Source: an uncultured bacterium (lineage in GTDB: Bacteria; Patescibacteriota; JABMPQ01; CAVVCK01). Taken from it: a stretch of 64,000 nucleotides of DNA. The stretch is from contig CAVVCK010000001.1 of assembly GCA_963746775.1 (NCBI GenBank), positions 483,151-547,150 of the forward strand. Reading direction: 5' to 3'. A model generated the notes under the pieces. The model searched no databases and had not been told where the DNA came from. It worked only from the letters and a program-made list of their open reading frames with translations. Positions 1-64,000 of the stretch are shown here, one piece after another; position 1 is the stretch's first letter; each line of letters starts with the position of its first letter. A program made the translations under genes and the position numbers.

Positions 1-2535
1 AAATTTTGGCGCCGGATCATCAGTTGATTTTACAAAATCATTACCTGTTAAAGATTCAATATTAGTTACCACCCAAGTAGATTTATTTTCATCAGCCCTA
101 AAATTTTGCACTTGAGTGGGAGGAGTAGTGTCTATTAAAAATTTTAAATAAGGAGCATCACCTAATTGATTAGTATTAGATGGATTAACATTACCCACTT
201 TATCTTTCGAAGTTATAGCCATGGTGTGCCAGCCCTCAGCCAATTCTGGTGCCGTCCAATTTAGCGTATTGCCAATAAAAGTATCAATCCCTCCCTGACC
301 ATCCGGCGTAGGATCATCAATGGCCACATAATAGCCATCAATTCCAGAATTAGCATCATAAGCGCTGTCCCATTTAAAAGAAGGGGTGGTATCCTGAGTA
401 GCGCTTTCCAGCCAAATTGTTTTATTAGTATCACCTTTTAAATTTTTAATTTTAGTAGGCGCTTCCCCATCAATATAAATTTCAAATTTAGCTGGTGAAT
501 TTTTATATAAATCATTTTCTTGGCCATTATAGAGAGCAAATATTTCTTGAAAATTATTAGAATTATTAGGCGACTTTATTTTAAATTGATATTTTATTTT
601 CTCTCCTGGCTTAACTTCTCTGTTCAGTAAAGTAGGCTGCCATTGATTCGGCCAATCAGAGGTGCTAAAAATACTATTTCTCTTGTGCGGATAAGTAGTA
701 ATTAAATTGGGTGAATTATTTTTGCCAGTAAACCAGGTAGCCTCGCCCGTATTTTCATATTCAATCCATAATTCTTTTTCCTCTCCTGGCCGCATATAAA
801 TTTTTTTATCAGATTGAGAAACAGCCTGAGCATCAAAAACACCCGCCTCATTTTCACCGCCTCCTCCCTGTTCTCCAATACTATCTCCAAAAAAGTTAAT
901 ATGATCATTGCTCTCCGTCGCTAGAATTAATTCTTCTCCTTCTGACTGAGGATTAATATTAGAAGCCGCAATATCGCTTAAATTCTGCTTATCCGGCGCG
1001 ATAATATAACCCGCTTTAGATAAAAGCCCTCCCCAAGCTTGATTCAAATCCCGATCCCAATAAAAATAGACTTTATTTTGATTGCCAGAAGCTAGCACTG
1101 CCAAATAATCTCTTACTCCATCATTGCCCTTGAATTTGCCCGTAACCATTTCTTTAACAAATCCGCCTGAAGCTCCATCAACATAGCCTTGTTTTTTAAA
1201 ATTTACTTCCTCAATCTGTCCTCGCCAATTTTTCTTATTGCTATAAAAATATTCATAGACATGATCATCATTACTGGTGGCTACCATTAATTCATCATAA
1301 CCATTGCCGTCTATATCCATACAAGCTAGAGCAGAAATAGTAGGATTGCCGTCATGCGCATCCAGCCAATTATGCTCAACTTTATCCACAGTAAAACCAA
1401 CTGCGCTCTTATGCCAATTATCAAACATATAAATATGATCATCAGCCTTAGTTGATACAAATAATTCGTCCCGACCATCATGATCAACATCGCCAGTGGT
1501 AATTTGATTAGCCTGCGGCCGACCGTCATGGGTATCCACGGAACCAACTAAAGAATTGTTATAATAAAAATATACCAAGTCAGATCCCTGGTATATAATA
1601 GCTAAATATTCTTTTGAGCCACCTTCAAATTTTCCAGAAACCATATCTTGTATTTTCTTGCCCTTGCCTTCTATTCTAGATAATTGATTAGCCGCCTGCC
1701 CTTCATATATTTTTTTTCCATTCCATTCCCCGTAAAAATAAACATCCTGATCAGGCGCATTAGTAGCCAAATGAAATCCCTGCACCGATCCGCCGAAATT
1801 GCCGGAAGATAGGTGAGTTGCTTTTGGACTATTGGAATGGGCGTCTAACCAGCCGATGTGGTTGAGAGAGAAGGGGGTGATTTGGGAAGTGTTGGAAGAG
1901 GTGTTGGAATTGTTGGAGTTGTGGGAAGATGTATCTGCGCTAGAATTATTTGAATCAGAATTTGTACTTTGGACTGAAGAAGAATCGGGCGTATACCCTG
2001 GAATTCTGAGCCAGCCTTGGACTTGATAAACTCCAGTAGGAGAAATATAATACTTGCCATTATCAACTGTTAACTTTAATTTTCTAGTAGCACTATTTCT
2101 GCTCCAATTTTGCTCAATAATATTTACATAATCATCACCTACTTCGGTTATTATAGCTACATGACCATAGCCGCCGCCACTAAAAGTTAATAAATCATCT
2201 GGCTGGGGAGATATTGAACCATTATTAGGATTAGCCTCAAGACCTTTGGATGCAGCATTTCCAAAATAATTTCCTCCGTCTCCTGATCCACGCATATTTT
2301 TCCAACCCAAAGCTTTTACATAAAAACGATTAACATATTCAACACATTGAAACTGATAACCATATTCTTTATAAGGTCCATTTACCCCGTGCGTATTGCC
2401 ATTAGAATATGCGTTTACTCCTTTATAAGATCCTATTTCAACACCAAAATCCGCTGCAAAAGAAAAATTAATTATAAATAAACTAAAAACTAAACAAAAA
2501 CAAACAATTAGAAAAATTTGATATTTATTTTTCAT
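1..2535 (-). CDS. secreted CHAP-domain peptidoglycan hydrolase fused to FG-GAP/VCBS-type repeats (partial; C-terminus runs off window start)
   Basis: Minus-strand frame open from ATG at 2535 to position 1 (845 codons). N-terminal signal peptide MKNKYQIFLIVCFCLVFSLFIINFS. CHAP-like Cys/His context (QCVEYVNRFY ... GHVAIITEV). Repeated DxDxDG motifs (DVDHDGRDELFV, DIDGNGYDELMV). SD AGGGGGT upstream. Absent from the ORF track because there is no in-window stop. Confidence 0.6.
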   Translation of the reverse strand, partial: MKNKYQIFLIVCFCLVFSLFIINFSFAADFGVEIGSYKGVNAYSNGNTHGVNGPYKEYGYQFQCVEYVNRFYVKALGWKNMRGSGDGGNYFGNAASKGLEANPNNGSISPQPDDLLTFSGGGYGHVAIITEVGDDYVNIIEQNWSRNSATRKLKLTVDNGKYYISPTGVYQVQGWLRIPGYTPDSSSVQSTNSDSNNSSADTSSHNSNNSNTSSNTSQITPFSLNHIGWLDAHSNSPKATHLSSGNFGGSVQGFHLATNAPDQDVYFYGEWNGKKIYEGQAANQLSRIEGKGKKIQDMVSGKFEGGSKEYLAIIYQGSDLVYFYYNNSLVGSVDTHDGRPQANQITTGDVDHDGRDELFVSTKADDHIYMFDNWHKSAVGFTVDKVEHNWLDAHDGNPTISALACMDIDGNGYDELMVATSNDDHVYEYFYSNKKNWRGQIEEVNFKKQGYVDGASGGFVKEMVTGKFKGNDGVRDYLAVLASGNQNKVYFYWDRDLNQAWGGLLSKAGYIIAPDKQNLSDIAASNINPQSEGEELILATESNDHINFFGDSIGEQGGGGENEAGVFDAQAVSQSDKKIYMRPGEEKELWIEYENTGEATWFTGKNNSPNLITTYPHKRNSIFSTSDWPNQWQPTLLNREVKPGEKIKYQFKIKSPNNSNNFQEIFALYNGQENDLYKNSPAKFEIYIDGEAPTKIKNLKGDTNKTIWLESATQDTTPSFKWDSAYDANSGIDGYYVAIDDPTPDGQGGIDTFIGNTLNWTAPELAEGWHTMAITSKDKVGNVNPSNTNQLGDAPYLKFLIDTTPPTQVQNFRADENKSTWVVTNIESLTGNDFVKSTDDPAPKF

Positions 2536-2561
2536 TTAACCCCCTATTAAATAAAAAATCG

Positions 2562-3125
2562 TTATGGATTTAATTTAAAAGTATCAATTATTCTCTCTAT
2601 ATCTGTATTCAATTCTTTAATTTCACAATCTGGCATACCCACACAATCATTACTACTAGAATAATAGAGTAAATATTTGTTATTTCTTGTAATATATTTT
2701 TGTGGATAATCTATAATAGAAGGATCATTTTCGTCTTCTGTTTTGACAATCTGTATTTGAATATATTGATTTAATCCTTTTGAACTTAAAAGTATTGATT
2801 TATAAATTTTAGATCCCTCGAAAATTTTAACATTTTCTTCATTTAATTTGCCCCATTCTTTCGGATACCTCAAACTAAACCCATACTCTTCATTTTCATA
2901 GGTGAACCAATTAGAAGTATCAATTTCATTTGAATTCTCATTATTATCTTCTGTATTTTTAACATTGTCTTCTTCCTGATTCTCCTCATTCGAAATTTCC
3001 GCCGCCGGAGCTTTGGCTTCTTTGTAGGCTACAAAATAATATAAAATAAGCAGTAAAAAAATCGCTAAAACAATAAAAACAATAAAATAAATTTTTTTGC
3101 TCTTTTTCTTTTTTTCTTCTGCCAT
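2562..3125 (-). CDS. N-terminally membrane-anchored acidic low-complexity protein, hypothetical
   Basis: 187-aa ORF. Lys-rich start followed by a TM helix (IYFIVFIVLAIFLLLILYYFVAY), then an E/N/D-rich region. Lies 26 bp upstream of the CHAP gene on the same strand, so likely the same operon. Confidence 0.5.
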   Translation of the reverse strand: MAEEKKKKSKKIYFIVFIVLAIFLLLILYYFVAYKEAKAPAAEISNEENQEEDNVKNTEDNNENSNEIDTSNWFTYENEEYGFSLRYPKEWGKLNEENVKIFEGSKIYKSILLSSKGLNQYIQIQIVKTEDENDPSIIDYPQKYITRNNKYLLYYSSSNDCVGMPDCEIKELNTDIERIIDTFKLNP

Positions 3126-3376
3126 TTTTTTATAAATTAAACTAAAAAATTCCCATCAAAAAGTTTGGGAAATTATAAATTAATAATATCATTATTAAAT
3201 AAATTTTTGTTGCCTCCATCAACATTTTTTATTTTGAATAATAAATTTTTTGTTCTCTATTTTAAGTTAGCACTAAAACAAATCCAGGTCAAAATAATTT
3301 TTGTGGATAAAAATTTTGAACAAGATTTATTTCCCTCCGAGAAGAATGCCCGGAGGGTTTCAAAGATCAAAACCTG

Positions 3377-3502
3377 TTAGAGGTCTCTCTTCTTTTTCTT
3401 ATGTACTTCTCTCCTTTCCAGGGCATACTTTGTTGCTACATCCGACGCCGCTGTAATTACAAAATACAATAAAATGACAAGAACTACCACACTAACAAAC
3501 AT
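3377..3502 (-). CDS. possible small single-TM protein (41 aa), hypothetical
   Basis: ATG preceded by a GGAGGAGGAGG run. Product MFVSVVVLVILLYFVITAASDVATKYALERREVHKKKKRDL is one hydrophobic helix plus a basic tail. Not in the ORF track (too short). Confidence 0.25.
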   Translation of the reverse strand: MFVSVVVLVILLYFVITAASDVATKYALERREVHKKKKRDL

Positions 3503-3610
3503 CCTCCTCCTCCATTGCAAGTTGATAAATTTTTACTCCTAATTCCCTTATTTGTCAATATATCCTTTATTTTTAAATAAAAAAGTATTAGAATATATTT
3601 AAAATAAAAT

Positions 3611-4495
3611 ATGAATGAAAAATTAGAGGGTGAATTTATACCTGAAGATCTGGCAATAAGCGATCAGGAAGAGCTAGATCCAGAAAATAAAGAAGAAGAA
3701 ATAACCATAGAAGCAAAATACGAAGGCGAAAATCCTAAGCTTTTTGTAATAGAATTAATCAAAGATGCTCATGTTAAAGGAGTCAAGCTGACTTTCAAGG
3801 AGGTTATGAAACAGATTGAAGAAGCTATACAAGAAAAAGACGAAGGAGAAGAAAAATTCAGCTTCGAGAAAAGCATACAAACTAAATCTGCTGATATTAT
3901 AATTCCCAAAGGAATAACTTTTTCAATTAAAGCCAAGCCTTCTGAAACAATACAGTCGGCAGAAGAACAGCCAGAAGAAGATGATCTCGATTTCGATGAC
4001 GATGATGAGCAAAAAGAGGAAAGAGAATCACAAAGAAAAAAGGACAAAGATGAAAAAGAAGATGATATATTTGAAACAGAATTGATGAAAGTAAGAGATG
4101 CCCTCGAAACCACTGAGGGAACAATCTTAAATCGATCTTTAGAGAAAATAAAAGAAATAGGGAAAAGGTTAGTAAATAAACTAAAGGGCTTGGGAAATAA
4201 TCCATTAGAATCAGAAATTCCTGAACCAGATAATATTCAAACAGATAGCTTAGAATTATTAAGATTTTTAGAAGAAGCAGAAGAAAATGGCAGTAAATTA
4301 ACTAAAAAACTTAAAGAAGACTTTGACATAAACCTTACAAGAAGTCTTGTTCCTAGTGAATATATCCTAGCTTATTTGTATAAAATATATAAAGAGAAGG
4401 GCGTAGAAATACCTGATAAAATACTTAATTCAAGGCGTTCGGGTAGCTCGCCAGATACTTTACAAAAAGCAGTAGATATAGAAAGATTGAAATAA
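3611..4495 (+). CDS. highly acidic (Glu/Asp-rich) hypothetical protein
   Basis: 294-aa ORF with long E/D/K low-complexity stretches and no recognisable domain. Followed by a terminator hairpin. Confidence 0.5.
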   Translation: MNEKLEGEFIPEDLAISDQEELDPENKEEEITIEAKYEGENPKLFVIELIKDAHVKGVKLTFKEVMKQIEEAIQEKDEGEEKFSFEKSIQTKSADIIIPKGITFSIKAKPSETIQSAEEQPEEDDLDFDDDDEQKEERESQRKKDKDEKEDDIFETELMKVRDALETTEGTILNRSLEKIKEIGKRLVNKLKGLGNNPLESEIPEPDNIQTDSLELLRFLEEAEENGSKLTKKLKEDFDINLTRSLVPSEYILAYLYKIYKEKGVEIPDKILNSRRSGSSPDTLQKAVDIERLK

Positions 4496-4507
4496 ATTTT
4501 TACATTA

Positions 4508-4538
4508 CAAAAAAGCGGGTATAAAACCCGCTTTTTAT
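4508..4538. terminator. bidirectional intrinsic terminator hairpin (AAAAGCGGGT-ATAAA-ACCCGCTTTTT)
   Basis: GC stem flanked by an A-run and a T-run, between convergent genes 3611..4495(+) and 4553..5620(-). Confidence 0.55.
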
Positions 4539-4552
4539 TTTTACAATAGCTA

Positions 4553-5620
4553 CTAATAAACAGTAAGCATAAACCCTACTTCCGTAGCACCTACTTGTGC
4601 AGCATCAAAAGGCGCAACCATTAGCATATCCGGATATTCACTATTGCTATTAGTGGAAACACCCATAAAGGCTGGTGGACCTTGTTGTCCGGTCGAATCA
4701 TTGTTAACAACAGCACTCCAATATCTACTAATAACATTAAACTCAAAAGTTAAGAGATACGTGCCCTGCATATCTTCACAGCTTATAGTAGAATTATCAT
4801 AAGTCCATTGCCTTGTACAGCTTCCATCACTCTCTACATAGACTAAAGCTTTGACTGCCCCATTGTCAGCTAAACTCTGATTTATATCTCCTTGAGTTGA
4901 TATATCTCCACTAACGTTAAGACTTCCTATGCTTAAACTAGCTTGAGAAGAAACATCACTACCTGTTATCGTCCCATTAGTTATCATGCTAGAGGTAACA
5001 CTAGATACATTCAAAGTTACATCTCCTGATTCCCCTCCTCCACTAAGTCCATCTCCTGCTATTATAGAAGTTATTCCACCACTACCACTGTCTCCTCCAG
5101 ATTGATCAACCCATACTAAACTTTCTCCGTCATAAGATAAAACTTGATCACTGGAAGGATTATTACTAGTTGCAATATTATCAGTATGAATAACATCGCT
5201 ACCTACAATATTACCCACCTTAACATCACCATTAAAATAAGCATCTTCAAAAGGTCTTAGAGTACTTCCTATATCTACTGAATCCCCCCAAGAAAATAAG
5301 CTGTTTTCTATTTTAATATGACCTTCCATTCCAGTTAAAGAGCCGTATATTTTAACATCATCACCAAGAGCAATTTCACCAGAAGGATTTATTATAGTGC
5401 CATAAGCAAAAATAACTCCACCGTCTTCTTTATTTCCTATATGAACTGAGTTAAACCTTGCTGTACTATCTACGGTAATATCTTCTTTATATTTTATAGT
5501 AGAAGCTGGTTGTAATAAATCAGCTTGAGAAGAAGCAAGAGCAGCGTTCGTTAAAAAAAACAATAAAGAAAATACGCTCAAAGAAAGAGTTGTCTTTAAT
5601 AAAAAGTTACCTGTTTTCAT
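4553..5620 (-). CDS. secreted Ser/Thr/Gly-rich protein, hypothetical
   Basis: 355 aa with a signal peptide (MKTGNFLLKTTLSLSVFSLLFFLTNAALASS). G/S/T/D-rich repetitive body. Local GC is somewhat above the window average. Confidence 0.5.
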   Translation of the reverse strand: MKTGNFLLKTTLSLSVFSLLFFLTNAALASSQADLLQPASTIKYKEDITVDSTARFNSVHIGNKEDGGVIFAYGTIINPSGEIALGDDVKIYGSLTGMEGHIKIENSLFSWGDSVDIGSTLRPFEDAYFNGDVKVGNIVGSDVIHTDNIATSNNPSSDQVLSYDGESLVWVDQSGGDSGSGGITSIIAGDGLSGGGESGDVTLNVSSVTSSMITNGTITGSDVSSQASLSIGSLNVSGDISTQGDINQSLADNGAVKALVYVESDGSCTRQWTYDNSTISCEDMQGTYLLTFEFNVISRYWSAVVNNDSTGQQGPPAFMGVSTNSNSEYPDMLMVAPFDAAQVGATEVGFMLTVY

Positions 5621-5749
5621 TTTTTTTTATTTAATATTTTTTATACCAATACATAATAGCAAATTTTTTAAAACCTGTACAAATCTTTTTTAGAGCTAGC
5701 AATAAAGCATACTCCAATAGAATATTTGCAAAAATAACTTTCCTAAATT

Positions 5750-6742
5750 TTAAACTATTCCAAATAGCCTTCCAATAAAAAATAGATAAAGCACTATATA
5801 CATCGCCCCTTCATAAATATGAATTCTTCTAGAAATACCGGAAATTACAAATAAGAATGTCGCCACAATCATCACTGGCACACCCAATGCAAAAGTTTGA
5901 TCATCCACCTGTAAAGTTTTAAATAATCCCGGCACACCTACTACAAATAAAATATTGAAAATATTTGAACCGAAGATTCCTCCCAAAGCCATTTCCGCTT
6001 TTTTATTCCAGGCAGCCTTAACCGATACTAATAATTCCGGTAAAGATGTGCCAACAGAAGCAGCAGCTAAGGCAATCACGCCCGTACTAATATTGAAAAT
6101 AACAGATAATTCAATCATAGCATCTACAAAATATTTAGAGCCTACCAGTAAGAAAGCTAGCCCGATAATTAAAATTATTATATCTTTAGCTGTAATTTTC
6201 GGTCTTTCCTTGATTTCTTGCTTAGACATAGTAACTTCGTGCTTTCTTCTCTCGGCTCTGCCCGGTAATTTTTCTTTTTTCTCATCTTCCTTATCTTCTT
6301 TATATAATATGGAATATAAAATATATATAACAAATAAAACAAGTAAAACTATAGATTCACCTAAAACTATTTTTTGGTCTAAAACAACTCCTAAAAAGAC
6401 GACTGTGCTGATAGCAATAAGGGGTATGTCCAAATCTATTAAATTTTTAGTAACCGCTAATTTCCCGCCAATTATAGAAGCAATACCAATAATAAGTAAT
6501 ATATTAGCAATATTAGATCCAATCACACCAGCTGTAACTATTTCTGTTTGATCTTTAAAAACTGCCACCATGGAAGAAACTACTTCAGGAAAAGATGTAC
6601 CTATACCAACTATAACTACACCTACTATAAAAGGAGGAAGACCAATAGCTAAGCCTATTTTTTCTGCACTTTTAAGCAACCAGTCAGCTCCTTTGACTAG
6701 AGCAGCTAAAGATACAATAAAGACCACAATCCAAAATATCAC
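5750..6742 (-). CDS. Na+/Ca2+ exchanger family (CaCA, YrbG-like) membrane protein
   Basis: Two alpha-repeat signatures (GTSFPEVVSSMVA and GTSLPELLVSVKAA) in a ~330-aa polytopic protein. Confidence 0.7.
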   Translation of the reverse strand: MIFWIVVFIVSLAALVKGADWLLKSAEKIGLAIGLPPFIVGVVIVGIGTSFPEVVSSMVAVFKDQTEIVTAGVIGSNIANILLIIGIASIIGGKLAVTKNLIDLDIPLIAISTVVFLGVVLDQKIVLGESIVLLVLFVIYILYSILYKEDKEDEKKEKLPGRAERRKHEVTMSKQEIKERPKITAKDIIILIIGLAFLLVGSKYFVDAMIELSVIFNISTGVIALAAASVGTSLPELLVSVKAAWNKKAEMALGGIFGSNIFNILFVVGVPGLFKTLQVDDQTFALGVPVMIVATFLFVISGISRRIHIYEGAMYIVLYLFFIGRLFGIV

Positions 6743-6902
6743 TTTTTTGTTTTTATTTTTGTTTTTTATATATAAAAGAAATATTTACTTTATTATATTA
6801 TAGCAAAAATTTGACTTTTTAGCAAATATTTCTTTAGAAATTGATTTTCGCTTACGAGAGTAAGCGAGATATATAAAGGTGCATGTATTGGAGAGATTCG
6901 TT

Positions 6903-7319
6903 TTACTTATTAATTTCTTTAATATTATCTATTTCTTGTCGTACTTTTACTGTTTCCAGTTCTATTCCTGCCGCTTCTCTCTGCAATTTTTCTATAGCAA
7001 CACGGTGTTTCAGAATTTCTATTTCCATTCTTCTTTGCGCCATTTCTTGAGCCAATTGGCCTTCATCTTTTTTTATAGCCGCAGCGTAAGCTTCAGCGAT
7101 CAGATATCGCACAAAAGATTCTTCACTTTCCCTCTGCGCATTATATAAATCACTTTTTACCTTTTCTCGCATAGCTTCCAGCTCAGTCTCACCCCTAGGC
7201 AAACCCAACTGCCATAGCTTTTGAACATACAAAATCAATATTATCGCAGCAGCTGTAGCTGCCACCAAGAAAGCCACCAGAATAGCAATGACCAGAATTT
7301 CAATGATCATCTCCAACAT
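6903..7319 (-). CDS. membrane-anchored coiled-coil protein, hypothetical
   Basis: N-terminal TM helix followed by an A/E/K/R/Q-rich predicted coiled coil. Confidence 0.45.
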   Translation of the reverse strand: MLEMIIEILVIAILVAFLVAATAAAIILILYVQKLWQLGLPRGETELEAMREKVKSDLYNAQRESEESFVRYLIAEAYAAAIKKDEGQLAQEMAQRRMEIEILKHRVAIEKLQREAAGIELETVKVRQEIDNIKEINK

Positions 7320-7469
7320 TTCATTCCTCCTTTTTCAATCTCCAAGCATCTCCTTCGTGCTTGGGGATTTATAATATTATCAATTGATATTTTAAAGTCA
7401 AACACTAAAAAGAAGCTTCTAATTAGAAGCTTCTTTTACAAAACATTATTTTAAAGGATAGGGCGAAGA

Positions 7470-7856
7470 CTATGTTTTACTTTGTTTTTCCATAGTTTCG
7501 CCTTGGCTGGAGAAGGTAAATTTAACTGAGCTTCTAGTAGCACTCATCTGTACATTTTCTAATTTATGTACTCCTCTGCTTTGAGCACTTTCCAAAGCGT
7601 ACCTCAAAACTTTGATTTTTTCCTTAAGCTTCTTGCCATATACTCCGATTAATATTTCCACCTTGCCAGAATCCAACACATAAATTCTAATACTATAGAA
7701 TTTTCTCTCCCACATCATGTGCTTCTCAGGATCAATAAGATCATTCATCACTGCTTGGAGATAATCATTTTTCTTGCTGTCGTCCCTAATAAAAGTGGAA
7801 ATCCAATAACCCAGTATCAGTTTAACTACTTCCCATCTTTTATCTTCAGGTTTCAT
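7470..7856 (-). CDS. hypothetical protein (faint RelE/ParE-like C-terminal pattern, unconfirmed)
   Basis: 128-aa ORF. The motif YSIRIYVLDSGKVEILIGVYGKK loosely resembles the toxin beta-sheet core. No partner antitoxin ORF upstream. Confidence 0.35.
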   Translation of the reverse strand: MKPEDKRWEVVKLILGYWISTFIRDDSKKNDYLQAVMNDLIDPEKHMMWERKFYSIRIYVLDSGKVEILIGVYGKKLKEKIKVLRYALESAQSRGVHKLENVQMSATRSSVKFTFSSQGETMEKQSKT

Positions 7857-7982
7857 TTTACCTTTCCTCGCTTAAAGAACGTGACCTATAAATATAGTAT
7901 AAATGATAGAAATAGCAAGCAAACAATATCTTTTCTAAATAAAAATACCCCGTTGAAAATAACGGGATATTTATGCCGAAGG

Positions 7983-8067
7983 CGGGAGTCGAACCCGCAT
8001 GACTTTAAAGGTCACAGGATTTTAAGTCCTGCGTGTATACCAGTTCCACCACTTCGGCTTATCTTTA
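7983..8067 (-). tRNA. tRNA-Leu (anticodon TAA), long variable arm
   Basis: Hand-folded from the reverse complement: acceptor GCCGAAG/CTTCGGC, anticodon loop CTTAAAA, T-arm GCGGGTTCGACTCCCGC. Confidence 0.8.
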
Positions 8068-8120
8068 TTGCTTTATACTATATTATATTTTATTATAAAG
8101 AAAATAAATAATTTAAAAAC

Positions 8121-8327
8121 ATGTCTGAACGTAGAGAACCAAGCGTAAATTTTAACGAAGAAGGCATTCAAATCTGCCCAACTTGCAAAAGGCCAGTAAC
8201 GGATAAATCTTCCGGTTGTAATAATTGCCTACATAGTGCCTATCGAGGTGAAAATCCTTTCGAACCAAGCCTGGAATCAGGTTATAAACCACCAGTACCT
8301 GAGGAAAAAACAGAGAAATCAAAATAG
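8121..8327 (+). CDS. small zinc-ribbon protein (CxxC ... CxxC), hypothetical
   Basis: 68 aa with CPTCKRPV ... CNNC. Followed by a T-rich terminator hairpin (aaagacaa ... ttgtcttttttt). Confidence 0.4.
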   Translation: MSERREPSVNFNEEGIQICPTCKRPVTDKSSGCNNCLHSAYRGENPFEPSLESGYKPPVPEEKTEKSK

Positions 8328-8417
8328 ATACAAACTGTCAAAGATGGAATAAAAAAGACAATTATAGAATAATTTTTGTCTTTTTTTAATATTTTGAAAA
8401 AACTTGCCGGTCTATTT

Positions 8418-9173
8418 TTAAAAACTTTCTACCTTCACTCTAATTAATCCTTCTCCTAGGGAAGCAATTTCTGAAAAAGCGCTATCAGATAAATCAATCA
8501 CTCTGCCAGAAATAAAAGGACCTCTATCAACTATTCTCACTATACAGGATTTATTATTATCCTTATTAGTTACCTTGACCTCATCACCTATTTCAAATTG
8601 ATTCATGGCAGCGGTCATTTCCTGCCCGTTATAATACCAACTAGCTAATCCTTCATATTCCTCTTTAGGAACAATGTCTTCCAAAACTACTATTTTGCTA
8701 TAAGGCAGATGTGTAATTGCTTTGACATAGCCGCTATTACTATCAGCATAGGAAGGTAACTCTATCCAGCCATTTTTATTGCTATCCCAATAATATAAGG
8801 ATTTTCGAGCCTTGCTTTCTGAATTATATTTCAAGGCTATCCAGGAAGGTTTTTTTACAATAATTGGATTATATTGAAGCCCAATCATATCAAAACTATA
8901 GGTATTAGAAACAATTTTCTTGCCTTTTGGTAAAGGATGCTTATCAATATTGATATCCTTAAGCGTCACCTGGACTTCTTGATCAACCTGATTAGGAGTT
9001 ACAGCAAAACGAATATCGTTATTATTATGCGTTACAGTGTAACCTTTAACAATGGTCTGCTTATCTATCCTAAGGTCGGTACTTACACTGCTGGCATCTA
9101 TACTGAAACAAAGAGCAAATAATCCTGAAAAAATAATTGTTAAAATAAAAAGGAGACTTTTAATCTTGGTCAT
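8418..9173 (-). CDS. rlpA: RlpA-like double-psi beta-barrel (septal ring lytic transglycosylase family) secreted protein
   Basis: Signal peptide. C-terminal DPBB signature ASWYYNGQEMTAAMNQFEIGDEVKVTNKDNNKSCIVRIVDRGPF ... IDLSDSAF. Confidence 0.65.
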   Translation of the reverse strand: MTKIKSLLFILTIIFSGLFALCFSIDASSVSTDLRIDKQTIVKGYTVTHNNNDIRFAVTPNQVDQEVQVTLKDINIDKHPLPKGKKIVSNTYSFDMIGLQYNPIIVKKPSWIALKYNSESKARKSLYYWDSNKNGWIELPSYADSNSGYVKAITHLPYSKIVVLEDIVPKEEYEGLASWYYNGQEMTAAMNQFEIGDEVKVTNKDNNKSCIVRIVDRGPFISGRVIDLSDSAFSEIASLGEGLIRVKVESF

Positions 9174-9197
9174 TTTGTGATTTTTTACTTTTTCCTC

Positions 9198-9653
9198 CTA
9201 ATTATTAATTATTTGAAATATTGCTATCCCACAGGCCACGGAAACATTTAAAGATTCTTTCTGGCCTTGCATGGGAATTTCTATTATTCTATCGCACTTA
9301 TTAAGTACTCGGCGAGGCAATCCTTCAACTTCAGCTCCCAGAATTATAGCTATTGGATATTTTGGTTTAAATTTAGAATAATTTAAACTTTCTTTGTTCT
9401 GCTCTAGGGCTACAATTTGAAATCCTTCTCTTTTTAGTTTATCAACAAGTCTTCCTGTTTGTCTATATCCCTCCCAATCTACATAATTTTCAGCACCTAG
9501 GGCCACTTTAGATATTCTGGAATGCGGAGGAATAGGTGTTATTCCACATAAATATATTTTATTAATCCCAGCCCCATCAGCCGTTCTAAATATTGAACCT
9601 ACATTATATCTACTTCTAATATTATGTAAAATTAAAACTATCTTTTTTTTCAT
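9198..9653 (-). CDS. SpoU/TrmH-family RNA 2'-O-methyltransferase
   Basis: SpoU motifs (GSIFRTADGAG; ILGAEVEGL; IPMQGQKESLNVSVACGIAIFQI). Start set at the internal ATG (MKKKIVLIL) because the longer track ORF would overlap tRNA-Cys. Confidence 0.65.
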   Translation of the reverse strand: MKKKIVLILHNIRSRYNVGSIFRTADGAGINKIYLCGITPIPPHSRISKVALGAENYVDWEGYRQTGRLVDKLKREGFQIVALEQNKESLNYSKFKPKYPIAIILGAEVEGLPRRVLNKCDRIIEIPMQGQKESLNVSVACGIAIFQIINN

Positions 9654-9654
9654 A

Positions 9655-9728
9655 TGGAGGCCTGGACCGGACTTGAACCGGTGTACTCGGTTTTGCAGAC
9701 CGATGCGTAACCACTCCGCCACCAGGCC
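9655..9728 (-). tRNA. tRNA-Cys (GCA), CCA encoded
   Basis: Hand-folded: acceptor GGCCTGG/CCAGGCC, anticodon stem-loop TCGGT-CTGCAAA-ACCGA, T-arm ACCGGTTCAAGTCCGGT. Confidence 0.8.
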
Positions 9729-9768
9729 CTTCAATCCGGATATTATAAAAATCTAATTATATTCCTAA

Positions 9769-9839
9769 GCGGGCAAGCAGAATCGAACTGCCGTCTCGTC
9801 CTTGGCAAGGACGCATAATAGCCACTATACGATGCCCGC
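9769..9839 (-). tRNA. tRNA-Gly (GCC)
   Basis: Hand-folded: acceptor GCGGGCA/TGCCCGC, anticodon loop TTGCCAA, T-loop TTCGATT. Confidence 0.8.
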
Positions 9840-9931
9840 CCGGTTAGAAATTTTGGTAAATTAGAGATACTGTTAATTAATATTTTGTAATAATCAACAG
9901 TAGAAGCATTACGAACCAATACTTCTAACCG
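9840..9931. repeat. tRNA-5'-abutting hairpin element with terminal inverted repeats, copy 1
   Basis: Left end CCGGTTAGAAATTTTGG and right end CCAATACTTCTAACCG are inverted. Starts at the first base after the tRNA-Gly 5' end. Same TIR family as 11654..11758 and 30591..30690. Confidence 0.6.
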
Positions 9932-10160
9932 AGCACGCCACTTTGTAGAATATATGAAAAAGTAATAAGAAAAAATATCCTTATTACCTTAAGAGTATAA
10001 CAAAAAAAATTAAAAAGAAAAGCTTTTTAGGTGTATAAATAATTAGACCATTTTATTAAGCTTTACCCTAAAAATATAACTAATTTTACCTTTAGGGTAA
10101 AGGAAAACAAGTGAGAAATCACAAGTTTTCAGGAAGGAGCAAGAAAAGTAAAAAGTGCGC

Positions 10161-10531
10161 TTACGGACCGTTTTCTAATTCACGAAGTTTACCTTCGGCC
10201 CATTTCTTGGCCTTTTTCTCGGAAGAAAAAACTCCCAAGAAACAATCATCTCTACTTATGCTGGTATTTATTTTTACCGAACATGCCCAGCGGTTTTTAC
10301 CATCACAACACTCTACTTTTAACCCTGTTCTGGTTAGCTTGACTAAGAAAGGGGGCATATTCAAGGCTTGCCCTCGACTTATTTCTTTTCCCTCAAGTGG
10401 TCTAGTAAGATCTTTGTGTCGTATTAAGACCAAATAACAAGTAACCTTGAACAACTTTTCTACAGGCAATTGTTCGACAATACTTTGAGCCCTTTTAATC
10501 CACTCTTGAATAGTATTTATGTTTTCCATCA
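10161..10531 (-). CDS. hypothetical protein in a GC-richer segment between tRNA clusters
   Basis: ATGATG start preceded by GAGAGGAGG. No recognisable domain. Local GC is near 45%, above the window background. The antisense ORF 10111..10437 was not chosen. Confidence 0.35.
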
Positions 10532-10616
10532 TCTCCAACCTCCTCTCAATGCCTCGGCTACTGAAGCCAAAGGGCAAATCAAGTCATTATGTGGTATTAA
10601 AACAATTTTGTCAAAA

Positions 10617-10652
10617 ATAAAACCCAAGCTTTATAAGCTTGGGGTAAATTTA
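10617..10652 (-). terminator. intrinsic terminator (CCCAAGCTT-TAT-AAGCTTGGG plus T-run on minus strand)
   Basis: Hairpin followed by a U-tract in the minus-strand sense, downstream of 10852..11292. Confidence 0.5.
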
Positions 10653-10851
10653 AATACAATATATGCACCACATTTGACGTTATCAGAACTTATCTAGTCG
10701 AACACTCCACTGCAGTAGTATTACCTCCTGGCCCTTGGTTAAGCAAAACACTGGATGAAATACTAGAATCTGAATCTGAGTAAATGTCTACACAATACTC
10801 TATTTATTACTAATATATTTAAACATGTAATGCTAATTGAACTCTATTAAG

Positions 10852-11292
10852 CTACCATGCTTTTACCTTACAATATAAATTGCCAGAACAAAGATTATGA
10901 GAAAACCCAGCACAATAATCTTTACCCTCAATAATTTTCACCTCCTGAACATGAAAAATACTTATGACCACTGTAATAAGTGTAACTATAACACTGACAA
11001 TCGCTATTGTTATTGCCCATCTTGAACTCCTCCTAGCTTCCACAAGTTCTTCATATTCTATTAGTTTAAATGCACCACTAAAAGTTAAGTGAAAATTTTT
11101 TTCATTACTACTATCATCAAGCCTAAAAACCTCTTCTCCATTTCCTAATTCCATTTCACGACTAATAATATCCTTCTGTTTAGGAAATTCCTCTAATATT
11201 TCATGCTTCGTAAATTTTCCTTTTTTATTGGCCCACTTTAGTATTTCTGCATATATATTCCTACTCTTTTCAGATTCTATAGATATTTTCAT
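10852..11292 (-). CDS. hypothetical protein with C-terminal TM helix
   Basis: 146 aa. TM helix WAITIAIVSVIVTLITVVISIF near the C-terminus. Confidence 0.4.
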   Translation of the reverse strand: MKISIESEKSRNIYAEILKWANKKGKFTKHEILEEFPKQKDIISREMELGNGEEVFRLDDSSNEKNFHLTFSGAFKLIEYEELVEARRSSRWAITIAIVSVIVTLITVVISIFHVQEVKIIEGKDYCAGFSHNLCSGNLYCKVKAW

Positions 11293-11579
11293 AGAGTGTC
11301 ATTTAATTTGCATTAAACAATGTCTTATTCCTTAACCTATATTTATCCGTCGCTATCAAATAAAAAGACTTTGCAAACTTTTTATGCTCTCGCTTATTTT
11401 AAATAAATTTATACCGCCAATACATTTTCAAAAAACAAAACACAAATCATCGCTACTTAATCGAGAGATAAATTAAATTTTAAAACTATTGTAATGAACT
11501 CAACACCAAAAAAATAAAACCGCTTTCTTTAGCCAAAAAACCTTTAAAATTCATGGAAAGTTCGACCAAACTTCTCACG

Positions 11580-11654
11580 TGGTGCCGGGGGAGAGAATTG
11601 AACTCTCGACACAAGGATTTTCAGTCCTTTGCTCTACCACTGAGCTACCCCGGC
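11580..11654 (-). tRNA. tRNA-Phe (GAA), CCA encoded
   Basis: Reverse complement GCCGGGGTAGCTCAGTGGTAGAGCAAAGGACTGAAAATCCTTGTGTCGAGAGTTCAATTCTCTCCCCCGGCACCA folds canonically. Confidence 0.85.
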
Positions 11655-11758
11655 CAGTTAGAAGTTTTGGCAATTGACGTTTATACTATTGTTTCTAGTT
11701 TTACAACAATCAACGGTACAGGTTTTGATTACCAATACTTCTAACTGGCCACCGGCCC
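11654..11758. repeat. tRNA-5'-abutting hairpin element with 17-bp terminal inverted repeats, copy 2
   Basis: CCAGTTAGAAGTTTTGG ... CCAATACTTCTAACTGG is a perfect or near-perfect inversion. The left end overlaps the first base of tRNA-Phe. Confidence 0.65.
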
Positions 11759-11790
11759 TAAGTTAATATTATAATTTTTCTTTTCCCTTG

Positions 11791-11867
11791 GTGGGCGATC
11801 GAGGACTCGAACCTCGGACCTCGTCATTATCAGTGACGCGCTCTAACCACCTGAGCTAATCGCCCCC
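11791..11867 (-). tRNA. tRNA-Ile (GAT) in the 16S downstream spacer, CCA encoded
   Basis: Reverse complement GGGCGATTAGCTCAGGTGGTTAGAGCGCGTCACTGATAATGACGAGGTCCGAGGTTCGAGTCCTCGATCGCCCACCA. Confidence 0.8.
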
Positions 11868-12124
11868 TATGCCCCCGTAGGGGCCTTCTATTTTATGCCA
11901 TGACCTAAACAGAAAGACTAAATTTTCAGTCTTTCTAAATTCAAAATATATAGAAAAATGATAACAAAAAAGATTGGTAATTACAAGCAAAATTAATATA
12001 CCAATCTTTTTTATCATTAACAACTAAAAAGCGATAGGAGTGTCTCTGCACCATAAATGATGTGAGATCGACCACTATAGTCTATCGATAATTACAAATG
12101 TAATTACAAATAACTATTATCCTT

Positions 12125-13630
<1,506 letters not shown>

Positions 13631-13886
13631 AAAAATGATTTGAGAAAATAAATTCTCAAATTATAGAGATTGAGTCTTATGGTTTAATAAATTAAACCAG
13701 ACTCCGAGCTCTAAAAAAATTATAAAGCATGTTACATATCACCAAGTGATACATACATTATTGTTCCTATCGCTTTTCAATTGTTAATGTTCTTGAATCT
13801 CAGTACAAAAAACTACCTTAGATAACCTAAGATATTACAAACTTTTTATACTTAGTTTCAGTATTAATAATTTAATATACTAAATA

Positions 13887-14574
13887 TTACTTGTCAACAT
13901 TAATTTTACTTTTTTTCTGCCTAAATTCAGATATTTTTTTATGATTTCCTGATAATAATACCTTTGGTACCTTTAGTTCCTTGATTCTTGATTCTATATT
14001 CTTAATTCTAAACACTTCTGGTCTCGTATATTGAGGATACTCCACATAACCTTTTTTATTATGTGTTTCTTCAAATAAAGATTCTTCCTTGTTTAAAACA
14101 CCTGGAATTAATCTTGTCACCGCATCAATAATAGTCATAGCCGGTAATTCCCCACCAGTTAAAACATAATCTCCAACAGATACTTTTTCATCAATAAACT
14201 TTTCCACTCTTTTATCAAAACCTTCATAACGTCCACATAAAAAAACTATATTATCCAACTTAGAATATTTACGAGCCATATTTTGATCAAATTTTTTACC
14301 AGCCGGATCCATCATTATTATTTTTTGTCCCTTTATTTTTTTAATTTTTTTTAAAGCTTTGTAAATAGGTTCAATTTTTAAAATCATCCCCGGACCTCCC
14401 CCATAGGGACGATCATCTACAGACCTATGTTTATCTGTAGTATAATCTCTTAAATTATGTAAATTGATTTTAGCTAATTTCTTTTTTTTGGCACATCCAA
14501 TCATACCTGTATTAAAATAGGCTTCAAATATTTCTGGAAAAATTGTAATTATATCGAATATCATGTTTTTAGAA
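13887..14574 (-). CDS. trmD: tRNA (guanine37-N1)-methyltransferase TrmD
   Basis: MIFDIITIFPEIF ... RPYGGGPGMIL ... GRYEGFDKRV ... TGGELPAMTIIDAVTRLIPG. Start placed at the internal ATG; the track's N-terminal extension crosses a repeat. Confidence 0.75.
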
Positions 14575-14700
14575 ATTAGCTGTTTGGAAATTAGAAAATG
14601 GTAATAGAAATTTGAAACTAGAAAATAGAAAACAAATTTCCAATTTCTATTTTCTATTACTAATATCCATTTTCTATAATACCAATTTCTTTTAAAATTC
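14575..14700. repeat. TAGAAAAT-word imperfect palindromic intergenic repeat, copy 1
   Basis: Left arm GGAAATTAG ... TAGAAAATAGAAAA. Right arm ATTTCCAATTTCTATTTTCTATTA ... CCAATTTC. The same word family recurs at 20845..20972 and 61110..61230. Confidence 0.55.
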
Positions 14701-14717
14701 AAGTACTATCAACACAA

Positions 14718-14758
14718 AAACCGCCTAGCCTAAAATAGCATCCGCGGTTTTTGTTATG
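14718..14758 (-). terminator. intrinsic terminator downstream of KH-domain gene (AAAAACCGC ... GCGGTTTTTG)
   Basis: GC stem with a T-run in the minus-strand sense. Confidence 0.45.
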
Positions 14759-14765
14759 TGGAGAT

Positions 14766-15104
14766 TTATAATTTTAAATCTTCAACTACATCGTCAGCTG
14801 AGCTGTCTGATGTAGGTCTGCTTGTATTCTCAGGTCTTCTTCCTCTGGTAGAACCTTCAGGTTCTGTGATCTTTAAGTTGACACGTGCATTATTCTTAGC
14901 ACCGACAACTTTTAGAAGAGTTCTGATAGCTTTTGCAGTTTGTCCTTGACGACCAATGACTTGACCCATATCAGATGGATCAACATCAAGAGTGATTAAA
15001 ACACCCATTTCGTCAACAGTTCTGTTGGCTTTTACTTTGTCAGGATTGTCGACTAAAGATTTTACAACATAGTCAACAAATTCAATATCTTTTTCGTCTG
15101 CCAT
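14766..15104 (-). CDS. KH-domain RNA-binding protein (KhpA/UPF0109-like)
   Basis: VIGRQGQTAKAIRTLLKVVG (GXXG KH loop). 112 aa. Confidence 0.6.
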   Translation of the reverse strand: MADEKDIEFVDYVVKSLVDNPDKVKANRTVDEMGVLITLDVDPSDMGQVIGRQGQTAKAIRTLLKVVGAKNNARVNLKITEPEGSTRGRRPENTSRPTSDSSADDVVEDLKL

Positions 15105-15235
15105 TTCTTTAAATTTAATAGTTCATCTTTATAAACAAATGTACACAAGTGATCGACCTTGCTACAGCTCCGTGGGAGCTGCTTCACTCTATCAATTCAA
15201 TTACAATTTTATAATAGTGTCTTTTTTTGTCAATA

Positions 15236-15892
15236 TTACTTAGCTACAGAATTTATTATTTCTATTTTTATATCTTCTAAAGATTCTAGGATCAAATCGG
15301 CTCTCGATAAATCTTGTTTGGGAGTGTATTTATTCTCAATAGCAATACAAAAACAACCTGCAGATTTAGCAGAAACTACCCCATTTTCAGCATCTTCTAT
15401 GACCAAACATTCATCTGGCTTCAAGTTTAATCTTTTTACAGTTTTTAAATAAGGTTCTGGATCAGGTTTTCCATATACTACATCATCACCAGATATAATT
15501 TGACAAAAATATTTTTTTAAATCAAATTTGTTCAAAAAATACTCTATGTATTCTTTTGTTCCAGAAGAAGTGAGAGCTAACTTATATTGATCTTTAAAAA
15601 GATCGAGAGAATATACTATTCCTGGCAATAATTCTATTTTATTTCTTTCTTTTCCAAAAATTTCCGATCTAGCCCTGGTTAATTCTTTAATACCTATTTT
15701 TAAGTTTAATTTTCTTTTCGTTGCTTTCAACATATCACTAACTCTCCTGCCAATAAAATTAGATAAATCAATATTAGCATCACTACTAAATTTACTTTTT
15801 AACTTTTTTAATAAAATTTCTTCTGCCCTTATAGCTACAGGATAAGTATTAATGATCACATCATCCATATCATAAATAATAGCTTTAATCAT
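15236..15892 (-). CDS. HAD-superfamily hydrolase (beta-phosphoglucomutase-like subfamily IA)
   Basis: Motif I IYDMDDVII. Typical HAD-IA length and motif spacing. Confidence 0.6.
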   Translation of the reverse strand: MIKAIIYDMDDVIINTYPVAIRAEEILLKKLKSKFSSDANIDLSNFIGRRVSDMLKATKRKLNLKIGIKELTRARSEIFGKERNKIELLPGIVYSLDLFKDQYKLALTSSGTKEYIEYFLNKFDLKKYFCQIISGDDVVYGKPDPEPYLKTVKRLNLKPDECLVIEDAENGVVSAKSAGCFCIAIENKYTPKQDLSRADLILESLEDIKIEIINSVAK

Positions 15893-15895
15893 ATT

Positions 15896-16453
15896 TTATT
15901 TATTGAATATTCTATTCTTAAAATCTTCCTTTGTGTTTTTGTTCAGAATAGCTTCATACATATCAATTTTTAACTCTGGCGGCGCAGCAAATTTTTTATC
16001 TCTGCACATATTTAAAAATTCATCAAAATTAATTAGTTTCATCTTAATTTTTTCCCCAGCATCTAAATTCTGCTCAGCTACTTTTTGGCAATTATGAGCT
16101 ACAATTAGATATTCATGATAATAAATTTTTGAGCTGCCCAAGTATTCATTAATAATTTTAAAATTTTCTGCCCTATAGCCAGTTTCCTCTAATAATTCAC
16201 GCTCTGCCGCATCTAATACTTTTTCTCCTTTTTCAATCCTACCAGCAACCAATGAAGGATAAATATTTGTGCCTGGCTGCTCTTGATCTATAACAATAAT
16301 TTTATCACCTACTAAGGGTAATATATCAACTGTCGACTTCCTCTCTAACCTTTCAAAAGTTTCAAAAGATCCATCAAACATTTTCTGTTGATAGTGATAA
16401 ACATCAAATAATATTCCTTCAAATTTTTTCTTGGCGTTTTTTGGTATTTTCAT
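15896..16453 (-). CDS. NUDIX hydrolase
   Basis: Nudix box GRIEKGEKVLDAAERELLEETGY. Confidence 0.65.
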   Translation of the reverse strand: MKIPKNAKKKFEGILFDVYHYQQKMFDGSFETFERLERKSTVDILPLVGDKIIVIDQEQPGTNIYPSLVAGRIEKGEKVLDAAERELLEETGYRAENFKIINEYLGSSKIYYHEYLIVAHNCQKVAEQNLDAGEKIKMKLINFDEFLNMCRDKKFAAPPELKIDMYEAILNKNTKEDFKNRIFNK

Positions 16454-17700
16454 AAATTATTATCAATTGATTTTCCCGCTAACCATCCAGTCGAAAAAGC
16501 TGCCTGTAAATTAAATCCGCCCGTATCAGCATCTAAATCTAATACCTCTCCAGCAAAATACAATCCAGGAATAATTCGCGATTCCATTGTCTTTGGATTT
16601 ATTTCTCTCAAATCAACTCCACCGGAAGTTACAATAGCCTGATCATAAGATTTATAGCCGGAAATGGAAAACCTAAAATCTTTCAATAACATCTTAAGCT
16701 TTTTTCTTTCTTCAGAATTGATTTGATTTAATTTTTTATCAGCTGGAATATCTAATTTTTCTACAAATACAAGAATTAATTTGGCTGGCAGTAAATTTTT
16801 TAATAAACTTTTAAAATATTTTTTACCCCCATTGTTAATTTCTCTCCTAAGCCTACCATCAAGCTTCTGATGATCCAAAGCAGTCTTGAGGTCAACTGAT
16901 ACATATATTTTCTTCTTGTCGTCCAGAAGGGGTACTGCGTGCTTACTAAGCGATAATATAATTGGACCAGACAAGCCAAAATCAGTAAATAGCATTTCAC
17001 CAAATTGTTCAACTATTTTTTTATTATCGCAATAGAGACTAGCTTTTACGTTTTTTAAGGACAGTCCTTGTAAATTTTTGGCATCAGGACCTTTGGTAGT
17101 TAGAGGAGTTAGTGATGGTTTTGGCTCTATTATCCGATGACCTAGGCTCCTGGCTAGTTTGTATCCATCGCCACTAGATCCTGTTCTTGGATATGATTTT
17201 CCTCCGCAAGCTATGACTATTTTTTCTGCTTCAAGACTTTTTTCACCTTCTATTTTTACTTCAAATCTTTCGTCTACTTTTTTTATACTTTTAACTTCAT
17301 AGTTTTTTAAAATTGAAACACCTTTTGATTTCACATCACTAATCAGAACCTCCGCAATATCAAAAGCACTATCGCTTTCAGGAAAATACCGCCCGCCTCT
17401 TTCAAGTTTAAATTTTACACCCAGCTCTTCAAAATACTCTATCAAGTCAGTATTAAAAAAATTAGAAAAAGCATGTTTTAAAAATCGGCCACCTTTACCA
17501 AAATGAGCTATAAAATCTTTTAGATTAGCACTATTAGTAATATTACATCTACCCTTGCCTGTTAGTTTCAACTTTATACAAGGATTATCCATCTTCTCTA
17601 AGACAACTATTTTTTGGCTATTTTCTGCACACTTAGAAGCCGCCATTAGCCCTGCTGGCCCTGCACCTATTATTAAGATATTATATTTTTCTTTACCCAT
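16450..17700 (-). CDS. HI0933/BaiN-family FAD-dependent flavoprotein
   Basis: N-terminal GxGxxG (ILIIGAGPAGLMAA). C-terminal VTSGGVDLREINPKTMESRIIPGLYFAGEVLD signature. Confidence 0.65.
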   Translation of the reverse strand: MGKEKYNILIIGAGPAGLMAASKCAENSQKIVVLEKMDNPCIKLKLTGKGRCNITNSANLKDFIAHFGKGGRFLKHAFSNFFNTDLIEYFEELGVKFKLERGGRYFPESDSAFDIAEVLISDVKSKGVSILKNYEVKSIKKVDERFEVKIEGEKSLEAEKIVIACGGKSYPRTGSSGDGYKLARSLGHRIIEPKPSLTPLTTKGPDAKNLQGLSLKNVKASLYCDNKKIVEQFGEMLFTDFGLSGPIILSLSKHAVPLLDDKKKIYVSVDLKTALDHQKLDGRLRREINNGGKKYFKSLLKNLLPAKLILVFVEKLDIPADKKLNQINSEERKKLKMLLKDFRFSISGYKSYDQAIVTSGGVDLREINPKTMESRIIPGLYFAGEVLDLDADTGGFNLQAAFSTGWLAGKSIDNNL

Positions 17701-17702
17701 AG

Positions 17703-18080
17703 CTATTTTTTGTTTTGTTCAGCTTCATAGGCCCAGTATCCCCAAATCTCTAATATAGCAAGCAGTATAAAAGTACCCATGAATAAGCTATTATAATTAA
17801 ATGCTTGAAGACTGGCCAAAAAATACATAAATAAAAAACCAAAAAAACCGACTAGTAAATCCATTATTCTATTGCTAAGCATCTCTCTAACCTTATGCTT
17901 ATATTCAAATATTTCCCACAAAACCATTAATACAAATAATAATAGAAAATTTAACCAGCGCGGCATTTCTAAAATTATTAAAAAGCCAGCTAATAAAAAT
18001 CCGGAAAAAAAATGATTAAAAAACCAAAAATCAATATACTTTCCTTCCGACCAAATATTAATATACCATTTATTTTTCAT
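17703..18080 (-). CDS. small polytopic membrane protein, hypothetical
   Basis: 125 aa, Phe/Leu-rich, about 4 TM helices. Preceded by a conserved leader element (18091..18147). Confidence 0.4.
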   Translation of the reverse strand: MKNKWYINIWSEGKYIDFWFFNHFFSGFLLAGFLIILEMPRWLNFLLLFVLMVLWEIFEYKHKVREMLSNRIMDLLVGFFGFLFMYFLASLQAFNYNSLFMGTFILLAILEIWGYWAYEAEQNKK

Positions 18081-18090
18081 ACTTTTTTCT

Positions 18091-18147
18091 GAAGATTGTC
18101 ACGGATACTTATTTATAACGAAATATTTAAGAATATATATCCTTTAT
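18091..18147 (-). promoter_or_regulatory. conserved 5' leader/operator element, copy 1 (AAGATTGTCACGGATAC ... TAACGAAATATTTAAGAATATATATCCTT)
   Basis: About 57 nt, shared at roughly 85% identity with 19897..19953. Both copies lie immediately upstream of small membrane-protein genes on the minus strand. Confidence 0.45.
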
Positions 18148-18542
18148 CTGATTTTATTTAAATCGCCATTTATTATAACAGGTTTTACGGCTTCAATTTC
18201 AGTCCGACAATAATCCATATCAGGAATATCATTCCATAAATATATTTTTTGTCCTAAAACATGTGCAAAACCAATCTCCATTAAGGTATTGCCACCGATA
18301 TAATTTTTAATATTATTTTTATCAAAATTTAAAACCAAAACGGCCTCTGCTCCTTGCATCAAATCCCAAAATTCACGAATAGCATCTTGATTATATTTTT
18401 GTTCTAACTTCATTGCTTCTATTTCTTCATCACTTTTACCTACCATACCCTCGCAAAATTTAGTCACAAAAGCATCGTGACCAACTTCTCTTAATTTATC
18501 ACGTACTTCTATCATTTTGTTCGACAAATTGCATTGAGCCAA
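18144..18542 (-). CDS. hypothetical protein, possibly nucleoside 2-deoxyribosyltransferase-like fold
   Basis: 132 aa. Motif AVLVLNFD ... GGNTLMEIGFAHVLGQKIY resembles the PF05014-type glutamate-containing core. Not verified. Confidence 0.3.
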   Translation of the reverse strand: MAQCNLSNKMIEVRDKLREVGHDAFVTKFCEGMVGKSDEEIEAMKLEQKYNQDAIREFWDLMQGAEAVLVLNFDKNNIKNYIGGNTLMEIGFAHVLGQKIYLWNDIPDMDYCRTEIEAVKPVIINGDLNKIR

Positions 18543-18554
18543 TTATTCCTATTT

Positions 18555-18998
18555 TCATTTATATTTTTTAATTTCTTTTTCTAAAAATTTCTCAAATTTC
18601 TCCATTTCTTTTTTGTATTTACCCAAGTTTTCATAATTATCTGAAATGAGCCTTGAGTAATAAAGTAATTTTTCGTGCAAACCTTTATCCAAGGGTTTCA
18701 CCCAAGCAGTCTCCCAAATTTCATTATTAATAATATCGATTTTATCCTTATCAATCCATTTTACATGATATTTCTTAATAAATTTACCTCCATCCAAAAC
18801 AATAACTTCCCATTCTCCATCAATCTCACTATGCTCTGTTATAGATTTTTCTAAAGGCTGATTTTTAATTAATACTTGTTTCATAACTCTATAGCCTTTA
18901 GTCGTATTATCAAAAGATATAGCCTCTTTTTTATTTAAGCCTACAGATATAAAATAATTAGTTTTTGGGGTTGGATTATAGTCTACTTCAATATCCAT
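18555..18998 (-). CDS. hypothetical protein
   Basis: 147-aa ORF with a K/E-rich C-terminus and no recognised motif. Confidence 0.4.
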   Translation of the reverse strand: MDIEVDYNPTPKTNYFISVGLNKKEAISFDNTTKGYRVMKQVLIKNQPLEKSITEHSEIDGEWEVIVLDGGKFIKKYHVKWIDKDKIDIINNEIWETAWVKPLDKGLHEKLLYYSRLISDNYENLGKYKKEMEKFEKFLEKEIKKYK

Positions 18999-19002
18999 AC
19001 TT

Positions 19003-19551
19003 TTAATTATTATTTAATTCCTCTAAAGCCTCATTATACCACTTTTTAGAAATTTGTTTGGCCTCACTGGAAGATATCCTATTAAAATTATATTCAATCT
19101 TATCTCTTATTTCTTCTTTTGTTTTGCCTTTTTCTTTGTAATTCCTGGCATGCCTTAAGGCTGAACTTTCCAGATAAGTCATAGCGTCAGCATCGCACAA
19201 CACACCTTGCTCTCCATTACTTTTTTCTTGATGATGAGCAATTAAATTTTTAATTTTATCAATTTTATCTCTATCAACTCTCTCTTTCTCCAAAAATTTC
19301 CCTACTTCCAGCGCAGATAAATCTTGATGTTTTTTTATTTTCTCAGGATCAATCGAGCCTGCTTTCCAATCGCCATAAATAGCTCGCTCAATATCATGGC
19401 AAATAGCAGCTGTTAATAATATCTCATCTGCATCTGGCTTTAATTGCTTTATCCAATAAACTGTTCTTTGATGATGCTCAATACATTTATCATTACCAGC
19501 TTTTTTAAAGGCCTTGATCATAAATTGTTCTGCTTTCTGGTATAGGATCAT
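19003..19551 (-). CDS. HD-domain phosphohydrolase
   Basis: Conserved HD pair (TAAICHDIER) plus downstream His/Asp residues. Confidence 0.55.
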   Translation of the reverse strand: MILYQKAEQFMIKAFKKAGNDKCIEHHQRTVYWIKQLKPDADEILLTAAICHDIERAIYGDWKAGSIDPEKIKKHQDLSALEVGKFLEKERVDRDKIDKIKNLIAHHQEKSNGEQGVLCDADAMTYLESSALRHARNYKEKGKTKEEIRDKIEYNFNRISSSEAKQISKKWYNEALEELNNN

Positions 19552-19613
19552 AAATAAATATTTAAAGATTTAAGATCGCTCCAAATTTTCATCTAAAGCA
19601 ATCGGAATATATT

Positions 19614-19868
19614 TTATTTCTGATACATTAATCTTTGAATAAATAAAATCAGCCACACTGTTCCCGTAATAAAAGTAATAACACTCGAAAAAAACAAAGC
19701 TAGCGTCCAATAAGTAAAAGAAACCACATATAAACCAATAAAGGTTGGTATGGATGTTTGAAATTTTATTGGACCAACTTTTTCTTTAAATCCACTATAA
19801 ATCTGAGGAATTAGCGATACTGAAAATACGATGCTCATACTAGAAATAAGTATATCCTGCCAAATCAT
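19614..19868 (-). CDS. SemiSWEET-type (PQ-loop) small sugar transporter
   Basis: 84 aa, 3 TM helices, PQ motif in TM1 (SLIPQIYSGFKEK). Confidence 0.5.
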   Translation of the reverse strand: MIWQDILISSMSIVFSVSLIPQIYSGFKEKVGPIKFQTSIPTFIGLYVVSFTYWTLALFFSSVITFITGTVWLILFIQRLMYQK

Positions 19869-19896
19869 GTTTTTATAATTAGCTGTTATAAATTTT

Positions 19897-19953
19897 CAAG
19901 ATTGTTACGGATATTCATCCGTAACGAAATATTTGAGGGATATATATCCCTAT
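19897..19953 (-). promoter_or_regulatory. conserved 5' leader/operator element, copy 2 (perfect hairpin TTACGGATATTCATCCGTAA plus perfect 16-bp palindrome AGGGATATATATCCCT)
   Basis: Immediately upstream of the SemiSWEET gene. Homologous to 18091..18147. Confidence 0.5.
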
Positions 19954-20021
19954 TTTATTGCGCTCCAGATAAATATCTGGAGCGATCTCAATTTTCTTTC
20001 ATATTTTGGAGGTTACAAATG

Positions 20022-20468
20022 TTATTCTTTCTCCTCCCACCCATATTCCGAATTATATTTTTTATGTATAAACACTTGTTCAATGACAAATTTCACAAAA
20101 GGAATTATATTTTTTGGCAATTTATTAAGATCAAACCATCTTAAATCATCACATTTATTGGGTTCTTTTATTTCAATTTCCCCAGACCACTTATGGCAGA
20201 GAAAAAAATGATCAATCCAAATGGCTGATTTATCTTCTTTTATTCTATGAGAAATATGAACTGATTTTAAATTTTTTTTTAATATTCTAATACCCACCTC
20301 TTCAAAAGTCTCTCTAATCATCGCCTCGATAAAAGTTTCATTATCTTCAACTTTTCCTGACGGACAAGTATATTGCCCATCCGCAAAACCAGTATTAAAT
20401 CTTCTTTGCAACAATATTTTACCCTCTTTTTCTAAAATTAGAAGAGAGGCGAGTTTTTTGGGGATCAT
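20022..20468 (-). CDS. NUDIX hydrolase
   Basis: Nudix box GKVEDNETFIEAMIRETFEEVGI. Confidence 0.6.
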   Translation of the reverse strand: MIPKKLASLLILEKEGKILLQRRFNTGFADGQYTCPSGKVEDNETFIEAMIRETFEEVGIRILKKNLKSVHISHRIKEDKSAIWIDHFFLCHKWSGEIEIKEPNKCDDLRWFDLNKLPKNIIPFVKFVIEQVFIHKKYNSEYGWEEKE

Positions 20469-20523
20469 ATTTTCATCTTATCATAAAAAAACACAGCCCT
20501 TCAGCTGTGCATTTTAATTGATT

Positions 20524-20793
20524 TTATTTAGCAATTGCAGTCTTTGCCGTAGCTTTCTTGACAGTTGGATTTATAAGGCTTGCTACCGTATCACTCATTT
20601 GCGCTCCATTGCCTACCCAGTAATCCACTCTATCCTTTTTAAATACTAATCCCAATTTATCTTCTTGATGCGGATCGTATGATCCAAGAATTTCTATAAA
20701 TTTACCTTTAATAGGCTTGGTATGCTCACAAACTACGATTCGATAAAAAGGCCTATTTTTCTTACCTACTCTGGTTAGTCTAATTTTTAACAT
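20524..20793 (-). CDS. rpsP: 30S ribosomal protein S16
   Basis: MLKIRLTRVGKKNRPFYRIVV ... matches the conserved S16 N-terminus. Confidence 0.85.
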   Translation of the reverse strand: MLKIRLTRVGKKNRPFYRIVVCEHTKPIKGKFIEILGSYDPHQEDKLGLVFKKDRVDYWVGNGAQMSDTVASLINPTVKKATAKTAIAK

Positions 20794-20844
20794 ATTTTTG
20801 TTATTTATAATTTATTAAATTAATTACTGTTGCTAAAATTATAT

Positions 20845-20972
20845 TAGAAAATAGTTATATAGAACTTGGAAATTAGTAATGAAAACTAGAAAATAGAAAA
20901 TAGATTAAATACTAATTTCCAACATCCAATTTCTATTACCAATTTCTATTTTCCAAACAACTAATTTCTATA
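20845..20972. repeat. TAGAAAAT-word imperfect palindromic intergenic repeat, copy 2
   Basis: GGAAATTAGTAATGAAAACTAGAAAATAGAAAATAG ... CCAATTTCTATTACCAATTTCTATTTTCC. Lies between rpsP and smc. Confidence 0.55.
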
Positions 20973-20976
20973 CATA

Positions 20977-23618
20977 CTACGCCACTGGAATATCATCTAG
21001 CTTCACTGAAAGTAATTTAGTAATACCACTCTTCTCCATCGTCACCCCATAAATAGCATTAGCCATTTTCATAGTTTCTCTGTTGTGGGTAATAGCAATA
21101 AATTGTGATTTATTGGCTACTGAAGTTAGAATATCAGCATACCTTTCTGAATTTGCCTCATCAAGCGCTGCGTCCACTTCATCTAAAACTATAAATGGTG
21201 AAGGATTATTTTCAATAATAGCTAGGATCAAGGCTATAGCAGTTAGAGCCTTCTCGCCACCAGATAACATAGATAAATTAGTTAGCTTTTTGCCTGGAGG
21301 GTTAGCTTTGATCTCAATAGAAGTATTAATATAATCGTCTTTTTCTTTTAATGTCAAATCTTCTGCTGCCCCCTCATTCTCCTCAGAACCATCCTCCTCA
21401 AATCTTTTTTTAATTAATTTAGCCTTGCCTCCGGAAAATAATACCTCAAAATATCGCTGGAAATGTTCATTGATATTTTTGAAAGAATTTTCAAATTTCT
21501 GGCCCATCATATCGTTCAAATCACCAATAACCTGACGCAAGGACTTCATGGCCTTATCTAAATCTTCCTTCTGTTCTGATAAGAAGGTATAGCGCGTCTG
21601 GCAATCTTCATACTCTCTTAGCGCTTCCATATCCGGTTCGCCAATTTGAATCAACTGATTTTTAATTCTATCAATCGTAGATCTTAGACATTTAACCTCA
21701 TTTTCTTCCTTTTGACAAGGGCTTTTAGTAAATTTAGCCATTAACTCTTCTAATCTATCCTTACTAAATATTTCTCCAATTTCCTGATTTATATTATTCC
21801 TCTGATCAGTAAATCTAGCCTCTTGAATTTCTATTTCAGATCTTCTATCTCTAATCTTATTTAATTCTTCCTGAATAATCCTATACTTTTTTTCTAATTC
21901 AAATATTTTTCCTCTCTCCGCTTCTTGAGCTGAAACAAAAGAAGATAATATTTTTTCTATTTCCTTAATTTTATTATTTAAATCGGACAATTGTTCACTA
22001 AATTCTTTTTTTTCTTTAAGCAATTGATCTATGGCTGGATTTTTATCAGCCTGTTTTTCCTTTGATTCTTGAAATTCTATTTTCTTTTCTAAAAATTTTT
22101 CTTCCTCACGTAATTTATTTAATTCTTCTTCTTTAAATCCATATTCTGTGGATAGTTTAACTTGTTCAACTTTAAAATTGTTGACTTCCTCGTCTGCCTT
22201 ATTTTTATCAATCAGTAATAAATCTAATTTACTTTGTATTTTTTGGACTTCCCTATTTTCTTCCACATCACTTTGCCCTTCTACCTCTTCTTTAATTTTA
22301 GCAATTAATTTTTCAAATTCTGTTTTATGATTTTTTATATCTTTCTTTAGAGCTTCTAGTTCTTCTAAGCTTTTAGCTGCTTCTATTTTTTCAATAATAA
22401 TTTCCTGGCTTTTATAAATTAATTCCAATTCTCTTAATAAACTACTCATCGTTACACTTGGTTTTTCCTCTGTTTGTTTTACTTTCTGTAAATCTGCTTG
22501 CAAATTACTTATTTCGACTAAAATATTTTTCTGGTTCTCTAATTTTTTACTAGCCTCATTTTTAATTTCTTCTATCTTTTCTCTTAAATCAAGGAGGCTT
22601 GATTCTAAATCAAATATTTTTCCGCCTACTCTTTCTTTCTGCTGATATAAATCTTGTAAATTATAGGATGACTTTTGCTCTTTAGCTAGCTGTATTCGTC
22701 CATCTATTAAAGATAATTCTTGCTCTAGTTTATTCCTTTTTTCTTTTAAAATACCTAATTGCTCTTCGTGTTTAGTCGCTTCATGGGTACTTTTTTTATT
22801 TTCTAGGTTATTTAATTTTTCTTTGATATTACCTAAATCTGTTTCAAAAAATCTCTCGTTTTGATTTATTCTATCACCTTCTTCAGTTAACTCTTTTAAC
22901 TTAATTTGATAGAAATTATAGAAAAAATTTAAATAAACCTCAGCAATCTCTTTTAATTCTTTTTCTAAACTTTCTTTCTTATAAACTTTACTAGCTTGTC
23001 TTTTTAATGATCTTAGCCGGGGTAAAATTTCTTCCAGCAATCCAGCAATTCTAATTAAATTCTGTTTGGTTAAATTTAATTTGTTTAAGCTTATCTGTTT
23101 TTTTATTTGATATTGTTTAATACCAGCGGCTTCTTCAAATAATTCTCTTTTCTCTTTAGGTCCAGCCTGCACTATCCGCTCAATCATACCTTGACCTATA
23201 ATACTATAAGTTTTTTGCCCAAAGCCAGCCTTAGCTAATAAACTCTGAATGTCTAATAACCTAGCCCTGGATTTATTAATAAAATATTCAGATTCACCTG
23301 ATCGATAAATTCTTCTAGTTAGAACCACGTCCGTATAATCAATAGGAATCTTTTGATCTTGATTATCTAAATATAAAGAAATTTCAGCCATGCCAGAACG
23401 GCCCTTGTCTTTAGAGCCTGCAAAAATAATATCTTCTGTCTTTTTGCCACGCAAAGTTTTCATGCTCTTCTCGCCCATGACCCAGCGTATAGCATCGGCA
23501 ATATTAGATTTACCTGAACCATTAGGACCTACCACCGCTGTAATCCCTGGTGCTAATTCTAGCCTAGTTTTGTCAGCAAAAGACTTAAATCCTTGTAATT
23601 CTATACTTTTTAAATGCA
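20977..23618 (-). CDS. smc: SMC chromosome segregation ATPase (short form, about 880 aa)
   Basis: N-terminal Walker A GPNGSGKSN ~30 aa from MHLKS. Long coiled coils. C-terminal signature LSGGEKALTAIALILAI ... VLDEVDAALD. Start chosen at MHLKSIELQGFKSF. Confidence 0.75.
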
Positions 23619-23816
23619 TAGTGTTTGGAAATTCCAATATTTAAATAGCAAAAACAAAATAAATTATAAATTACAAACAACAAATCTCTATTTTTTGTAA
23701 TTTGAGATTTAAAGTTTGTTTGTTATTTATTTTTTAGTATCTGTTATTTATTAAAGTATAACAGACTTATTTTGGCAAGTAAATTTATTTTTAATCCAAA
23801 AAATTTAAATAATTAA

Positions 23817-23862
23817 AAAGATCAACTTAGTCACACTTAATTAAATTGATCTTTTATTTAGC
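23817..23862 (-). terminator. intrinsic terminator downstream of dnaN (AAAGATCAA ... TTGATCTTT plus T-run)
   Basis: Inverted repeat with a U-tract in the minus-strand sense. Confidence 0.45.
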
Positions 23863-23885
23863 TTTTAAGTTTTATATTCCACATT

Positions 23886-24986
23886 CTACTTCTTAATCGG
23901 CATTATAATATAAAGATAGCTATCGTCATCAACTGCTTTCAAAACAGCTGGCCCACTATCATTATTAAAAAGTAACAACACTTCAGAACTCTTTATAGCC
24001 GATAGTCCTTCTAAAATATATTGGTGATTAAAAATAACTTTTTCGTCTTTACCTTCAATATTTAAAGTAGATAATTTTGTTTTACCAACTCCTACTTGTT
24101 TTGATTCCGCTTGAATAATAATTTCCTTATTTTTTAAATCAGTTTCAATGTTTACTTCATTAGTGTCTTGTTTAGAAAAAAGACTTGATGATTTTAGCGC
24201 TTGGATAAATTCATTCCTATTTAATTTTATTTTTACAGTACTACCATCAGGAATAATTTGTTTATAATCAGGATATTGCCCGTCAACTATTTTAGAAATA
24301 AAAATAACATTATCAAAGGAAAATTTTAATTGCCCCTCCGAACTCACTACTTCTATTGTATTGTCGCTATTAATAATTTTACCAACTTCTAATATAGTGT
24401 CAGCTGGTATAATATAATCATTTTCAACATTTACTTCTTCTGTTTTTACTTTCTTTTCAGCTAATCTATAGCTATCTGTAGCCGCTAGAAATGACTCTTT
24501 TTTGCCTAATTTTAACAAAATACCAGCAATTTCTGGCCTAGATTCATCCTTTGCACTTGCAAAGACGACTTTAGATATACTTGTCTTTAATTCATCCCCC
24601 TTAAACTTACAAATTATTTCTCCTTCAACTTCTGGGATTAAAGGAAATTCGTTAGGATCATAACATTTAATATCTGCTCTAAAATCATTACAAGCGAGAG
24701 TTAAAACGTCTCCTTCTAAGCTTAAAATAATTTTTTCTTGAGGAAGATTATTCACATAAGATAAAAATAATTGAGCTGGGATTACTGCTCTACCTTCTTT
24801 TTCTATTTTACCTCGAATATAATTTATAATTCCTATTTCTAAATTAGTGGCAGATAATTTTATTTGACCTTTCTCTACTTCCAGTAAAATATTTGAGAGT
24901 ATTGAAAGACTAGCTGATTTTTTTATACAGCTTGAAACTATATTTATCCCTTTTAATAAATTTTCTTTTGTACAAATTATTTTCAT
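23886..24986 (-). CDS. dnaN: DNA polymerase III beta sliding clamp
   Basis: 366 aa. Conserved three-domain pattern beginning MKIICTKENLLKGINIVS. Adjacent to dnaA. Confidence 0.8.
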   Translation of the reverse strand: MKIICTKENLLKGINIVSSCIKKSASLSILSNILLEVEKGQIKLSATNLEIGIINYIRGKIEKEGRAVIPAQLFLSYVNNLPQEKIILSLEGDVLTLACNDFRADIKCYDPNEFPLIPEVEGEIICKFKGDELKTSISKVVFASAKDESRPEIAGILLKLGKKESFLAATDSYRLAEKKVKTEEVNVENDYIIPADTILEVGKIINSDNTIEVVSSEGQLKFSFDNVIFISKIVDGQYPDYKQIIPDGSTVKIKLNRNEFIQALKSSSLFSKQDTNEVNIETDLKNKEIIIQAESKQVGVGKTKLSTLNIEGKDEKVIFNHQYILEGLSAIKSSEVLLLFNNDSGPAVLKAVDDDSYLYIIMPIKK

Positions 24987-25244
24987 ACTTATGCACCCTC
25001 TTAATTATTATTAAATATTTATATAAATAAATAGTAATAATAATAAGGGCTGTTAATATGTTTATAAAAAAGTTTTTCCTCTAAAATAAAACCAAAAGCA
25101 ATACATTATTAGTCTATTAAACTGTTAATTTTACAGTTAATAAAATCTAATAAAAAGGTGAATAACTTATAAATATTACTTTATTAGATTTTGTACGCAA
25201 GTTTCTACACAGAATATTCACTAAATAAAAGAACTTATCAACAA

Positions 25245-26657
25245 TTATTTTGAAAGTGGTGTTTGTAAAAGCTGCTGCCTAATAGCCTCTATTTCTTGCC
25301 TAATACTATCATTTTCCTCTATTTCTCGGGATACTTTATCACAAGCATGAATAGCAGTAGTATGGTCTCTTCCGCCAAGCTCTGATCCGATAGTAGGATA
25401 GCTTATTTTACCTTCATTGCGCATTAAATACATGGCAATCTGTCTTGGCCAGGCAACTTCTTTTTTACGGTTTTTAGCTAATAATTCATCTTTCTTAATA
25501 TTATAAAAAGAAGTAATAGTACTTATAATTTTATCAGAAGTTAGAGCCATTCTGGTGGGATTAATAGAAGTATTTGATAGAATATTTTTAGCCATACTTT
25601 CGGTGGGAAGTTCATTTTTTAACTGGCAGTGGGCAATAATTTTACTTAAAGCGCCTTCTAGTTCCCTAATATTATTTTGAATATTACGAGCAATATAATT
25701 AAGCACTTCTTCTGGCATAGCTAAATTTCTTTCCTTACATTTAAAAAATAAAATTGCTTTTCTGGTTTCTAGATCTGGCATACCTATATCGGCTACCATG
25801 CCTCCTTCAAAACGAGAAATTAATCTATCTTCTAATTCAGGAATAGCCTTAGGTGGTCTATCTGAAGTTAGTACTATTTGCTTGTTTTTCTGGTAGAGGG
25901 TATTAAAAGTATGGAAAAATTCTTCCTGAGTTCCTTCTTTGCCGCCCAAAAACTGAATATCATCAATTAAAAGAAAATCAGTGTTTCTATATCTATCTTT
26001 AAAAGATGATTCATGGTCCTTGCCTTTGTTCTTATGGATAAAAGTTATAAAATCATCAATAAATGTCTCACAAGTAACGTAAACTATTTTTTTAGACTTG
26101 TCATTTTTAATAATTTCATTGCCTATAGCCTGCATTAAGTGAGTTTTACCAAGCCCTACACCGCCATATATAAAAAGAGGATTGTAATTAGTACCAGGGT
26201 TATCTTTAACAGCCATGGCGGCAGCTCTGGCTAACTCATTGTTTTTACCAACTACATAATTTTCGAAAGTATATTTAGGATTAAAATCAAGTAAACCGCC
26301 ATTATTGGGATTATTTACAACAATATTTGTACTTTGGTTCTCTGCAGGGAAATTGAAGACTGGTATGATTGACTCTTTTTCTTTAAAAATGTTATTATTA
26401 CAACTTTTTTTACTTACTAATTCATAAGAAACCTTTTTAATTCTAGAATTAGTGGTATTTTGGAGGGCGTGGGCAATATCTTTATTATATTTACCTTGCA
26501 GCCATTCTTTTGTGAAATGATTTGGAACTCCTATAACGAATTCCCCGTCTTTATTGCAGACAATTTTTGTGTTTTTAAACCAAGTGGTAAAATTAGCTTT
26601 GCTTAGAGTGAGTTCTAATTCACCTAACACAGCCTCCCAGATTTGGTCATTATCCAT
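25245..26657 (-). CDS. dnaA: chromosomal replication initiator DnaA
   Basis: AAA+ Walker A GGVGLGKTHLMQAIGNE. DnaA signature ELGGRDHTTAIHACDKV in the C-terminal DNA-binding domain. Confidence 0.9.
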   Translation of the reverse strand: MDNDQIWEAVLGELELTLSKANFTTWFKNTKIVCNKDGEFVIGVPNHFTKEWLQGKYNKDIAHALQNTTNSRIKKVSYELVSKKSCNNNIFKEKESIIPVFNFPAENQSTNIVVNNPNNGGLLDFNPKYTFENYVVGKNNELARAAAMAVKDNPGTNYNPLFIYGGVGLGKTHLMQAIGNEIIKNDKSKKIVYVTCETFIDDFITFIHKNKGKDHESSFKDRYRNTDFLLIDDIQFLGGKEGTQEEFFHTFNTLYQKNKQIVLTSDRPPKAIPELEDRLISRFEGGMVADIGMPDLETRKAILFFKCKERNLAMPEEVLNYIARNIQNNIRELEGALSKIIAHCQLKNELPTESMAKNILSNTSINPTRMALTSDKIISTITSFYNIKKDELLAKNRKKEVAWPRQIAMYLMRNEGKISYPTIGSELGGRDHTTAIHACDKVSREIEENDSIRQEIEAIRQQLLQTPLSK

Positions 26658-27065
26658 ATTTTTTTATTTAGAGAATTAAAATATTTAAAAGAAATTTTTG
26701 TTTTATTTGAATGTATAAAAAATTATAGCACAATAATAAATTTTAAAAGGTCTAAATTGTTAACTGTTTGTTAACAAACTGTGGATGAAAGGTGGATATG
26801 TTTTTTAAAAAAGTAGTATAATACTTAAATACTAATGATTTTAAAATTCTTGTCAATTTAAACCACAAAAACACAAGAACAAAATAACATAAAAACAAAG
26901 CTGAGATTATTGTTTTGTTAAAATAAGTAATAATTAGTATTTTAATATTAGTATTTTTATAGTAAAATTACAGGGCAATTAAATAAAAAACACAAGCACA
27001 AAAAACATTAAAACAATATTAATAAGAAATTTGTTTTAAGGTTTTTATGTTTTAATATTGCAAAA
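26658..27065. other. putative chromosomal replication origin (oriC), upstream of dnaA
   Basis: 408-bp region with very low GC. Gene orientation switches here (all-minus to the left, plus to the right). Carries DnaA-box-like 9-mers TGTGGATGA and GGTGGATAT and the palindromes TTGTTAACAGTT/TGTTAACAA. Confidence 0.5.
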
Positions 27066-28733
27066 GTGTCACAAAAAATAAAGGAAAGAAAAAAAAGAGA
27101 GAAAAAAAATAAAATTATATTTAGTATTAGTGTTTTATTTATTACTATATTATTTATAATTTCAGGAGCTTACTATATTTATGCTAAATTTTTTGCTCCG
27201 CGCAAGATAGAATCATTTTTTCCTAAAGAAATTTCTTCCCTTTTTTTAGTTAAAAGTAATTTTACTACAGACGTAGGTGATAAATTAAAAAAACTTGGTT
27301 TAAAATTTGGAGATGAAAAATATTTTCAAAATTATTTAGAAGATTTAATATTTCCCAGGTTAAGAGATCAAAAATTAAATATTCCGGATGAAAAAGTTTT
27401 TGGTTGGAGGGGTGATTTTGTGGCTGTAGGAAGTATAAAAGTTAGTAATATTGAGAATACCCCTATTTTTGTAATACAAATAAAAAATCCGGCATTATGT
27501 GAAGAATTTTTAAGAACGTTAGAAGAGAACTTAGCTAATCGAGGTTATATTATTAACTCGGAAGAGTTTAGAGACAAAAAAGTTACTACTAACCGAGGCT
27601 TGAGTGATATTTCCTATGCCCTGTACGATAATTATTTGTTAGTTTCTGGTAAGCCAGATGGAGTAAAAAAAATGATTGATACAGCTCACGGTAAATTTGC
27701 TTCCATGGTAGAGGATTCACAGTATTTTAAAATGAAAAAGAAATTGTCTGAAAATGACTCAGTAGTTTTTAGCTATTTTGATCCGCTGGAGCTGGCTAGA
27801 GCTATACCAATTTTAAATCAAAGCAATCTTGATTCTATAGGAAAGCTTGGCATTAATGATTCTAATCTTCGCATGGGCATTACTTTTATTCCTGGCGCAC
27901 AAGGCATTGAAGCTAGGGTTTATAACCGCAATGATTACACTAAAGATATTAAAGGGGTAGGCAGAAATCTTGTTTTCGCTAAAAAAATTCCTTATGATTC
28001 CTTATTATATTTAGAAGGACGCGATATCGAATCGCTGCTAGAAGGTATTATATCAGGACAAGATGATACAGCTGATCCAGAAGCTACTATTTCGGCTTTA
28101 AAGAAATTAGTGGAAATGGAGACGGGTGTTGATTTAGATAAAGACTTATTTCAATATATCAACAAAAATTATGCTTTTTATATGCTTCCCAGTTCTGAAA
28201 AAGAAAGACTGGATTTAACGCTTGCTTTTGAATTATCTAAATCAGAAGAATTTAGTGGAAAAATAAATAAAATAGAAGATGCAGTTTTAAATTTAATCCA
28301 AAAATCATCAATTAAAGAAGAAATGTCAGGCCGGACTTTTACGGACCACAGCTACCAAAATATAAATTATAAATACTTAAATTTACCTGATAGCTGGCGG
28401 ATTGATTTAGTTATTGGACAGATAAATGATTATTTCTTCATAGCTAGTTCAGAAGAAGCTGCTCAAAATGTCATCGACGTTATTTTAGGCAGAATTCCTA
28501 AAGTGCTAGCGGATAGTAGTACTTTTAAGTCTTCTTATGAACTTTCTAAAAACAAGGATTCAGATATTTTCTTTTTTGGAGATATGCAAGAATTTACTAA
28601 GTATTTATCATATAATATGGATTTTAATTATGAAGATTTAGACCAAAAATTTAAAATTCTAGAAACGCTAAATTTGACCAGAGAAGAGAAATCGAGAGAA
28701 AATTATTATAATCTATTTTTAAAAGTAAGATAA
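27066..28733 (+). CDS. N-terminally membrane-anchored large extracytoplasmic protein, hypothetical
   Basis: 555 aa. Basic N-terminus plus a TM helix. Weak paralogy to the next gene (motifs DNYLLVSGKPDG and YKDYLIVSTDENLLEEAIQ). GTG start, so the start is uncertain. Confidence 0.45.
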   Translation: MSQKIKERKKREKKNKIIFSISVLFITILFIISGAYYIYAKFFAPRKIESFFPKEISSLFLVKSNFTTDVGDKLKKLGLKFGDEKYFQNYLEDLIFPRLRDQKLNIPDEKVFGWRGDFVAVGSIKVSNIENTPIFVIQIKNPALCEEFLRTLEENLANRGYIINSEEFRDKKVTTNRGLSDISYALYDNYLLVSGKPDGVKKMIDTAHGKFASMVEDSQYFKMKKKLSENDSVVFSYFDPLELARAIPILNQSNLDSIGKLGINDSNLRMGITFIPGAQGIEARVYNRNDYTKDIKGVGRNLVFAKKIPYDSLLYLEGRDIESLLEGIISGQDDTADPEATISALKKLVEMETGVDLDKDLFQYINKNYAFYMLPSSEKERLDLTLAFELSKSEEFSGKINKIEDAVLNLIQKSSIKEEMSGRTFTDHSYQNINYKYLNLPDSWRIDLVIGQINDYFFIASSEEAAQNVIDVILGRIPKVLADSSTFKSSYELSKNKDSDIFFFGDMQEFTKYLSYNMDFNYEDLDQKFKILETLNLTREEKSRENYYNLFLKVR

Positions 28734-28736
28734 AAT

Positions 28737-30557
28737 ATGGGTAAAATTAATATAAAGATAAGCAAAGACGGAATTAAAAAAATACATTTAGAAAATGTTC
28801 AGCATGGACCAGAATTGTCTGATATTAAAGAAAGCCGAGGTCATAAGAAAATGAATGTTAGCAACCAAGATGCTCCCAGAGTACTGAAAATAAAAGAAAA
28901 AAAGCCTAAAAAAAACGCTAAAAGAAGGTTTAAATTTAAAATAAGTTATTTGATTATTCCTCTTTTGGTAATTATTTTAGGTCTAGGGTTTTATTTTGGC
29001 TATAATTTATTAAAAAATGACAAAGTATTAAAAATTTTGCCTGAAAATACTGTTTTTTATAGTAAAATTGATTTAAAAAAAATTAAAAAAGACTATGTTG
29101 ATGGAAATTTAGGGAAGATTATTGACGCCCTATCTTCAAAAGATGAATTTAAAGAAGAAATTGCTCAAATAGTTAATGATAATATCTTAAATGATTATGG
29201 ATTAAATTTTAGGGCTGATATAGAGGGAGAAATTAAAAATGAAATATCGCTAGCGTCTTTTAAAGACAATAGTAATGAACTTAATTTGCACACAATAATA
29301 GCTTTAGAAGTAAAAAATAAGCAAAAAATAAAAGACATTATTAATAAAAGCGTAGATATTGATTATATTAATAATTATTCCTATGAAGGTTCAGATATTT
29401 ATGAAATTATTTTTAAAAATGAAAAAAATAATTTTTATTATACCTTCTCTAATAATTTTTTAATTTTAGCCAAAGACGATAGGGCGCTAGAAGAAATGCT
29501 AGATGTTGCTAATAAAAAGAAACTATCTCTAGCTAGTTACCAGCCGTTTAAAGATGCCGTGCCGTATGTTTATAGATTAGAAAATAATTATTTTTATACT
29601 AATTTAGCCTCGGTGTCATTTGACAATATAAAGGATCAAGATTTTTTTGGCTTAAAATTAAAAGATTCATTTTTCCTTTATGCTTATCTAAAAAAAATAG
29701 GACAAGCCTCTTTTTATTTAAAACCAGAGAGCAATGGTTTAAAATTATACGGACACACTGCTTATAATGCAGAAGAAAATATGGAAGTTAATATTTCTGA
29801 TTTTGCTATAGATAGAGCATCTTTAGTCTATAATGGCTATAATCTAGCAAAAGATTTTAATGATAATATAAACATATTTAATGAAGATGAAAAAAACAGC
29901 TCTTCTTTAAAAATGCTAGCTAGTAGCCTGCAGACAGAATATAATTTAAATCCAGCAGAAGATATTAGTCCTTTCTTCGAACAGGAAGCTGAAATTTCAG
30001 TTGTTTCAGAGGAAGGAAGAGATGAGTTGGTAGTTGTTCTAAAAGCTCAGGATAATACTGAAAATGAGAAAAGAATAAAGAAACTAGAAAATGCTGCTTC
30101 TCATTATTTTGGTATTTTGTATCCGCAGGAAAGTGAATTTGAATTAGCTGATGGATCGATTGCGCTTGAACTTTTTGCTAATGATGGTGCTTTTCCATTT
30201 GAAGATTTAAAATTAGGTGATATAAAAATAAGAAGCATTGTCAATCCTGGCATTCAGCAACATTATGCCTATGCTTTTTATAAAGATTATTTAATTGTAA
30301 GCACGGATGAGAATCTATTAGAAGAAGCAATACAAACTGAACAAGATAAAAATGGTTTAGCCTACAAACCAGAATTCAATAATCTTATAAATGGACAAAT
30401 AAGTGATAATAATATATTTTATCTAGACCTTATGAAAATATATGATAAAATGGGAACTTCTGATAACGGATTTTTAAATAGATTTAAGAAATTCATTTTA
30501 ACCGAAGAGAATAAGACAAAAGGGATGGATTTTATGGGAACGGTTTCAGTTGAGTAA
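28737..30557 (+). CDS. N-terminally membrane-anchored large extracytoplasmic protein, hypothetical (paralogue of the preceding gene)
   Basis: 606 aa. TM helix YLIIPLLVIILGLGFYFGY. Begins 3 bp after the upstream gene's stop. Confidence 0.45.
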   Translation: MGKINIKISKDGIKKIHLENVQHGPELSDIKESRGHKKMNVSNQDAPRVLKIKEKKPKKNAKRRFKFKISYLIIPLLVIILGLGFYFGYNLLKNDKVLKILPENTVFYSKIDLKKIKKDYVDGNLGKIIDALSSKDEFKEEIAQIVNDNILNDYGLNFRADIEGEIKNEISLASFKDNSNELNLHTIIALEVKNKQKIKDIINKSVDIDYINNYSYEGSDIYEIIFKNEKNNFYYTFSNNFLILAKDDRALEEMLDVANKKKLSLASYQPFKDAVPYVYRLENNYFYTNLASVSFDNIKDQDFFGLKLKDSFFLYAYLKKIGQASFYLKPESNGLKLYGHTAYNAEENMEVNISDFAIDRASLVYNGYNLAKDFNDNINIFNEDEKNSSSLKMLASSLQTEYNLNPAEDISPFFEQEAEISVVSEEGRDELVVVLKAQDNTENEKRIKKLENAASHYFGILYPQESEFELADGSIALELFANDGAFPFEDLKLGDIKIRSIVNPGIQQHYAYAFYKDYLIVSTDENLLEEAIQTEQDKNGLAYKPEFNNLINGQISDNNIFYLDLMKIYDKMGTSDNGFLNRFKKFILTEENKTKGMDFMGTVSVE

Positions 30558-30590
30558 ATGCTGGGGTTAGATTCTTAAAATATAAGCCCT

Positions 30591-30690
30591 CGGCCAGTTA
30601 GAAGTTTATGTAATAAAAGTATTTTTGCTGTTGTTTTTAAATTAAATTATAAACAACGGTATGTATTAGATTGCACATACTCCTAACTGG
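30591..30690. repeat. tRNA-5'-abutting hairpin element with terminal inverted repeats, copy 3
   Basis: CCAGTTAGAAG ... CTCCTAACTGG. Flanked by GCCCTCGG on the left and GCCCTCGT (tRNA 5' start) on the right, a TSD-like duplication. Confidence 0.55.
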
Positions 30691-30815
30691 CCCTCGTAGT
30701 TCAATGGATAAAACACCAGTCCGGTTATTCGACCAGATAAACCTTCTAAGTTGGTTATGTAGGTTCGCCAGGTCATTCGACCTGGCGCCCAGTCGGATGA
30801 CTGGGCGATTCCTGG
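30690..30815 (+). pseudogene. degenerate tRNA-Arg(TCT)-derived copy with two internal insertions, no 3' acceptor strand, ending in a terminator-like hairpin plus T6
   Basis: Colinear with the intact tRNA-Arg(TCT) at 31095 through the 5' acceptor, D-arm, anticodon loop CTTCTAA and T-stem. Interrupted by a 21-nt and a 40-nt insertion (hairpins CCAGGTCATTCGACCTGG and CGCCCAGTCGGATGACTGGGCG), then TTTTTT. Confidence 0.5.
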
Positions 30816-30831
30816 TTTTTTAATAAAGCAC

Positions 30832-31104
30832 ATGTATTATTTATATATACTTTTGTTAAAAAATAAGCAATTATACAAGGGATCAACTAGTGATTTAAAA
30901 CGAAGATTCAATGAACACAAAAACGGCAAAGTTAAATAAACTAAATACAGAAGACCTTTAAAATTAATACATTATGAAGCATATATATTAAAAAGCGATG
31001 CCGAAAGAAGAGAAAGGTTTTTAAAAACAACAGAAGGAAGAAGATTATTAAAACAACAAATAAAAGATATTCTAAATAAACATAGTAAACATACGCCCTC
31101 GTAG
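30832..31104 (+). pseudogene. GIY-YIG nuclease-family small protein gene interrupted by an in-frame TAA
   Basis: Translation MYYLYILLLKNKQLYKGSTSDLKRRFNEHKNGKVK-stop-TKYRRPLKLIHYEAYILKSDAERRERFLKTTEGRRLLKQQIKDILNKHSKH. GIY ... YIG-family core (YxGST ... RR ... EH ... G). The TAA at 30937 sits where the family has Tyr (TAY). The ORF's 3' end overlaps the first 10 nt of tRNA-Arg. Confidence 0.55.
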
Positions 31105-31166
31105 TTCAATGGACAGAACACCAGCCTTCTAAGCTGGTTATGTAGGTTCGATTCCTGCCGAGGGCA
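31095..31166 (+). tRNA. tRNA-Arg (TCT)
   Basis: GCCCTCGTAGTTCAATGGACAGAACACCAGCCTTCTAAGCTGGTTATGTAGGTTCGATTCCTGCCGAGGGCA folds canonically. Confidence 0.8.
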
Positions 31167-31266
31167 AGTTATTATGTTCTAGTTGTTGTAAATGTCAGAA
31201 CTGTTGTAATTGAAAAAATATTTAAAACATCTATAACAATTAGAATTGTTACAACATTTTATGCAG

Positions 31267-31339
31267 GGGCCTCTAGCTCATCTGGTAGAGCGCATCCATG
31301 GCATGGATGAGGTGAGGAGTTCGAGTCTCCTGAGGTCCA
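31267..31339 (+). tRNA. tRNA-Ala (GGC), G3-U70 present
   Basis: GGGCCTCTAGCTCATCTGGTAGAGCGCATCCATGGCATGGATGAGGTGAGGAGTTCGAGTCTCCTGAGGTCCA. Acceptor carries a G-U at 3:70. Confidence 0.85.
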
Positions 31340-31343
31340 TAGT

Positions 31344-31415
31344 GGTGACTATAGTTCAATGGTAGAACACTAGTCTGTGGCACTAGTTACGAGGGTTCGA
31401 TTCCCTCTAGTCACC
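31344..31415 (+). tRNA. tRNA-His (GTG) with encoded G-1
   Basis: GGTGACTATAGTTCAATGGTAGAACACTAGTCTGTGGCACTAGTTACGAGGGTTCGATTCCCTCTAGTCACC. The extra 5' G pairs with the discriminator C. Confidence 0.85.
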
Positions 31416-31464
31416 TTGGTGATATATAAAAATATTTTTTTTAAAGTAATACTTAATTCAAAAA

Positions 31465-31495
31465 TATAAAAGCCCATTATGGGTCTTTTTTATTT
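31465..31495 (+). terminator. intrinsic terminator after the tRNA-Arg/Ala/His cluster (AAAGCCCATTATGGGTCTTTTTT)
   Basis: Hairpin followed by a T-run. Confidence 0.5.
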
Positions 31496-31657
31496 ATTCT
31501 TTTAATGATTCTAAAAATACTAATAATTAAAAATAAGCAACCTCTAAAATGGGAAAAGGCGCCATTCATTGAACGTGTACGTTCTCCGAAATGACGCCTT
31601 GAGATGTGCAAATGAGCTTGGGTCGAGTTGACCCGGGATGGGAAAAGAACGGTAGGT

Positions 31658-32920
31658 CTAGAAAAGCTGGTCAAGGATGACTCCCAGTCGGTCGCGATTG
31701 ACCAAACCTTCCTTGACTAGGGTGTTAATGGAAGGAATTACCCTATCAGCCTTTTTTGACCGGCAGATCGGAGCGCCAGCAGTCTCCGGAAGAATAGGAA
31801 CAACTTCCATCTGTCCAAACCGCTGGTTGATCCCCTCGATATCCTCAAGCGACCAGGTGTGACTGGGCTTGCCGGTCATGGCGAACGCGTTAATAGCCCT
31901 GCAGATCATATGCATCATGCACTGTTCTGCCCAGCGTCCGTTACAACCGTCAACCCTCGAACCTGGAATGACCACTTGGCTAGTAGTGTGGCCGAAGCCA
32001 TTGAGGTTCCTCCCCTCGATTCCGAAGTTGATGATCGTCTCCAACACGTAGCTAGTGGCGAGTGGGATCCGCAGGAAGTCTTCAGCCCGGATGATCCGTT
32101 CGCCCGTGAGCATCCAGGTTAGGCGGAGCAGGCTGGGCTGGATCTGTCGAATAAAAGCGGAAACTGCTGGGTCGGGGTGAAAGGCAGCGATACTCTCCAA
32201 CCCAACTCGTGCGGCGTAGACTGCTTCGTTGCCGCGATCCACTTGACAGCCCAACACATGATTGTGCCGATGCGACGCTACCACTAGCGGGTAGGTCAAA
32301 AAACGCGCCCCATTATAGGAACGAACATCAATAAGCTCGGAGTCGTGCATCATAATGCATGCATCCTCGTAGATCGTGCCACGCTCCATCATCGCCTGAA
32401 CGATGGCCAAGCCAACCATGATGGGAATGCCCTTGCCCACAACATTTTGACGCTGAAGACTAAGAAGCTGGAAGAGTTCGGGACTGACGGATTGATCAAG
32501 AACGTGCTGTACATCGATGACCGGAACCTCCCAACGCCTGACCTCAACAACAGCTTCTTCACCAGAACGATCATTTAAAACAATAACGTTTTGGCGCGGA
32601 ATCTGGCAGTCGTTCAACAGGTAGTCCAAAACCTCCCGGGGCACGAATTCGGGCTCACCGCCCTGCTCGTGCATCGGGATCAGAACCACGATTTTGCCAC
32701 TTTGAAGTATATTGTCAACATCTTCTTTCGCCTGGTGGATTCCAACCTCACCAGGATCGTAGAGTCCCGCTTCCATTTCCCGGCAAAACTCGGAGGCAAT
32801 CTTCTCGTTGTCATTACAGAACAGCCGCAAAGCACGCTCTCTGTCCACGCCCCTCGTTCGTTCTTTAGCAGTTTCACCACCAGTCGCACTACCCAGTCCC
32901 ACAGTACCAAACCGTTCCAT
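31658..32920 (-). CDS. mannosyl-3-phosphoglycerate synthase-like (GT55-type) glycosyltransferase encoded in a high-GC island
   Basis: 420 aa. Remembered MpgS blocks: ERFG near the N-terminus; VVLIPMHEQ ... VIVLNDRSGEE (compare VVVPMKNE ... IILVSNSRRE); GKGIPIMVGLAIVQAM (compare GKAEGMVLALLLAAM); TGERIIRAED (compare TGNAGEHAMT). The canonical DAD motif is not obvious. GC is about 52% against a window average near 30%. SD AAGGAGAGG upstream. Confidence 0.5.
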   Translation of the reverse strand: MERFGTVGLGSATGGETAKERTRGVDRERALRLFCNDNEKIASEFCREMEAGLYDPGEVGIHQAKEDVDNILQSGKIVVLIPMHEQGGEPEFVPREVLDYLLNDCQIPRQNVIVLNDRSGEEAVVEVRRWEVPVIDVQHVLDQSVSPELFQLLSLQRQNVVGKGIPIMVGLAIVQAMMERGTIYEDACIMMHDSELIDVRSYNGARFLTYPLVVASHRHNHVLGCQVDRGNEAVYAARVGLESIAAFHPDPAVSAFIRQIQPSLLRLTWMLTGERIIRAEDFLRIPLATSYVLETIINFGIEGRNLNGFGHTTSQVVIPGSRVDGCNGRWAEQCMMHMICRAINAFAMTGKPSHTWSLEDIEGINQRFGQMEVVPILPETAGAPICRSKKADRVIPSINTLVKEGLVNRDRLGVILDQLF

Positions 32921-33031
32921 AGCCTCTCCTTGAGACCCATCGAGTCTCTCGTTCCCCCTTGGTTAATTAAAAAAGGTGCTTTCTGATTCAAAAAAGAAGG
33001 CAAATTTTACCTCCTTTTTCGAATCTAAAAG

Positions 33032-34228
33032 CTATGAAATTTTAAGGAAATTAAAGCTGGTCCTTGCTTGATATAGCATCTCCGCAGTTAGAAGATTCCA
33101 ACTGACAAATCTCGGTGCACATAAAGGTTTTCCAGAATCCGCATGGTAATTCTCGTGCATACCGCCTGTTTTTTTAATATCTTGCAAACATAAATTAGTA
33201 ATTTTTTTGGCTAACATTTTTGCTTCTTTCCTAAAACCATAATTTAACAAAATATGCAGGCAAAAATAATTAGCAATGGGCCAAATAGGTCCCTGCCAAT
33301 TAGAGCAAGGCTTAATGATAGCCTTGTTATTATAATCAGGATCATCATAGGCTAGCGTCCTTACGCCATATTTTGACCAAAGCTTTTTCGGATTTAACAT
33401 ATATTTTCTAATCATTTCTATCCCCTTCTCTTCTGGCAATAACTTTTCCCATAAGGGAATAAAATTAGAATAAGTATGCCTTTTAATTAATTTTCCATCT
33501 TTAGTATCCAAATTATAATAACTTTTATCATTCTCATCCCATAAATATTTATTGATATTTCTTTTTATTTTATGAGCTTTTTCTCTATATATTTTTTCTT
33601 TCTCGGATTTGCCTAAATTGCAAGCAATTAAGCTTAGACATTTATATTCACGATACAAGAAAGTATTAAGATCTGCACCAATAATGGTTTTTTTGGGGTA
33701 TGGCGCTACAGCTACATTATTATCTGCTCCACATTCCATTCCGTTATACCACATAGCCAGGTCATATTTTTTGCTCCACATATATCTTTCGCGGTAAGTA
33801 GCCGCTTTTTCTAATTTATCAAAATATTTCTCAATCCAAGTAAAATCTTCTAAATTTTTAGCGGCAAAATAAACTTGTTGTACTAAAAAAGGTTTTACAT
33901 GATATAGCCGCTTATCTCTGCCTTTGGGTGTAACTAATCCAGGGGTAAAGCCTGTTTTATGATTAACACAATTCAAATAATTTAAGGCACAGTTCTTCAT
34001 ATAAATAGCTTCCGAAGGAATCTCAGAGGCCAGAGCTACACCAATAAAAAAAGAATCCCAGTCCCACTGTTCCTGGTAAGGTCCGCAAGGGACGAGATAA
34101 TCATATTTTAGAGCACCCTTGGCCTTCTTTTTAACCTCTGATCTATACGAGAAAAAGTGTTTTTTAAGCTGTTCTTCTGTAGTCATAAAGTATTTTTTTC
34201 TAAATAATATTTTATCATACAGTATCAT
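33032..34228 (-). CDS. (alpha/alpha)6-barrel glycoside hydrolase, GH63-like (mannosyl-/glucosylglycerate hydrolase-like)
   Basis: About 399 aa. Motif YLVPCGPYQEQWDWDSFF and the overall length suggest a GH63/GH37-type catalytic barrel. Native AT-rich composition. Start is uncertain (ATG at 34228 or internal MTTEEQ). Confidence 0.4.
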   Translation of the reverse strand: MILYDKILFRKKYFMTTEEQLKKHFFSYRSEVKKKAKGALKYDYLVPCGPYQEQWDWDSFFIGVALASEIPSEAIYMKNCALNYLNCVNHKTGFTPGLVTPKGRDKRLYHVKPFLVQQVYFAAKNLEDFTWIEKYFDKLEKAATYRERYMWSKKYDLAMWYNGMECGADNNVAVAPYPKKTIIGADLNTFLYREYKCLSLIACNLGKSEKEKIYREKAHKIKRNINKYLWDENDKSYYNLDTKDGKLIKRHTYSNFIPLWEKLLPEEKGIEMIRKYMLNPKKLWSKYGVRTLAYDDPDYNNKAIIKPCSNWQGPIWPIANYFCLHILLNYGFRKEAKMLAKKITNLCLQDIKKTGGMHENYHADSGKPLCAPRFVSWNLLTAEMLYQARTSFNFLKIS

Positions 34229-34425
34229 ACACACACATTTTACTTATTTTACTAAATTATCTCTATAGAGGTCAATACATTTTTTGTGCATAAAAATAGC
34301 CAATTTTATTTTGGCTATTTTAAAATAAAATTTAACCATCTAAACAAAATACCCCAATGTTTTTAAGAAACATTGGGGTATTTAAACTAAATCTATTTTA
34401 TTAATTTCTATATACTATTAAAAAA

Positions 34426-35448
34426 CTATTTTTCTTGTTTCCCAATATACTCAACCAATTTCATCATATTAGAGGCATAACCCCATTCATTATCATACCA
34501 AGCAATAATTTTGATTAGTCTCTTATCTAAAACATCCGTGGAGAGGGCATCAACTGTAGAAGCCATAGCATTGCCTCTGTAATCAATCGAAACTAAAGGT
34601 AGATCACTAACAGCTAATACGCCTTTCATTTCTCCTCTTGCTGCTTCTCTAAAGGTTTTATTTAAACTTTCAATATCTGCATCTTTTTCAATTTCACATA
34701 CTAAGTCTACTACTGAGACAGTAATAGTAGGTACGCGCAAAGAAATGCCTTTCAATTTACCGGCCATTTCTGGAATTACTTTGGCTACTGCTTCACTGGC
34801 ACCAGTGGTGGTTGGAATGATAGATTCACAAGCAGCTCGGGATCTTCTTAAATCATCTTTCTTATGAGGCGCATCATGTAAATTTTGGTCATTAGTGTAA
34901 GAGTGAATTGTATTCATAAATCCGTGTTTTATGCCATAAGCTTTATGTAATACTTTACAGATAGGGGCTAAACAAGTAGTGGTGCAAGAAGCAGCTGATA
35001 TAATCTTATCTTTTTCTGGATCATAATCTTTTTCATTAATGCCAGCAATTATAGTCTTAATATTATCCCCTTTACCAGGAGCGGAAATTAATACTCTTTT
35101 AGCTCCTGCAGTCAGATGTTTATCGCAATCTTCATATTTTCTAAAAGCACCGGTAGCCTCGATTACTAAATCAACACCTAAATCTTTCCAAGGAAGTTCT
35201 GCCGGATCATCTATATGCAGCATTTTAATTCTCTTTCCATCAATAATAAAATCTTTATCATCAACTTTTATTTCTTTATCCCAAACACCATAAATTGAGT
35301 CATATTTAATCAAATGGGTATAAACATCAATGGAAGAGCGGCTATTGGCGGCTACTAAGTTAATATTAGGATTTTCTATTGCCTGCCTAAAGGCTGTTCG
35401 GCCAATTCTGCCTAGGCCATTGATAGCTACGTTTAATTGTTTAGACAT
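34426..35448 (-). CDS. gap: type I glyceraldehyde-3-phosphate dehydrogenase
   Basis: NGLGRIGR Rossmann motif. Active-site SCTTTCLAP. 340 aa. Confidence 0.9.
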   Translation of the reverse strand: MSKQLNVAINGLGRIGRTAFRQAIENPNINLVAANSRSSIDVYTHLIKYDSIYGVWDKEIKVDDKDFIIDGKRIKMLHIDDPAELPWKDLGVDLVIEATGAFRKYEDCDKHLTAGAKRVLISAPGKGDNIKTIIAGINEKDYDPEKDKIISAASCTTTCLAPICKVLHKAYGIKHGFMNTIHSYTNDQNLHDAPHKKDDLRRSRAACESIIPTTTGASEAVAKVIPEMAGKLKGISLRVPTITVSVVDLVCEIEKDADIESLNKTFREAARGEMKGVLAVSDLPLVSIDYRGNAMASTVDALSTDVLDKRLIKIIAWYDNEWGYASNMMKLVEYIGKQEK

Positions 35449-35523
35449 TTTTTTAAATTAAATAAAATATTTTCCCGACTTTAGTCGGAAATTATTATCC
35501 TGCTAAAGCAGGGTTAATAACTT

Positions 35524-36600
35524 TTAAACAATTTCTATTTCCTTACACAAATAAACATCCTGTACTGCATTAATAATCTCTACCCCTTCTTCCATTGGTC
35601 TTTGAAAAGCTTTGCGACCCAATATCAATCCACTGCCACCTGCCCTTTTATTAACTGTGGCTGTATAGATGGCATCATGTAAATCATTGCCGCCGCTTGA
35701 TCCGCCAGAATTAATCAAACCAATTCTGCCCATATAGCAATTGGCTATTTGATAACGACACAAATCAATAGGATGATCGCTGGCTAAATCTGTATACATT
35801 TTCTCATCGTATTTACCATATTTTTCAGTTTTATTCATATATTCATAGCCGCCGTTTAATTCCGGAAGTTTTTGTTTAATAATATCTGCTCCTATAGTTA
35901 CACCTAAATAATTTGCTTGTCCAGTCAGATCTGCAGAGGTGTGATAATTATGTTCATCATCGGCTTTAAAAGCATTATTACGCAAATAACACCAAAGAAT
36001 AGTAAACATACCCATTTCATGAGCTTCTGCAAAAGCTTTACTTACTTCCTGAATCTGCCTCTTGGATTCTTCTGAGCCAAAATAGATGGTAGCACCTACT
36101 CCTAGAGCTCCCATATTATGAGCTTCTTTGGGGGAAGTAAACATTATCTGGTCATAGGTGTTAGGATATCTTAAAATTTCATTATGATTAAGTTTAACAA
36201 TAAAAGGAATTTTATCAGCATATTTTTTAGACATCATGGCTAATATACCGTAAGTTGAAGCTACTCCATTACAACCAGCCTCAATAGCTAATTTAATTAT
36301 ATTTTCTGGATCAAAATAATCAGGATTTTTAGCAAAGCTTGCTCCAGCTGAATGCTCAACCCCCTGATCTACGGGTAAAATAGAATAGTAGCCAGTGCCA
36401 GAGAGTCTTCCGTGATCTCTTAATTTCTTTAAATTTTCTTTAACTTTATCGCTTCTATTAGATAAATTAAAAACATTATCAATATGATTTGGTCCTGGAA
36501 CATGCAAGCGTTCTTTTTTTATTTTTGGATCATTAAAATCTAATAATTTTTCGGAATCATTTTCTAAAATTTTTTGAATTGATGAAAAATCATAGGACAT
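35524..36600 (-). CDS. fbaB: class I fructose-bisphosphate aldolase (FbaB/DhnA type)
   Basis: Near-colinear with remembered E. coli FbaB: [50 protein letters not shown] ... KLNHNE ... [11 protein letters not shown] ... [10 protein letters not shown] ... [17 protein letters not shown]. Confidence 0.85.
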
Positions 36601-36737
36601 AATTTTGATATATTAAAATTTATATATTATTGAACACAAGTGATTACTAATTCCCAATTTCCAATAGGATGACAAATACTAAATTATTAATTTGACATTA
36701 GAAATTTTATTGGAGATCGGATATTAATTATTGGTAA

Positions 36738-37724
36738 TTAAATATTATAATGTCTTGTCTCAATATACCTAATAGTTTTTTCTTGCGCTCTCATACTCAT
36801 AGAAAAGGTCTTAGCACCATAAGGGGTAAAATCAACACCTCTTAAAAATGATCCGGTTGATACACCTGTAGCAATAAACATACAATCATTGCCTTGGACT
36901 AAATCATCCTGAGTCATTTTTTTATTTAAATCAGATACGCCCATTTTTATAGCTTTTTCTTTTAAACTATCGGTATCTTTGCCTTTTAATTCCCCAATAT
37001 CAAATACTAATCTGCCTTGCATTTCTCCACCTAAACATTTTATAGCAGCGGCTGTAATTACACCTTCTGGCGCTGCACCATAGCCTAGTAAAATATCAAT
37101 ATCAGAATCTTCCAAACAAGAGGCTACGCCGCCTGATACATCGCCATCTGATATTAAAGTAAGCCTTGCCCCTTCTTGGCGTACTTCTTCAATTAATTTA
37201 GCATTATAATCTCTCTCTAGCATTATTACCATTAAATCCCTAACATTCATACTCTTTGCTTGTGCGACTGCTTTTAGATTATCGGCTACTGATTTATCTA
37301 GATCTATCATACCTTTAGCTTCTGGTCCGACAGCGATTTTTTGCATATAGACATCTGGGGCGTGAAGCATAGTACCTTGTGGGGCAGCAGCCATAACGGC
37401 AATAGCATTAGGTCGGCCATAAGCGACACTATTAGTACACTCTAGTGGATCAACAGCAATATCTATTGCATCACCGCTGCCTTTGCCAACTTCCTCACCT
37501 ATAAATAGCATTGGAGCTTCGTCTCGCTCGCCTTCGCCAATTACAATTCTGCCTTTCATTTCCAGGTTGTTAAAATATTTTCTCATCTCTTCGGTAGCAG
37601 CACTATCAGCCGCATCTTTATCACCTCTGCCATAAAACCTAGCAGAAGCAATAGCTGCTGCCTCGGTTACTTTCACAAAATCTAGAGCTAAATTTTTATC
37701 CATTATTTTATTATTAAAAAACAT
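36738..37724 (-). CDS. glpX: class II fructose-1,6-bisphosphatase GlpX
   Basis: LALDFVKVTEAAAIASARFYGRGDKDAADSAA ... typical GlpX N-terminus and length. Alternative start at 37703 (MDKNLAL). Confidence 0.85.
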   Translation of the reverse strand: MFFNNKIMDKNLALDFVKVTEAAAIASARFYGRGDKDAADSAATEEMRKYFNNLEMKGRIVIGEGERDEAPMLFIGEEVGKGSGDAIDIAVDPLECTNSVAYGRPNAIAVMAAAPQGTMLHAPDVYMQKIAVGPEAKGMIDLDKSVADNLKAVAQAKSMNVRDLMVIMLERDYNAKLIEEVRQEGARLTLISDGDVSGGVASCLEDSDIDILLGYGAAPEGVITAAAIKCLGGEMQGRLVFDIGELKGKDTDSLKEKAIKMGVSDLNKKMTQDDLVQGNDCMFIATGVSTGSFLRGVDFTPYGAKTFSMSMRAQEKTIRYIETRHYNI

Positions 37725-37872
37725 TAAAACTTAAAAACAATAAAAACAAAATATTATAAATAGGCATTATTTCTTTGTATTTTGTTTTTATGTTCTAGTG
37801 CTTTATTGTTCTTGTGAATTCACATACCATCATACGATATTAAACGTTTTGGTCAATTATCTTTGTGGATAA

Positions 37873-38601
37873 TTATTTACTCGGCCATTCTTTCTTAGCT
37901 CGTTCGTAGGCCTGTGGTGTACCTATATCATACCATTCACCATCAAAATGATAACCGTGCAAACTTCCTTCCATAGCTAATTTGGGCAAAACATCTCTTT
38001 CAAATTTGGAATATTTTTTATTCTTAGGTACTAATTTTAAAACTTTAGGGTCAATGACATAAATACCAGCTGAAATAACCCTAGATAAATTTGGCTTTCT
38101 TTCAGGCTTTTCTAAAAATCCTAAGATTTTACTTCCTCTTAATTTTACTACTCCATAGCCTTCTGGATTTTGAACAGAAGTTAGGGCGAGGGTTACGGCA
38201 CTATTTTTCTCTTCATGAAAAGCTAGTAAATCTTTCAAATCAACATTAGCTAGTGTGTCTCCATAAAGCATTAGGAATGATTCATCGGATAAATATTTTC
38301 TAGCTTTATAGATAGCATTTCCAGTGCCTATTCTATCATTGCATTTAACATAAGTAATTTTTACTCCAAATTTTTCTCCATTTTTAAAATAATTTTTTAT
38401 GGCATTACCCTTGTAGCCTATTAATATAATAATATCTCTAATTCCATTTTCTTTTAATTGATTAATAATGTGCTCTAAGACTGGTTTTCCCTGGACTTTC
38501 AACATAGTTTTGGGTGCATCTATGGTTAGAGATTTAACCTTACTTCCTCTTGTACCAGCCAAAATATAGGCTTTTTTAATGCCAGAGCGTAATCCTTTCA
38601 T
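37873..38601 (-). CDS. sugar-1-phosphate nucleotidyltransferase (NTP_transferase domain; mannose-1-P guanylyltransferase/glucose-1-P thymidylyltransferase-like)
   Basis: N-terminal AGTRGSK ... loop, PKxML ... KP motif. Single-domain, 242 aa. Confidence 0.6.
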   Translation of the reverse strand: MKGLRSGIKKAYILAGTRGSKVKSLTIDAPKTMLKVQGKPVLEHIINQLKENGIRDIIILIGYKGNAIKNYFKNGEKFGVKITYVKCNDRIGTGNAIYKARKYLSDESFLMLYGDTLANVDLKDLLAFHEEKNSAVTLALTSVQNPEGYGVVKLRGSKILGFLEKPERKPNLSRVISAGIYVIDPKVLKLVPKNKKYSKFERDVLPKLAMEGSLHGYHFDGEWYDIGTPQAYERAKKEWPSK

Positions 38602-38886
38602 TACTAAATATTCAATAGCATGGGACCTATTTCTGATTTTTTCTTTATCTATAACATTGTTCTATCTGAGGAAGAAGATCTTTATCAATTGTAATGGTTA
38701 TTCTAGATCGATGCATAAAGTTTAATTATTATAATTTTATTATAACAAAAAATATGCTTTAGAAAAGTAAAAAAGTATAAAAACATATATTAAACCTCTA
38801 ATTAATTCAAAAAGACCTACAATTAAGCCTTTTTAGTTTATCTAGAAAGTTGTTATTTAAATGGTTTGGAAAGAACGGGTGAATGA

Positions 38887-39217
38887 TGGTTTTATACCCC
38901 ATTGCCATCTTTTTCTAGAAGGTCAGGATTTTCTACTGCAAATCCTCTGGTTGGCAAGTAGAATCAGAAAATTTTCAAGATGCTAATGGTGCTTACTAAG
39001 ATGCAGATAAGATTTATACTATTAAATTTCAAAATAAAGATAATAGTGAAACCAATATTGAATTTAGAAACCCTATTTTAGAGACAGGCTATGAAGCTTG
39101 TAAAGTAGCTTTCGAAGAAATGGAACTAGATTTTAATGAAACCAACCCTAATAAAATGAGCCCAGCCTTAATTATCTGTTATAGACAGGACTTTCTTGTT
39201 ATAATAAATATATGAAA
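38887..39217 (+). pseudogene. decayed reading frame with two in-frame stops (TAG, TAA), translationally coupled to the downstream gene
   Basis: One frame reads MMVLYPIAIFF-TAG-KVRIFYCKSSGWQVESENFQDANGAY-TAA-DADKIYTIKFQNKDNSETNIEFRNPILETGYEACKVAFEEMELDFNETNPNKMSPALIICYRQDFLVIINI-TGA. The terminal ATATGA overlaps the ATG of 39212. Confidence 0.35.
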
Positions 39218-40141
39218 ATAATAAAAAAATTAACTATTATATTATTAGCTATTGATTTTTTTATAATTACTTTAACTGGTCTTATTAAAGCGCTAGAGCT
39301 TTATAATATTTCAGATACTGGATTTAGGCTTCTGCCAAGATATACAGTTAATTTGTTTCATGATATCAGTGGGATCGTATTTATATTATTAATATTGATT
39401 CATCTAATTATTAAAAGGCAATATTTTATTGCTCCTCAGATTTTAAATAAGAAATTTTTAAAAATAAGAATTTGGGTTTATTATTTAATTTTGTTTTTAA
39501 TTTTAGCTGGATCAATAACTGTTCTATATACTAGTCAGCTTAATTTAGCTAGTAATACGGTGAAGCAATTAGCTAGGAGTGAAGTAAAAGAATATCAAGG
39601 AGAAAAGCTTGATTCTATAATTGATTTAGAAAATACTGGTATCAAAGGAACACAGAACATTAATATTGAAGATTATTCTTTGAATATAGAGGGTTTAGTT
39701 AATAATCCCAGATCTTATACTTATGATGAAGTATTGCAGTTACAGAAATATTCCAAAGTAGTAGAATTAAATTGTGTAGTTGGCTGGAGAGCTAAAATAT
39801 TATGGGAAGGTATTAAACTAATTGATTTATTAGATGGGTCTAATATAAAAGATAATGCCAAAGAAGTAATATTTTATGCGGAGGACGGTTACTCTACTTC
39901 CCTATCCCTAAATTATATAAGAGACAATAATATTTTATTAGCATATAAAATAAATGGTGTTGTTTTGCCACCAGAGAAAGGATTTCCTTTTCAACTAGTG
40001 GCAGAGCAGAAATGGGGTTATAAATGGATAAAATGGATTACTAAAATAGAGTTATCGGATAATACAGATTATAAAGGAACTTATGAAAGCAGTGGCTATA
40101 GTAAAGATGGAGATTTGGATAAGCCGAAGAGAGGAAAATAA
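39212..40141 (+). CDS. membrane-anchored protein with sulfite-oxidase-family molybdopterin-binding (Oxidored_molyb-like) domain
   Basis: N-terminal 2-3 TM helices. C-terminal NCVVGWRAKILWEGIKLIDLL ... VIFYAEDGYSTSLSLNYIRDNNILLAYKINGVVLPPEKGFPFQLVAEQKWGYKWIKWITKIEL matches the MsrP/YedY-type fold pattern. Confidence 0.45.
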   Translation: MKIIKKLTIILLAIDFFIITLTGLIKALELYNISDTGFRLLPRYTVNLFHDISGIVFILLILIHLIIKRQYFIAPQILNKKFLKIRIWVYYLILFLILAGSITVLYTSQLNLASNTVKQLARSEVKEYQGEKLDSIIDLENTGIKGTQNINIEDYSLNIEGLVNNPRSYTYDEVLQLQKYSKVVELNCVVGWRAKILWEGIKLIDLLDGSNIKDNAKEVIFYAEDGYSTSLSLNYIRDNNILLAYKINGVVLPPEKGFPFQLVAEQKWGYKWIKWITKIELSDNTDYKGTYESSGYSKDGDLDKPKRGK

Positions 40142-40196
40142 ATTTTATAATTAATTTATATTTGTTATAATAGTATATAGAAATTAATAAAATTGT

Positions 40197-40349
40197 ATGG
40201 ATAAAGAAGATAGAATATTTAATGAGGAAATAGATTTATCGGAAGAAAATCGTCCGCCTTTTCAGTTTGATGAAAAATTAGAAAAAGCTCTTGATAAGGT
40301 AAAGAAAATAATTGAATCAGAGGAGGAAGATGCTAAAAGAAATTGCTAG
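40197..40349 (+). CDS. small acidic ORF (50 aa) overlapping the PIN gene start; candidate antitoxin
   Basis: MDKEDRIFNEEIDLSEENRPPFQFDEKLEKALDKVKKIIESEEEDAKRNC. Stop TAG at 40347 overlaps the downstream ATG at 40330 by 20 nt. No SD upstream and no DNA-binding motif recognised. Confidence 0.2.
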   Translation: MDKEDRIFNEEIDLSEENRPPFQFDEKLEKALDKVKKIIESEEEDAKRNC

Positions 40350-40872
40350 AAAATATCTGTTATTAGATACTAATATTTTAGTTGATTCTGCAAAATATAA
40401 AGATAATTTTAAGCCTTTTTATGCTGAATTAAAAAAGCTTAATGTTGCTCCCGTGATAGACAGCTCAATTAAGTTAGAATTTTTAAGGAGTGCAAATAAT
40501 ATAAAAAATTTACAAGAAAAAATCTGGTGTTTAAATGTTTTATTGGGTAGTCAAAAAGACAGACTAGAACTTCCAATTACTGACGAAACGCTTATAGATG
40601 CTAGAAAGCTATCTAATTTATATCATCACTTAAAAATTAAGAAGAAGAAATCAATATCAGTAGTAGATTGTTTATTAGCTGCTCATTTAAAAAAATATAT
40701 TAATAATCTTTATCTAGCTACATCTAATAATAGTGATTTTACTACTAAAATATTTGATAGAATTCATATATTTAATATAGGAATAAACGATGAAATTAGG
40801 AATATTGGTATCTATAAATACTCGGAAAAGAAATACCTAGAAGTTTTAGAAAAATTCAAAAGAAGTAAATAA
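40330..40872 (+). CDS. PIN-domain nuclease (VapC-like toxin), long form
   Basis: ATG preceded by AGGAGGAAG. N-terminal LLDTNILVD. Mid DCLLAAHL (the D-x-LIAA motif). C-terminal LATSNNSDF (the T-x-N-x-DF motif). The track start at 40312 is TTG. Confidence 0.45.
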   Translation: MLKEIARKYLLLDTNILVDSAKYKDNFKPFYAELKKLNVAPVIDSSIKLEFLRSANNIKNLQEKIWCLNVLLGSQKDRLELPITDETLIDARKLSNLYHHLKIKKKKSISVVDCLLAAHLKKYINNLYLATSNNSDFTTKIFDRIHIFNIGINDEIRNIGIYKYSEKKYLEVLEKFKRSK

Positions 40873-40874
40873 AA

Positions 40875-40906
40875 AACCCGCTAAACAGCGGGTTTTAAAA
40901 TTCTTC
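40875..40906. terminator. bidirectional intrinsic terminator (AAAAACCCGCTAAACAGCGGGTTTTAAAA)
   Basis: GC stem flanked by A- and T-runs, between convergent genes. Confidence 0.55.
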
Positions 40907-40915
40907 AAATTATTT

Positions 40916-42112
40916 TTAACTATTATACTTCTCTAGCGCATCTTTTAATAATTCCATCGCATGAGCCAAGTCTTCAGACTTAAGAACATAGGCGATTCTT
41001 ATTTCATCTAATCCTAGTCCTGGTGTGGCATAAAATCCGGGAGCGGGGGCTATCATTACCGTTTCTTTATTATTTTCATATTTTTCTAATATCCATTTAG
41101 CAAAATCTTCTGAATCTTTAATGGGAAGTCTGGGTAGAGCATAGAAAGCACCTTCAGGTTTAAGACAAGTAACTCCATCTATCTTTTGTAAATATTCATA
41201 AACGGTATTTCTTCTTTTTCTATATTCTTCTACAACTGGTGGAACTAATTCCAAAGAATTTTCCAAAGCTGGTACAGCAGCCAATTGTTCTATTGTGGCT
41301 ACTGATAATCTTGCTTGACCGAATTTTAAGGCGCAGGCAATCACCTCTTTGTTTTTAGAAGCCAGACAGCCGATTCTAATGCCGCAAGAACTAAATCTTT
41401 TCGAAATACTATCTTGAATAATTACTCTATCCTCTACTCCTTTAATATCGAGCATGCTAGTCACTCGACCCTCTCCATCTAAATTAAATTCTCTATAAGT
41501 TTCATCTGATAAAATGAATAAATTATGTTCAATGGCTATATCAGCGATTACTTGTAATTCTTCTTTAGTGTAAACGGTGCCGGTGGGATTATTAGGATTA
41601 CAAATTATTATTGCCTTCGTTTTATTGGTAATTTTTTCTTCTATTTTTTCTTTGGTAGGCAATCTAAAACCATCTTCGACGCTAGTTTTGACAGGTACTA
41701 CTTTACAGCCGACTACTGAAGAAAAGCCATTATAATTAGTGTAAAAAGGTTCGAAAGTTATTACTTCCTCATAAGGATCACAGGTAATAGCCATAGCAAA
41801 AGCAATAGCCTCACTACCGCCGGAAGTGACAATTATATCTTCAGCTCTCAAATCTATTTTATTGTCTTGATAATATTTCTCCCAAGCAGATTTACATTCA
41901 GCAAGACCATCTGAGGGAGCGTAAGCCACTGATTTTTCATGGAATTTTTCTATAGCTTCTCGAATTACAGAAGGAGTTTCAATATCAGGCTGGCCGATAT
42001 TTAAATGGTATACTTTTACTCCTCTGGCCTTAGCTTCGTTAGCAAAGGGAATTAGTTTTCGTAAAGGAGACGACTGGGCCTCGGCTGCACGTTTTGAAAC
42101 TTTTGGAGACAT
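40916..42112 (-). CDS. PLP-dependent class I/II aminotransferase (aspartate/aromatic type)
   Basis: 398 aa. PLP-lysine context SISKRFSSCGIRIG. N/D ... Y ... motifs of fold type I. Confidence 0.75.
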   Translation of the reverse strand: MSPKVSKRAAEAQSSPLRKLIPFANEAKARGVKVYHLNIGQPDIETPSVIREAIEKFHEKSVAYAPSDGLAECKSAWEKYYQDNKIDLRAEDIIVTSGGSEAIAFAMAITCDPYEEVITFEPFYTNYNGFSSVVGCKVVPVKTSVEDGFRLPTKEKIEEKITNKTKAIIICNPNNPTGTVYTKEELQVIADIAIEHNLFILSDETYREFNLDGEGRVTSMLDIKGVEDRVIIQDSISKRFSSCGIRIGCLASKNKEVIACALKFGQARLSVATIEQLAAVPALENSLELVPPVVEEYRKRRNTVYEYLQKIDGVTCLKPEGAFYALPRLPIKDSEDFAKWILEKYENNKETVMIAPAPGFYATPGLGLDEIRIAYVLKSEDLAHAMELLKDALEKYNS

Positions 42113-42230
42113 AATTTTTTATTAATTTATATTATAGTATCATACGAATTACTGTTTATTATAAATTTCTTCGGATCTAATGTCAAAAAACTTATTAACA
42201 GGTATTATTAAGAAGTATAAAATATAAAAA

Positions 42231-42277
42231 TACGCCCCTGTAGAGGCAGGTTTTAAACCCGTCTCTACAGGGGCGTA
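42231..42277. terminator. long near-perfect palindrome (TACGCCCCTGTAGAGGCAGG-TTTTAAA-CCCGTCTCTACAGGGGCGTA), bidirectional terminator-like
   Basis: 20-bp arms with an A-run upstream and a T-run downstream. Separates the Cys-rich peptide gene from the aminotransferase gene. Confidence 0.5.
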
Positions 42278-42300
42278 TTTATTAAAATTGCTTGTTTAGC

Positions 42301-42408
42301 TTATTCTTCATCATCTCCACCACAACATCCTCCACAATCATCACAGCCACCATTAAAGTCACAACAACCGCCGCCGAAACAGCAGCCTCCACCTATTAAT
42401 TTTTTCAT
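42301..42408 (-). CDS. 35-aa Cys/Gly-rich peptide (MKKLIGGGCCFGGGCCDFNGGCDDCGGCCGGDDEE), metallothionein-like or RiPP-precursor-like
   Basis: Strong SD GGGAGGTGA 8 nt upstream of ATG. 11 Cys in 35 residues, including four CC pairs. Acidic tail. Own terminator downstream. Confidence 0.5.
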   Translation of the reverse strand: MKKLIGGGCCFGGGCCDFNGGCDDCGGCCGGDDEE

Positions 42409-42419
42409 ATTTATCACCT

Positions 42420-42556
42420 CCCTCGTGTTAATTTATTAATATAAAATAAAATGCGTCCTCTCCCTTTATAAAAGGGAGAGCTAGAGAGGGATTTTTACTA
42501 CATAATTTTGTGGTATAAATCTCCCTCTAACCCCCTCTTTTGTTTAAGAGGGAGGA
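42420..42556 (-). promoter_or_regulatory. structured leader: three consecutive stem-loops built from GGGAG/CTCCC units between the permease and the Cys-rich peptide gene
   Basis: In minus-strand sense the stem-loops are CCTCCCTCTT-AAACAA-AAGAGGGGG, TAGAGGGAGATTT-(24 nt)-AAATCCCTCTCTA and CTCTCCCTT-TTATAA-AGGGAGAG, followed by a U-rich stretch and then the SD. Confidence 0.4.
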
Positions 42557-43510
42557 CTAAAGGACTTTTTCCAGAAAATTAAATAAATAGCCTATCAATA
42601 TTATACCAAATCCGACAATTGTAAAGAATATGGCTAATAATCTGCCTCTCATAATTCTTTTCAATATTATACCCTCGGGTAGGGAAAGTCCAGCGATAGA
42701 CATCATAAAAGCCAGGGAAGTACCCAGTGGTACACCGTTAGCTGTAATACTGAAAATTAAAGGAACAACGGTAGAGCAGCCGGCGTAAATTGGAATACCG
42801 ATTATAACGGCTACTGGAACAGCTAGAAAATTATATTTTCCAATAATATTCATAAAAAAATCTTGAGGAACATAGCCGTGAATAATAGCTCCAATAGCTA
42901 CACCTCCTAGGACGTATAGAAATAGTTTTTTGAAAGTTTTTTTCCCTTCTTTCAGAGAATATTTAATTTTTTTAGAAAATTCTTGAGGAAGAGTTTTGAA
43001 TTTTTTATCTTTATTATTATCATTTAAGATTATCTGATCATCCATTCTAAGAGATCCTAAGATCATGCCAGCTACTACTCCCAGAATAATTCCAGTTAGG
43101 GCGTAAATAATAGCCAATGTCCAACCAAATAATTCCCCCATCAAAACAAAGGCTATTTCGTTAACTAGAGGTGAGGTAATGAGAAAAGAAAAGGCAATTC
43201 CCATAGGAACTTTTGCCTTTATAAAACCAATAAATAAAGGGATAGAAGAGCAGGAACAAAAAGGAGTAACTGAGCCAAAAAGAGAGGCAATAATATTTCC
43301 TATACCAAATTTTGATTTAGAAGCAGCTTTTTGCACTTTAGAAATTGGAAAATATGTACGTACGAAAGCAATAATTGAGACAACTATAAAAATTAAGAAT
43401 AATATTTTTAGAGAATCATAAATAAAGAAATTGAGAGCAATATCGAGCTTTGATTGTTCGGATAAATTTAGAATATTGTGAGTAATGAGATTAGCGATAT
43501 ATTGAAACAT
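42557..43510 (-). CDS. DUF318/ArsP-type permease with vicinal-Cys TPFCSCSS motif
   Basis: 317 aa, about 8 TM helices. Motif VTPFCSCSSIPLFIGF is characteristic of the YraQ/ArsP predicted-permease family. Confidence 0.6.
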   Translation of the reverse strand: MFQYIANLITHNILNLSEQSKLDIALNFFIYDSLKILFLIFIVVSIIAFVRTYFPISKVQKAASKSKFGIGNIIASLFGSVTPFCSCSSIPLFIGFIKAKVPMGIAFSFLITSPLVNEIAFVLMGELFGWTLAIIYALTGIILGVVAGMILGSLRMDDQIILNDNNKDKKFKTLPQEFSKKIKYSLKEGKKTFKKLFLYVLGGVAIGAIIHGYVPQDFFMNIIGKYNFLAVPVAVIIGIPIYAGCSTVVPLIFSITANGVPLGTSLAFMMSIAGLSLPEGIILKRIMRGRLLAIFFTIVGFGIILIGYLFNFLEKVL

Positions 43511-43644
43511 GGGAGTAGAATTTATAAATTATAATGTAAAATGTAAAATTAATTATAAAACATTATTATTTTAATGTAAAAAATGTTTTGATTATTCTAT
43601 TTTCTTTGCTAATATCTACTTATAAATTTCGAATTCAAAAATCC

Positions 43645-44103
43645 GAATGACGAATAAATGACAAAAATAAAAAATGCCTAAGATAAAATATGATCTTGAA
43701 GAAAGGACGGCTATATTTGGTGAAAATATAATAAAATTTACAAGAAAAATACCAAAAGACCCAGTAAATATTTCTTTAATAAGTCAATGCACTAGATCTG
43801 GTACAAGTGTTGGAGCTAATTATCGTGAAGCAGATGATGCACAATCTGGTAGAGATTTTTTACATAAAATTAGTATATGTAAAAAAGAATCTAGAGAGAC
43901 AAAACATTGGCTTAGGATGATTGTAGAATCGTCACCAATCTTAAAAGAAGAAGCAAGAATATTATATAAAGAAGCTCAAGAGTTAAATCTAATCTTTGCA
44001 GCAATTATTAGAAATAAAAAAGAAAATGATTTAGTGAAAAAGCGTAAAAAGATTAGTCATTGAATCATTAAATAATTTATTCTTCATTCTGGTTTATTAA
44101 TTA
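43645..44103 (+). mobile_element. four-helix-bundle (IVS-protein) gene cassette bounded by conserved end motifs (CGAATAAATGACAAA ... TTCATTCTGGTTT)
   Basis: The same end motifs bound an ORF-less 77-bp copy at 57246..57322. GAATGAC ... GTCATTC inverted at the extremities. Confidence 0.5.
43674..44063 (+). CDS. four-helix-bundle protein (23S rRNA intervening-sequence protein family, TIGR02436-like)
   Basis: SQCTRSGTSVGANYREADDAQSGRDFLHKISICKKESRETKHWLRMI matches the family core (RSGTSVGANY.EA ... F.HKL.IA.KE.RET.YWL). Confidence 0.7.
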   Translation: MPKIKYDLEERTAIFGENIIKFTRKIPKDPVNISLISQCTRSGTSVGANYREADDAQSGRDFLHKISICKKESRETKHWLRMIVESSPILKEEARILYKEAQELNLIFAAIIRNKKENDLVKKRKKISH

Positions 44104-44117
44104 GTCATTCAAATTAA

Positions 44118-45185
44118 ATGTCTTTACAAATCGGCATTGTAGGGTTGCCCAATGTTGGCAAATCAACCCTATTCCAAGCCTTAACTAAAAAACAAGTAGA
44201 TAGATCTAATTACCCCTTTTGTACCATTGATCCAAATGTAGGGGTTGTTAAGGTACCTGATTTTCGGGTAGATAAATTAGCAGAAATATCTAAATCGGCT
44301 AAGAAAATTTATGCTACAGTAGAATTTGTTGATATTGCTGGATTAGTGAAAGGTGCTAGTCAAGGAGAGGGTTTGGGTAATAAATTTCTAGCAAACATAA
44401 GGGAAGTAGATTTAATTTGCTATGTATTGCGCTGTTTTAAAAATGATAAAATTATAAAGCATGATTCCAGTCAAGATCCTATATCTGATAAAGAAATCCT
44501 AGATGCAGAAATGGCTCTGAAAGATTTGGAAACTTTGGATAAAAGAATATCAGGACTAGAGCGCGAAGCAAAATCTGGTGATAAAGAGAAAATATTTGAG
44601 CTTGAAGTAATAAAGAAAGCAAAAGTTATCATTGAGCGTGATCAAGTTTTATATAAAGAAGATTGGGAAAAAGAAGAGAAGAAAGTATTGAAGCAATATG
44701 AATTTTTGACTTTCAAACCTAGGCTATATTTATTAAATGGAAATAAAGATGAGATTGATGAGAATGTAATTCAAAAATTTGAGAAAAATAATTGGCCCTA
44801 TTTAATAATAAATATATTGGAAGAATTTGATGCTATTGGATTAACTGTCGATGAGCGCAGGGAATTAGAATTACCAGAAAAATTAGAAATGGATAATTTA
44901 ATTAAGAAGGCTTATGAGAAGTTAGGCTTAATTACCTTCCTAACCACGGGTGAAGATGAAACTAGAGCTTGGACTACAGATAAAGGATCTAGTGCACCTC
45001 AGGCTTCTGGTGTTATTCATACTGATTTTGAAAAATATTTTATCAATGCGGAGGTGGTGAGCTATAGTGATTTGGTTGAAGTGGGTGGATTGGTTCAGGC
45101 TAGAGAGAGAGGATTAGTTCGAACTGAGGGGAAAGGTTATATTGTAAAGGATGGGGATGTAATTGAGGTAAGGAGTGGGAAATAG
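44118..45185 (+). CDS. ychF: ribosome-binding ATPase YchF
   Basis: GIVGLPNVGKSTLFQALT ... NYPFCTIDPNVGVV. C-terminal TGS domain. 355 aa. Confidence 0.85.
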   Translation: MSLQIGIVGLPNVGKSTLFQALTKKQVDRSNYPFCTIDPNVGVVKVPDFRVDKLAEISKSAKKIYATVEFVDIAGLVKGASQGEGLGNKFLANIREVDLICYVLRCFKNDKIIKHDSSQDPISDKEILDAEMALKDLETLDKRISGLEREAKSGDKEKIFELEVIKKAKVIIERDQVLYKEDWEKEEKKVLKQYEFLTFKPRLYLLNGNKDEIDENVIQKFEKNNWPYLIINILEEFDAIGLTVDERRELELPEKLEMDNLIKKAYEKLGLITFLTTGEDETRAWTTDKGSSAPQASGVIHTDFEKYFINAEVVSYSDLVEVGGLVQARERGLVRTEGKGYIVKDGDVIEVRSGK

Positions 45186-45188
45186 ATG

Positions 45189-45235
45189 GAGACAGGTTTG
45201 AAACCTGTCTGTACGGGTAAAGGCCTTATTTTTTA
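45189..45235 (+). terminator. intrinsic terminator after ychF (AGACAGGTTTGAAACCTGTCT ... T-run)
   Basis: Perfect inverted repeat followed by TTTTTT. Related in sequence to the 42231 palindrome (CAGGTTT-AAACC core). Confidence 0.5.
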
Positions 45236-45367
45236 ATGTTTAAAGATTTTAAATTTATTCATTATTTTGGAGATATAATTATTTATATTTCCATTTTATT
45301 GATAAATTGGAGATATGTTAAATTATATTTCTAAATCAAAAAAAGCAATCATCATGATTGCTTTTTT

Positions 45368-45443
45368 TGGTGGGCGCTGAGGGGCTCGAACCCCCGACCC
45401 CCTCGGTGTAAACGAGGTGCTCTACCAACTGAGCTAAGCGCCC
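45368..45443 (-). tRNA. tRNA-Val (TAC), CCA encoded
   Basis: Reverse complement GGGCGCTTAGCTCAGTTGGTAGAGCACCTCGTTTACACCGAGGGGGTCGGGGGTTCGAGCCCCTCAGCGCCCACCA. Confidence 0.85.
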
Positions 45444-45573
45444 ATTTCGCCCCATAAGGGCGTATGTTGTAGTTGTTGTAATTGTTCAATCGTTCACTCC
45501 GCTTGCTTGTTCTAATTGCACATTTAAAACACTAGAACAAATAAAACATTTCGAACATTCATCATTGCCGAGG

Positions 45574-45655
45574 ACAGGACTTGAACCTGCACAGCCTTTC
45601 GGCTACTACCACCTCAAGGTAGCGCGTATACCAAATTCCGCCACCTCGGCTTGGA
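45574..45655 (-). tRNA. tRNA-Leu (GAG), long variable arm
   Basis: Reverse complement GCCGAGGTGGCGGAATTTGGTATACGCGCTACCTTGAGGTGGTAGTAGCCGAAAGGCTGTGCAGGTTCAAGTCCTGTCCTCGGCA. Confidence 0.8.
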
Positions 45656-45690
45656 GGCCGAAATATATAATATTATAACAAAAATATAAA

Positions 45691-46332
45691 TTACTTTTTA
45701 GCTTTTTCTTTCTCTTTTTTAGGATTTTCTTCTTTTTTCGGCTCTTCTTTTTTGGATTCTTCTTTCTTAATTTCTTTTTCTTTGCTTTCAGGCTTCTTTT
45801 GAGGTTCCTTAGATTTATCTTTAGGTTTTTCTGCTTTAGTATCTTTATCTTCGGATTTAGCTTCTTTCTTGTCTTCAGCCTTTTTCTCTCCTTTAACTTC
45901 TTTTTCTTTCTTAGGCTCTTCTACAGTTTCGTCAAATTTTAATTTTTCTAAATCTTTAGGACTTAATTTAATTTCTTGAAGTCTTGAATCTTTTTCTTTC
46001 TTATCTCTTAAATAATATAGTCTGGCTCTTCTTACTTTACCTCTTTTAACTACTTCAACTTTTACAATACTTGGCATATGAATTGGAAAATTTTTTTCGA
46101 CTCCAACGCCAGAAGCAGTTTTTCTAACCAAAAAACTACCATTCATACCCTTGCCTCCACGAATTCGTAAAACTACTCCTTCAAAAATCTGAATTCTTTC
46201 TTTGTCACCCTTTTTTCCTTTGGCGTTGCTTTCTTCTTTAATTTTTTGATGTACGCGAACAGTATCTCCAGGCCTTATAGCTGGAAAAGTTCTTTTAATT
46301 TGTGTTTTTTCAAATTCTTGTATTATGTCCAT
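45691..46332 (-). CDS. rplS: 50S ribosomal protein L19 with ~100-aa Lys/Glu-rich C-terminal extension
   Basis: RPGDTVRVHQKIKE ... ERIQIFEGVVLRIRGGKGMNGSFLVRKTASGVGVEKNFPIHMPSIVKVEVVKRGKVRRARLYYLRD matches L19. The tail is K/E low complexity. Confidence 0.8.
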   Translation of the reverse strand: MDIIQEFEKTQIKRTFPAIRPGDTVRVHQKIKEESNAKGKKGDKERIQIFEGVVLRIRGGKGMNGSFLVRKTASGVGVEKNFPIHMPSIVKVEVVKRGKVRRARLYYLRDKKEKDSRLQEIKLSPKDLEKLKFDETVEEPKKEKEVKGEKKAEDKKEAKSEDKDTKAEKPKDKSKEPQKKPESKEKEIKKEESKKEEPKKEENPKKEKEKAKK

Positions 46333-46336
46333 TTTC

Positions 46337-46870
46337 TTACTTAAAATTATTTGCTCTATTTAAAATAAGCTCTGAAATTTCATCCGGAGATTTATTTTCA
46401 GAGTTAATAACTAAATCATAGTAGGATTTGTTGCCTATGTCAATATTATAATATTTTAAATATCTTTCCTTTTCGCTTCTTTCTCTCATCTTGGTTTTTT
46501 CTTTCATTTCTACCAGATCTTTGTGTTCTCTTTGGATGACTCTTTTTACTCTGGTTTCAAAAGGGGCTTCAATCCATATTTTTAATGATTTTATTCTATT
46601 TTGGCTGCATAAAGCACCAATGAGCCTTCCTTCCAAAATAATATTTTCTTTATGGCGGGCATAATCAACCATTCTTTTATCCAATTCACGATCAATAGAA
46701 TCATCTGATTCAGCTATTTTAGAAAGACCCAAAATATCTGTATTCCTTTCTATAGCCATTTTATCCCATATTTGTCCAGCATCAATGTGTTGAATTTTTA
46801 ATTTTCTGGATAGTATTTTGGATACAGTAGAAGTTCCGCTGCCAGCTAAACCTCCGATTGTTACTTTCAT
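46337..46870 (-). CDS. cmk: cytidylate kinase-like P-loop NMP kinase
   Basis: MKVTIGGLAGSGTSTVSKILSRKL P-loop. 177 aa. Confidence 0.6.
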   Translation of the reverse strand: MKVTIGGLAGSGTSTVSKILSRKLKIQHIDAGQIWDKMAIERNTDILGLSKIAESDDSIDRELDKRMVDYARHKENIILEGRLIGALCSQNRIKSLKIWIEAPFETRVKRVIQREHKDLVEMKEKTKMRERSEKERYLKYYNIDIGNKSYYDLVINSENKSPDEISELILNRANNFK

Positions 46871-46886
46871 ATATTTGTAATTTCTT

Positions 46887-46916
46887 GTAGGGGTTCAAAA
46901 TTTTAAACTCCTACAG
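46887..46916. repeat. repeated palindromic hairpin TGTAGGGGTTCAAAATTTTAAACTCCTACA, copy 1
   Basis: Near-identical to the perfect palindrome at 48955..48984. Overlaps the stop of the RluA-family gene. Confidence 0.5.
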
Positions 46917-47558
46917 GCTTAATTTATTTAGATAATTCTTCAAGTCCTGTGGTAAGTCTATTTCAAATTCTTTAATTTCTTTTCCTAAACTTAATTTTAA
47001 ATAATAAGAATGCAGAAAATGTCTATTAATAGGAAAAGGCTCTTTTAAATTTCTAAAAGTATATTCATGGTCACCAACAAGAGGATGACCGATCATTTTC
47101 ATATGTTGTCTGATTTGGTGCATACGGCCAGTCTTTATTTCTATATTAAGCAGGGTAAAATCTTTAATATATTTTAAAACTTTATAGTAAGTAATCGCCT
47201 CTTGTTTATTAACTCTACCCTTTTTAGCAATAGCATAAGTGATAACACCCGATTCGTTTTTAACTTTACCATAAACTAAGGCTTGATATCTTTTTTCAAC
47301 TTTTTTATCTTTGAACTGATTTAATAAATATTCGTATGTCTTCTGATTTTTAGCACAAATAACTAAGCCAGAGGTATCTTTATCTAAGCGATGAACTATT
47401 CCTGGTCTAAATTTTTCGCCCACGTTTTTAATAGCTGGATAATAATCTAACAGAAAATCAACCAGTGTTCCAGCTTTTGTATATTTATCTGGATGAACTA
47501 GGATACCAGGTTTTTTATTTATAACGATAACATTAGTATCTTCGAATATAATGTCCAT
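46911..47558 (-). CDS. RluA-family pseudouridine synthase
   Basis: Catalytic HRLDKDTSGLVICAKN motif. 215 aa. Confidence 0.7.
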   Translation of the reverse strand: MDIIFEDTNVIVINKKPGILVHPDKYTKAGTLVDFLLDYYPAIKNVGEKFRPGIVHRLDKDTSGLVICAKNQKTYEYLLNQFKDKKVEKRYQALVYGKVKNESGVITYAIAKKGRVNKQEAITYYKVLKYIKDFTLLNIEIKTGRMHQIRQHMKMIGHPLVGDHEYTFRNLKEPFPINRHFLHSYYLKLSLGKEIKEFEIDLPQDLKNYLNKLSL

Positions 47559-47576
47559 TTTTATTATTCAAAAATG

Positions 47577-47648
47577 CGTCCAGAAGGATTCGAACCTTCG
47601 ACCTTAGGCTTAAGAGGCCTCTGCTCTACCAACTGAGCTATGGACGCG
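47577..47648 (-). tRNA. tRNA-Lys (CTT)
   Basis: Reverse complement GCGTCCATAGCTCAGTTGGTAGAGCAGAGGCCTCTTAAGCCTAAGGTCGAAGGTTCGAATCCTTCTGGACGC. One G-A mismatch at 27:43. Confidence 0.8.
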
Positions 47649-47724
47649 TGGGGAAAATGTTGTAATTGAGAAAATTGTTCTAAATGTTCTAATTGCACAT
47701 TTACAATAGTGATAACATCTTATT

Positions 47725-47795
47725 TGCCCTCGACAGGATTCGAACCCGTAATTCTTGGTCCGAAGCCAAGCGTGATATCCATTTCACCACGAGGG
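47725..47795 (-). tRNA. tRNA-Arg (TCG)
   Basis: Reverse complement GCCCTCGTGGTGAAATGGATATCACGCTTGGCTTCGGACCAAGAATTACGGGTTCGAATCCTGTCGAGGGCA. Confidence 0.75.
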
Positions 47796-47921
47796 CAATA
47801 ATATAGGATTAAGTTAACACGAAAAAAATATTTTATCAATAATTATTGTAAAATTAGATATTTAAATAATAAAGAAAGTATAATTGACACTTATAGCCAA
47901 ATAAACAATAATATCTAAGCT

Positions 47922-48296
47922 ATGAAATATCTATATAGCATAAAAAGAAAAGTAGTAGAGGGTAATAAAATAGCTAGAACTTTTGGTTATCCAACAGCTA
48001 ATTTTAGGTATTATAAAAGAGACAATAAATTAGAGAATGGAGTTTATGTTATTAGACTTAAAATTACTAAAAATTATTTTCAAGGGCTAGCTTTTATAGG
48101 AAAACCAAAGACCATAGAAGCTGATAAGAGGATTGAAATATTTATTTTAAAATTTAGGGGTAATTTGTATAATAAGATTATAAAAGTTAAATTTTTAAAA
48201 AGAATAAGGGGAGTAAAGAAGTTCAAGGATGTTAAAGATTTAAAATTGGAAATTCAGGAAGATATAAAAAAAGCAAAAAAGTTTTTTAAATGTTAA
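47922..48296 (+). CDS. monofunctional riboflavin kinase (flavokinase domain)
   Basis: GNKIARTFGYPTANF (the G.K.GR.LGFPTAN motif). 124 aa. Upstream of ribE and ribH. Confidence 0.55.
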   Translation: MKYLYSIKRKVVEGNKIARTFGYPTANFRYYKRDNKLENGVYVIRLKITKNYFQGLAFIGKPKTIEADKRIEIFILKFRGNLYNKIIKVKFLKRIRGVKKFKDVKDLKLEIQEDIKKAKKFFKC

Positions 48297-48300
48297 ATCA

Positions 48301-48939
48301 ATGTTCACAGGTATAGTTCAAGAAAAAGGAAAGATTAAAAATATAAAAAAATCTTCAGGTAAGACTGTTTTTTTGGTTGAATTCAGGAAAGCTATAGAAA
48401 ATTTAGAAATAGGCAGCAGCATCGCTTGCAATGGAGCTTGTTTGACAGTGATAAATATTGATAAAAATACCTTTGAAGTAGAAGCTATTCCGGAGACCCT
48501 GAAGCTTACTAATTTAGGCAATTTAAAAATAGGAAATTTTATTAATTTAGAGCCATCATTAAGGCTTCAAGATGAGCTTTCCGGTCATATAGTTTTGGGT
48601 CATATTGATGGCACGGGTAGGATTTCTAATATAAAATCTGAAGGTGATTCTATTTTAATGACTATCGGATTTGAGGAGAATTTAGGTAAATATATTGCTT
48701 ATAAGGGGTCAATAACTATTGATGGCATAAGTTTAACTGTAGCCAGGGTGAGTGATAAAGATTTTACAGTAGCTCTTATTCCCCATACGCTAGAAGTTAC
48801 TACTTTGAAAGAAAAGAAAATAGGTGATATGTTAAATTTAGAAGTAGATGTGGTAGCTAGGTATTTGGAAAAGTTAGTTAGTAATAAAGATGATAAAGGA
48901 GTTAGGTTGTTGAATTTGAAAGATAAGGGATTTGTTTAG
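48301..48939 (+). CDS. ribE: riboflavin synthase alpha subunit
   Basis: MFTGIVQEKGKI ... GSSIACNGACLTV and the duplicated lumazine-binding half GHIDGTG. 212 aa. Confidence 0.8.
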   Translation: MFTGIVQEKGKIKNIKKSSGKTVFLVEFRKAIENLEIGSSIACNGACLTVINIDKNTFEVEAIPETLKLTNLGNLKIGNFINLEPSLRLQDELSGHIVLGHIDGTGRISNIKSEGDSILMTIGFEENLGKYIAYKGSITIDGISLTVARVSDKDFTVALIPHTLEVTTLKEKKIGDMLNLEVDVVARYLEKLVSNKDDKGVRLLNLKDKGFV

Positions 48940-48954
48940 AAAATTAATACTTAT

Positions 48955-48984
48955 TGTAGGGGTTCAAAATTTTGAACCCCTACA
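48955..48984. repeat. repeated palindromic hairpin TGTAGGGGTTCAAAATTTTGAACCCCTACA, copy 2 (perfect)
   Basis: Perfect 30-bp palindrome between ribE and ribH. Copy 1 is at 46887. Confidence 0.55.
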
Positions 48985-49005
48985 ATATAAAATAATTTAA
49001 AAAAT

Positions 49006-49476
49006 ATGAAAATAATTCAAGGCAATTTAGACGGCAAGGGTTTAAAAATAGGTATAATAGTTTCTCGTTTTAATGATTTTATAACTGATAAATTATTATC
49101 AGGTGCAATTGAGGCTCTAAAAATGCATGGAGTTTCTGACTCTAATATTGAGGTAGTTAAAATCCCGGGAGCTTTTGAAATGGGAACAGTAATTCAAAAG
49201 ATGTCTAAATCTAAAAAATATAATGCTCTAGTTTGTTTAGGGGCAGTAATTCGTGGGGCTACTTCTCATTATGATTTTGTAGCAGGTGAGTCTATTAGAA
49301 AAGTAGCCCAATCTTCTTACGATACGGGTATGCCTTGTTCTCTAGGTATTATTACAACTGAAAATATTGAGCAAGCGATAGAGAGAGCAGGCAGTAAACA
49401 AGGTAATAAAGGTTATGAGGCAGCTCAGGTAGCGATTGAAATGGCTAATTTAATGAAAATCATTAAAACAAAATAA
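49006..49476 (+). CDS. ribH: 6,7-dimethyl-8-ribityllumazine synthase
   Basis: KIGIIVSRFNDFITDKLLSGAIEAL ... IPGAFEMG ... ALVCLGAVIRGATSHYDFVAGE matches the conserved RibH core. Confidence 0.85.
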   Translation: MKIIQGNLDGKGLKIGIIVSRFNDFITDKLLSGAIEALKMHGVSDSNIEVVKIPGAFEMGTVIQKMSKSKKYNALVCLGAVIRGATSHYDFVAGESIRKVAQSSYDTGMPCSLGIITTENIEQAIERAGSKQGNKGYEAAQVAIEMANLMKIIKTK

Positions 49477-49561
49477 CAAGATAACACAAGAATAAAAAAA
49501 ACAGATCAAATTAATAAGAGCTGTTTTTTATTTAGCAGATATACTAAAACAAAAATAAGAA

Positions 49562-50368
49562 CTATTTTTTTATAGCTATAAGTACTTTCATATCAGTACA
49601 TTTGTTTTTATATTCATTGTAAATATCTATTGAATAGCCTTTTATATAGTGCAAGTAATCTTTTTCTAAAACGATTTCACAATTTGACTCTTCTAATATT
49701 TTTTTAATTTTATCCCATTCAATGTGGTCATCTGGAAAGACGTGAATATCCCCTTCTGCCTGATATTTAGGATTTAATATTTTTTTAATTTTGCCTGTAT
49801 ATTTAGACAATTTAAAAAATCTTTTCCAATTTTTTTCTATTTTAACTAATTTTAAAAAGTTTAGATATTCATCGTTTTTATTCCAAAAAGACTCATTGTT
49901 TTCATGATCAACGTATATTATGCCACCAGGCTTAATGACTCGTGTAAACTCTTTAATTATTGATAAATAATCTGGAATATGATGCAGAACAGAATAAGTA
50001 GCTATTAGATCAAATTGACTATCTTGAATATTTAATAAATCCTGCCCATTTAATTTCAAAAGCTCTAATTTATTAGTATGTCCGTATTTTTCTTTTACCT
50101 GTGCTAGAAAATTTTCTGAAATATCGCTAGCAGTGACGAATAAATCAAGATTAATTAAATGTTCAGTAAGATTGCCTGATCCACAACCAAAATCAAGCGC
50201 GCATTTAGGGCTAGAATTTGTATTAATAAAGCCTACAGCTTGCTTTAATTGTTCTTGAAGTCTGCCTTGCTCTATAGGATTATAAATTTCACTATGTATT
50301 TTTTCATATTTATTATAAACGCTGTTATGAGCCTTGATATTATGTTGAAGTGCACTATCTTGTTTCAT
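49562..50368 (-). CDS. class I SAM-dependent methyltransferase
   Basis: Motif I LDFGCGSGNLTEHL. Acidic motif II DLIATYSVLHH. Confidence 0.6.
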   Translation of the reverse strand: MKQDSALQHNIKAHNSVYNKYEKIHSEIYNPIEQGRLQEQLKQAVGFINTNSSPKCALDFGCGSGNLTEHLINLDLFVTASDISENFLAQVKEKYGHTNKLELLKLNGQDLLNIQDSQFDLIATYSVLHHIPDYLSIIKEFTRVIKPGGIIYVDHENNESFWNKNDEYLNFLKLVKIEKNWKRFFKLSKYTGKIKKILNPKYQAEGDIHVFPDDHIEWDKIKKILEESNCEIVLEKDYLHYIKGYSIDIYNEYKNKCTDMKVLIAIKK

Positions 50369-50442
50369 AATTAAAAATAAAATTTAATATAATTATTATT
50401 TATTATATACTTATAGTATAATATATAATAAACATTTTATAT

Positions 50443-51906
50443 ATGAATTCTTTTAGAATATCTAATATTTATATTTTTACAGCCTTAAGCACTATTGCCA
50501 TTTCCATATTGATAATAGCTTCTTTTTTTATTCCTTTTAATATTTTTCTCTATATCTTTACTGTGGGTTTAGCTTCTATTTTTATATTTAAAAAGCCAGA
50601 AGTAGGACTTTATACTATTATAGTCTCAACTTTTATTTTCGGATTTTCTTTTGGGCTACTTTCCTTTGAATGGAATGATGAGGCATATAAATTATATCCA
50701 ATTGATGTTTTGACCATAATTACTGCTCTAAGTTTTCTAGTTTTGAAATTAAAAAATCCTGATATAAAAATTAAAATTGGAGGAAAGCTTGGCTTATTAA
50801 TTTCTGTGTTTTTAGCTTTTTGCTTATTTTCTATGATTTATGGTGTAGCTAGTGGTGGAGAATTTAGTGTTGCTTTTAGCACATTTAAAAACTATGCTAT
50901 TTATTCAATATTTTTCTTCCTTACCATTAATATTATTAGGGGCAGAGATAAGCTAAAAGAGTTAATTAATATATTTTTAATAGGAGGTATTTTATTGATT
51001 CCTTTCATATTTTTAGGTCTTTTTCAAGGGTCAGGTCTTTTTATAGAATTTACTCCTCTATCTACCGAAGGAACTAGGTTGCTTGCTCCCAATCAAGGCT
51101 TTAATTTATGTATAGCTATAATTTTTGCTCTCAACCTGATTGCTTTTAAGAAGAAGCTTTTTGGAAAATTAACTACTATTATAATTTTAGTGCAAGTAAT
51201 TGGTGTAGTGGGATCACTAACTCGGCATTTATGGATAGCCTTGTTTTGCTGTGTTGTTTTAACTTTCATATTTTTACCCAGAGAAAGAAAGAAAAATTTA
51301 TTGGAGGTTTTTGCTTATCAGGGTTTGTTTTTGGTAATTATTATGATAATTTATGCTCTGGGCAGTTTTATTCTGACTCAGGAAATAAAACTTTTTGGAC
51401 TGGATTATTTGAAGGATGCTATTATTCGTTTACAGAGTTTGTTTAATTATTCATCAAGTCAGGATAGTAGTGTTTATTATAGAATATTGTCTTGGGAAAA
51501 AGCCTACAGTTTGTTTATTGGAAGTCCTATAATTGGGATTGGTTTTGGACAAAAATTATCCTTTGATCTTCTAGGTTGGCCGATAATTATTGAAGTAAGA
51601 GAATTACACAATAATTTCGTAGGTATGATTTTGCAAATGGGAATTTTAGGATTTTTAACATTTTTAATTTTTAACATTTATTTTTTAATAAAAAGCTTCG
51701 CGCTGCTTTTAAAATCAAATGAAAAATTATTTCCATATATATTAGGGGCAATAGGATGCTATGTGTTATACATAATTTCCGCTAATTTTGGTACCTACTT
51801 TGATTCCAATATTTTTAATATTTTTTATTGGATATTTTTGGGGATAATTATAGTGATAGAGGATATTAAACGGTTTGAGGTAAAAAATAAAATACAAACG
51901 GTATAA
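50443..51906 (+). CDS. O-antigen ligase/polymerase-family (Wzy_C-like) polytopic membrane protein
   Basis: About 12 TM helices. GSLTRHLW loop resembling the Wzy_C signature. Confidence 0.45.
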   Translation: MNSFRISNIYIFTALSTIAISILIIASFFIPFNIFLYIFTVGLASIFIFKKPEVGLYTIIVSTFIFGFSFGLLSFEWNDEAYKLYPIDVLTIITALSFLVLKLKNPDIKIKIGGKLGLLISVFLAFCLFSMIYGVASGGEFSVAFSTFKNYAIYSIFFFLTINIIRGRDKLKELINIFLIGGILLIPFIFLGLFQGSGLFIEFTPLSTEGTRLLAPNQGFNLCIAIIFALNLIAFKKKLFGKLTTIIILVQVIGVVGSLTRHLWIALFCCVVLTFIFLPRERKKNLLEVFAYQGLFLVIIMIIYALGSFILTQEIKLFGLDYLKDAIIRLQSLFNYSSSQDSSVYYRILSWEKAYSLFIGSPIIGIGFGQKLSFDLLGWPIIIEVRELHNNFVGMILQMGILGFLTFLIFNIYFLIKSFALLLKSNEKLFPYILGAIGCYVLYIISANFGTYFDSNIFNIFYWIFLGIIIVIEDIKRFEVKNKIQTV

Positions 51907-51985
51907 TAAGAAGAAATACAGTTGAAATACATAGAAATACAATAGAAATTTATGGTATTTCAACTGTGTTTTAATTATATTTCAA

Positions 51986-52807
51986 TTGTATTTCTTTCAT
52001 CTACATTTAACCATGCTAAAACAAAAAACATACTATAAACATACAAATTATCAAAAAGAGCCAGCCGGCTTGCGTAAGCTTGATTTTATAGTGGAACAAA
52101 TTGAAAGAAGGGCGGAATTTCAAGATAAAAAGTCCATTAAAATACTAGATATAGGTTGCGGTCGGGGTAATATTTCTATTCCCTTGGCTAGTTTAAATTA
52201 TCAAGTATTGGGCATTGATTTGGATGAAAATTCTATTGAAGAAATAAATAAGAAAAATACTTTTGAAAATGCAGAATTCAGGGTGCAAGATGCAACTACG
52301 CTGGATATAAATGATAAATATGATTTTATAATTGCTTCGGAAGTAATAGAGCACATTGAAAAACCAGAAGATTTATTGAAATCTTTAAAAAATATTTTAA
52401 AAGATAAAGGGTTTTTAATTATTACTATTCCTAACGGTAAATCATGGGAAGAGAGATTTAGAAAATTTACTACCCATAGTGAAAGAGGAAAAAAATTAAA
52501 AAAAACCATAAAAGAAAAATTAGGCAGTGAAGATATAATTCAAACGCACGCTAATAGTCCTCACCTACATTTTTTTACTTTGAAAAAATTTGAAAAATTA
52601 ATTACGAGTGAAGGTTATGAAATTATTGCTTGCCAAAACCAAGCTTCAATTTTCAAAGAAGTCTATTATTTATTTTTAAGATTTATTTTAAAAAGAGGTT
52701 CAAAAGTTTTTAGATTTTTTGATAGAATAGATAATTTTTTAGCTGATATTACACCTCAGAGTATGGCGGATGGATGGATGCTTGTAATCAAATCACGAGC
52801 ACATTAA
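51986..52807 (+). CDS. class I SAM-dependent methyltransferase
   Basis: ILDIGCGRGNISIPLA motif I. DFIIASEVIEHI motif. Confidence 0.55.
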   Translation: MYFFHLHLTMLKQKTYYKHTNYQKEPAGLRKLDFIVEQIERRAEFQDKKSIKILDIGCGRGNISIPLASLNYQVLGIDLDENSIEEINKKNTFENAEFRVQDATTLDINDKYDFIIASEVIEHIEKPEDLLKSLKNILKDKGFLIITIPNGKSWEERFRKFTTHSERGKKLKKTIKEKLGSEDIIQTHANSPHLHFFTLKKFEKLITSEGYEIIACQNQASIFKEVYYLFLRFILKRGSKVFRFFDRIDNFLADITPQSMADGWMLVIKSRAH

Positions 52808-52832
52808 AACACTAGAACAATATAACAAAAAA

Positions 52833-52863
52833 ACGACTATTTTATTTGAAACAGTCGTTTTTT
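52833..52863 (+). terminator. intrinsic terminator (ACGACTATTTTATTTGAAACAGTCGTTTTTT)
   Basis: Hairpin followed by a T-run, downstream of the methyltransferase. Confidence 0.5.
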
Positions 52864-52930
52864 ATGATTTTCATTTTCAACATCTGTAACAGTTTGAACA
52901 ATTATAACATTTTTGCACTTTCTATCAGAA

Positions 52931-53215
52931 CGCATAAAGGAGGAGAGAGATTTTATCCCGTAGGGGTATTTTTCTCAACCGCCTAAAAGTAGTTGAGAAA
53001 AATTCTTTATGCGTTGTAGTAAAAAATGTTTATAAAGTGTTTTATTTACCCGACTTTAGTCGGCTATTAACCTCAGGAAAATAAAATAAGATTTATTTTA
53101 GGAGTTCCAGCGAAAGTCCTTGATCCGCCGAAAGAGACGGTCTGGAGAAGAAAGACGGCTTAAGCGTCTAGTCTCCGACCTGCCTCGTCGGCAGGCAGGC
53201 TTATTAAAGGAGGGG
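52931..53215. other. structured, locally GC-rich intergenic segment (candidate ncRNA or complex 3' UTR)
   Basis: CGCATAAAGG ... CTTTATGCG encloses hairpins CCCGTAGGGG and TCTCAACCGCCTAAAAGTAGTTGAGA. Then comes the repeated hairpin CCCGACTTTAGTCGG (also at 35474). A ~120-nt stretch at 50-55% GC follows, with nested stems (GGTCTGGAG ... CTCCGACC, AGACG ... CGTCT, CTGCCTCGTCGGCAG). Strand unresolved. Confidence 0.25.
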
Positions 53216-53221
53216 AAAACA

Positions 53222-56200
53222 CTACTTCGCTACCGAAACACTAATACCTCCCCTAAATTTAGGATCAAAAGTATAAAATCTTAAAGGTAGCATCTCTCCT
53301 ACTGGGTTAAAAGTTAAAACTTGAGGACCTCCACCTTGAGTTGGTCCAGTTATCACTTCTATTTTGCCATCATTATCTATATCACCAATATCTAAATCAG
53401 CACCAAATAAGAAATCTCCATAAGCTTTCCATTCGCTTATTATGGTTTGATTATTATTATATCTATATATTTTAATCCAAGATTGATCACCTACAGCTGC
53501 TTGAGTAACACCAATTTCATCTTTACCATCACCATCGACATCACCAGCAGCAACTCTTACCCCACCCCTATATGATGGGTGAAAGGCAAAAAATTGAATT
53601 GGCTTTAGTATACCATTGGCTTCAAAAACTCTAATTTGAGGACCGCCGCCAGGACCAGCACCTACGATTACTTCATCTTGACCGTCTATATCAATATCGC
53701 CCATAGCTACATCTCCTCCACACTCTACTTGTCCATAAGCATTCCATTCTCCAAGCACGGGGAAGCCAGCCGAAATTCTATAGATCTTAACCCAAGCTTG
53801 TCCATTTGAAGCTTGAACTACTGCTACTTCATCTTTGCCATCGAAATCTACATCACCGGCAGCTACATTAATACCACCGTGAAAATCTTTGCTGAAGGCG
53901 AAGAAATTAGCAATTTCTTTACCATTTTCTTTGAATATTCTAACTTGCGGACCGCCGCCTTGGCCTGTGCCTGTAATTATTTCATTTTTTCCATCACCAT
54001 CCACATCCCCGAAAGCAACATCTACTCCGCCATGAAAATTTTTATCATAAACATATTGATTAAATTGAGTTGGAATACCTTCTCTATCAAAAGTTTTAAC
54101 ATGAGGATTGCCACCATAACCAGCACCTATTAATATCCTGGATTCATTACTAGATATATCTCCACTTCCGCCTCTTTCCCCAGAATTAGTTTCAGTATTA
54201 TTAGTAGAAGAAGATTCATTTTCATCACTGCTATTTGTATTATTATTATCAATATTAGTTTCATCGGGTGCAGTTACTTCTGTCATATCAAGTTCAATAG
54301 CTGTTACTGAATGAGCAGGAAAAGAATAATTAAAATTATCACCAGCGTAAGCAATACTTTTTTCTTCTATAGTTACTTGATCAGAATAATTATTGTCTGC
54401 ATTAATAGTTGGTCCATTGAGCGTATAAACCTTAGCTTCTTTTTTAACTTTAGCATTTTTAATATTAATAGAAGATCGCATAGTAGCCAGGCTATGTTTG
54501 TTAACTGCTATGATGTAAAGTTTATTCTCTTCATTATTTTTAGAAGAATAGGCAGTTAAATATGGGACGTTAGGTAAATCTGGTACGTTTCTTTTTTCAT
54601 TAACTGAAAAAGTTGGTGTATCAGTTACAGTAGTATTGGTTAATATTTGACCAAAGTGTTTAGAAAATAAAGAAATGGCTAAAGCTGCTGGTTTGGCTCT
54701 AAAATCAGTAGTATAAGCAGCCCAATGATAGTTGGTATTATTATTCAATTGATGAAATTGTCCTATTTTAACTCCTTTTTCGGCAAATTCTCCCATCAAA
54801 TCAGCAGTAGTTAGACCATAAACTAAGCTTTTACCTTTTTCATAATTTCCTGTATTAAATTCTGTAACTACGAATTCAATTTTACCAACTCGATTGGGTG
54901 CATATTTCTCTATTAAATCATTGGTTTGTTCTACTATTCCTTTGCTATTATCGTAAGCTGTATTATATTTGTTAGCAAAAGCATAGGGCGTAGCTAGGAT
55001 CTGATTATTGCTCACATCTGTCTCTGTCCAGTAAGGATAGAAATGAAAAATTACAAAATCAAAATAATCAGCTGCGTTTTTAAATACTGCCACATCCCAA
55101 TCAGATAAGCCCAAGAGCATAGTTGCACCAATTTTAATAGAGGGGTCAACTGCTTTCATGGCTTGTGAATATTCTTTAACTCTCTCTGCATACACAGAGC
55201 TTGGATTATAATTCTCACCCCAAATAAAATTTTCATTGCCAAGTTCCCAATATTTTACATTGTAATCATTATCAATATTTAATTGTTTAACCAGATTAGC
55301 AGCGCCTTGCGCTGAGTCTCTCATATTAACGCAAACTACAGGTTCAGCGTTAGTTTCACGGGCTAATCTTAATTGTCCATCAAAATCTTTTACACCCCAC
55401 GGATTATTAGAAGAATAAGGCTGATCTATCTCTGCGCGCCACATAAATCTGTAGCCAGATAGTGTTCCTGTTTGGCGGAAGGAATAGCCTATATAACCCA
55501 AATCATAGGAATTTGTGCCATTTGATTGAGTTTTTAAATTAATTGTATAGTTACCCCAGTTTTTACTGCCAGCCATTTTTATAGCTAGAGCTTGTCTTCC
55601 CTGATGAATATATTGGCCGGAAATTAAATTCCAGCCGTTATTATCATGCCAAGGAGACATGTCATCATTACCCCAGGCGTTAATGTTATCAAAATTGTCA
55701 TTAAATAGAGTTTTTCCACCGGAGCTAACTGAGACATCATCAAAAACAGTATCGTTATTATAACTAGACAGAATTCCTATTTGTCCTTTAGAAAAAGTAG
55801 AATCGCTAACATCAAAAATTAAACTATTATCAACGTAGGTTCTTATTCTGGAACCAGAAACAATAGTTTTTAAATTATATTCTCTATTAGCTTCATAGGG
55901 CACATCATCAGAAGCAAGAACTGTATAAACACCATCATCAACTCTAACAAGCATTCTGGCGCCTGGATCGTAACCCTCAATAACTCTGAATGATTTTAAG
56001 CCGTCTTCTTTGACAGCTTGTGCTAATTCTGGACTATATTCAAAATCAGAGCCACTGCTATAACCATACAGATCAGGGCTTATTTTCGATTTATTATTAT
56101 AAGCATCTATCTCGATTGTAGGATTATAGGTTAGACCGAATGATTCAATAATAGTGATAATAATAATTACCACCAAAAAAATAGCTAGAATTTCAAATAA

Positions 56201-56311
56201 ATAGGAGCCTTTATTGAAAAAATATTTTTTTAGTCTATTTTTAGGCTTTCTCTTCATATGTAATTGATTTTTCGAACATAATATAGTATCATAAAATAAT
56301 AAAAATGTCAA
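53222..56311 (-). CDS. giant secreted clan GH-A-type glycoside hydrolase fused to C-terminal FG-GAP/VCBS repeats
   Basis: 1029 aa. N-terminal TM/signal. Acid/base-like WELGNENF. Nucleophile-like EFVVTEFN. C-terminal repeats GDVDGDGKNEIITGTGQGGGPQVRIF, GDIDIDGQDEVIVGAGPGGGPQIRVF and others. Confidence 0.55.
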   Translation of the reverse strand: MTFLLFYDTILCSKNQLHMKRKPKNRLKKYFFNKGSYLFEILAIFLVVIIIITIIESFGLTYNPTIEIDAYNNKSKISPDLYGYSSGSDFEYSPELAQAVKEDGLKSFRVIEGYDPGARMLVRVDDGVYTVLASDDVPYEANREYNLKTIVSGSRIRTYVDNSLIFDVSDSTFSKGQIGILSSYNNDTVFDDVSVSSGGKTLFNDNFDNINAWGNDDMSPWHDNNGWNLISGQYIHQGRQALAIKMAGSKNWGNYTINLKTQSNGTNSYDLGYIGYSFRQTGTLSGYRFMWRAEIDQPYSSNNPWGVKDFDGQLRLARETNAEPVVCVNMRDSAQGAANLVKQLNIDNDYNVKYWELGNENFIWGENYNPSSVYAERVKEYSQAMKAVDPSIKIGATMLLGLSDWDVAVFKNAADYFDFVIFHFYPYWTETDVSNNQILATPYAFANKYNTAYDNSKGIVEQTNDLIEKYAPNRVGKIEFVVTEFNTGNYEKGKSLVYGLTTADLMGEFAEKGVKIGQFHQLNNNTNYHWAAYTTDFRAKPAALAISLFSKHFGQILTNTTVTDTPTFSVNEKRNVPDLPNVPYLTAYSSKNNEENKLYIIAVNKHSLATMRSSINIKNAKVKKEAKVYTLNGPTINADNNYSDQVTIEEKSIAYAGDNFNYSFPAHSVTAIELDMTEVTAPDETNIDNNNTNSSDENESSSTNNTETNSGERGGSGDISSNESRILIGAGYGGNPHVKTFDREGIPTQFNQYVYDKNFHGGVDVAFGDVDGDGKNEIITGTGQGGGPQVRIFKENGKEIANFFAFSKDFHGGINVAAGDVDFDGKDEVAVVQASNGQAWVKIYRISAGFPVLGEWNAYGQVECGGDVAMGDIDIDGQDEVIVGAGPGGGPQIRVFEANGILKPIQFFAFHPSYRGGVRVAAGDVDGDGKDEIGVTQAAVGDQSWIKIYRYNNNQTIISEWKAYGDFLFGADLDIGDIDNDGKIEVITGPTQGGGPQVLTFNPVGEMLPLRFYTFDPKFRGGISVSVAK

Positions 56312-56514
56312 CAGTAACTTTATTTTAATGTATTTATATAAATATTACAGAATAAAAAACATTTAACATTCAAGTGGTATTGAATGTTTTTTACAACATT
56401 TTGTTTTAAAATAAACAAAAATGGGGTTATTATTTAGGCCAGAACATTGTTCCAGGGTGTAAATAGTAATAAAAAAGTGTTTAATATAATGGTATTTTAT
56501 GTTATTATAAAAAT

Positions 56515-56844
56515 ATGAAATTAGTTATAATAATTACTCAAAAAGAAGATTCAAAAAAGCTAGGAGATGTTTTAGTTGAAAATAAATATCAACTAACCAA
56601 GCTGGATAGTTCTGGTGGTTTTTTGAAAAAGAAAAATTATACTTTTTTGGTTGGTATTGATGATAATAAGCTTGATAATTTATTAGAGTTGATCGAAAAG
56701 ATATGTAGGAAAAGAAAAGAGATTATTACTGCTCCTGATTTTGGCGGTGCATTAGGTGAAACCTTAATAACCAATGGGGCTAAGGTGCAAGAGGGTGGAG
56801 CAATTGTTTTTGTAACGGAAGTTTCTAAATTTATGAAAGTATAA
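56515..56844 (+). CDS. darA: PII-like cyclic-di-AMP receptor DarA (PstA)
   Basis: Colinear with remembered B. subtilis DarA: MKLVIIITQ ... TKLDSSGGFLKKKNYTFLVGIDD ... GGAIVFVTEVSKF. Confidence 0.7.
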   Translation: MKLVIIITQKEDSKKLGDVLVENKYQLTKLDSSGGFLKKKNYTFLVGIDDNKLDNLLELIEKICRKRKEIITAPDFGGALGETLITNGAKVQEGGAIVFVTEVSKFMKV

Positions 56845-56909
56845 ACGCGATACTAATATACTAATGCATACGAATTATACTAATATGAACATTGTAAATT
56901 AGTATTAAG

Positions 56910-57212
56910 TTAATCTGTAACTTTATATTGAATTCTTACTACGGTATTTTCACCAAATTCCTCATTAATTGCTTCAGTTATTTGGAAAGACATCATTTGA
57001 ATTTCATTAGCCCACAGGGAATTTTTTACCATTATCGTTAAAATATTATTTTGAAATGAAAAAGCCTTTACGCAACCTTGGCTTTTTTTATTTTTTTCTA
57101 AAATTACTTTATCAGAATAGTCACAAATTCTGGCAGCCTCAACCTGAGCTGAGACACCCGCCTTGTTTAATGATTTTAGAAGCAATTCTTTATTTATTTT
57201 TATGGGCAGCAT
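56910..57212 (-). CDS. DUF721 (DciA-like) protein
   Basis: 100 aa. Motif SLWANEIQMMSFQITEAINEEFG fits DUF721. Adjacent to recF, as commonly seen. Confidence 0.45.
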   Translation of the reverse strand: MLPIKINKELLLKSLNKAGVSAQVEAARICDYSDKVILEKNKKSQGCVKAFSFQNNILTIMVKNSLWANEIQMMSFQITEAINEEFGENTVVRIQYKVTD

Positions 57213-57245
57213 TTTAAAAAATGATTAATGATTAAATCATAATGT

Positions 57246-57322
57246 CGAATAAATGACAAATGTTTAATTTAGAATTTAATATTAGACATTTGTCATTTTA
57301 AATTTATTCATCATTCTGGTTT
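57246..57322. mobile_element. ORF-less miniature copy of the four-helix-bundle cassette ends (CGAATAAATGACAAA ... TTCATCATTCTGGTTT)
   Basis: Shares both end motifs with 43645..44103. Internal 13-bp inverted repeat AAATGACAAATGT/ACATTTGTCATTT. Confidence 0.5.
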
Positions 57323-57325
57323 TTC

Positions 57326-58414
57326 TTAATTCTTAATTTTTGTGATTTCAGCCTCGCTAATTAATTCCCTTCCAATAAGCTCAAGTTCAGTTGTCGTAAT
57401 TATTGTCTGTTGATCTCTAGCTATTTTAACAATATTACGTCGATGTTCAAAGTCTAATTCAGAAAAAATATCGTCGAGCAGTAAAATTGGCTTTATTCTA
57501 AAAACTTCTTTAGAAAAGGAGAGTTCGGCTAATTTTAGAGCTAAGATAATACTTCTAGTTTCCCCTCTTGAGGCAAAATAGCTAGCATTTTTATTTTCTA
57601 ATAACATTTCAAAATCATCTCGATGTGGTCCTACTAAAGTTCTATTTCTTCTAATTTCATCTGATAGTTTTTCTCTAAGTTTTTTTCTAAATTCTTCTTC
57701 GAAATTTTCTAAATTAATTTCTTTTAATTTTGATTTATATTTAATTTGTAACTTTTTTCCCTTCAAACCTATTTGCGAAACAAACTCTGGCAATTTTCTA
57801 TTTATAAAATTTATTAAATAGGCTCTTTTCCTAAAAATATTTTTGCTTAAGTTAATTAATCTCTCATTCCAAAATTCTAGTATGCTAGGATCAACTCCCT
57901 TTTCTTTTATTTCAAACAAAAGCTTATTTCTATTTAATAAGATTTTTTTTAATTCAGCTATTTCCTGATAATATTTTCTGTCTGCCTGAGAAATAACGAT
58001 ATTTAAATATCTTCTTCTGATACTTGGTGATTCTGAAATCAAATTTAAATCTTCCGGACAAAACAAAACAATAAAAAATTGCCCAACTAAACTAGATACC
58101 GACTTTACATTATTATTAATTTTTATAATCTTTTTCTGTCCTTTAGTTTTTGATAAATATATTTCTACTTCAGTTATATTGTTTTCTTTTTCAAAAATTC
58201 CTTCACATCTGGCAAAATCACCACCCCAATTGATTAATTCGTGATCAGCTTTAGCTCGAAATGATTTAGGTAGAGACAGAAATCTGATGGCTTCTAGAAT
58301 ATTTGTTTTACCCGAAGCGTTAGGACCATAAAAAACAGTAATATTTTTATTAAAGTTATGTTGAAAATCTGGGTGATTACGGAAATTGTGGAGTTTTAAT
58401 AGTTTAAGCTTCAT
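57326..58414 (-). CDS. recF: DNA replication and repair protein RecF
   Basis: Walker A FYGPNASGKTNILEAI. Signature and D-loop LLDDIFSELD. Confidence 0.85.
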   Translation of the reverse strand: MKLKLLKLHNFRNHPDFQHNFNKNITVFYGPNASGKTNILEAIRFLSLPKSFRAKADHELINWGGDFARCEGIFEKENNITEVEIYLSKTKGQKKIIKINNNVKSVSSLVGQFFIVLFCPEDLNLISESPSIRRRYLNIVISQADRKYYQEIAELKKILLNRNKLLFEIKEKGVDPSILEFWNERLINLSKNIFRKRAYLINFINRKLPEFVSQIGLKGKKLQIKYKSKLKEINLENFEEEFRKKLREKLSDEIRRNRTLVGPHRDDFEMLLENKNASYFASRGETRSIILALKLAELSFSKEVFRIKPILLLDDIFSELDFEHRRNIVKIARDQQTIITTTELELIGRELISEAEITKIKN

Positions 58415-58496
58415 AATTTTTCTATTATCTAATTTTAGCCTAGAGTTTTTTAACTGTAAAGATTACGAAGATAAAAAATCTTCTAATTTAAATTTC

Positions 58497-58541
58497 AGAC
58501 GTCCGATGTCTTAAAAGACATCGGACGTCTTTGTTTTTTGA
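58497..58541 (+). terminator. strong plus-strand intrinsic terminator (16-bp perfect stem AGACGTCCGATGTCTT-AAAAGACATCGGACGTCT followed by TTGTTTTTT) with no upstream plus-strand gene
   Basis: Lies in the divergent recF/infB intergenic region, ~210 bp upstream of infB. Confidence 0.5.
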
Positions 58542-58750
58542 TTATCGGGTTTTGGTTTAAGTGGAAATTAGCCTATAGAAAGTAAATTTACATTATATAA
58601 TAGTAATGAAAACATTTTAGACTTTTTTATATAAAATTGATTTTATATTTGATAAATATAGAATATTGACGTAGAATAAAACAAAAGATATAATTATCTG
58701 CTTATTTTGAATTATAAAAAGTATTTTAATAACATCTAAAATCAAATTTC

Positions 58751-60685
58751 ATGAATATAACCATTCTCTCCAAAAGATTAAATATGCCCGTCCCAGAGCT
58801 TATGAAGAAAATTGCGAGCTTCGGCTTTAAATTACGCAATAATACTAAGAAAATAAGTGATAGAAAAGCCAAAGAGATTATTAAGAAAGTTGAGCGGGAG
58901 AGAAGAGAAGCTGCTAATAAAAAAGAAGAAGTATATGAAGTACCAGAGAAAATAGCTCTATCTTCTTCAGTGACAGTTAAAGAATTTGCTGAGAAGCTTA
59001 ATATGCCCGTAACCAAAGTTATTCCGGAACTGATGAAAAATGGCATTATGGCCACCATCAATGAAGAGATTGATTATGAAACAGCCGCCATTATAGCAGA
59101 GGAGATGGGTGTAAAGGTAGAAGAACACAGAGAAGAAAAAGATATTTTAAAAGAAGAAGGAGTTAGAAAGAAAATTTTAAAACAATTAGCAGGTGAGAAA
59201 GCAACAGATTTAAAAAGTAGACCTCCGGTTGTCTGCGTCTTGGGTCATGTTGATCATGGGAAAACAACCCTGCTTGATGCTATTCGAGAAACCAATATAG
59301 TTGAAGGTGAGTCAGGTGGTATTACTCAGCATATTGGTGCTTATCAAGCAAAGATTAAAGGTAAAAATATTACTTTCCTAGATACTCCAGGACACGAAGC
59401 GTTTAAGGCTATGCGTGAGCGAGGTGCTAAGGTAACTGATATCGCAATTTTGGTGGTAGCTGCTGATGATAGCGTTCAGCCTCAAACTGCTGAGGCTATA
59501 GCACATATCAAGAAAGCCAAGGTCCCGATGGTGGTAGCTATTAACAAAATAGATAAACCAGAGGCAGATGTTGAGAAAACCAAAAAACAATTGGCGGATC
59601 ACGATGTTCTAACTGAAGAATGGGGTGGAGATACTGTTTGTGTGGAAATATCCGCTAAACAAAAGATAAATCTAGATAAATTATTGGAATCAATATTACT
59701 TGTTTCTGAAATGGAAGAACTAAAAGCAAGTCCCGAAACTCGCGCTGTGGGAACTATTATTGAATCTAATATGGATGCTAATCAAGGACCAGTGGCGACA
59801 GTATTGGTACAAAACGGAACTTTGAAACTTAATGATCCGGTGACAGTTTTTGGCATTATAGGAACTATTAAATCAATGGAAAATTTTAAAGGTGAGAAGA
59901 TAGAGTATGCCGAGCCTTCTACGCCAGTTAGAATATTAGGCTTAGAAAAAGTTCCTGAAGTCGGAGATATTTTACAAGTAGAAGATAGTAGAGAGGAAGC
60001 TAGAAAAAAAATAGGCAGTTTTAAAAAAATAAAAAATATTTCTAAAAAATATAAAAATGATAAAAATAGCAAAGTAAAAACTTTAAACATTATCTTAACT
60101 GCTGATGTGCAAGGATCATTGGAAGCAATAATGTCTGAATTCAATAAAATTGAGATTGAGGGTGTTAACTTACAAATTGTGAATTTCAAAGTAGGAAAAA
60201 TTAGTGAGTCTGATGTAATGATGGCTTCATCTTCTAACGCTATGATTATTGGTTTTAATAATAGCATTACTTCAGTAGCTTCTAGAATGGCTGAAGATAG
60301 AAAGGTTGATGTTAAAATTTACAAAATAATTTATGAGATGCTGGATGAATTAAAAGCAAAGCTAGAGAGTATGGTAGAAATAGAACTAGAATTAGCTAAA
60401 ATAGGTAAATTGGAAGTATTGGCAATCTTTAGAACAGAAAAAGATAAAAGAATTATAGGGGGGAAAGTGGTTTCAGGTAAAATGAAAAGAGGAGTAGTAG
60501 CTAAAATAGTAAGAGATGACCAAGTGATTGGTGAAGGTAAATTATCTAATTTGCAATTAGGCAAAAAAGATACTGCCGAAGTTGATAGTGGAAAAGAATG
60601 CGGAATTACCTTTACTGGGCATGTTAAAATTAAAGAAGGAGACGTGTTGGAGGCTTATGAAGAGAGGGAAGTAAAACGTAAATAG
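58751..60685 (+). CDS. infB: translation initiation factor IF-2
   Basis: G-domain [31 protein letters not shown]. 644 aa. Confidence 0.9.
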
Positions 60686-60766
60686 TAATTATACATTAGA
60701 CATTAGGAAGAACATATTTGTATCTCCCCTTTACTAATTGCTAATGTCTATTGTTCAGTCATAAAA

Positions 60767-61102
60767 ATGTCAAATAATAGAATTAGTAAATTAAATAGTC
60801 TTGTTAAAGATGAACTTTCTAAAATAATTCAAAGAAAGGTTGATTTTGAAGAGGGTGTTTTGGTTACAATTTACAAAGTAGAGGTTTCGATTGATATTGC
60901 TCATGCCAATATACATATCAGTGTAATTCCTGAGGAAAAAGAAAAAAAAGCCTTTGAAGTACTTCAAGAAAATATTTTTCAAATACAACAGGAATTAAAT
61001 AAAAAACTAGTCTTAAAGATAATTCCTAAAATAAGATTTGTGTTGGATGATTCTATAAAAAGAGCAGCTGCTATGGAGGAATTGTTTAAACAAGTATCTT
61101 AA
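60767..61102 (+). CDS. rbfA: ribosome-binding factor A
   Basis: 111 aa. Motif VTIYKVEVSIDIAHANIHISV typical of RbfA. Immediately downstream of infB. Confidence 0.75.
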   Translation: MSNNRISKLNSLVKDELSKIIQRKVDFEEGVLVTIYKVEVSIDIAHANIHISVIPEEKEKKAFEVLQENIFQIQQELNKKLVLKIIPKIRFVLDDSIKRAAAMEELFKQVS

Positions 61103-61109
61103 TGTTGGA

Positions 61110-61230
61110 AATTAGTTATACAGAAAGTAGAAATTAGTAATAGAAAATAGAAATTGGAAATTTGCTTTCTATTTTCTAATTTCAAGTTTCTATTACCATT
61201 TTCCAATTTCCAAATAGCCAATTTCGTATG
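61110..61230. repeat. TAGAAAAT-word imperfect palindromic intergenic repeat, copy 3
   Basis: GGAAATTAGTTATACAGAAAGTAGAAATTAGTAATAGAAAATAGAAATTGGAAATTTGCTTTCTATTTTCTAATTTCAAGTTTCTATTACCATTTTCCAATTTCC. Confidence 0.55.
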
Positions 61231-62199
61231 TTATATTCATTTACCGACATTCAAATAAACAGAGCTTTTTATTTAATAAAAAAAAGTAAGAACATTTTAC
61301 TTACAGCTCATAGGAAGCCTGATTCGGATACATTAGGATCAGTTTTGGCATTAAATAATATTTTAAAGAAATTAGAGAAAAACATATTTTGTTATTGTCA
61401 GGATAGTATACCAGAGCGATTTAATTTTTTAATTGGATCTAATGAGATAATCATTGGTAGTAAAATACTATCAAAAATATCTGACATAGATTTAATTATT
61501 ACGCTAGATAGTGGAAGTATTAAAATGGCTGGAATCAATAAATTACCGTTTACAAAAGAAATTCCAATTATTAATATTGATCACCATCAAGATTCAACCT
61601 ATTTTGGGAAAATAAATATTGTTAAAGGCAATACTTCATCTACATCTGAAATTATTTATGATATATTAGATAAGGTAGGCTTGCCTATTAATATGGAAAT
61701 AGCTACTTGTCTGCTGACAGGAATATTTGGTGATACAGATAGTTTCAAAAATCCAAATACAACCGATAGAACTTTAATTATTACATCTAAGTTATTGGCA
61801 GCGGGGGCTAAATTAAAGCAAATAACTCGCTTTACGCTACAGGATAAATCCTTATCTACACTAAAGCTTTGGGGTGAAATATTGTCTCGTATCAAAAGAC
61901 ACAATAATCTTAATATGGTTTCAGCTGTTATAACACGTGAAGATTTAAAAAAATCTAACGCTACTTATGATGATTTAGAGGGTATATCTAATTTTCTTAA
62001 TTCTATTCCTGATACCAGAGCCTCGTTAGTTTTAACTGAGCGAGAAGGTGAAATAAAGGGAAGTCTCCGAACTTTAAGAAAAAATGTTGATGTTTCTAAA
62101 ATAGCTCATTTGTTCGGTGGAGGAGGACACAAGAAAGCGGCGGGATTTACTATACCGGGGAGACTGGAGAAGACTAAAAAAGGATGGAAAATAGTTTAA
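61228..62199 (+). CDS. nrnA: DHH/DHHA1 phosphoesterase (NrnA-type bifunctional oligoribonuclease/pAp phosphatase)
   Basis: DSDTLGS, DHHQ and GGGGHKKAAG motifs. Confidence 0.7.
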   Translation: MLYSFTDIQINRAFYLIKKSKNILLTAHRKPDSDTLGSVLALNNILKKLEKNIFCYCQDSIPERFNFLIGSNEIIIGSKILSKISDIDLIITLDSGSIKMAGINKLPFTKEIPIINIDHHQDSTYFGKINIVKGNTSSTSEIIYDILDKVGLPINMEIATCLLTGIFGDTDSFKNPNTTDRTLIITSKLLAAGAKLKQITRFTLQDKSLSTLKLWGEILSRIKRHNNLNMVSAVITREDLKKSNATYDDLEGISNFLNSIPDTRASLVLTEREGEIKGSLRTLRKNVDVSKIAHLFGGGGHKKAAGFTIPGRLEKTKKGWKIV

Positions 62200-62361
62200 T
62201 TACTAATTACTAATTTCTAATAAAATTTTAAATATCTAATAACAAATGATTAATTTTAGATATTTTATAAGTAGAACATTTTATTGGAAATTAGATATTG
62301 TCGCCTTGTAGGCGACCTGCCGAAGAGGCATGGGATGTTATAAATTTATATTATAAAAAGT

Positions 62362-63159
62362 ATGTCTTTAAGCGCTAATATTCTAGAAAGTATAGCCGTT
62401 CACCTTAGTAATCTTACTTGGGGTGGAATATTTTTAACTGTTGTTGATATTATAATAGTTAGTATTTTGTCTTATTATGCTTTTTCACTCATTAAAGGAA
62501 CAAAAGCTACTAGAATATTTTACGGCATTTTAATATTGGCAGTCATTTTAGTAATTGGTCGAATTTTAAAATTAGAAACACTTAATTGGGTGCTGTCTCA
62601 TTTAACCACTTTGGTTTTAGTAGCTATTCCTGTTGTTTTTCAACCAGAACTTAGAAGGGGTTTGGAAAAACTTGGTAGAATTAAAATATTTGGTGGTGAT
62701 GTATTTTTTGAAAAAAGAATAAAAGGAAGAGTAATCAATGAAATATTACAAGCTATAAAAGTTTTAGAGAAAAATAAAGTTGGAGCAATTATATCTCTAC
62801 AAAGAAAGACCGGACTTAGTGATTATATTGAAACAGGCACAGATCTAAATTCAAAATTAACTAGTAAATTGCTTTTAACTATTTTCTTTCCTAAGTCACC
62901 ATTGCATGATGGAGCTGTGATAGTTAATGGTGATAAAATATTAGCTGCTGGCTGTATTTTGCCTTTGTCTGATAGTGAAATTGGTTACAAATTTGGGACT
63001 AGACATCGAGCTGCACTAGGTCTTTCTGAGAGAACAGACGTGGTATCTATCGTTGTTTCTGAAGAAAGAGGAGAAGCGTCATTAGTGTATGATGGTGATA
63101 TAAAAGAGAATTTGAGTATAGAAGAGATTGAGGAGGAGTTGGGAGAACTGTTTGGATGA
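62362..63159 (+). CDS. cdaA: diadenylate cyclase CdaA
   Basis: Three N-terminal TM helices. DAC domain DGAVIVNGDKILAAGC ... GTRHRAALGLSE. Confidence 0.8.
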   Translation: MSLSANILESIAVHLSNLTWGGIFLTVVDIIIVSILSYYAFSLIKGTKATRIFYGILILAVILVIGRILKLETLNWVLSHLTTLVLVAIPVVFQPELRRGLEKLGRIKIFGGDVFFEKRIKGRVINEILQAIKVLEKNKVGAIISLQRKTGLSDYIETGTDLNSKLTSKLLLTIFFPKSPLHDGAVIVNGDKILAAGCILPLSDSEIGYKFGTRHRAALGLSERTDVVSIVVSEERGEASLVYDGDIKENLSIEEIEEELGELFG

Positions 63160-63334
63160 GGAAGTAATTAGATATTGGACATTAGATATTTGGAAATAGA
63201 ATAATGAAGCAAAATATTATTAATGTTTCTGACTTTGATTTTTTAATAAAAAATCTAAATAAACTACATGGGAAATTAAATGCTTTTATAAAATCGGTAA
63301 AAGCAAAAAAATAATCCCCAATTACAAATTAATA

Positions 63335-64000
63335 ATGCCTAACGACTCTTCAAAACATAATAAGCTTAATCAATACATCACTGATTTTCTCGAGTATTGT
63401 GAAATAGAAAAAAATAAAAGTGCTCATACTATTGAAGACTATCGTCATTATTTAGAAAGATTTTCTGAGTTTTCTAAAATAAAAGATCCTAAGGATATTG
63501 ATTTGGATTCAGTTCGCAAGTATAGAATTTATCTCAACAGGCTTCAAAATAAAAATGGGCAGCCTCTAAAAACAATTACTCAAAATTACCACGTAGTAGC
63601 TCTGCGTGCTTTTTTAAAATATTTAGCTAAAAGAGATGTTAAGACCTTGGCAGCTGAGAAAATAGAATTACAAAAAATTCCTGATAGAATGGTTGAATTT
63701 TTATCAAGCGAAGAACTAGAAAATCTCTTACAACAGCCTAAAACAGACAAAATACGTGGGGTAAGAGATAAGGCAATCTTAGAAACATTATTTAGCACTG
63801 GTCTTCGTATTGCAGAACTTGTTTCATTAAATAGAACTCAAGTGAATCCAGAGAAAGACGATTTTTCCGTAACGGGTAAGGGCGGTAAAGTTAGAATTGT
63901 TTTTTTGTCCAAAGATGCGCAGTATTGGCTTCGGAAATATGTTTATATGAGATCAGATAATCAAAAGCCTTTATTTATAAACCATTCAGAAAAAGAAGAT
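63335..64000 (+). CDS. tyrosine site-specific recombinase (XerC/XerD-like), truncated at window end
   Basis: N-terminal SAM-like domain (YITDFLEYCEIEKNKSAHTIEDYRHYLERF). Start of the catalytic domain (LLQQPKTDKIRGVRDKAILETLFSTGLRIAEL). Confidence 0.7.
   Translation, partial: MPNDSSKHNKLNQYITDFLEYCEIEKNKSAHTIEDYRHYLERFSEFSKIKDPKDIDLDSVRKYRIYLNRLQNKNGQPLKTITQNYHVVALRAFLKYLAKRDVKTLAAEKIELQKIPDRMVEFLSSEELENLLQQPKTDKIRGVRDKAILETLFSTGLRIAELVSLNRTQVNPEKDDFSVTGKGGKVRIVFLSKDAQYWLRKYVYMRSDNQKPLFINHSEKED

Follow-up and report, generated by a model that had tools for sequence, protein, structure and literature searches.

Several bacteria, among them Leptospira, Coxiella, Xanthomonas and Brucella, carry ORF-bearing intervening sequences (IVSs) in their 23S or 16S rRNA genes, and insertions into rRNA genes are found in CPR bacteria as well (PMC4990558, PMC11270868). 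IVSs with an ORF of the S23p/23S_rRNA_IVP type possess a stem of terminal repeats (28 bp in Coxiella) and heptamers, and are cut by RNase III (PMC4990558). The TAACTGA heptamer repeats of Beggiatoaceae, cyanobacteria and Bacteroidetes are intergenic and patchy in distribution, end near start codons, and have a mechanism that is not known (PMC4679880). Neither S23, intervening sequences nor helix-bundle proteins are mentioned in that work, and no such link was found in the other literature searched. The PF05635 family of four-helix-bundle (4HB) proteins, in turn, resembles Avd, the accessory protein of diversity-generating retroelements (PMC10053308).

The present study concerns a 4HB gene in a 64-kb stretch of DNA, here termed the window, the relevant features of which are collected in Table 1. 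The locus is probably an IVS-like 4HB gene cassette situated outside rRNA, in which the ORF occupies the loop of a long hairpin with heptamer arms, and which has ORF-less hairpins as relatives.

Table 1. Positions of the 4HB cassette, its arms and related hairpins in the window
Feature	Position	Strand	Basis
ORF-less heptamer-array hairpin, flavour TAGAAAT/ATTTCTA	14571..14690	-	54-nt arms, period-7 autocorrelation 0.55
Leader/promoter-like block (..TTTGCTAATAT..)	43585..43625	+	conserved columns and 69-nt alignment with L027
5' arm of closing stem, AAATCCGAATGACGAATAAAT	43639..43659	+	MFE/centroid folds, arm motif scan
4HB gene (PF05635/TIGR02436), intact, 129 aa	43674..44063	+	ORF call and profile matches
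3' arm of closing stem, ATTTATTCTTCATTCTGGTTT	44075..44095	+	folds, arm scan, right motif
ychF, host gene with cassette in 5' leader	44118..45185	+	Pfam YchF-GTPase_C and MMR_HSR1
Solo right-arm copy, TTTTAAATTTATTCATTATTTTGG	45246..45270	+	25 nt at 92% to mini
tRNA-Leu to tRNA-Val spacer, ORF-less	45444..45565	-	~85% identity over ~100 nt to L027 3' flank
ORF-less hairpin ("mini")	57224..57330	.	fold z, inverted repeats, arms, flanking genes
Second TAGAAAT/ATTTCTA-flavour hairpin	61108..61225	+	53-nt arms, period-7 autocorrelation 0.60

The 4HB gene, its arms and the ORF-less hairpins of the window

The 129-aa ORF, to which the first-pass annotation had ascribed a TIGR02436-type core, indeed scores above the cut-offs of both PF05635 (Pfam; E=1.2e-17, 64.4 bits versus 33.8) and TIGR02436 (NCBIfam; E=9.6e-23, 80.5 bits versus 24), and its protein displays all 38 columns that are invariant in an alignment of 27 family members. 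In a comparison by sequence, the profile of the family matches the five chains of PDB 2RLD (E=3.7e-19), which suggests that the family is related to this solved four-helix-bundle structure. The cassette is positioned between an ArsP permease gene and ychF, inside the ychF leader, and the neighbours of the 4HB gene within ~3 kb are an aminotransferase, the ArsP permease, YchF, tRNAs and L19. The rRNA of the window consists of a 16S gene only (12127-13636), the other Rfam matches being tRNAs; the cassette is thus not located in an rRNA gene. No recombinase is encoded by the cassette, and PADLOC gave no match to a defence system. An identical 4HB protein, with the same arms, was found on a 9.6-kb Logan contig.

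The same end motifs occur at 43.6 and 57.2 kb, as had been proposed. Exact copies of the left motif, CGAATAAATGACAAA, lie at 43651-43665 and 57246-57260, with no further copy in the window even at 2 mismatches, and the right motif, the 22-mer AATTTATTC[T/A]TCATTCTGGTTT, is 21/22 identical between 44074-44095 and 57301-57322. In 100 dinucleotide shuffles, 0.00 exact matches to the left 15-mer are expected (0.47 with 2 mismatches allowed), and 0.00 to the right 22-mer even with up to 3 mismatches; the motifs are non-random. The likeness of the two loci also extends beyond the 15-mers: on the left side it covers 27 nt (89%), and on the right side 47 nt (81%), where it reaches into the last codons of the ORF; local alignments were used for this comparison in place of a two-locus MAFFT alignment, which was uninformative because the ORF dominates it. 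Both loci carry the motifs in the same order and orientation, and at each of them the two motifs complement one another.

The left and right motifs, one being the reverse complement of the other, represent the two arms of an imperfect inverted repeat composed of 7-nt units. Four copies of the arm consensus, C[CA][GT]AATG[AT]NGAATAAAT, are present in the 64-kb window, and the right arms of the 43.6-kb and 57.2-kb loci are more alike than each is with its own left arm. In both the MFE and the centroid folds of 43615-44120, a closing stem of 19 bp (43639-43659 with 44075-44095) encloses the ORF. Its 5' arm lies within a period-7 array (~43626-43673), whereas its 3' arm begins 11 nt past the 4HB stop codon, ends 22 nt before the ychF ATG, and has a second, weaker complementary register at 44096-44115. 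The period-7 autocorrelation is 0.52 for the left arm and 0.49 for the right, versus a background of ~0.27. With a flank-duplex z of -2.4, the 19-bp stem is modest and belongs to the weaker third of the family. Upstream of the cassette, the block at 43585..43625 is common to the ychF upstream regions of relatives and forms the left edge of the window-specific block. This block is leader- or promoter-like; the promoter and terminator scans gave counts that were not above those of shuffles.

The 57.2-kb copy, or mini, wholly fills the 113-bp recF-dciA spacer (opposite strand). It is composed of outer arms (57238-57254 and 57302-57318), an inner stem (57251-57268 and 57281-57298) and a 12-nt loop, and has fold z values of -5.0 (+ strand) and -3.7 (- strand) and a period-7 autocorrelation of 0.54. 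The motifs span 57246-57322, or 77 bp, as originally reported, with a spacing of 40 nt rather than the ~50 given at that time. The 13-bp inverted repeat described between them, AAATGACAAATGT, is likewise present (57251-57263, complement at 57286-57298), and extends to 18 nt at 94% complementarity. The view of the two loci as a clean full/empty site pair, on the other hand, has to be abandoned: the 57.2-kb copy is a paralogous ORF-less hairpin at a different locus. Nor is it an empty site, but an old resident, since the same arm cores, with a different interior, are found in the orthologous recF-dciA spacer of L036 (81% RecF identity). The mini is best read as an ORF-less member of the same hairpin family and of the same arm flavour, resident in this spacer. 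The motifs, which had been taken to be cassette ends, are not unique but one flavour of a heptamer arm vocabulary that is distributed across genomes (metagenome locus L120, for instance, has an identical CCGAATGACGAATAAATG, and L043 an identical TCATTCTGGTTTA). For this reason the two loci of the window may be identical because they have an arm type in common, and not because one descends directly from the other. Arm complementarity, the longer similarity, the solo arm and the filling of the recF-dciA spacer by the mini had all been missed by the first-pass annotation.

Additional members of this vocabulary were identified in the window. The solo right arm, downstream of the terminator-like hairpin of ychF, shares an exact 16-mer (0.10 expected at up to 1 mismatch), and no partner arm is visible near it. 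The tRNA-Leu/Val spacer of the window has no ORF and is homologous to the 3' flank of the 4HB cassette that L027 carries in this spacer. Finally, the two hairpins of the TAGAAAT/ATTTCTA flavour end immediately upstream of the ATG of trmD (14571..14690) and of an ORF at 61228 (61108..61225).

States of three orthologous sites in close relatives

Among close relatives, orthologous sites differ in whether the cassette is present, absent or ORF-less. The ychF leader was compared among relatives with 85-91% YchF identity. In three of them, including the closest (91%), a block of ~480 nt is missing. The leader of a lineage at 87% identity contains the left arm (33/36 by eye; 69-nt alignment) together with a 125-nt ORF-less hairpin, and the same lineage carries a different 4HB gene in the tRNA-Leu/tRNA-Val spacer. 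This second site occurs in three states. It measures 34 nt in one, 122 nt in another, as an element that lacks an ORF, and 507 nt in the third, which includes a 4HB gene: L025 has 34 nt only, and L027 has ~400 extra nt that comprise a 5' arm and a 113-aa PF05635 ORF. The claim that the ORF and the two end motifs act as a unit is thereby upheld, by the missing block, by the ORF-less state of the 87% lineage and by the family-wide occurrence of the arms.

At the third site, the recF-dciA spacer, L035 has nothing inserted (33 nt), and L032, L130 and L132 contain unrelated hairpins, because of which there is no covariation alignment for the mini; the comparison of the window mini with that of L036 offers too few informative positions for compensatory changes. 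A tblastn search with five 4HB queries detected no ORF remnants in the ORF-less sites of the relatives. Since the relatives are 9-15% diverged in protein, the spacers can hardly be aligned, and whether a given change was a gain or a loss cannot be read from them. ORF-less hairpins may be deletion products, or the ORF may enter pre-existing hairpins.

The 4HB family in other genomes and the interpretation of the arms

Inverted heptamer arms, set tight around the ORF, are the rule for the 4HB family. The duplex z of the 100-nt flanks has a median of -3.98 among 72 metagenome 4HB homologues (61% below -3), versus -0.07 among 84 neighbouring genes that served as controls (2% below -3; Mann-Whitney p=1.6e-16). 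In the predicted flank duplex, the significant stems comprise 59 pairs (median), and they start a median of 3 nt from the start and stop codons. Inverted flank similarity exceeds direct similarity in 54 of 73 loci, the reverse being true for 4. Eight plasmid loci of cultured cyanobacteria, Bacteroidota and Chloroflexota show z values of -1.9 to -9.3 (five below -3), with heptamer arrays visible in most of them.

The cassettes sit tight and co-oriented between host genes. The 4HB gene has the same orientation as its upstream neighbour in 60/65 cases and as its downstream neighbour in 54/64, at median gaps of 61 nt and 66 nt, respectively, and 78 of 80 loci contain a single 4HB gene. In other phyla it is wedged in unrelated operons (e.g., cas2/4HB/cas1 and drmD/4HB/pglX). 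Among 40 homologous 4HB loci that were scanned, none is located in an rRNA gene and none has an Rfam match. Stem mismatches in 45 stems show no excess of G.U-compatible sense-strand changes (46 versus 60), most being transversions, and hence give no sign that selection for pairing acts on RNA rather than on DNA. Arm flavour is weakly associated with protein similarity (0.686 versus 0.632 identity, permutation p=0.0005), an association that is confounded by host relatedness and was left out of the evidence.

As the two genes share an orientation and nothing terminator-like separates the 4HB stop codon from the ychF start, the cassette in the ychF 5' leader is most likely transcribed together with ychF. 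In the leader RNA the arms would then pair into the 19-bp stem around the whole ORF. By analogy with the 23S rRNA IVSs, this stem would be a substrate of RNase III, cleavage by which would free the 4HB message and leave the host message usable, and insertion into transcribed spacers could in this manner be tolerable.

A much wider proposal, which we regard as speculative and rather doubtful, is that PF05635 4HB genes and inverted heptamer arrays constitute one multi-phylum family of transposase-less selfish cassettes, of which the rRNA IVSs would be the special case noticed first. The heptamer arrays of the arms, in DNA or RNA form, would be recognised by the pentameric 4HB protein of the same cassette, which would thereby promote insertion into transcribed spacers or hairpin loops, and the ORF-less hairpins and STRR/TAACTGA arrays would be decayed or non-autonomous derivatives. 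If true, this would explain why the 4HB family is scored as "CRISPR-associated" and is present in defence operons.

Two alternatives to the IVS-like cassette are unlikely, to about the same degree. According to the first, nothing is mobile: the heptamer arrays would serve host regulation in 5' leaders and intercistronic regions (translation, mRNA processing or stability), a complementary array would be added wherever a hairpin is of use, the loci would share a host "word", and the 4HB gene would be one of the regulated genes. Heptamer arrays also directly precede the start codons of ordinary genes, both in this window and in published genomes (PMC4679880), and the arms could therefore be a host leader feature instead of cassette ends. 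Arrays stop 2-5 nt short of the start codons of trmD and of the ORF at 61228; CTAxxxx heptamers precede ychF in L030, L025 and L038 and dciA in L032; in Beggiatoaceae, cyanobacteria and Bacteroidetes, arrays have been published that stop 1 nt short of the start codon (PMC4679880); and the mini is kept in place in L036. Bracketing by complementary arms, however, is specific to 4HB genes (same-locus controls have a z of ~0), and these genes come and go at orthologous sites of close relatives and appear within the unrelated operons mentioned above. Moreover, homologous ORFs with the same stems occur inside rRNA genes, where they cannot represent host regulation (PMC4990558, PMC11270868).

The second is a foldback or MITE-like DNA transposon, the arrays being terminal inverted repeats that offer repeated binding sites to a transposase or recombinase acting in trans, with the 4HB gene as a passenger and the ORF-less hairpins as non-autonomous copies. 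Random cargo, however, would not be expected to be of the 4HB family in every case, with arms that directly adjoin its start and stop codons, as is found here, and upon inspection no transposase was seen next to any of the ~100 loci examined. Such an element would account for long inverted arms made of short tandem units, for stem mismatches that lack an RNA-specific G.U bias, for the presence of several different hairpin types in the same spacers across lineages, and for the ratio of ORF-less to ORF-bearing hairpins in the window (at least 4 to 1). Instead of many near-identical copies, on the other hand, there are few, and these are diverged: in 64 kb, full arm pairs number only 2 and solo arms 1, and amplification to multiple near-identical copies was not seen. 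At neither of the two window loci (43.6 and 57.2 kb) did inspection reveal a target-site duplication next to the outer ends of the arms, which is a weak negative as these ends are fuzzy.

A chance or low-complexity likeness of AT-rich intergenic stretches, for which one could cite the 32% G+C of the genome, the 0.47 expected left motifs at 2 mismatches and the 23 single, scattered matches to the 19-nt core of the right motif in unrelated taxa among 185,579 species genomes (596 Gb, without the source genome; one match in a CPR genome falls inside a coding ORF), is scarcely credible and is refuted by the shuffle controls, by the co-linear, co-oriented and complementary motifs of both loci, and by the conservation of the arms in L036 and L027.

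Three decades-old puzzles, namely the ORF-bearing rRNA IVSs, the scattered S23p/Avd-like 4HB genes and the intergenic heptamer arrays, may be one. The cassette now has explicit boundaries (arm, ORF, arm), three orthologous sites in a clade of small Patescibacteria genomes exhibit absent, ORF-less and ORF-bearing states, and flank complementarity provides a simple statistic that separates 4HB genes from their neighbours; mobility and RNase III processing thereby become directly testable. In addition, 4HB cassettes inflate apparent gene-neighbourhood associations, e.g., with cas1/cas2 and DISARM/BREX genes, and can be mistaken for repeat arrays.

Comparison with known systems

Like Avd, the 4HB protein belongs to the same fold and superfamily, but unlike the Avd of diversity-generating retroelements, it has neither a reverse transcriptase nor a template/variable repeat pair among its neighbours in the window. 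Integron gene cassettes were rejected as a candidate: the arms lie on both sides of the ORF instead of as one attC in an intI array, the cassettes are single (78/80 loci), and their neighbours are housekeeping genes. TIGR-Tas arrays were provisionally set aside on account of their protein and repeat architecture.

Eukaryotic foldback elements have arms of short tandem units that resemble those described here. As in MITEs and foldback transposons, the termini are inverted and short ORF-less versions outnumber those that bear an ORF. The cassettes seem to differ from these transposons in that copies in the 64-kb window are few and diverged and that no target-site duplication or cognate transposase was seen upon inspection; their internal gene, moreover, does not code for a transposase.

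The arrays share with the cyanobacterial STRR elements and the TAACTGA repeats a period of 7, an intergenic location, a "forward" orientation and an end that lies a few nt before a start codon; in the window, the distance from the array end to the ATG is 14 nt for the 4HB gene, 5 nt for trmD and 2 nt for the ORF at 61228. One of the plasmid 4HB loci contains TCCCCAA units, which we take to be the STRR1 heptamer. Unlike the STRR/TAACTGA repeats, which are direct arrays at assorted genes, the array is here matched by its reverse complement beyond the 4HB gene, which results in a hairpin.

The rRNA IVSs resemble the cassette in several respects. In both, a homologous PF05635 ORF occupies the loop of a stem of terminal inverted repeats (28 bp in the Coxiella IVS, 19 bp in the window and a median of 59 predicted pairs in the significant metagenome loci), and tandem heptamers occur just upstream of the start codon, as in the window cassette. 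Excision from the host transcript by RNase III, without religation, has been demonstrated for the rRNA IVSs (PMC4990558) and is inferred for the window cassette. Unlike the rRNA IVSs, the window cassette has as its host the leader of the ychF mRNA, and those elsewhere occupy operon spacers and tRNA-tRNA spacers; a further difference is that its arms recur at a second locus, also protein-coding, in a hairpin that lacks the ORF. Like the rRNA IVSs, finally, the element most likely resides in a host transcript, in the sense orientation, and is sporadic among relatives.

The four-helix-bundle gene and its arms in the window

The window segment belongs to the Patescibacteria (CPR; 32% G+C) and encodes a 129-aa four-helix-bundle (4HB) protein, which scores 64 bits against PF05635 (23S_rRNA_IVP; cut-off 33.8) and reaches E=9.6e-23 against TIGR02436 (four helix bundle protein); a profile built from its relatives retrieves PDB entry 2RLD (five chains) with E=3.7e-19. 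The first-pass annotation had described a pair of motifs shared between this gene and an ORF-less site at 57.2 kb, and the pairing is confirmed: the left motif CGAATAAATGACAAA has exact copies at 43651 and 57246 and no others in the window, and the right 22-mer has two copies, at 44074 and 57301, that differ at one position, with 0.00 matches expected for each in dinucleotide shuffles. The 77-bp span at 57.2 kb and the exact 13-bp inverted repeat inside it are as described there. Nor is the sharing limited to the motifs, a possibility which that annotation had raised: on the left side 27 nt align at 89%, and on the right side 47 nt at 81%, reaching into the last codons of the ORF.

The left and right motifs are reverse complements of each other, and the 17-nt arm C[CA][GT]AATG[AT]NGAATAAAT is present in four copies in the window. 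RNA folding of positions 43615-44120 predicts, in both the minimum-energy and the centroid structures, a 19-bp stem with two single mismatches that encloses the whole ORF, ending 14 nt ahead of the 4HB start codon (ATG), resuming 11 nt past the stop codon and lying 22 nt ahead of the ychF ATG; it is among the weaker stems of the family (z=-2.4). The ORF-less copy folds into a single long hairpin (z=-5.0 and -3.7 for the + and - strands, respectively) composed of outer arms, which are the motifs common to the 43.6-kb locus, and inner 18-nt arms around a 12-nt loop, and it occupies all of the 113-bp recF-dciA spacer. The period-7 autocorrelation of all window arms is 0.49-0.54 versus a background of about 0.27. 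Heptamer hairpins without an ORF, or remnants of such hairpins, number at least four (57.2, 45.5, 14.6 and 61.1 kb) against one ORF-bearing copy; ORFs may have entered hairpins that were already there, or deletion may have produced the ORF-less ones.

The long hairpins at 14.6 and 61.1 kb (arms of 53-54 nt) look by eye like copies of each other. Both are made of TAGAAAT/ATTTCTA heptamers, the unit flavour that dominates the 4HB arms of metagenome loci, and they stop 2-5 nt before the start codons of trmD (-) and of the ORF at 61228 (+). Elsewhere, the aminotransferase-ArsP permease spacer contains a near-perfect, G+C-rich 26-nt palindrome (92% complementary), which may be a bidirectional terminator. 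In the region 11580-13636, the 16S rRNA gene is followed by tRNA-Ile and tRNA-Phe, with no 23S gene within the window, and the rRNA operon appears to be split.

Coordinates of features (window positions unless the locus of another genome is named)
Feature	Position	Strand	Remark
16S rRNA gene	12127-13636	-	
ORF-less hairpin at trmD	14571-14690		
Palindrome	42228-42280		
19-bp stem	43639-43659 with 44075-44095		predicted
17-nt arm copies	43643, 44075, 57238, 57302	+, -, +, -	
4HB ORF	43674-44063	+	129-aa product
Solo copy of right arm	45246-45270		
dciA	56910-57212	-	
recF-dciA spacer	57213-57325		
ORF-less copy (hairpin)	57224-57330		
recF	57326-58414	-	
ORF-less hairpin	61108-61225		
Cys-rich ORF, L025	3395-3820		
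Cys-rich ORF, L027	3315-3698		looks degenerate
Cys-rich ORF, L038	3-380		
Cys-rich ORF, L039	2343-2747		
Cys-rich ORF, L040	1243-1656		
ychF-leader hairpin, L039	2935-2975		GC-rich
ychF-leader hairpin, L027	3865-3989		125 nt, CAAnnnn units
4HB gene between tRNAs, L101	187-1203		

Flank complementarity in metagenome and plasmid homologues

Close homologues of the 129-aa protein (53-73% identity) were collected from 80 metagenome loci, with gene starts assigned by a simple rule (the ATG nearest the homology start). For the 72 with both flanks, the 100 nt on either side of the ORF were paired with each other, and their best duplex was assessed against dinucleotide shuffles. The median z is -3.98, with 72% below -2 and 61% below -3 (fractions that include the window and the relative L027), as opposed to a median of -0.07 and 2% below -3 for 84 other genes of the same loci (Mann-Whitney p=1.6e-16). 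Significant loci are predicted to form a flank duplex of 59 pairs (median) that begins, again in the median, 3 nt away from the start codon and the stop codon. In 54 loci the flanks are more similar in inverted than in direct orientation, and in 4 the opposite holds. The downstream flanks of L065, L077, L098 and L115 repeat the upstream arm directly, not inverted; this repeat may belong to an adjoining element, as its upstream arm.

The metagenome arms consist of tandem units with a period-7 signal, common to unrelated samples, for example AATTTCTAATTAACCTAATTGACCTAAT upstream with its complement downstream, or a second flavour, CCGAATGACGAAT. The window left motif is one instance of these shared units (CCGAATGACGAATAAATG is identical in locus L120, TCATTCTGGTTTA in L043). 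The 4HB gene is co-oriented with the upstream gene in 60 of 65 cases and with the downstream gene in 54 of 64 (raw counts), and the median gaps to these neighbours, 61 and 66 nt, equal about one arm length. Only 2 of the 80 loci contain a second 4HB gene, and none of the 40 scanned gave an Rfam match. Locus L101 is the sole one of the 80 with tRNAs, its 4HB gene lying between tRNA-Thr(ggt) and tRNA-Trp. Its flanks show the lowest complementarity in the set (z=+2.5); L101 and L027 are two cases in which a 4HB gene occupies the spacer of a tRNA operon.

In cultured Nostoc, Dolichospermum, Anabaena, Pseudanabaena, Planktothrix, Bernardetia and Chlorohelix, eight plasmid loci show flank z values of -1.9 to -9.3, five of them below -3. 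Clear examples of the arms are GTCGGAG x4 versus CGACCTC x5 in Nostoc punctiforme and TCCCCAA/TCGTAAA versus CGATTTA/GGATTTA in Planktothrix; the two arrays of the Dolichospermum locus are not simple complements. On these plasmids the gene is wedged in other operons (cas2/4HB/cas1, csx2/4HB/cas1, drmD/4HB/pglX, helicase/4HB/methylase, 4HB/recF), the annotated plasmid cases being L125 (Anabaena cylindrica pANACY.01), L126 (Pseudanabaena), L128 (Planktothrix), L124 and L129. Among the neighbours, drmD represents DISARM and pglX BREX, and the partner of the helicase is a methyltransferase gene. Such wedging could give PF05635 spurious "defence-associated" or "CRISPR-associated" scores. "23S rRNA IVP" is included among the domain abbreviations for CRISPR-linked genes in a figure legend (PMC10910872), a listing that wedging between cas genes might explain.

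The same spacers in related genomes

Relatives were found through YchF and RecF homologues (78-91% protein identity). In the ychF leader, a ..CTGCTAATATTA.. block is common to the window and to L038 (91%), L025 (88%) and L030 (86%). Only about 55 nt separate it from the ychF ATG in these three relatives, and the window has about 480 nt more, exactly the arms plus the ORF. In L027 (87%) the left arm is present (33/36 by eye, 69-nt alignment). Behind it comes a 125-nt hairpin without an ORF, and the core of this hairpin seems to resemble that of the 57.2-kb copy.

The recF-dciA spacer of L036 (81% RecF, marine sediment metagenome) is 113 bp long and has the same arm cores as the 57.2-kb copy, CCAGAATGA[C/T]GAATAAAT ... 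ATTTATTCGACATT, around a different interior; that of L035 measures 33 bp and has no hairpin, and L032 (TAGTnnn heptamers), L130/131 and L132 carry unrelated hairpins. The 57.2-kb copy, whose arm cores are kept in L036, is a resident conserved ORF-less hairpin and not an empty counterpart of the 43.6-kb insertion, contrary to the full/empty pair proposed earlier. The tRNA-Leu/tRNA-Val spacer measures 34 nt in L025, 122 nt in the window and 507 nt in L027/L028, where it contains a PF05635 gene (113 aa) from a subfamily that is very different, also stem-closed; the 3' flank of that cassette and the window spacer align at about 85%. Since the states differ at all three sites, gains or losses of 4HB genes and their hairpins have occurred at particular transcribed spacers within about 10% protein divergence, in relatives too diverged for telling gains from losses.

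Almost every lineage (L032, L035, L036, L130-L132 and the window) differs in the hairpin of its recF-dciA spacer: some have AT-rich hairpins of heptamers, others GC-rich ones or a compound structure of 200 nt, and where the spacer measures 33 nt there is none. This spacer is apparently a hot spot of hairpin turnover. The ychF leader likewise collects hairpins, including further unrelated ones in L039 and L027. Between the ArsP permease gene and ychF, relatives conserve a Cys-rich ORF of 127-141 aa on the opposite strand (..FFPNNLFF..KIC..C.C..CP.S..; no Pfam match), which is missing in the window and L030 and uncalled in L028/L029.

Nature of the cassette and comparison with rRNA intervening sequences

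A foldback or MITE-type transposon with the 4HB gene as cargo would account for the arms and the ORF-less copies, but the cargo is constant, the arms abut the codons, and neither duplications nor a transposase were seen. There was likewise no sign of a recombinase, a target-site duplication or an ORF remnant. Heptamer arrays before ordinary start codons (see also PMC4679880) would suit a purely regulatory leader device of the host, which is at odds with bracketing that is specific to 4HB genes, with their turnover and with their presence in rRNA genes and foreign operons. The shuffles, together with conservation among relatives, rule out chance similarity.

Intervening sequences (IVSs) of rRNA are already known, as are, separately, the scattered occurrence of 4HB/Avd-like genes and the intergenic heptamer arrays. 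A literature search of incomplete coverage returned no report of non-rRNA PF05635 genes bracketed by inverted heptamer arrays, or of same-arm ORF-less hairpins occupying other spacers. The finding is read here as a cassette of the IVS type that sits in leaders of mRNAs and in the spacers of operons and tRNAs.

By analogy with such IVSs, we infer all RNA processing of the cassette as follows. It would be transcribed together with ychF, because the scan found no terminator-like site between the two genes; its arms would fold the transcript, and the stem would probably be cut, so that a leader or operon spacer could tolerate the insertion. Mismatches in the stems lack a G.U bias on the sense strand (46 versus 60), which leaves an RNA-level constraint unsupported, and the complementarity of the arms may therefore have been created or maintained at the DNA level.

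In Coxiella, the 23S rRNA IVS has a 28-bp stem of terminal repeats whose loop contains an S23p ORF, with tandem heptamers ahead of the start codon, and RNase III excises the IVS (PMC4990558); 16S and 23S insertions with 23S_rRNA_IVP ORFs have also been reported in CPR bacteria (PMC11270868). Like the ORF-bearing 23S rRNA IVSs, the window cassette has a homologous ORF in the loop of a stem, with heptamers before the start codon; unlike them, it sits in a non-rRNA host transcript. Because its architecture matches theirs, the window locus is most likely an element of the 23S rRNA IVS kind in a non-rRNA transcript.
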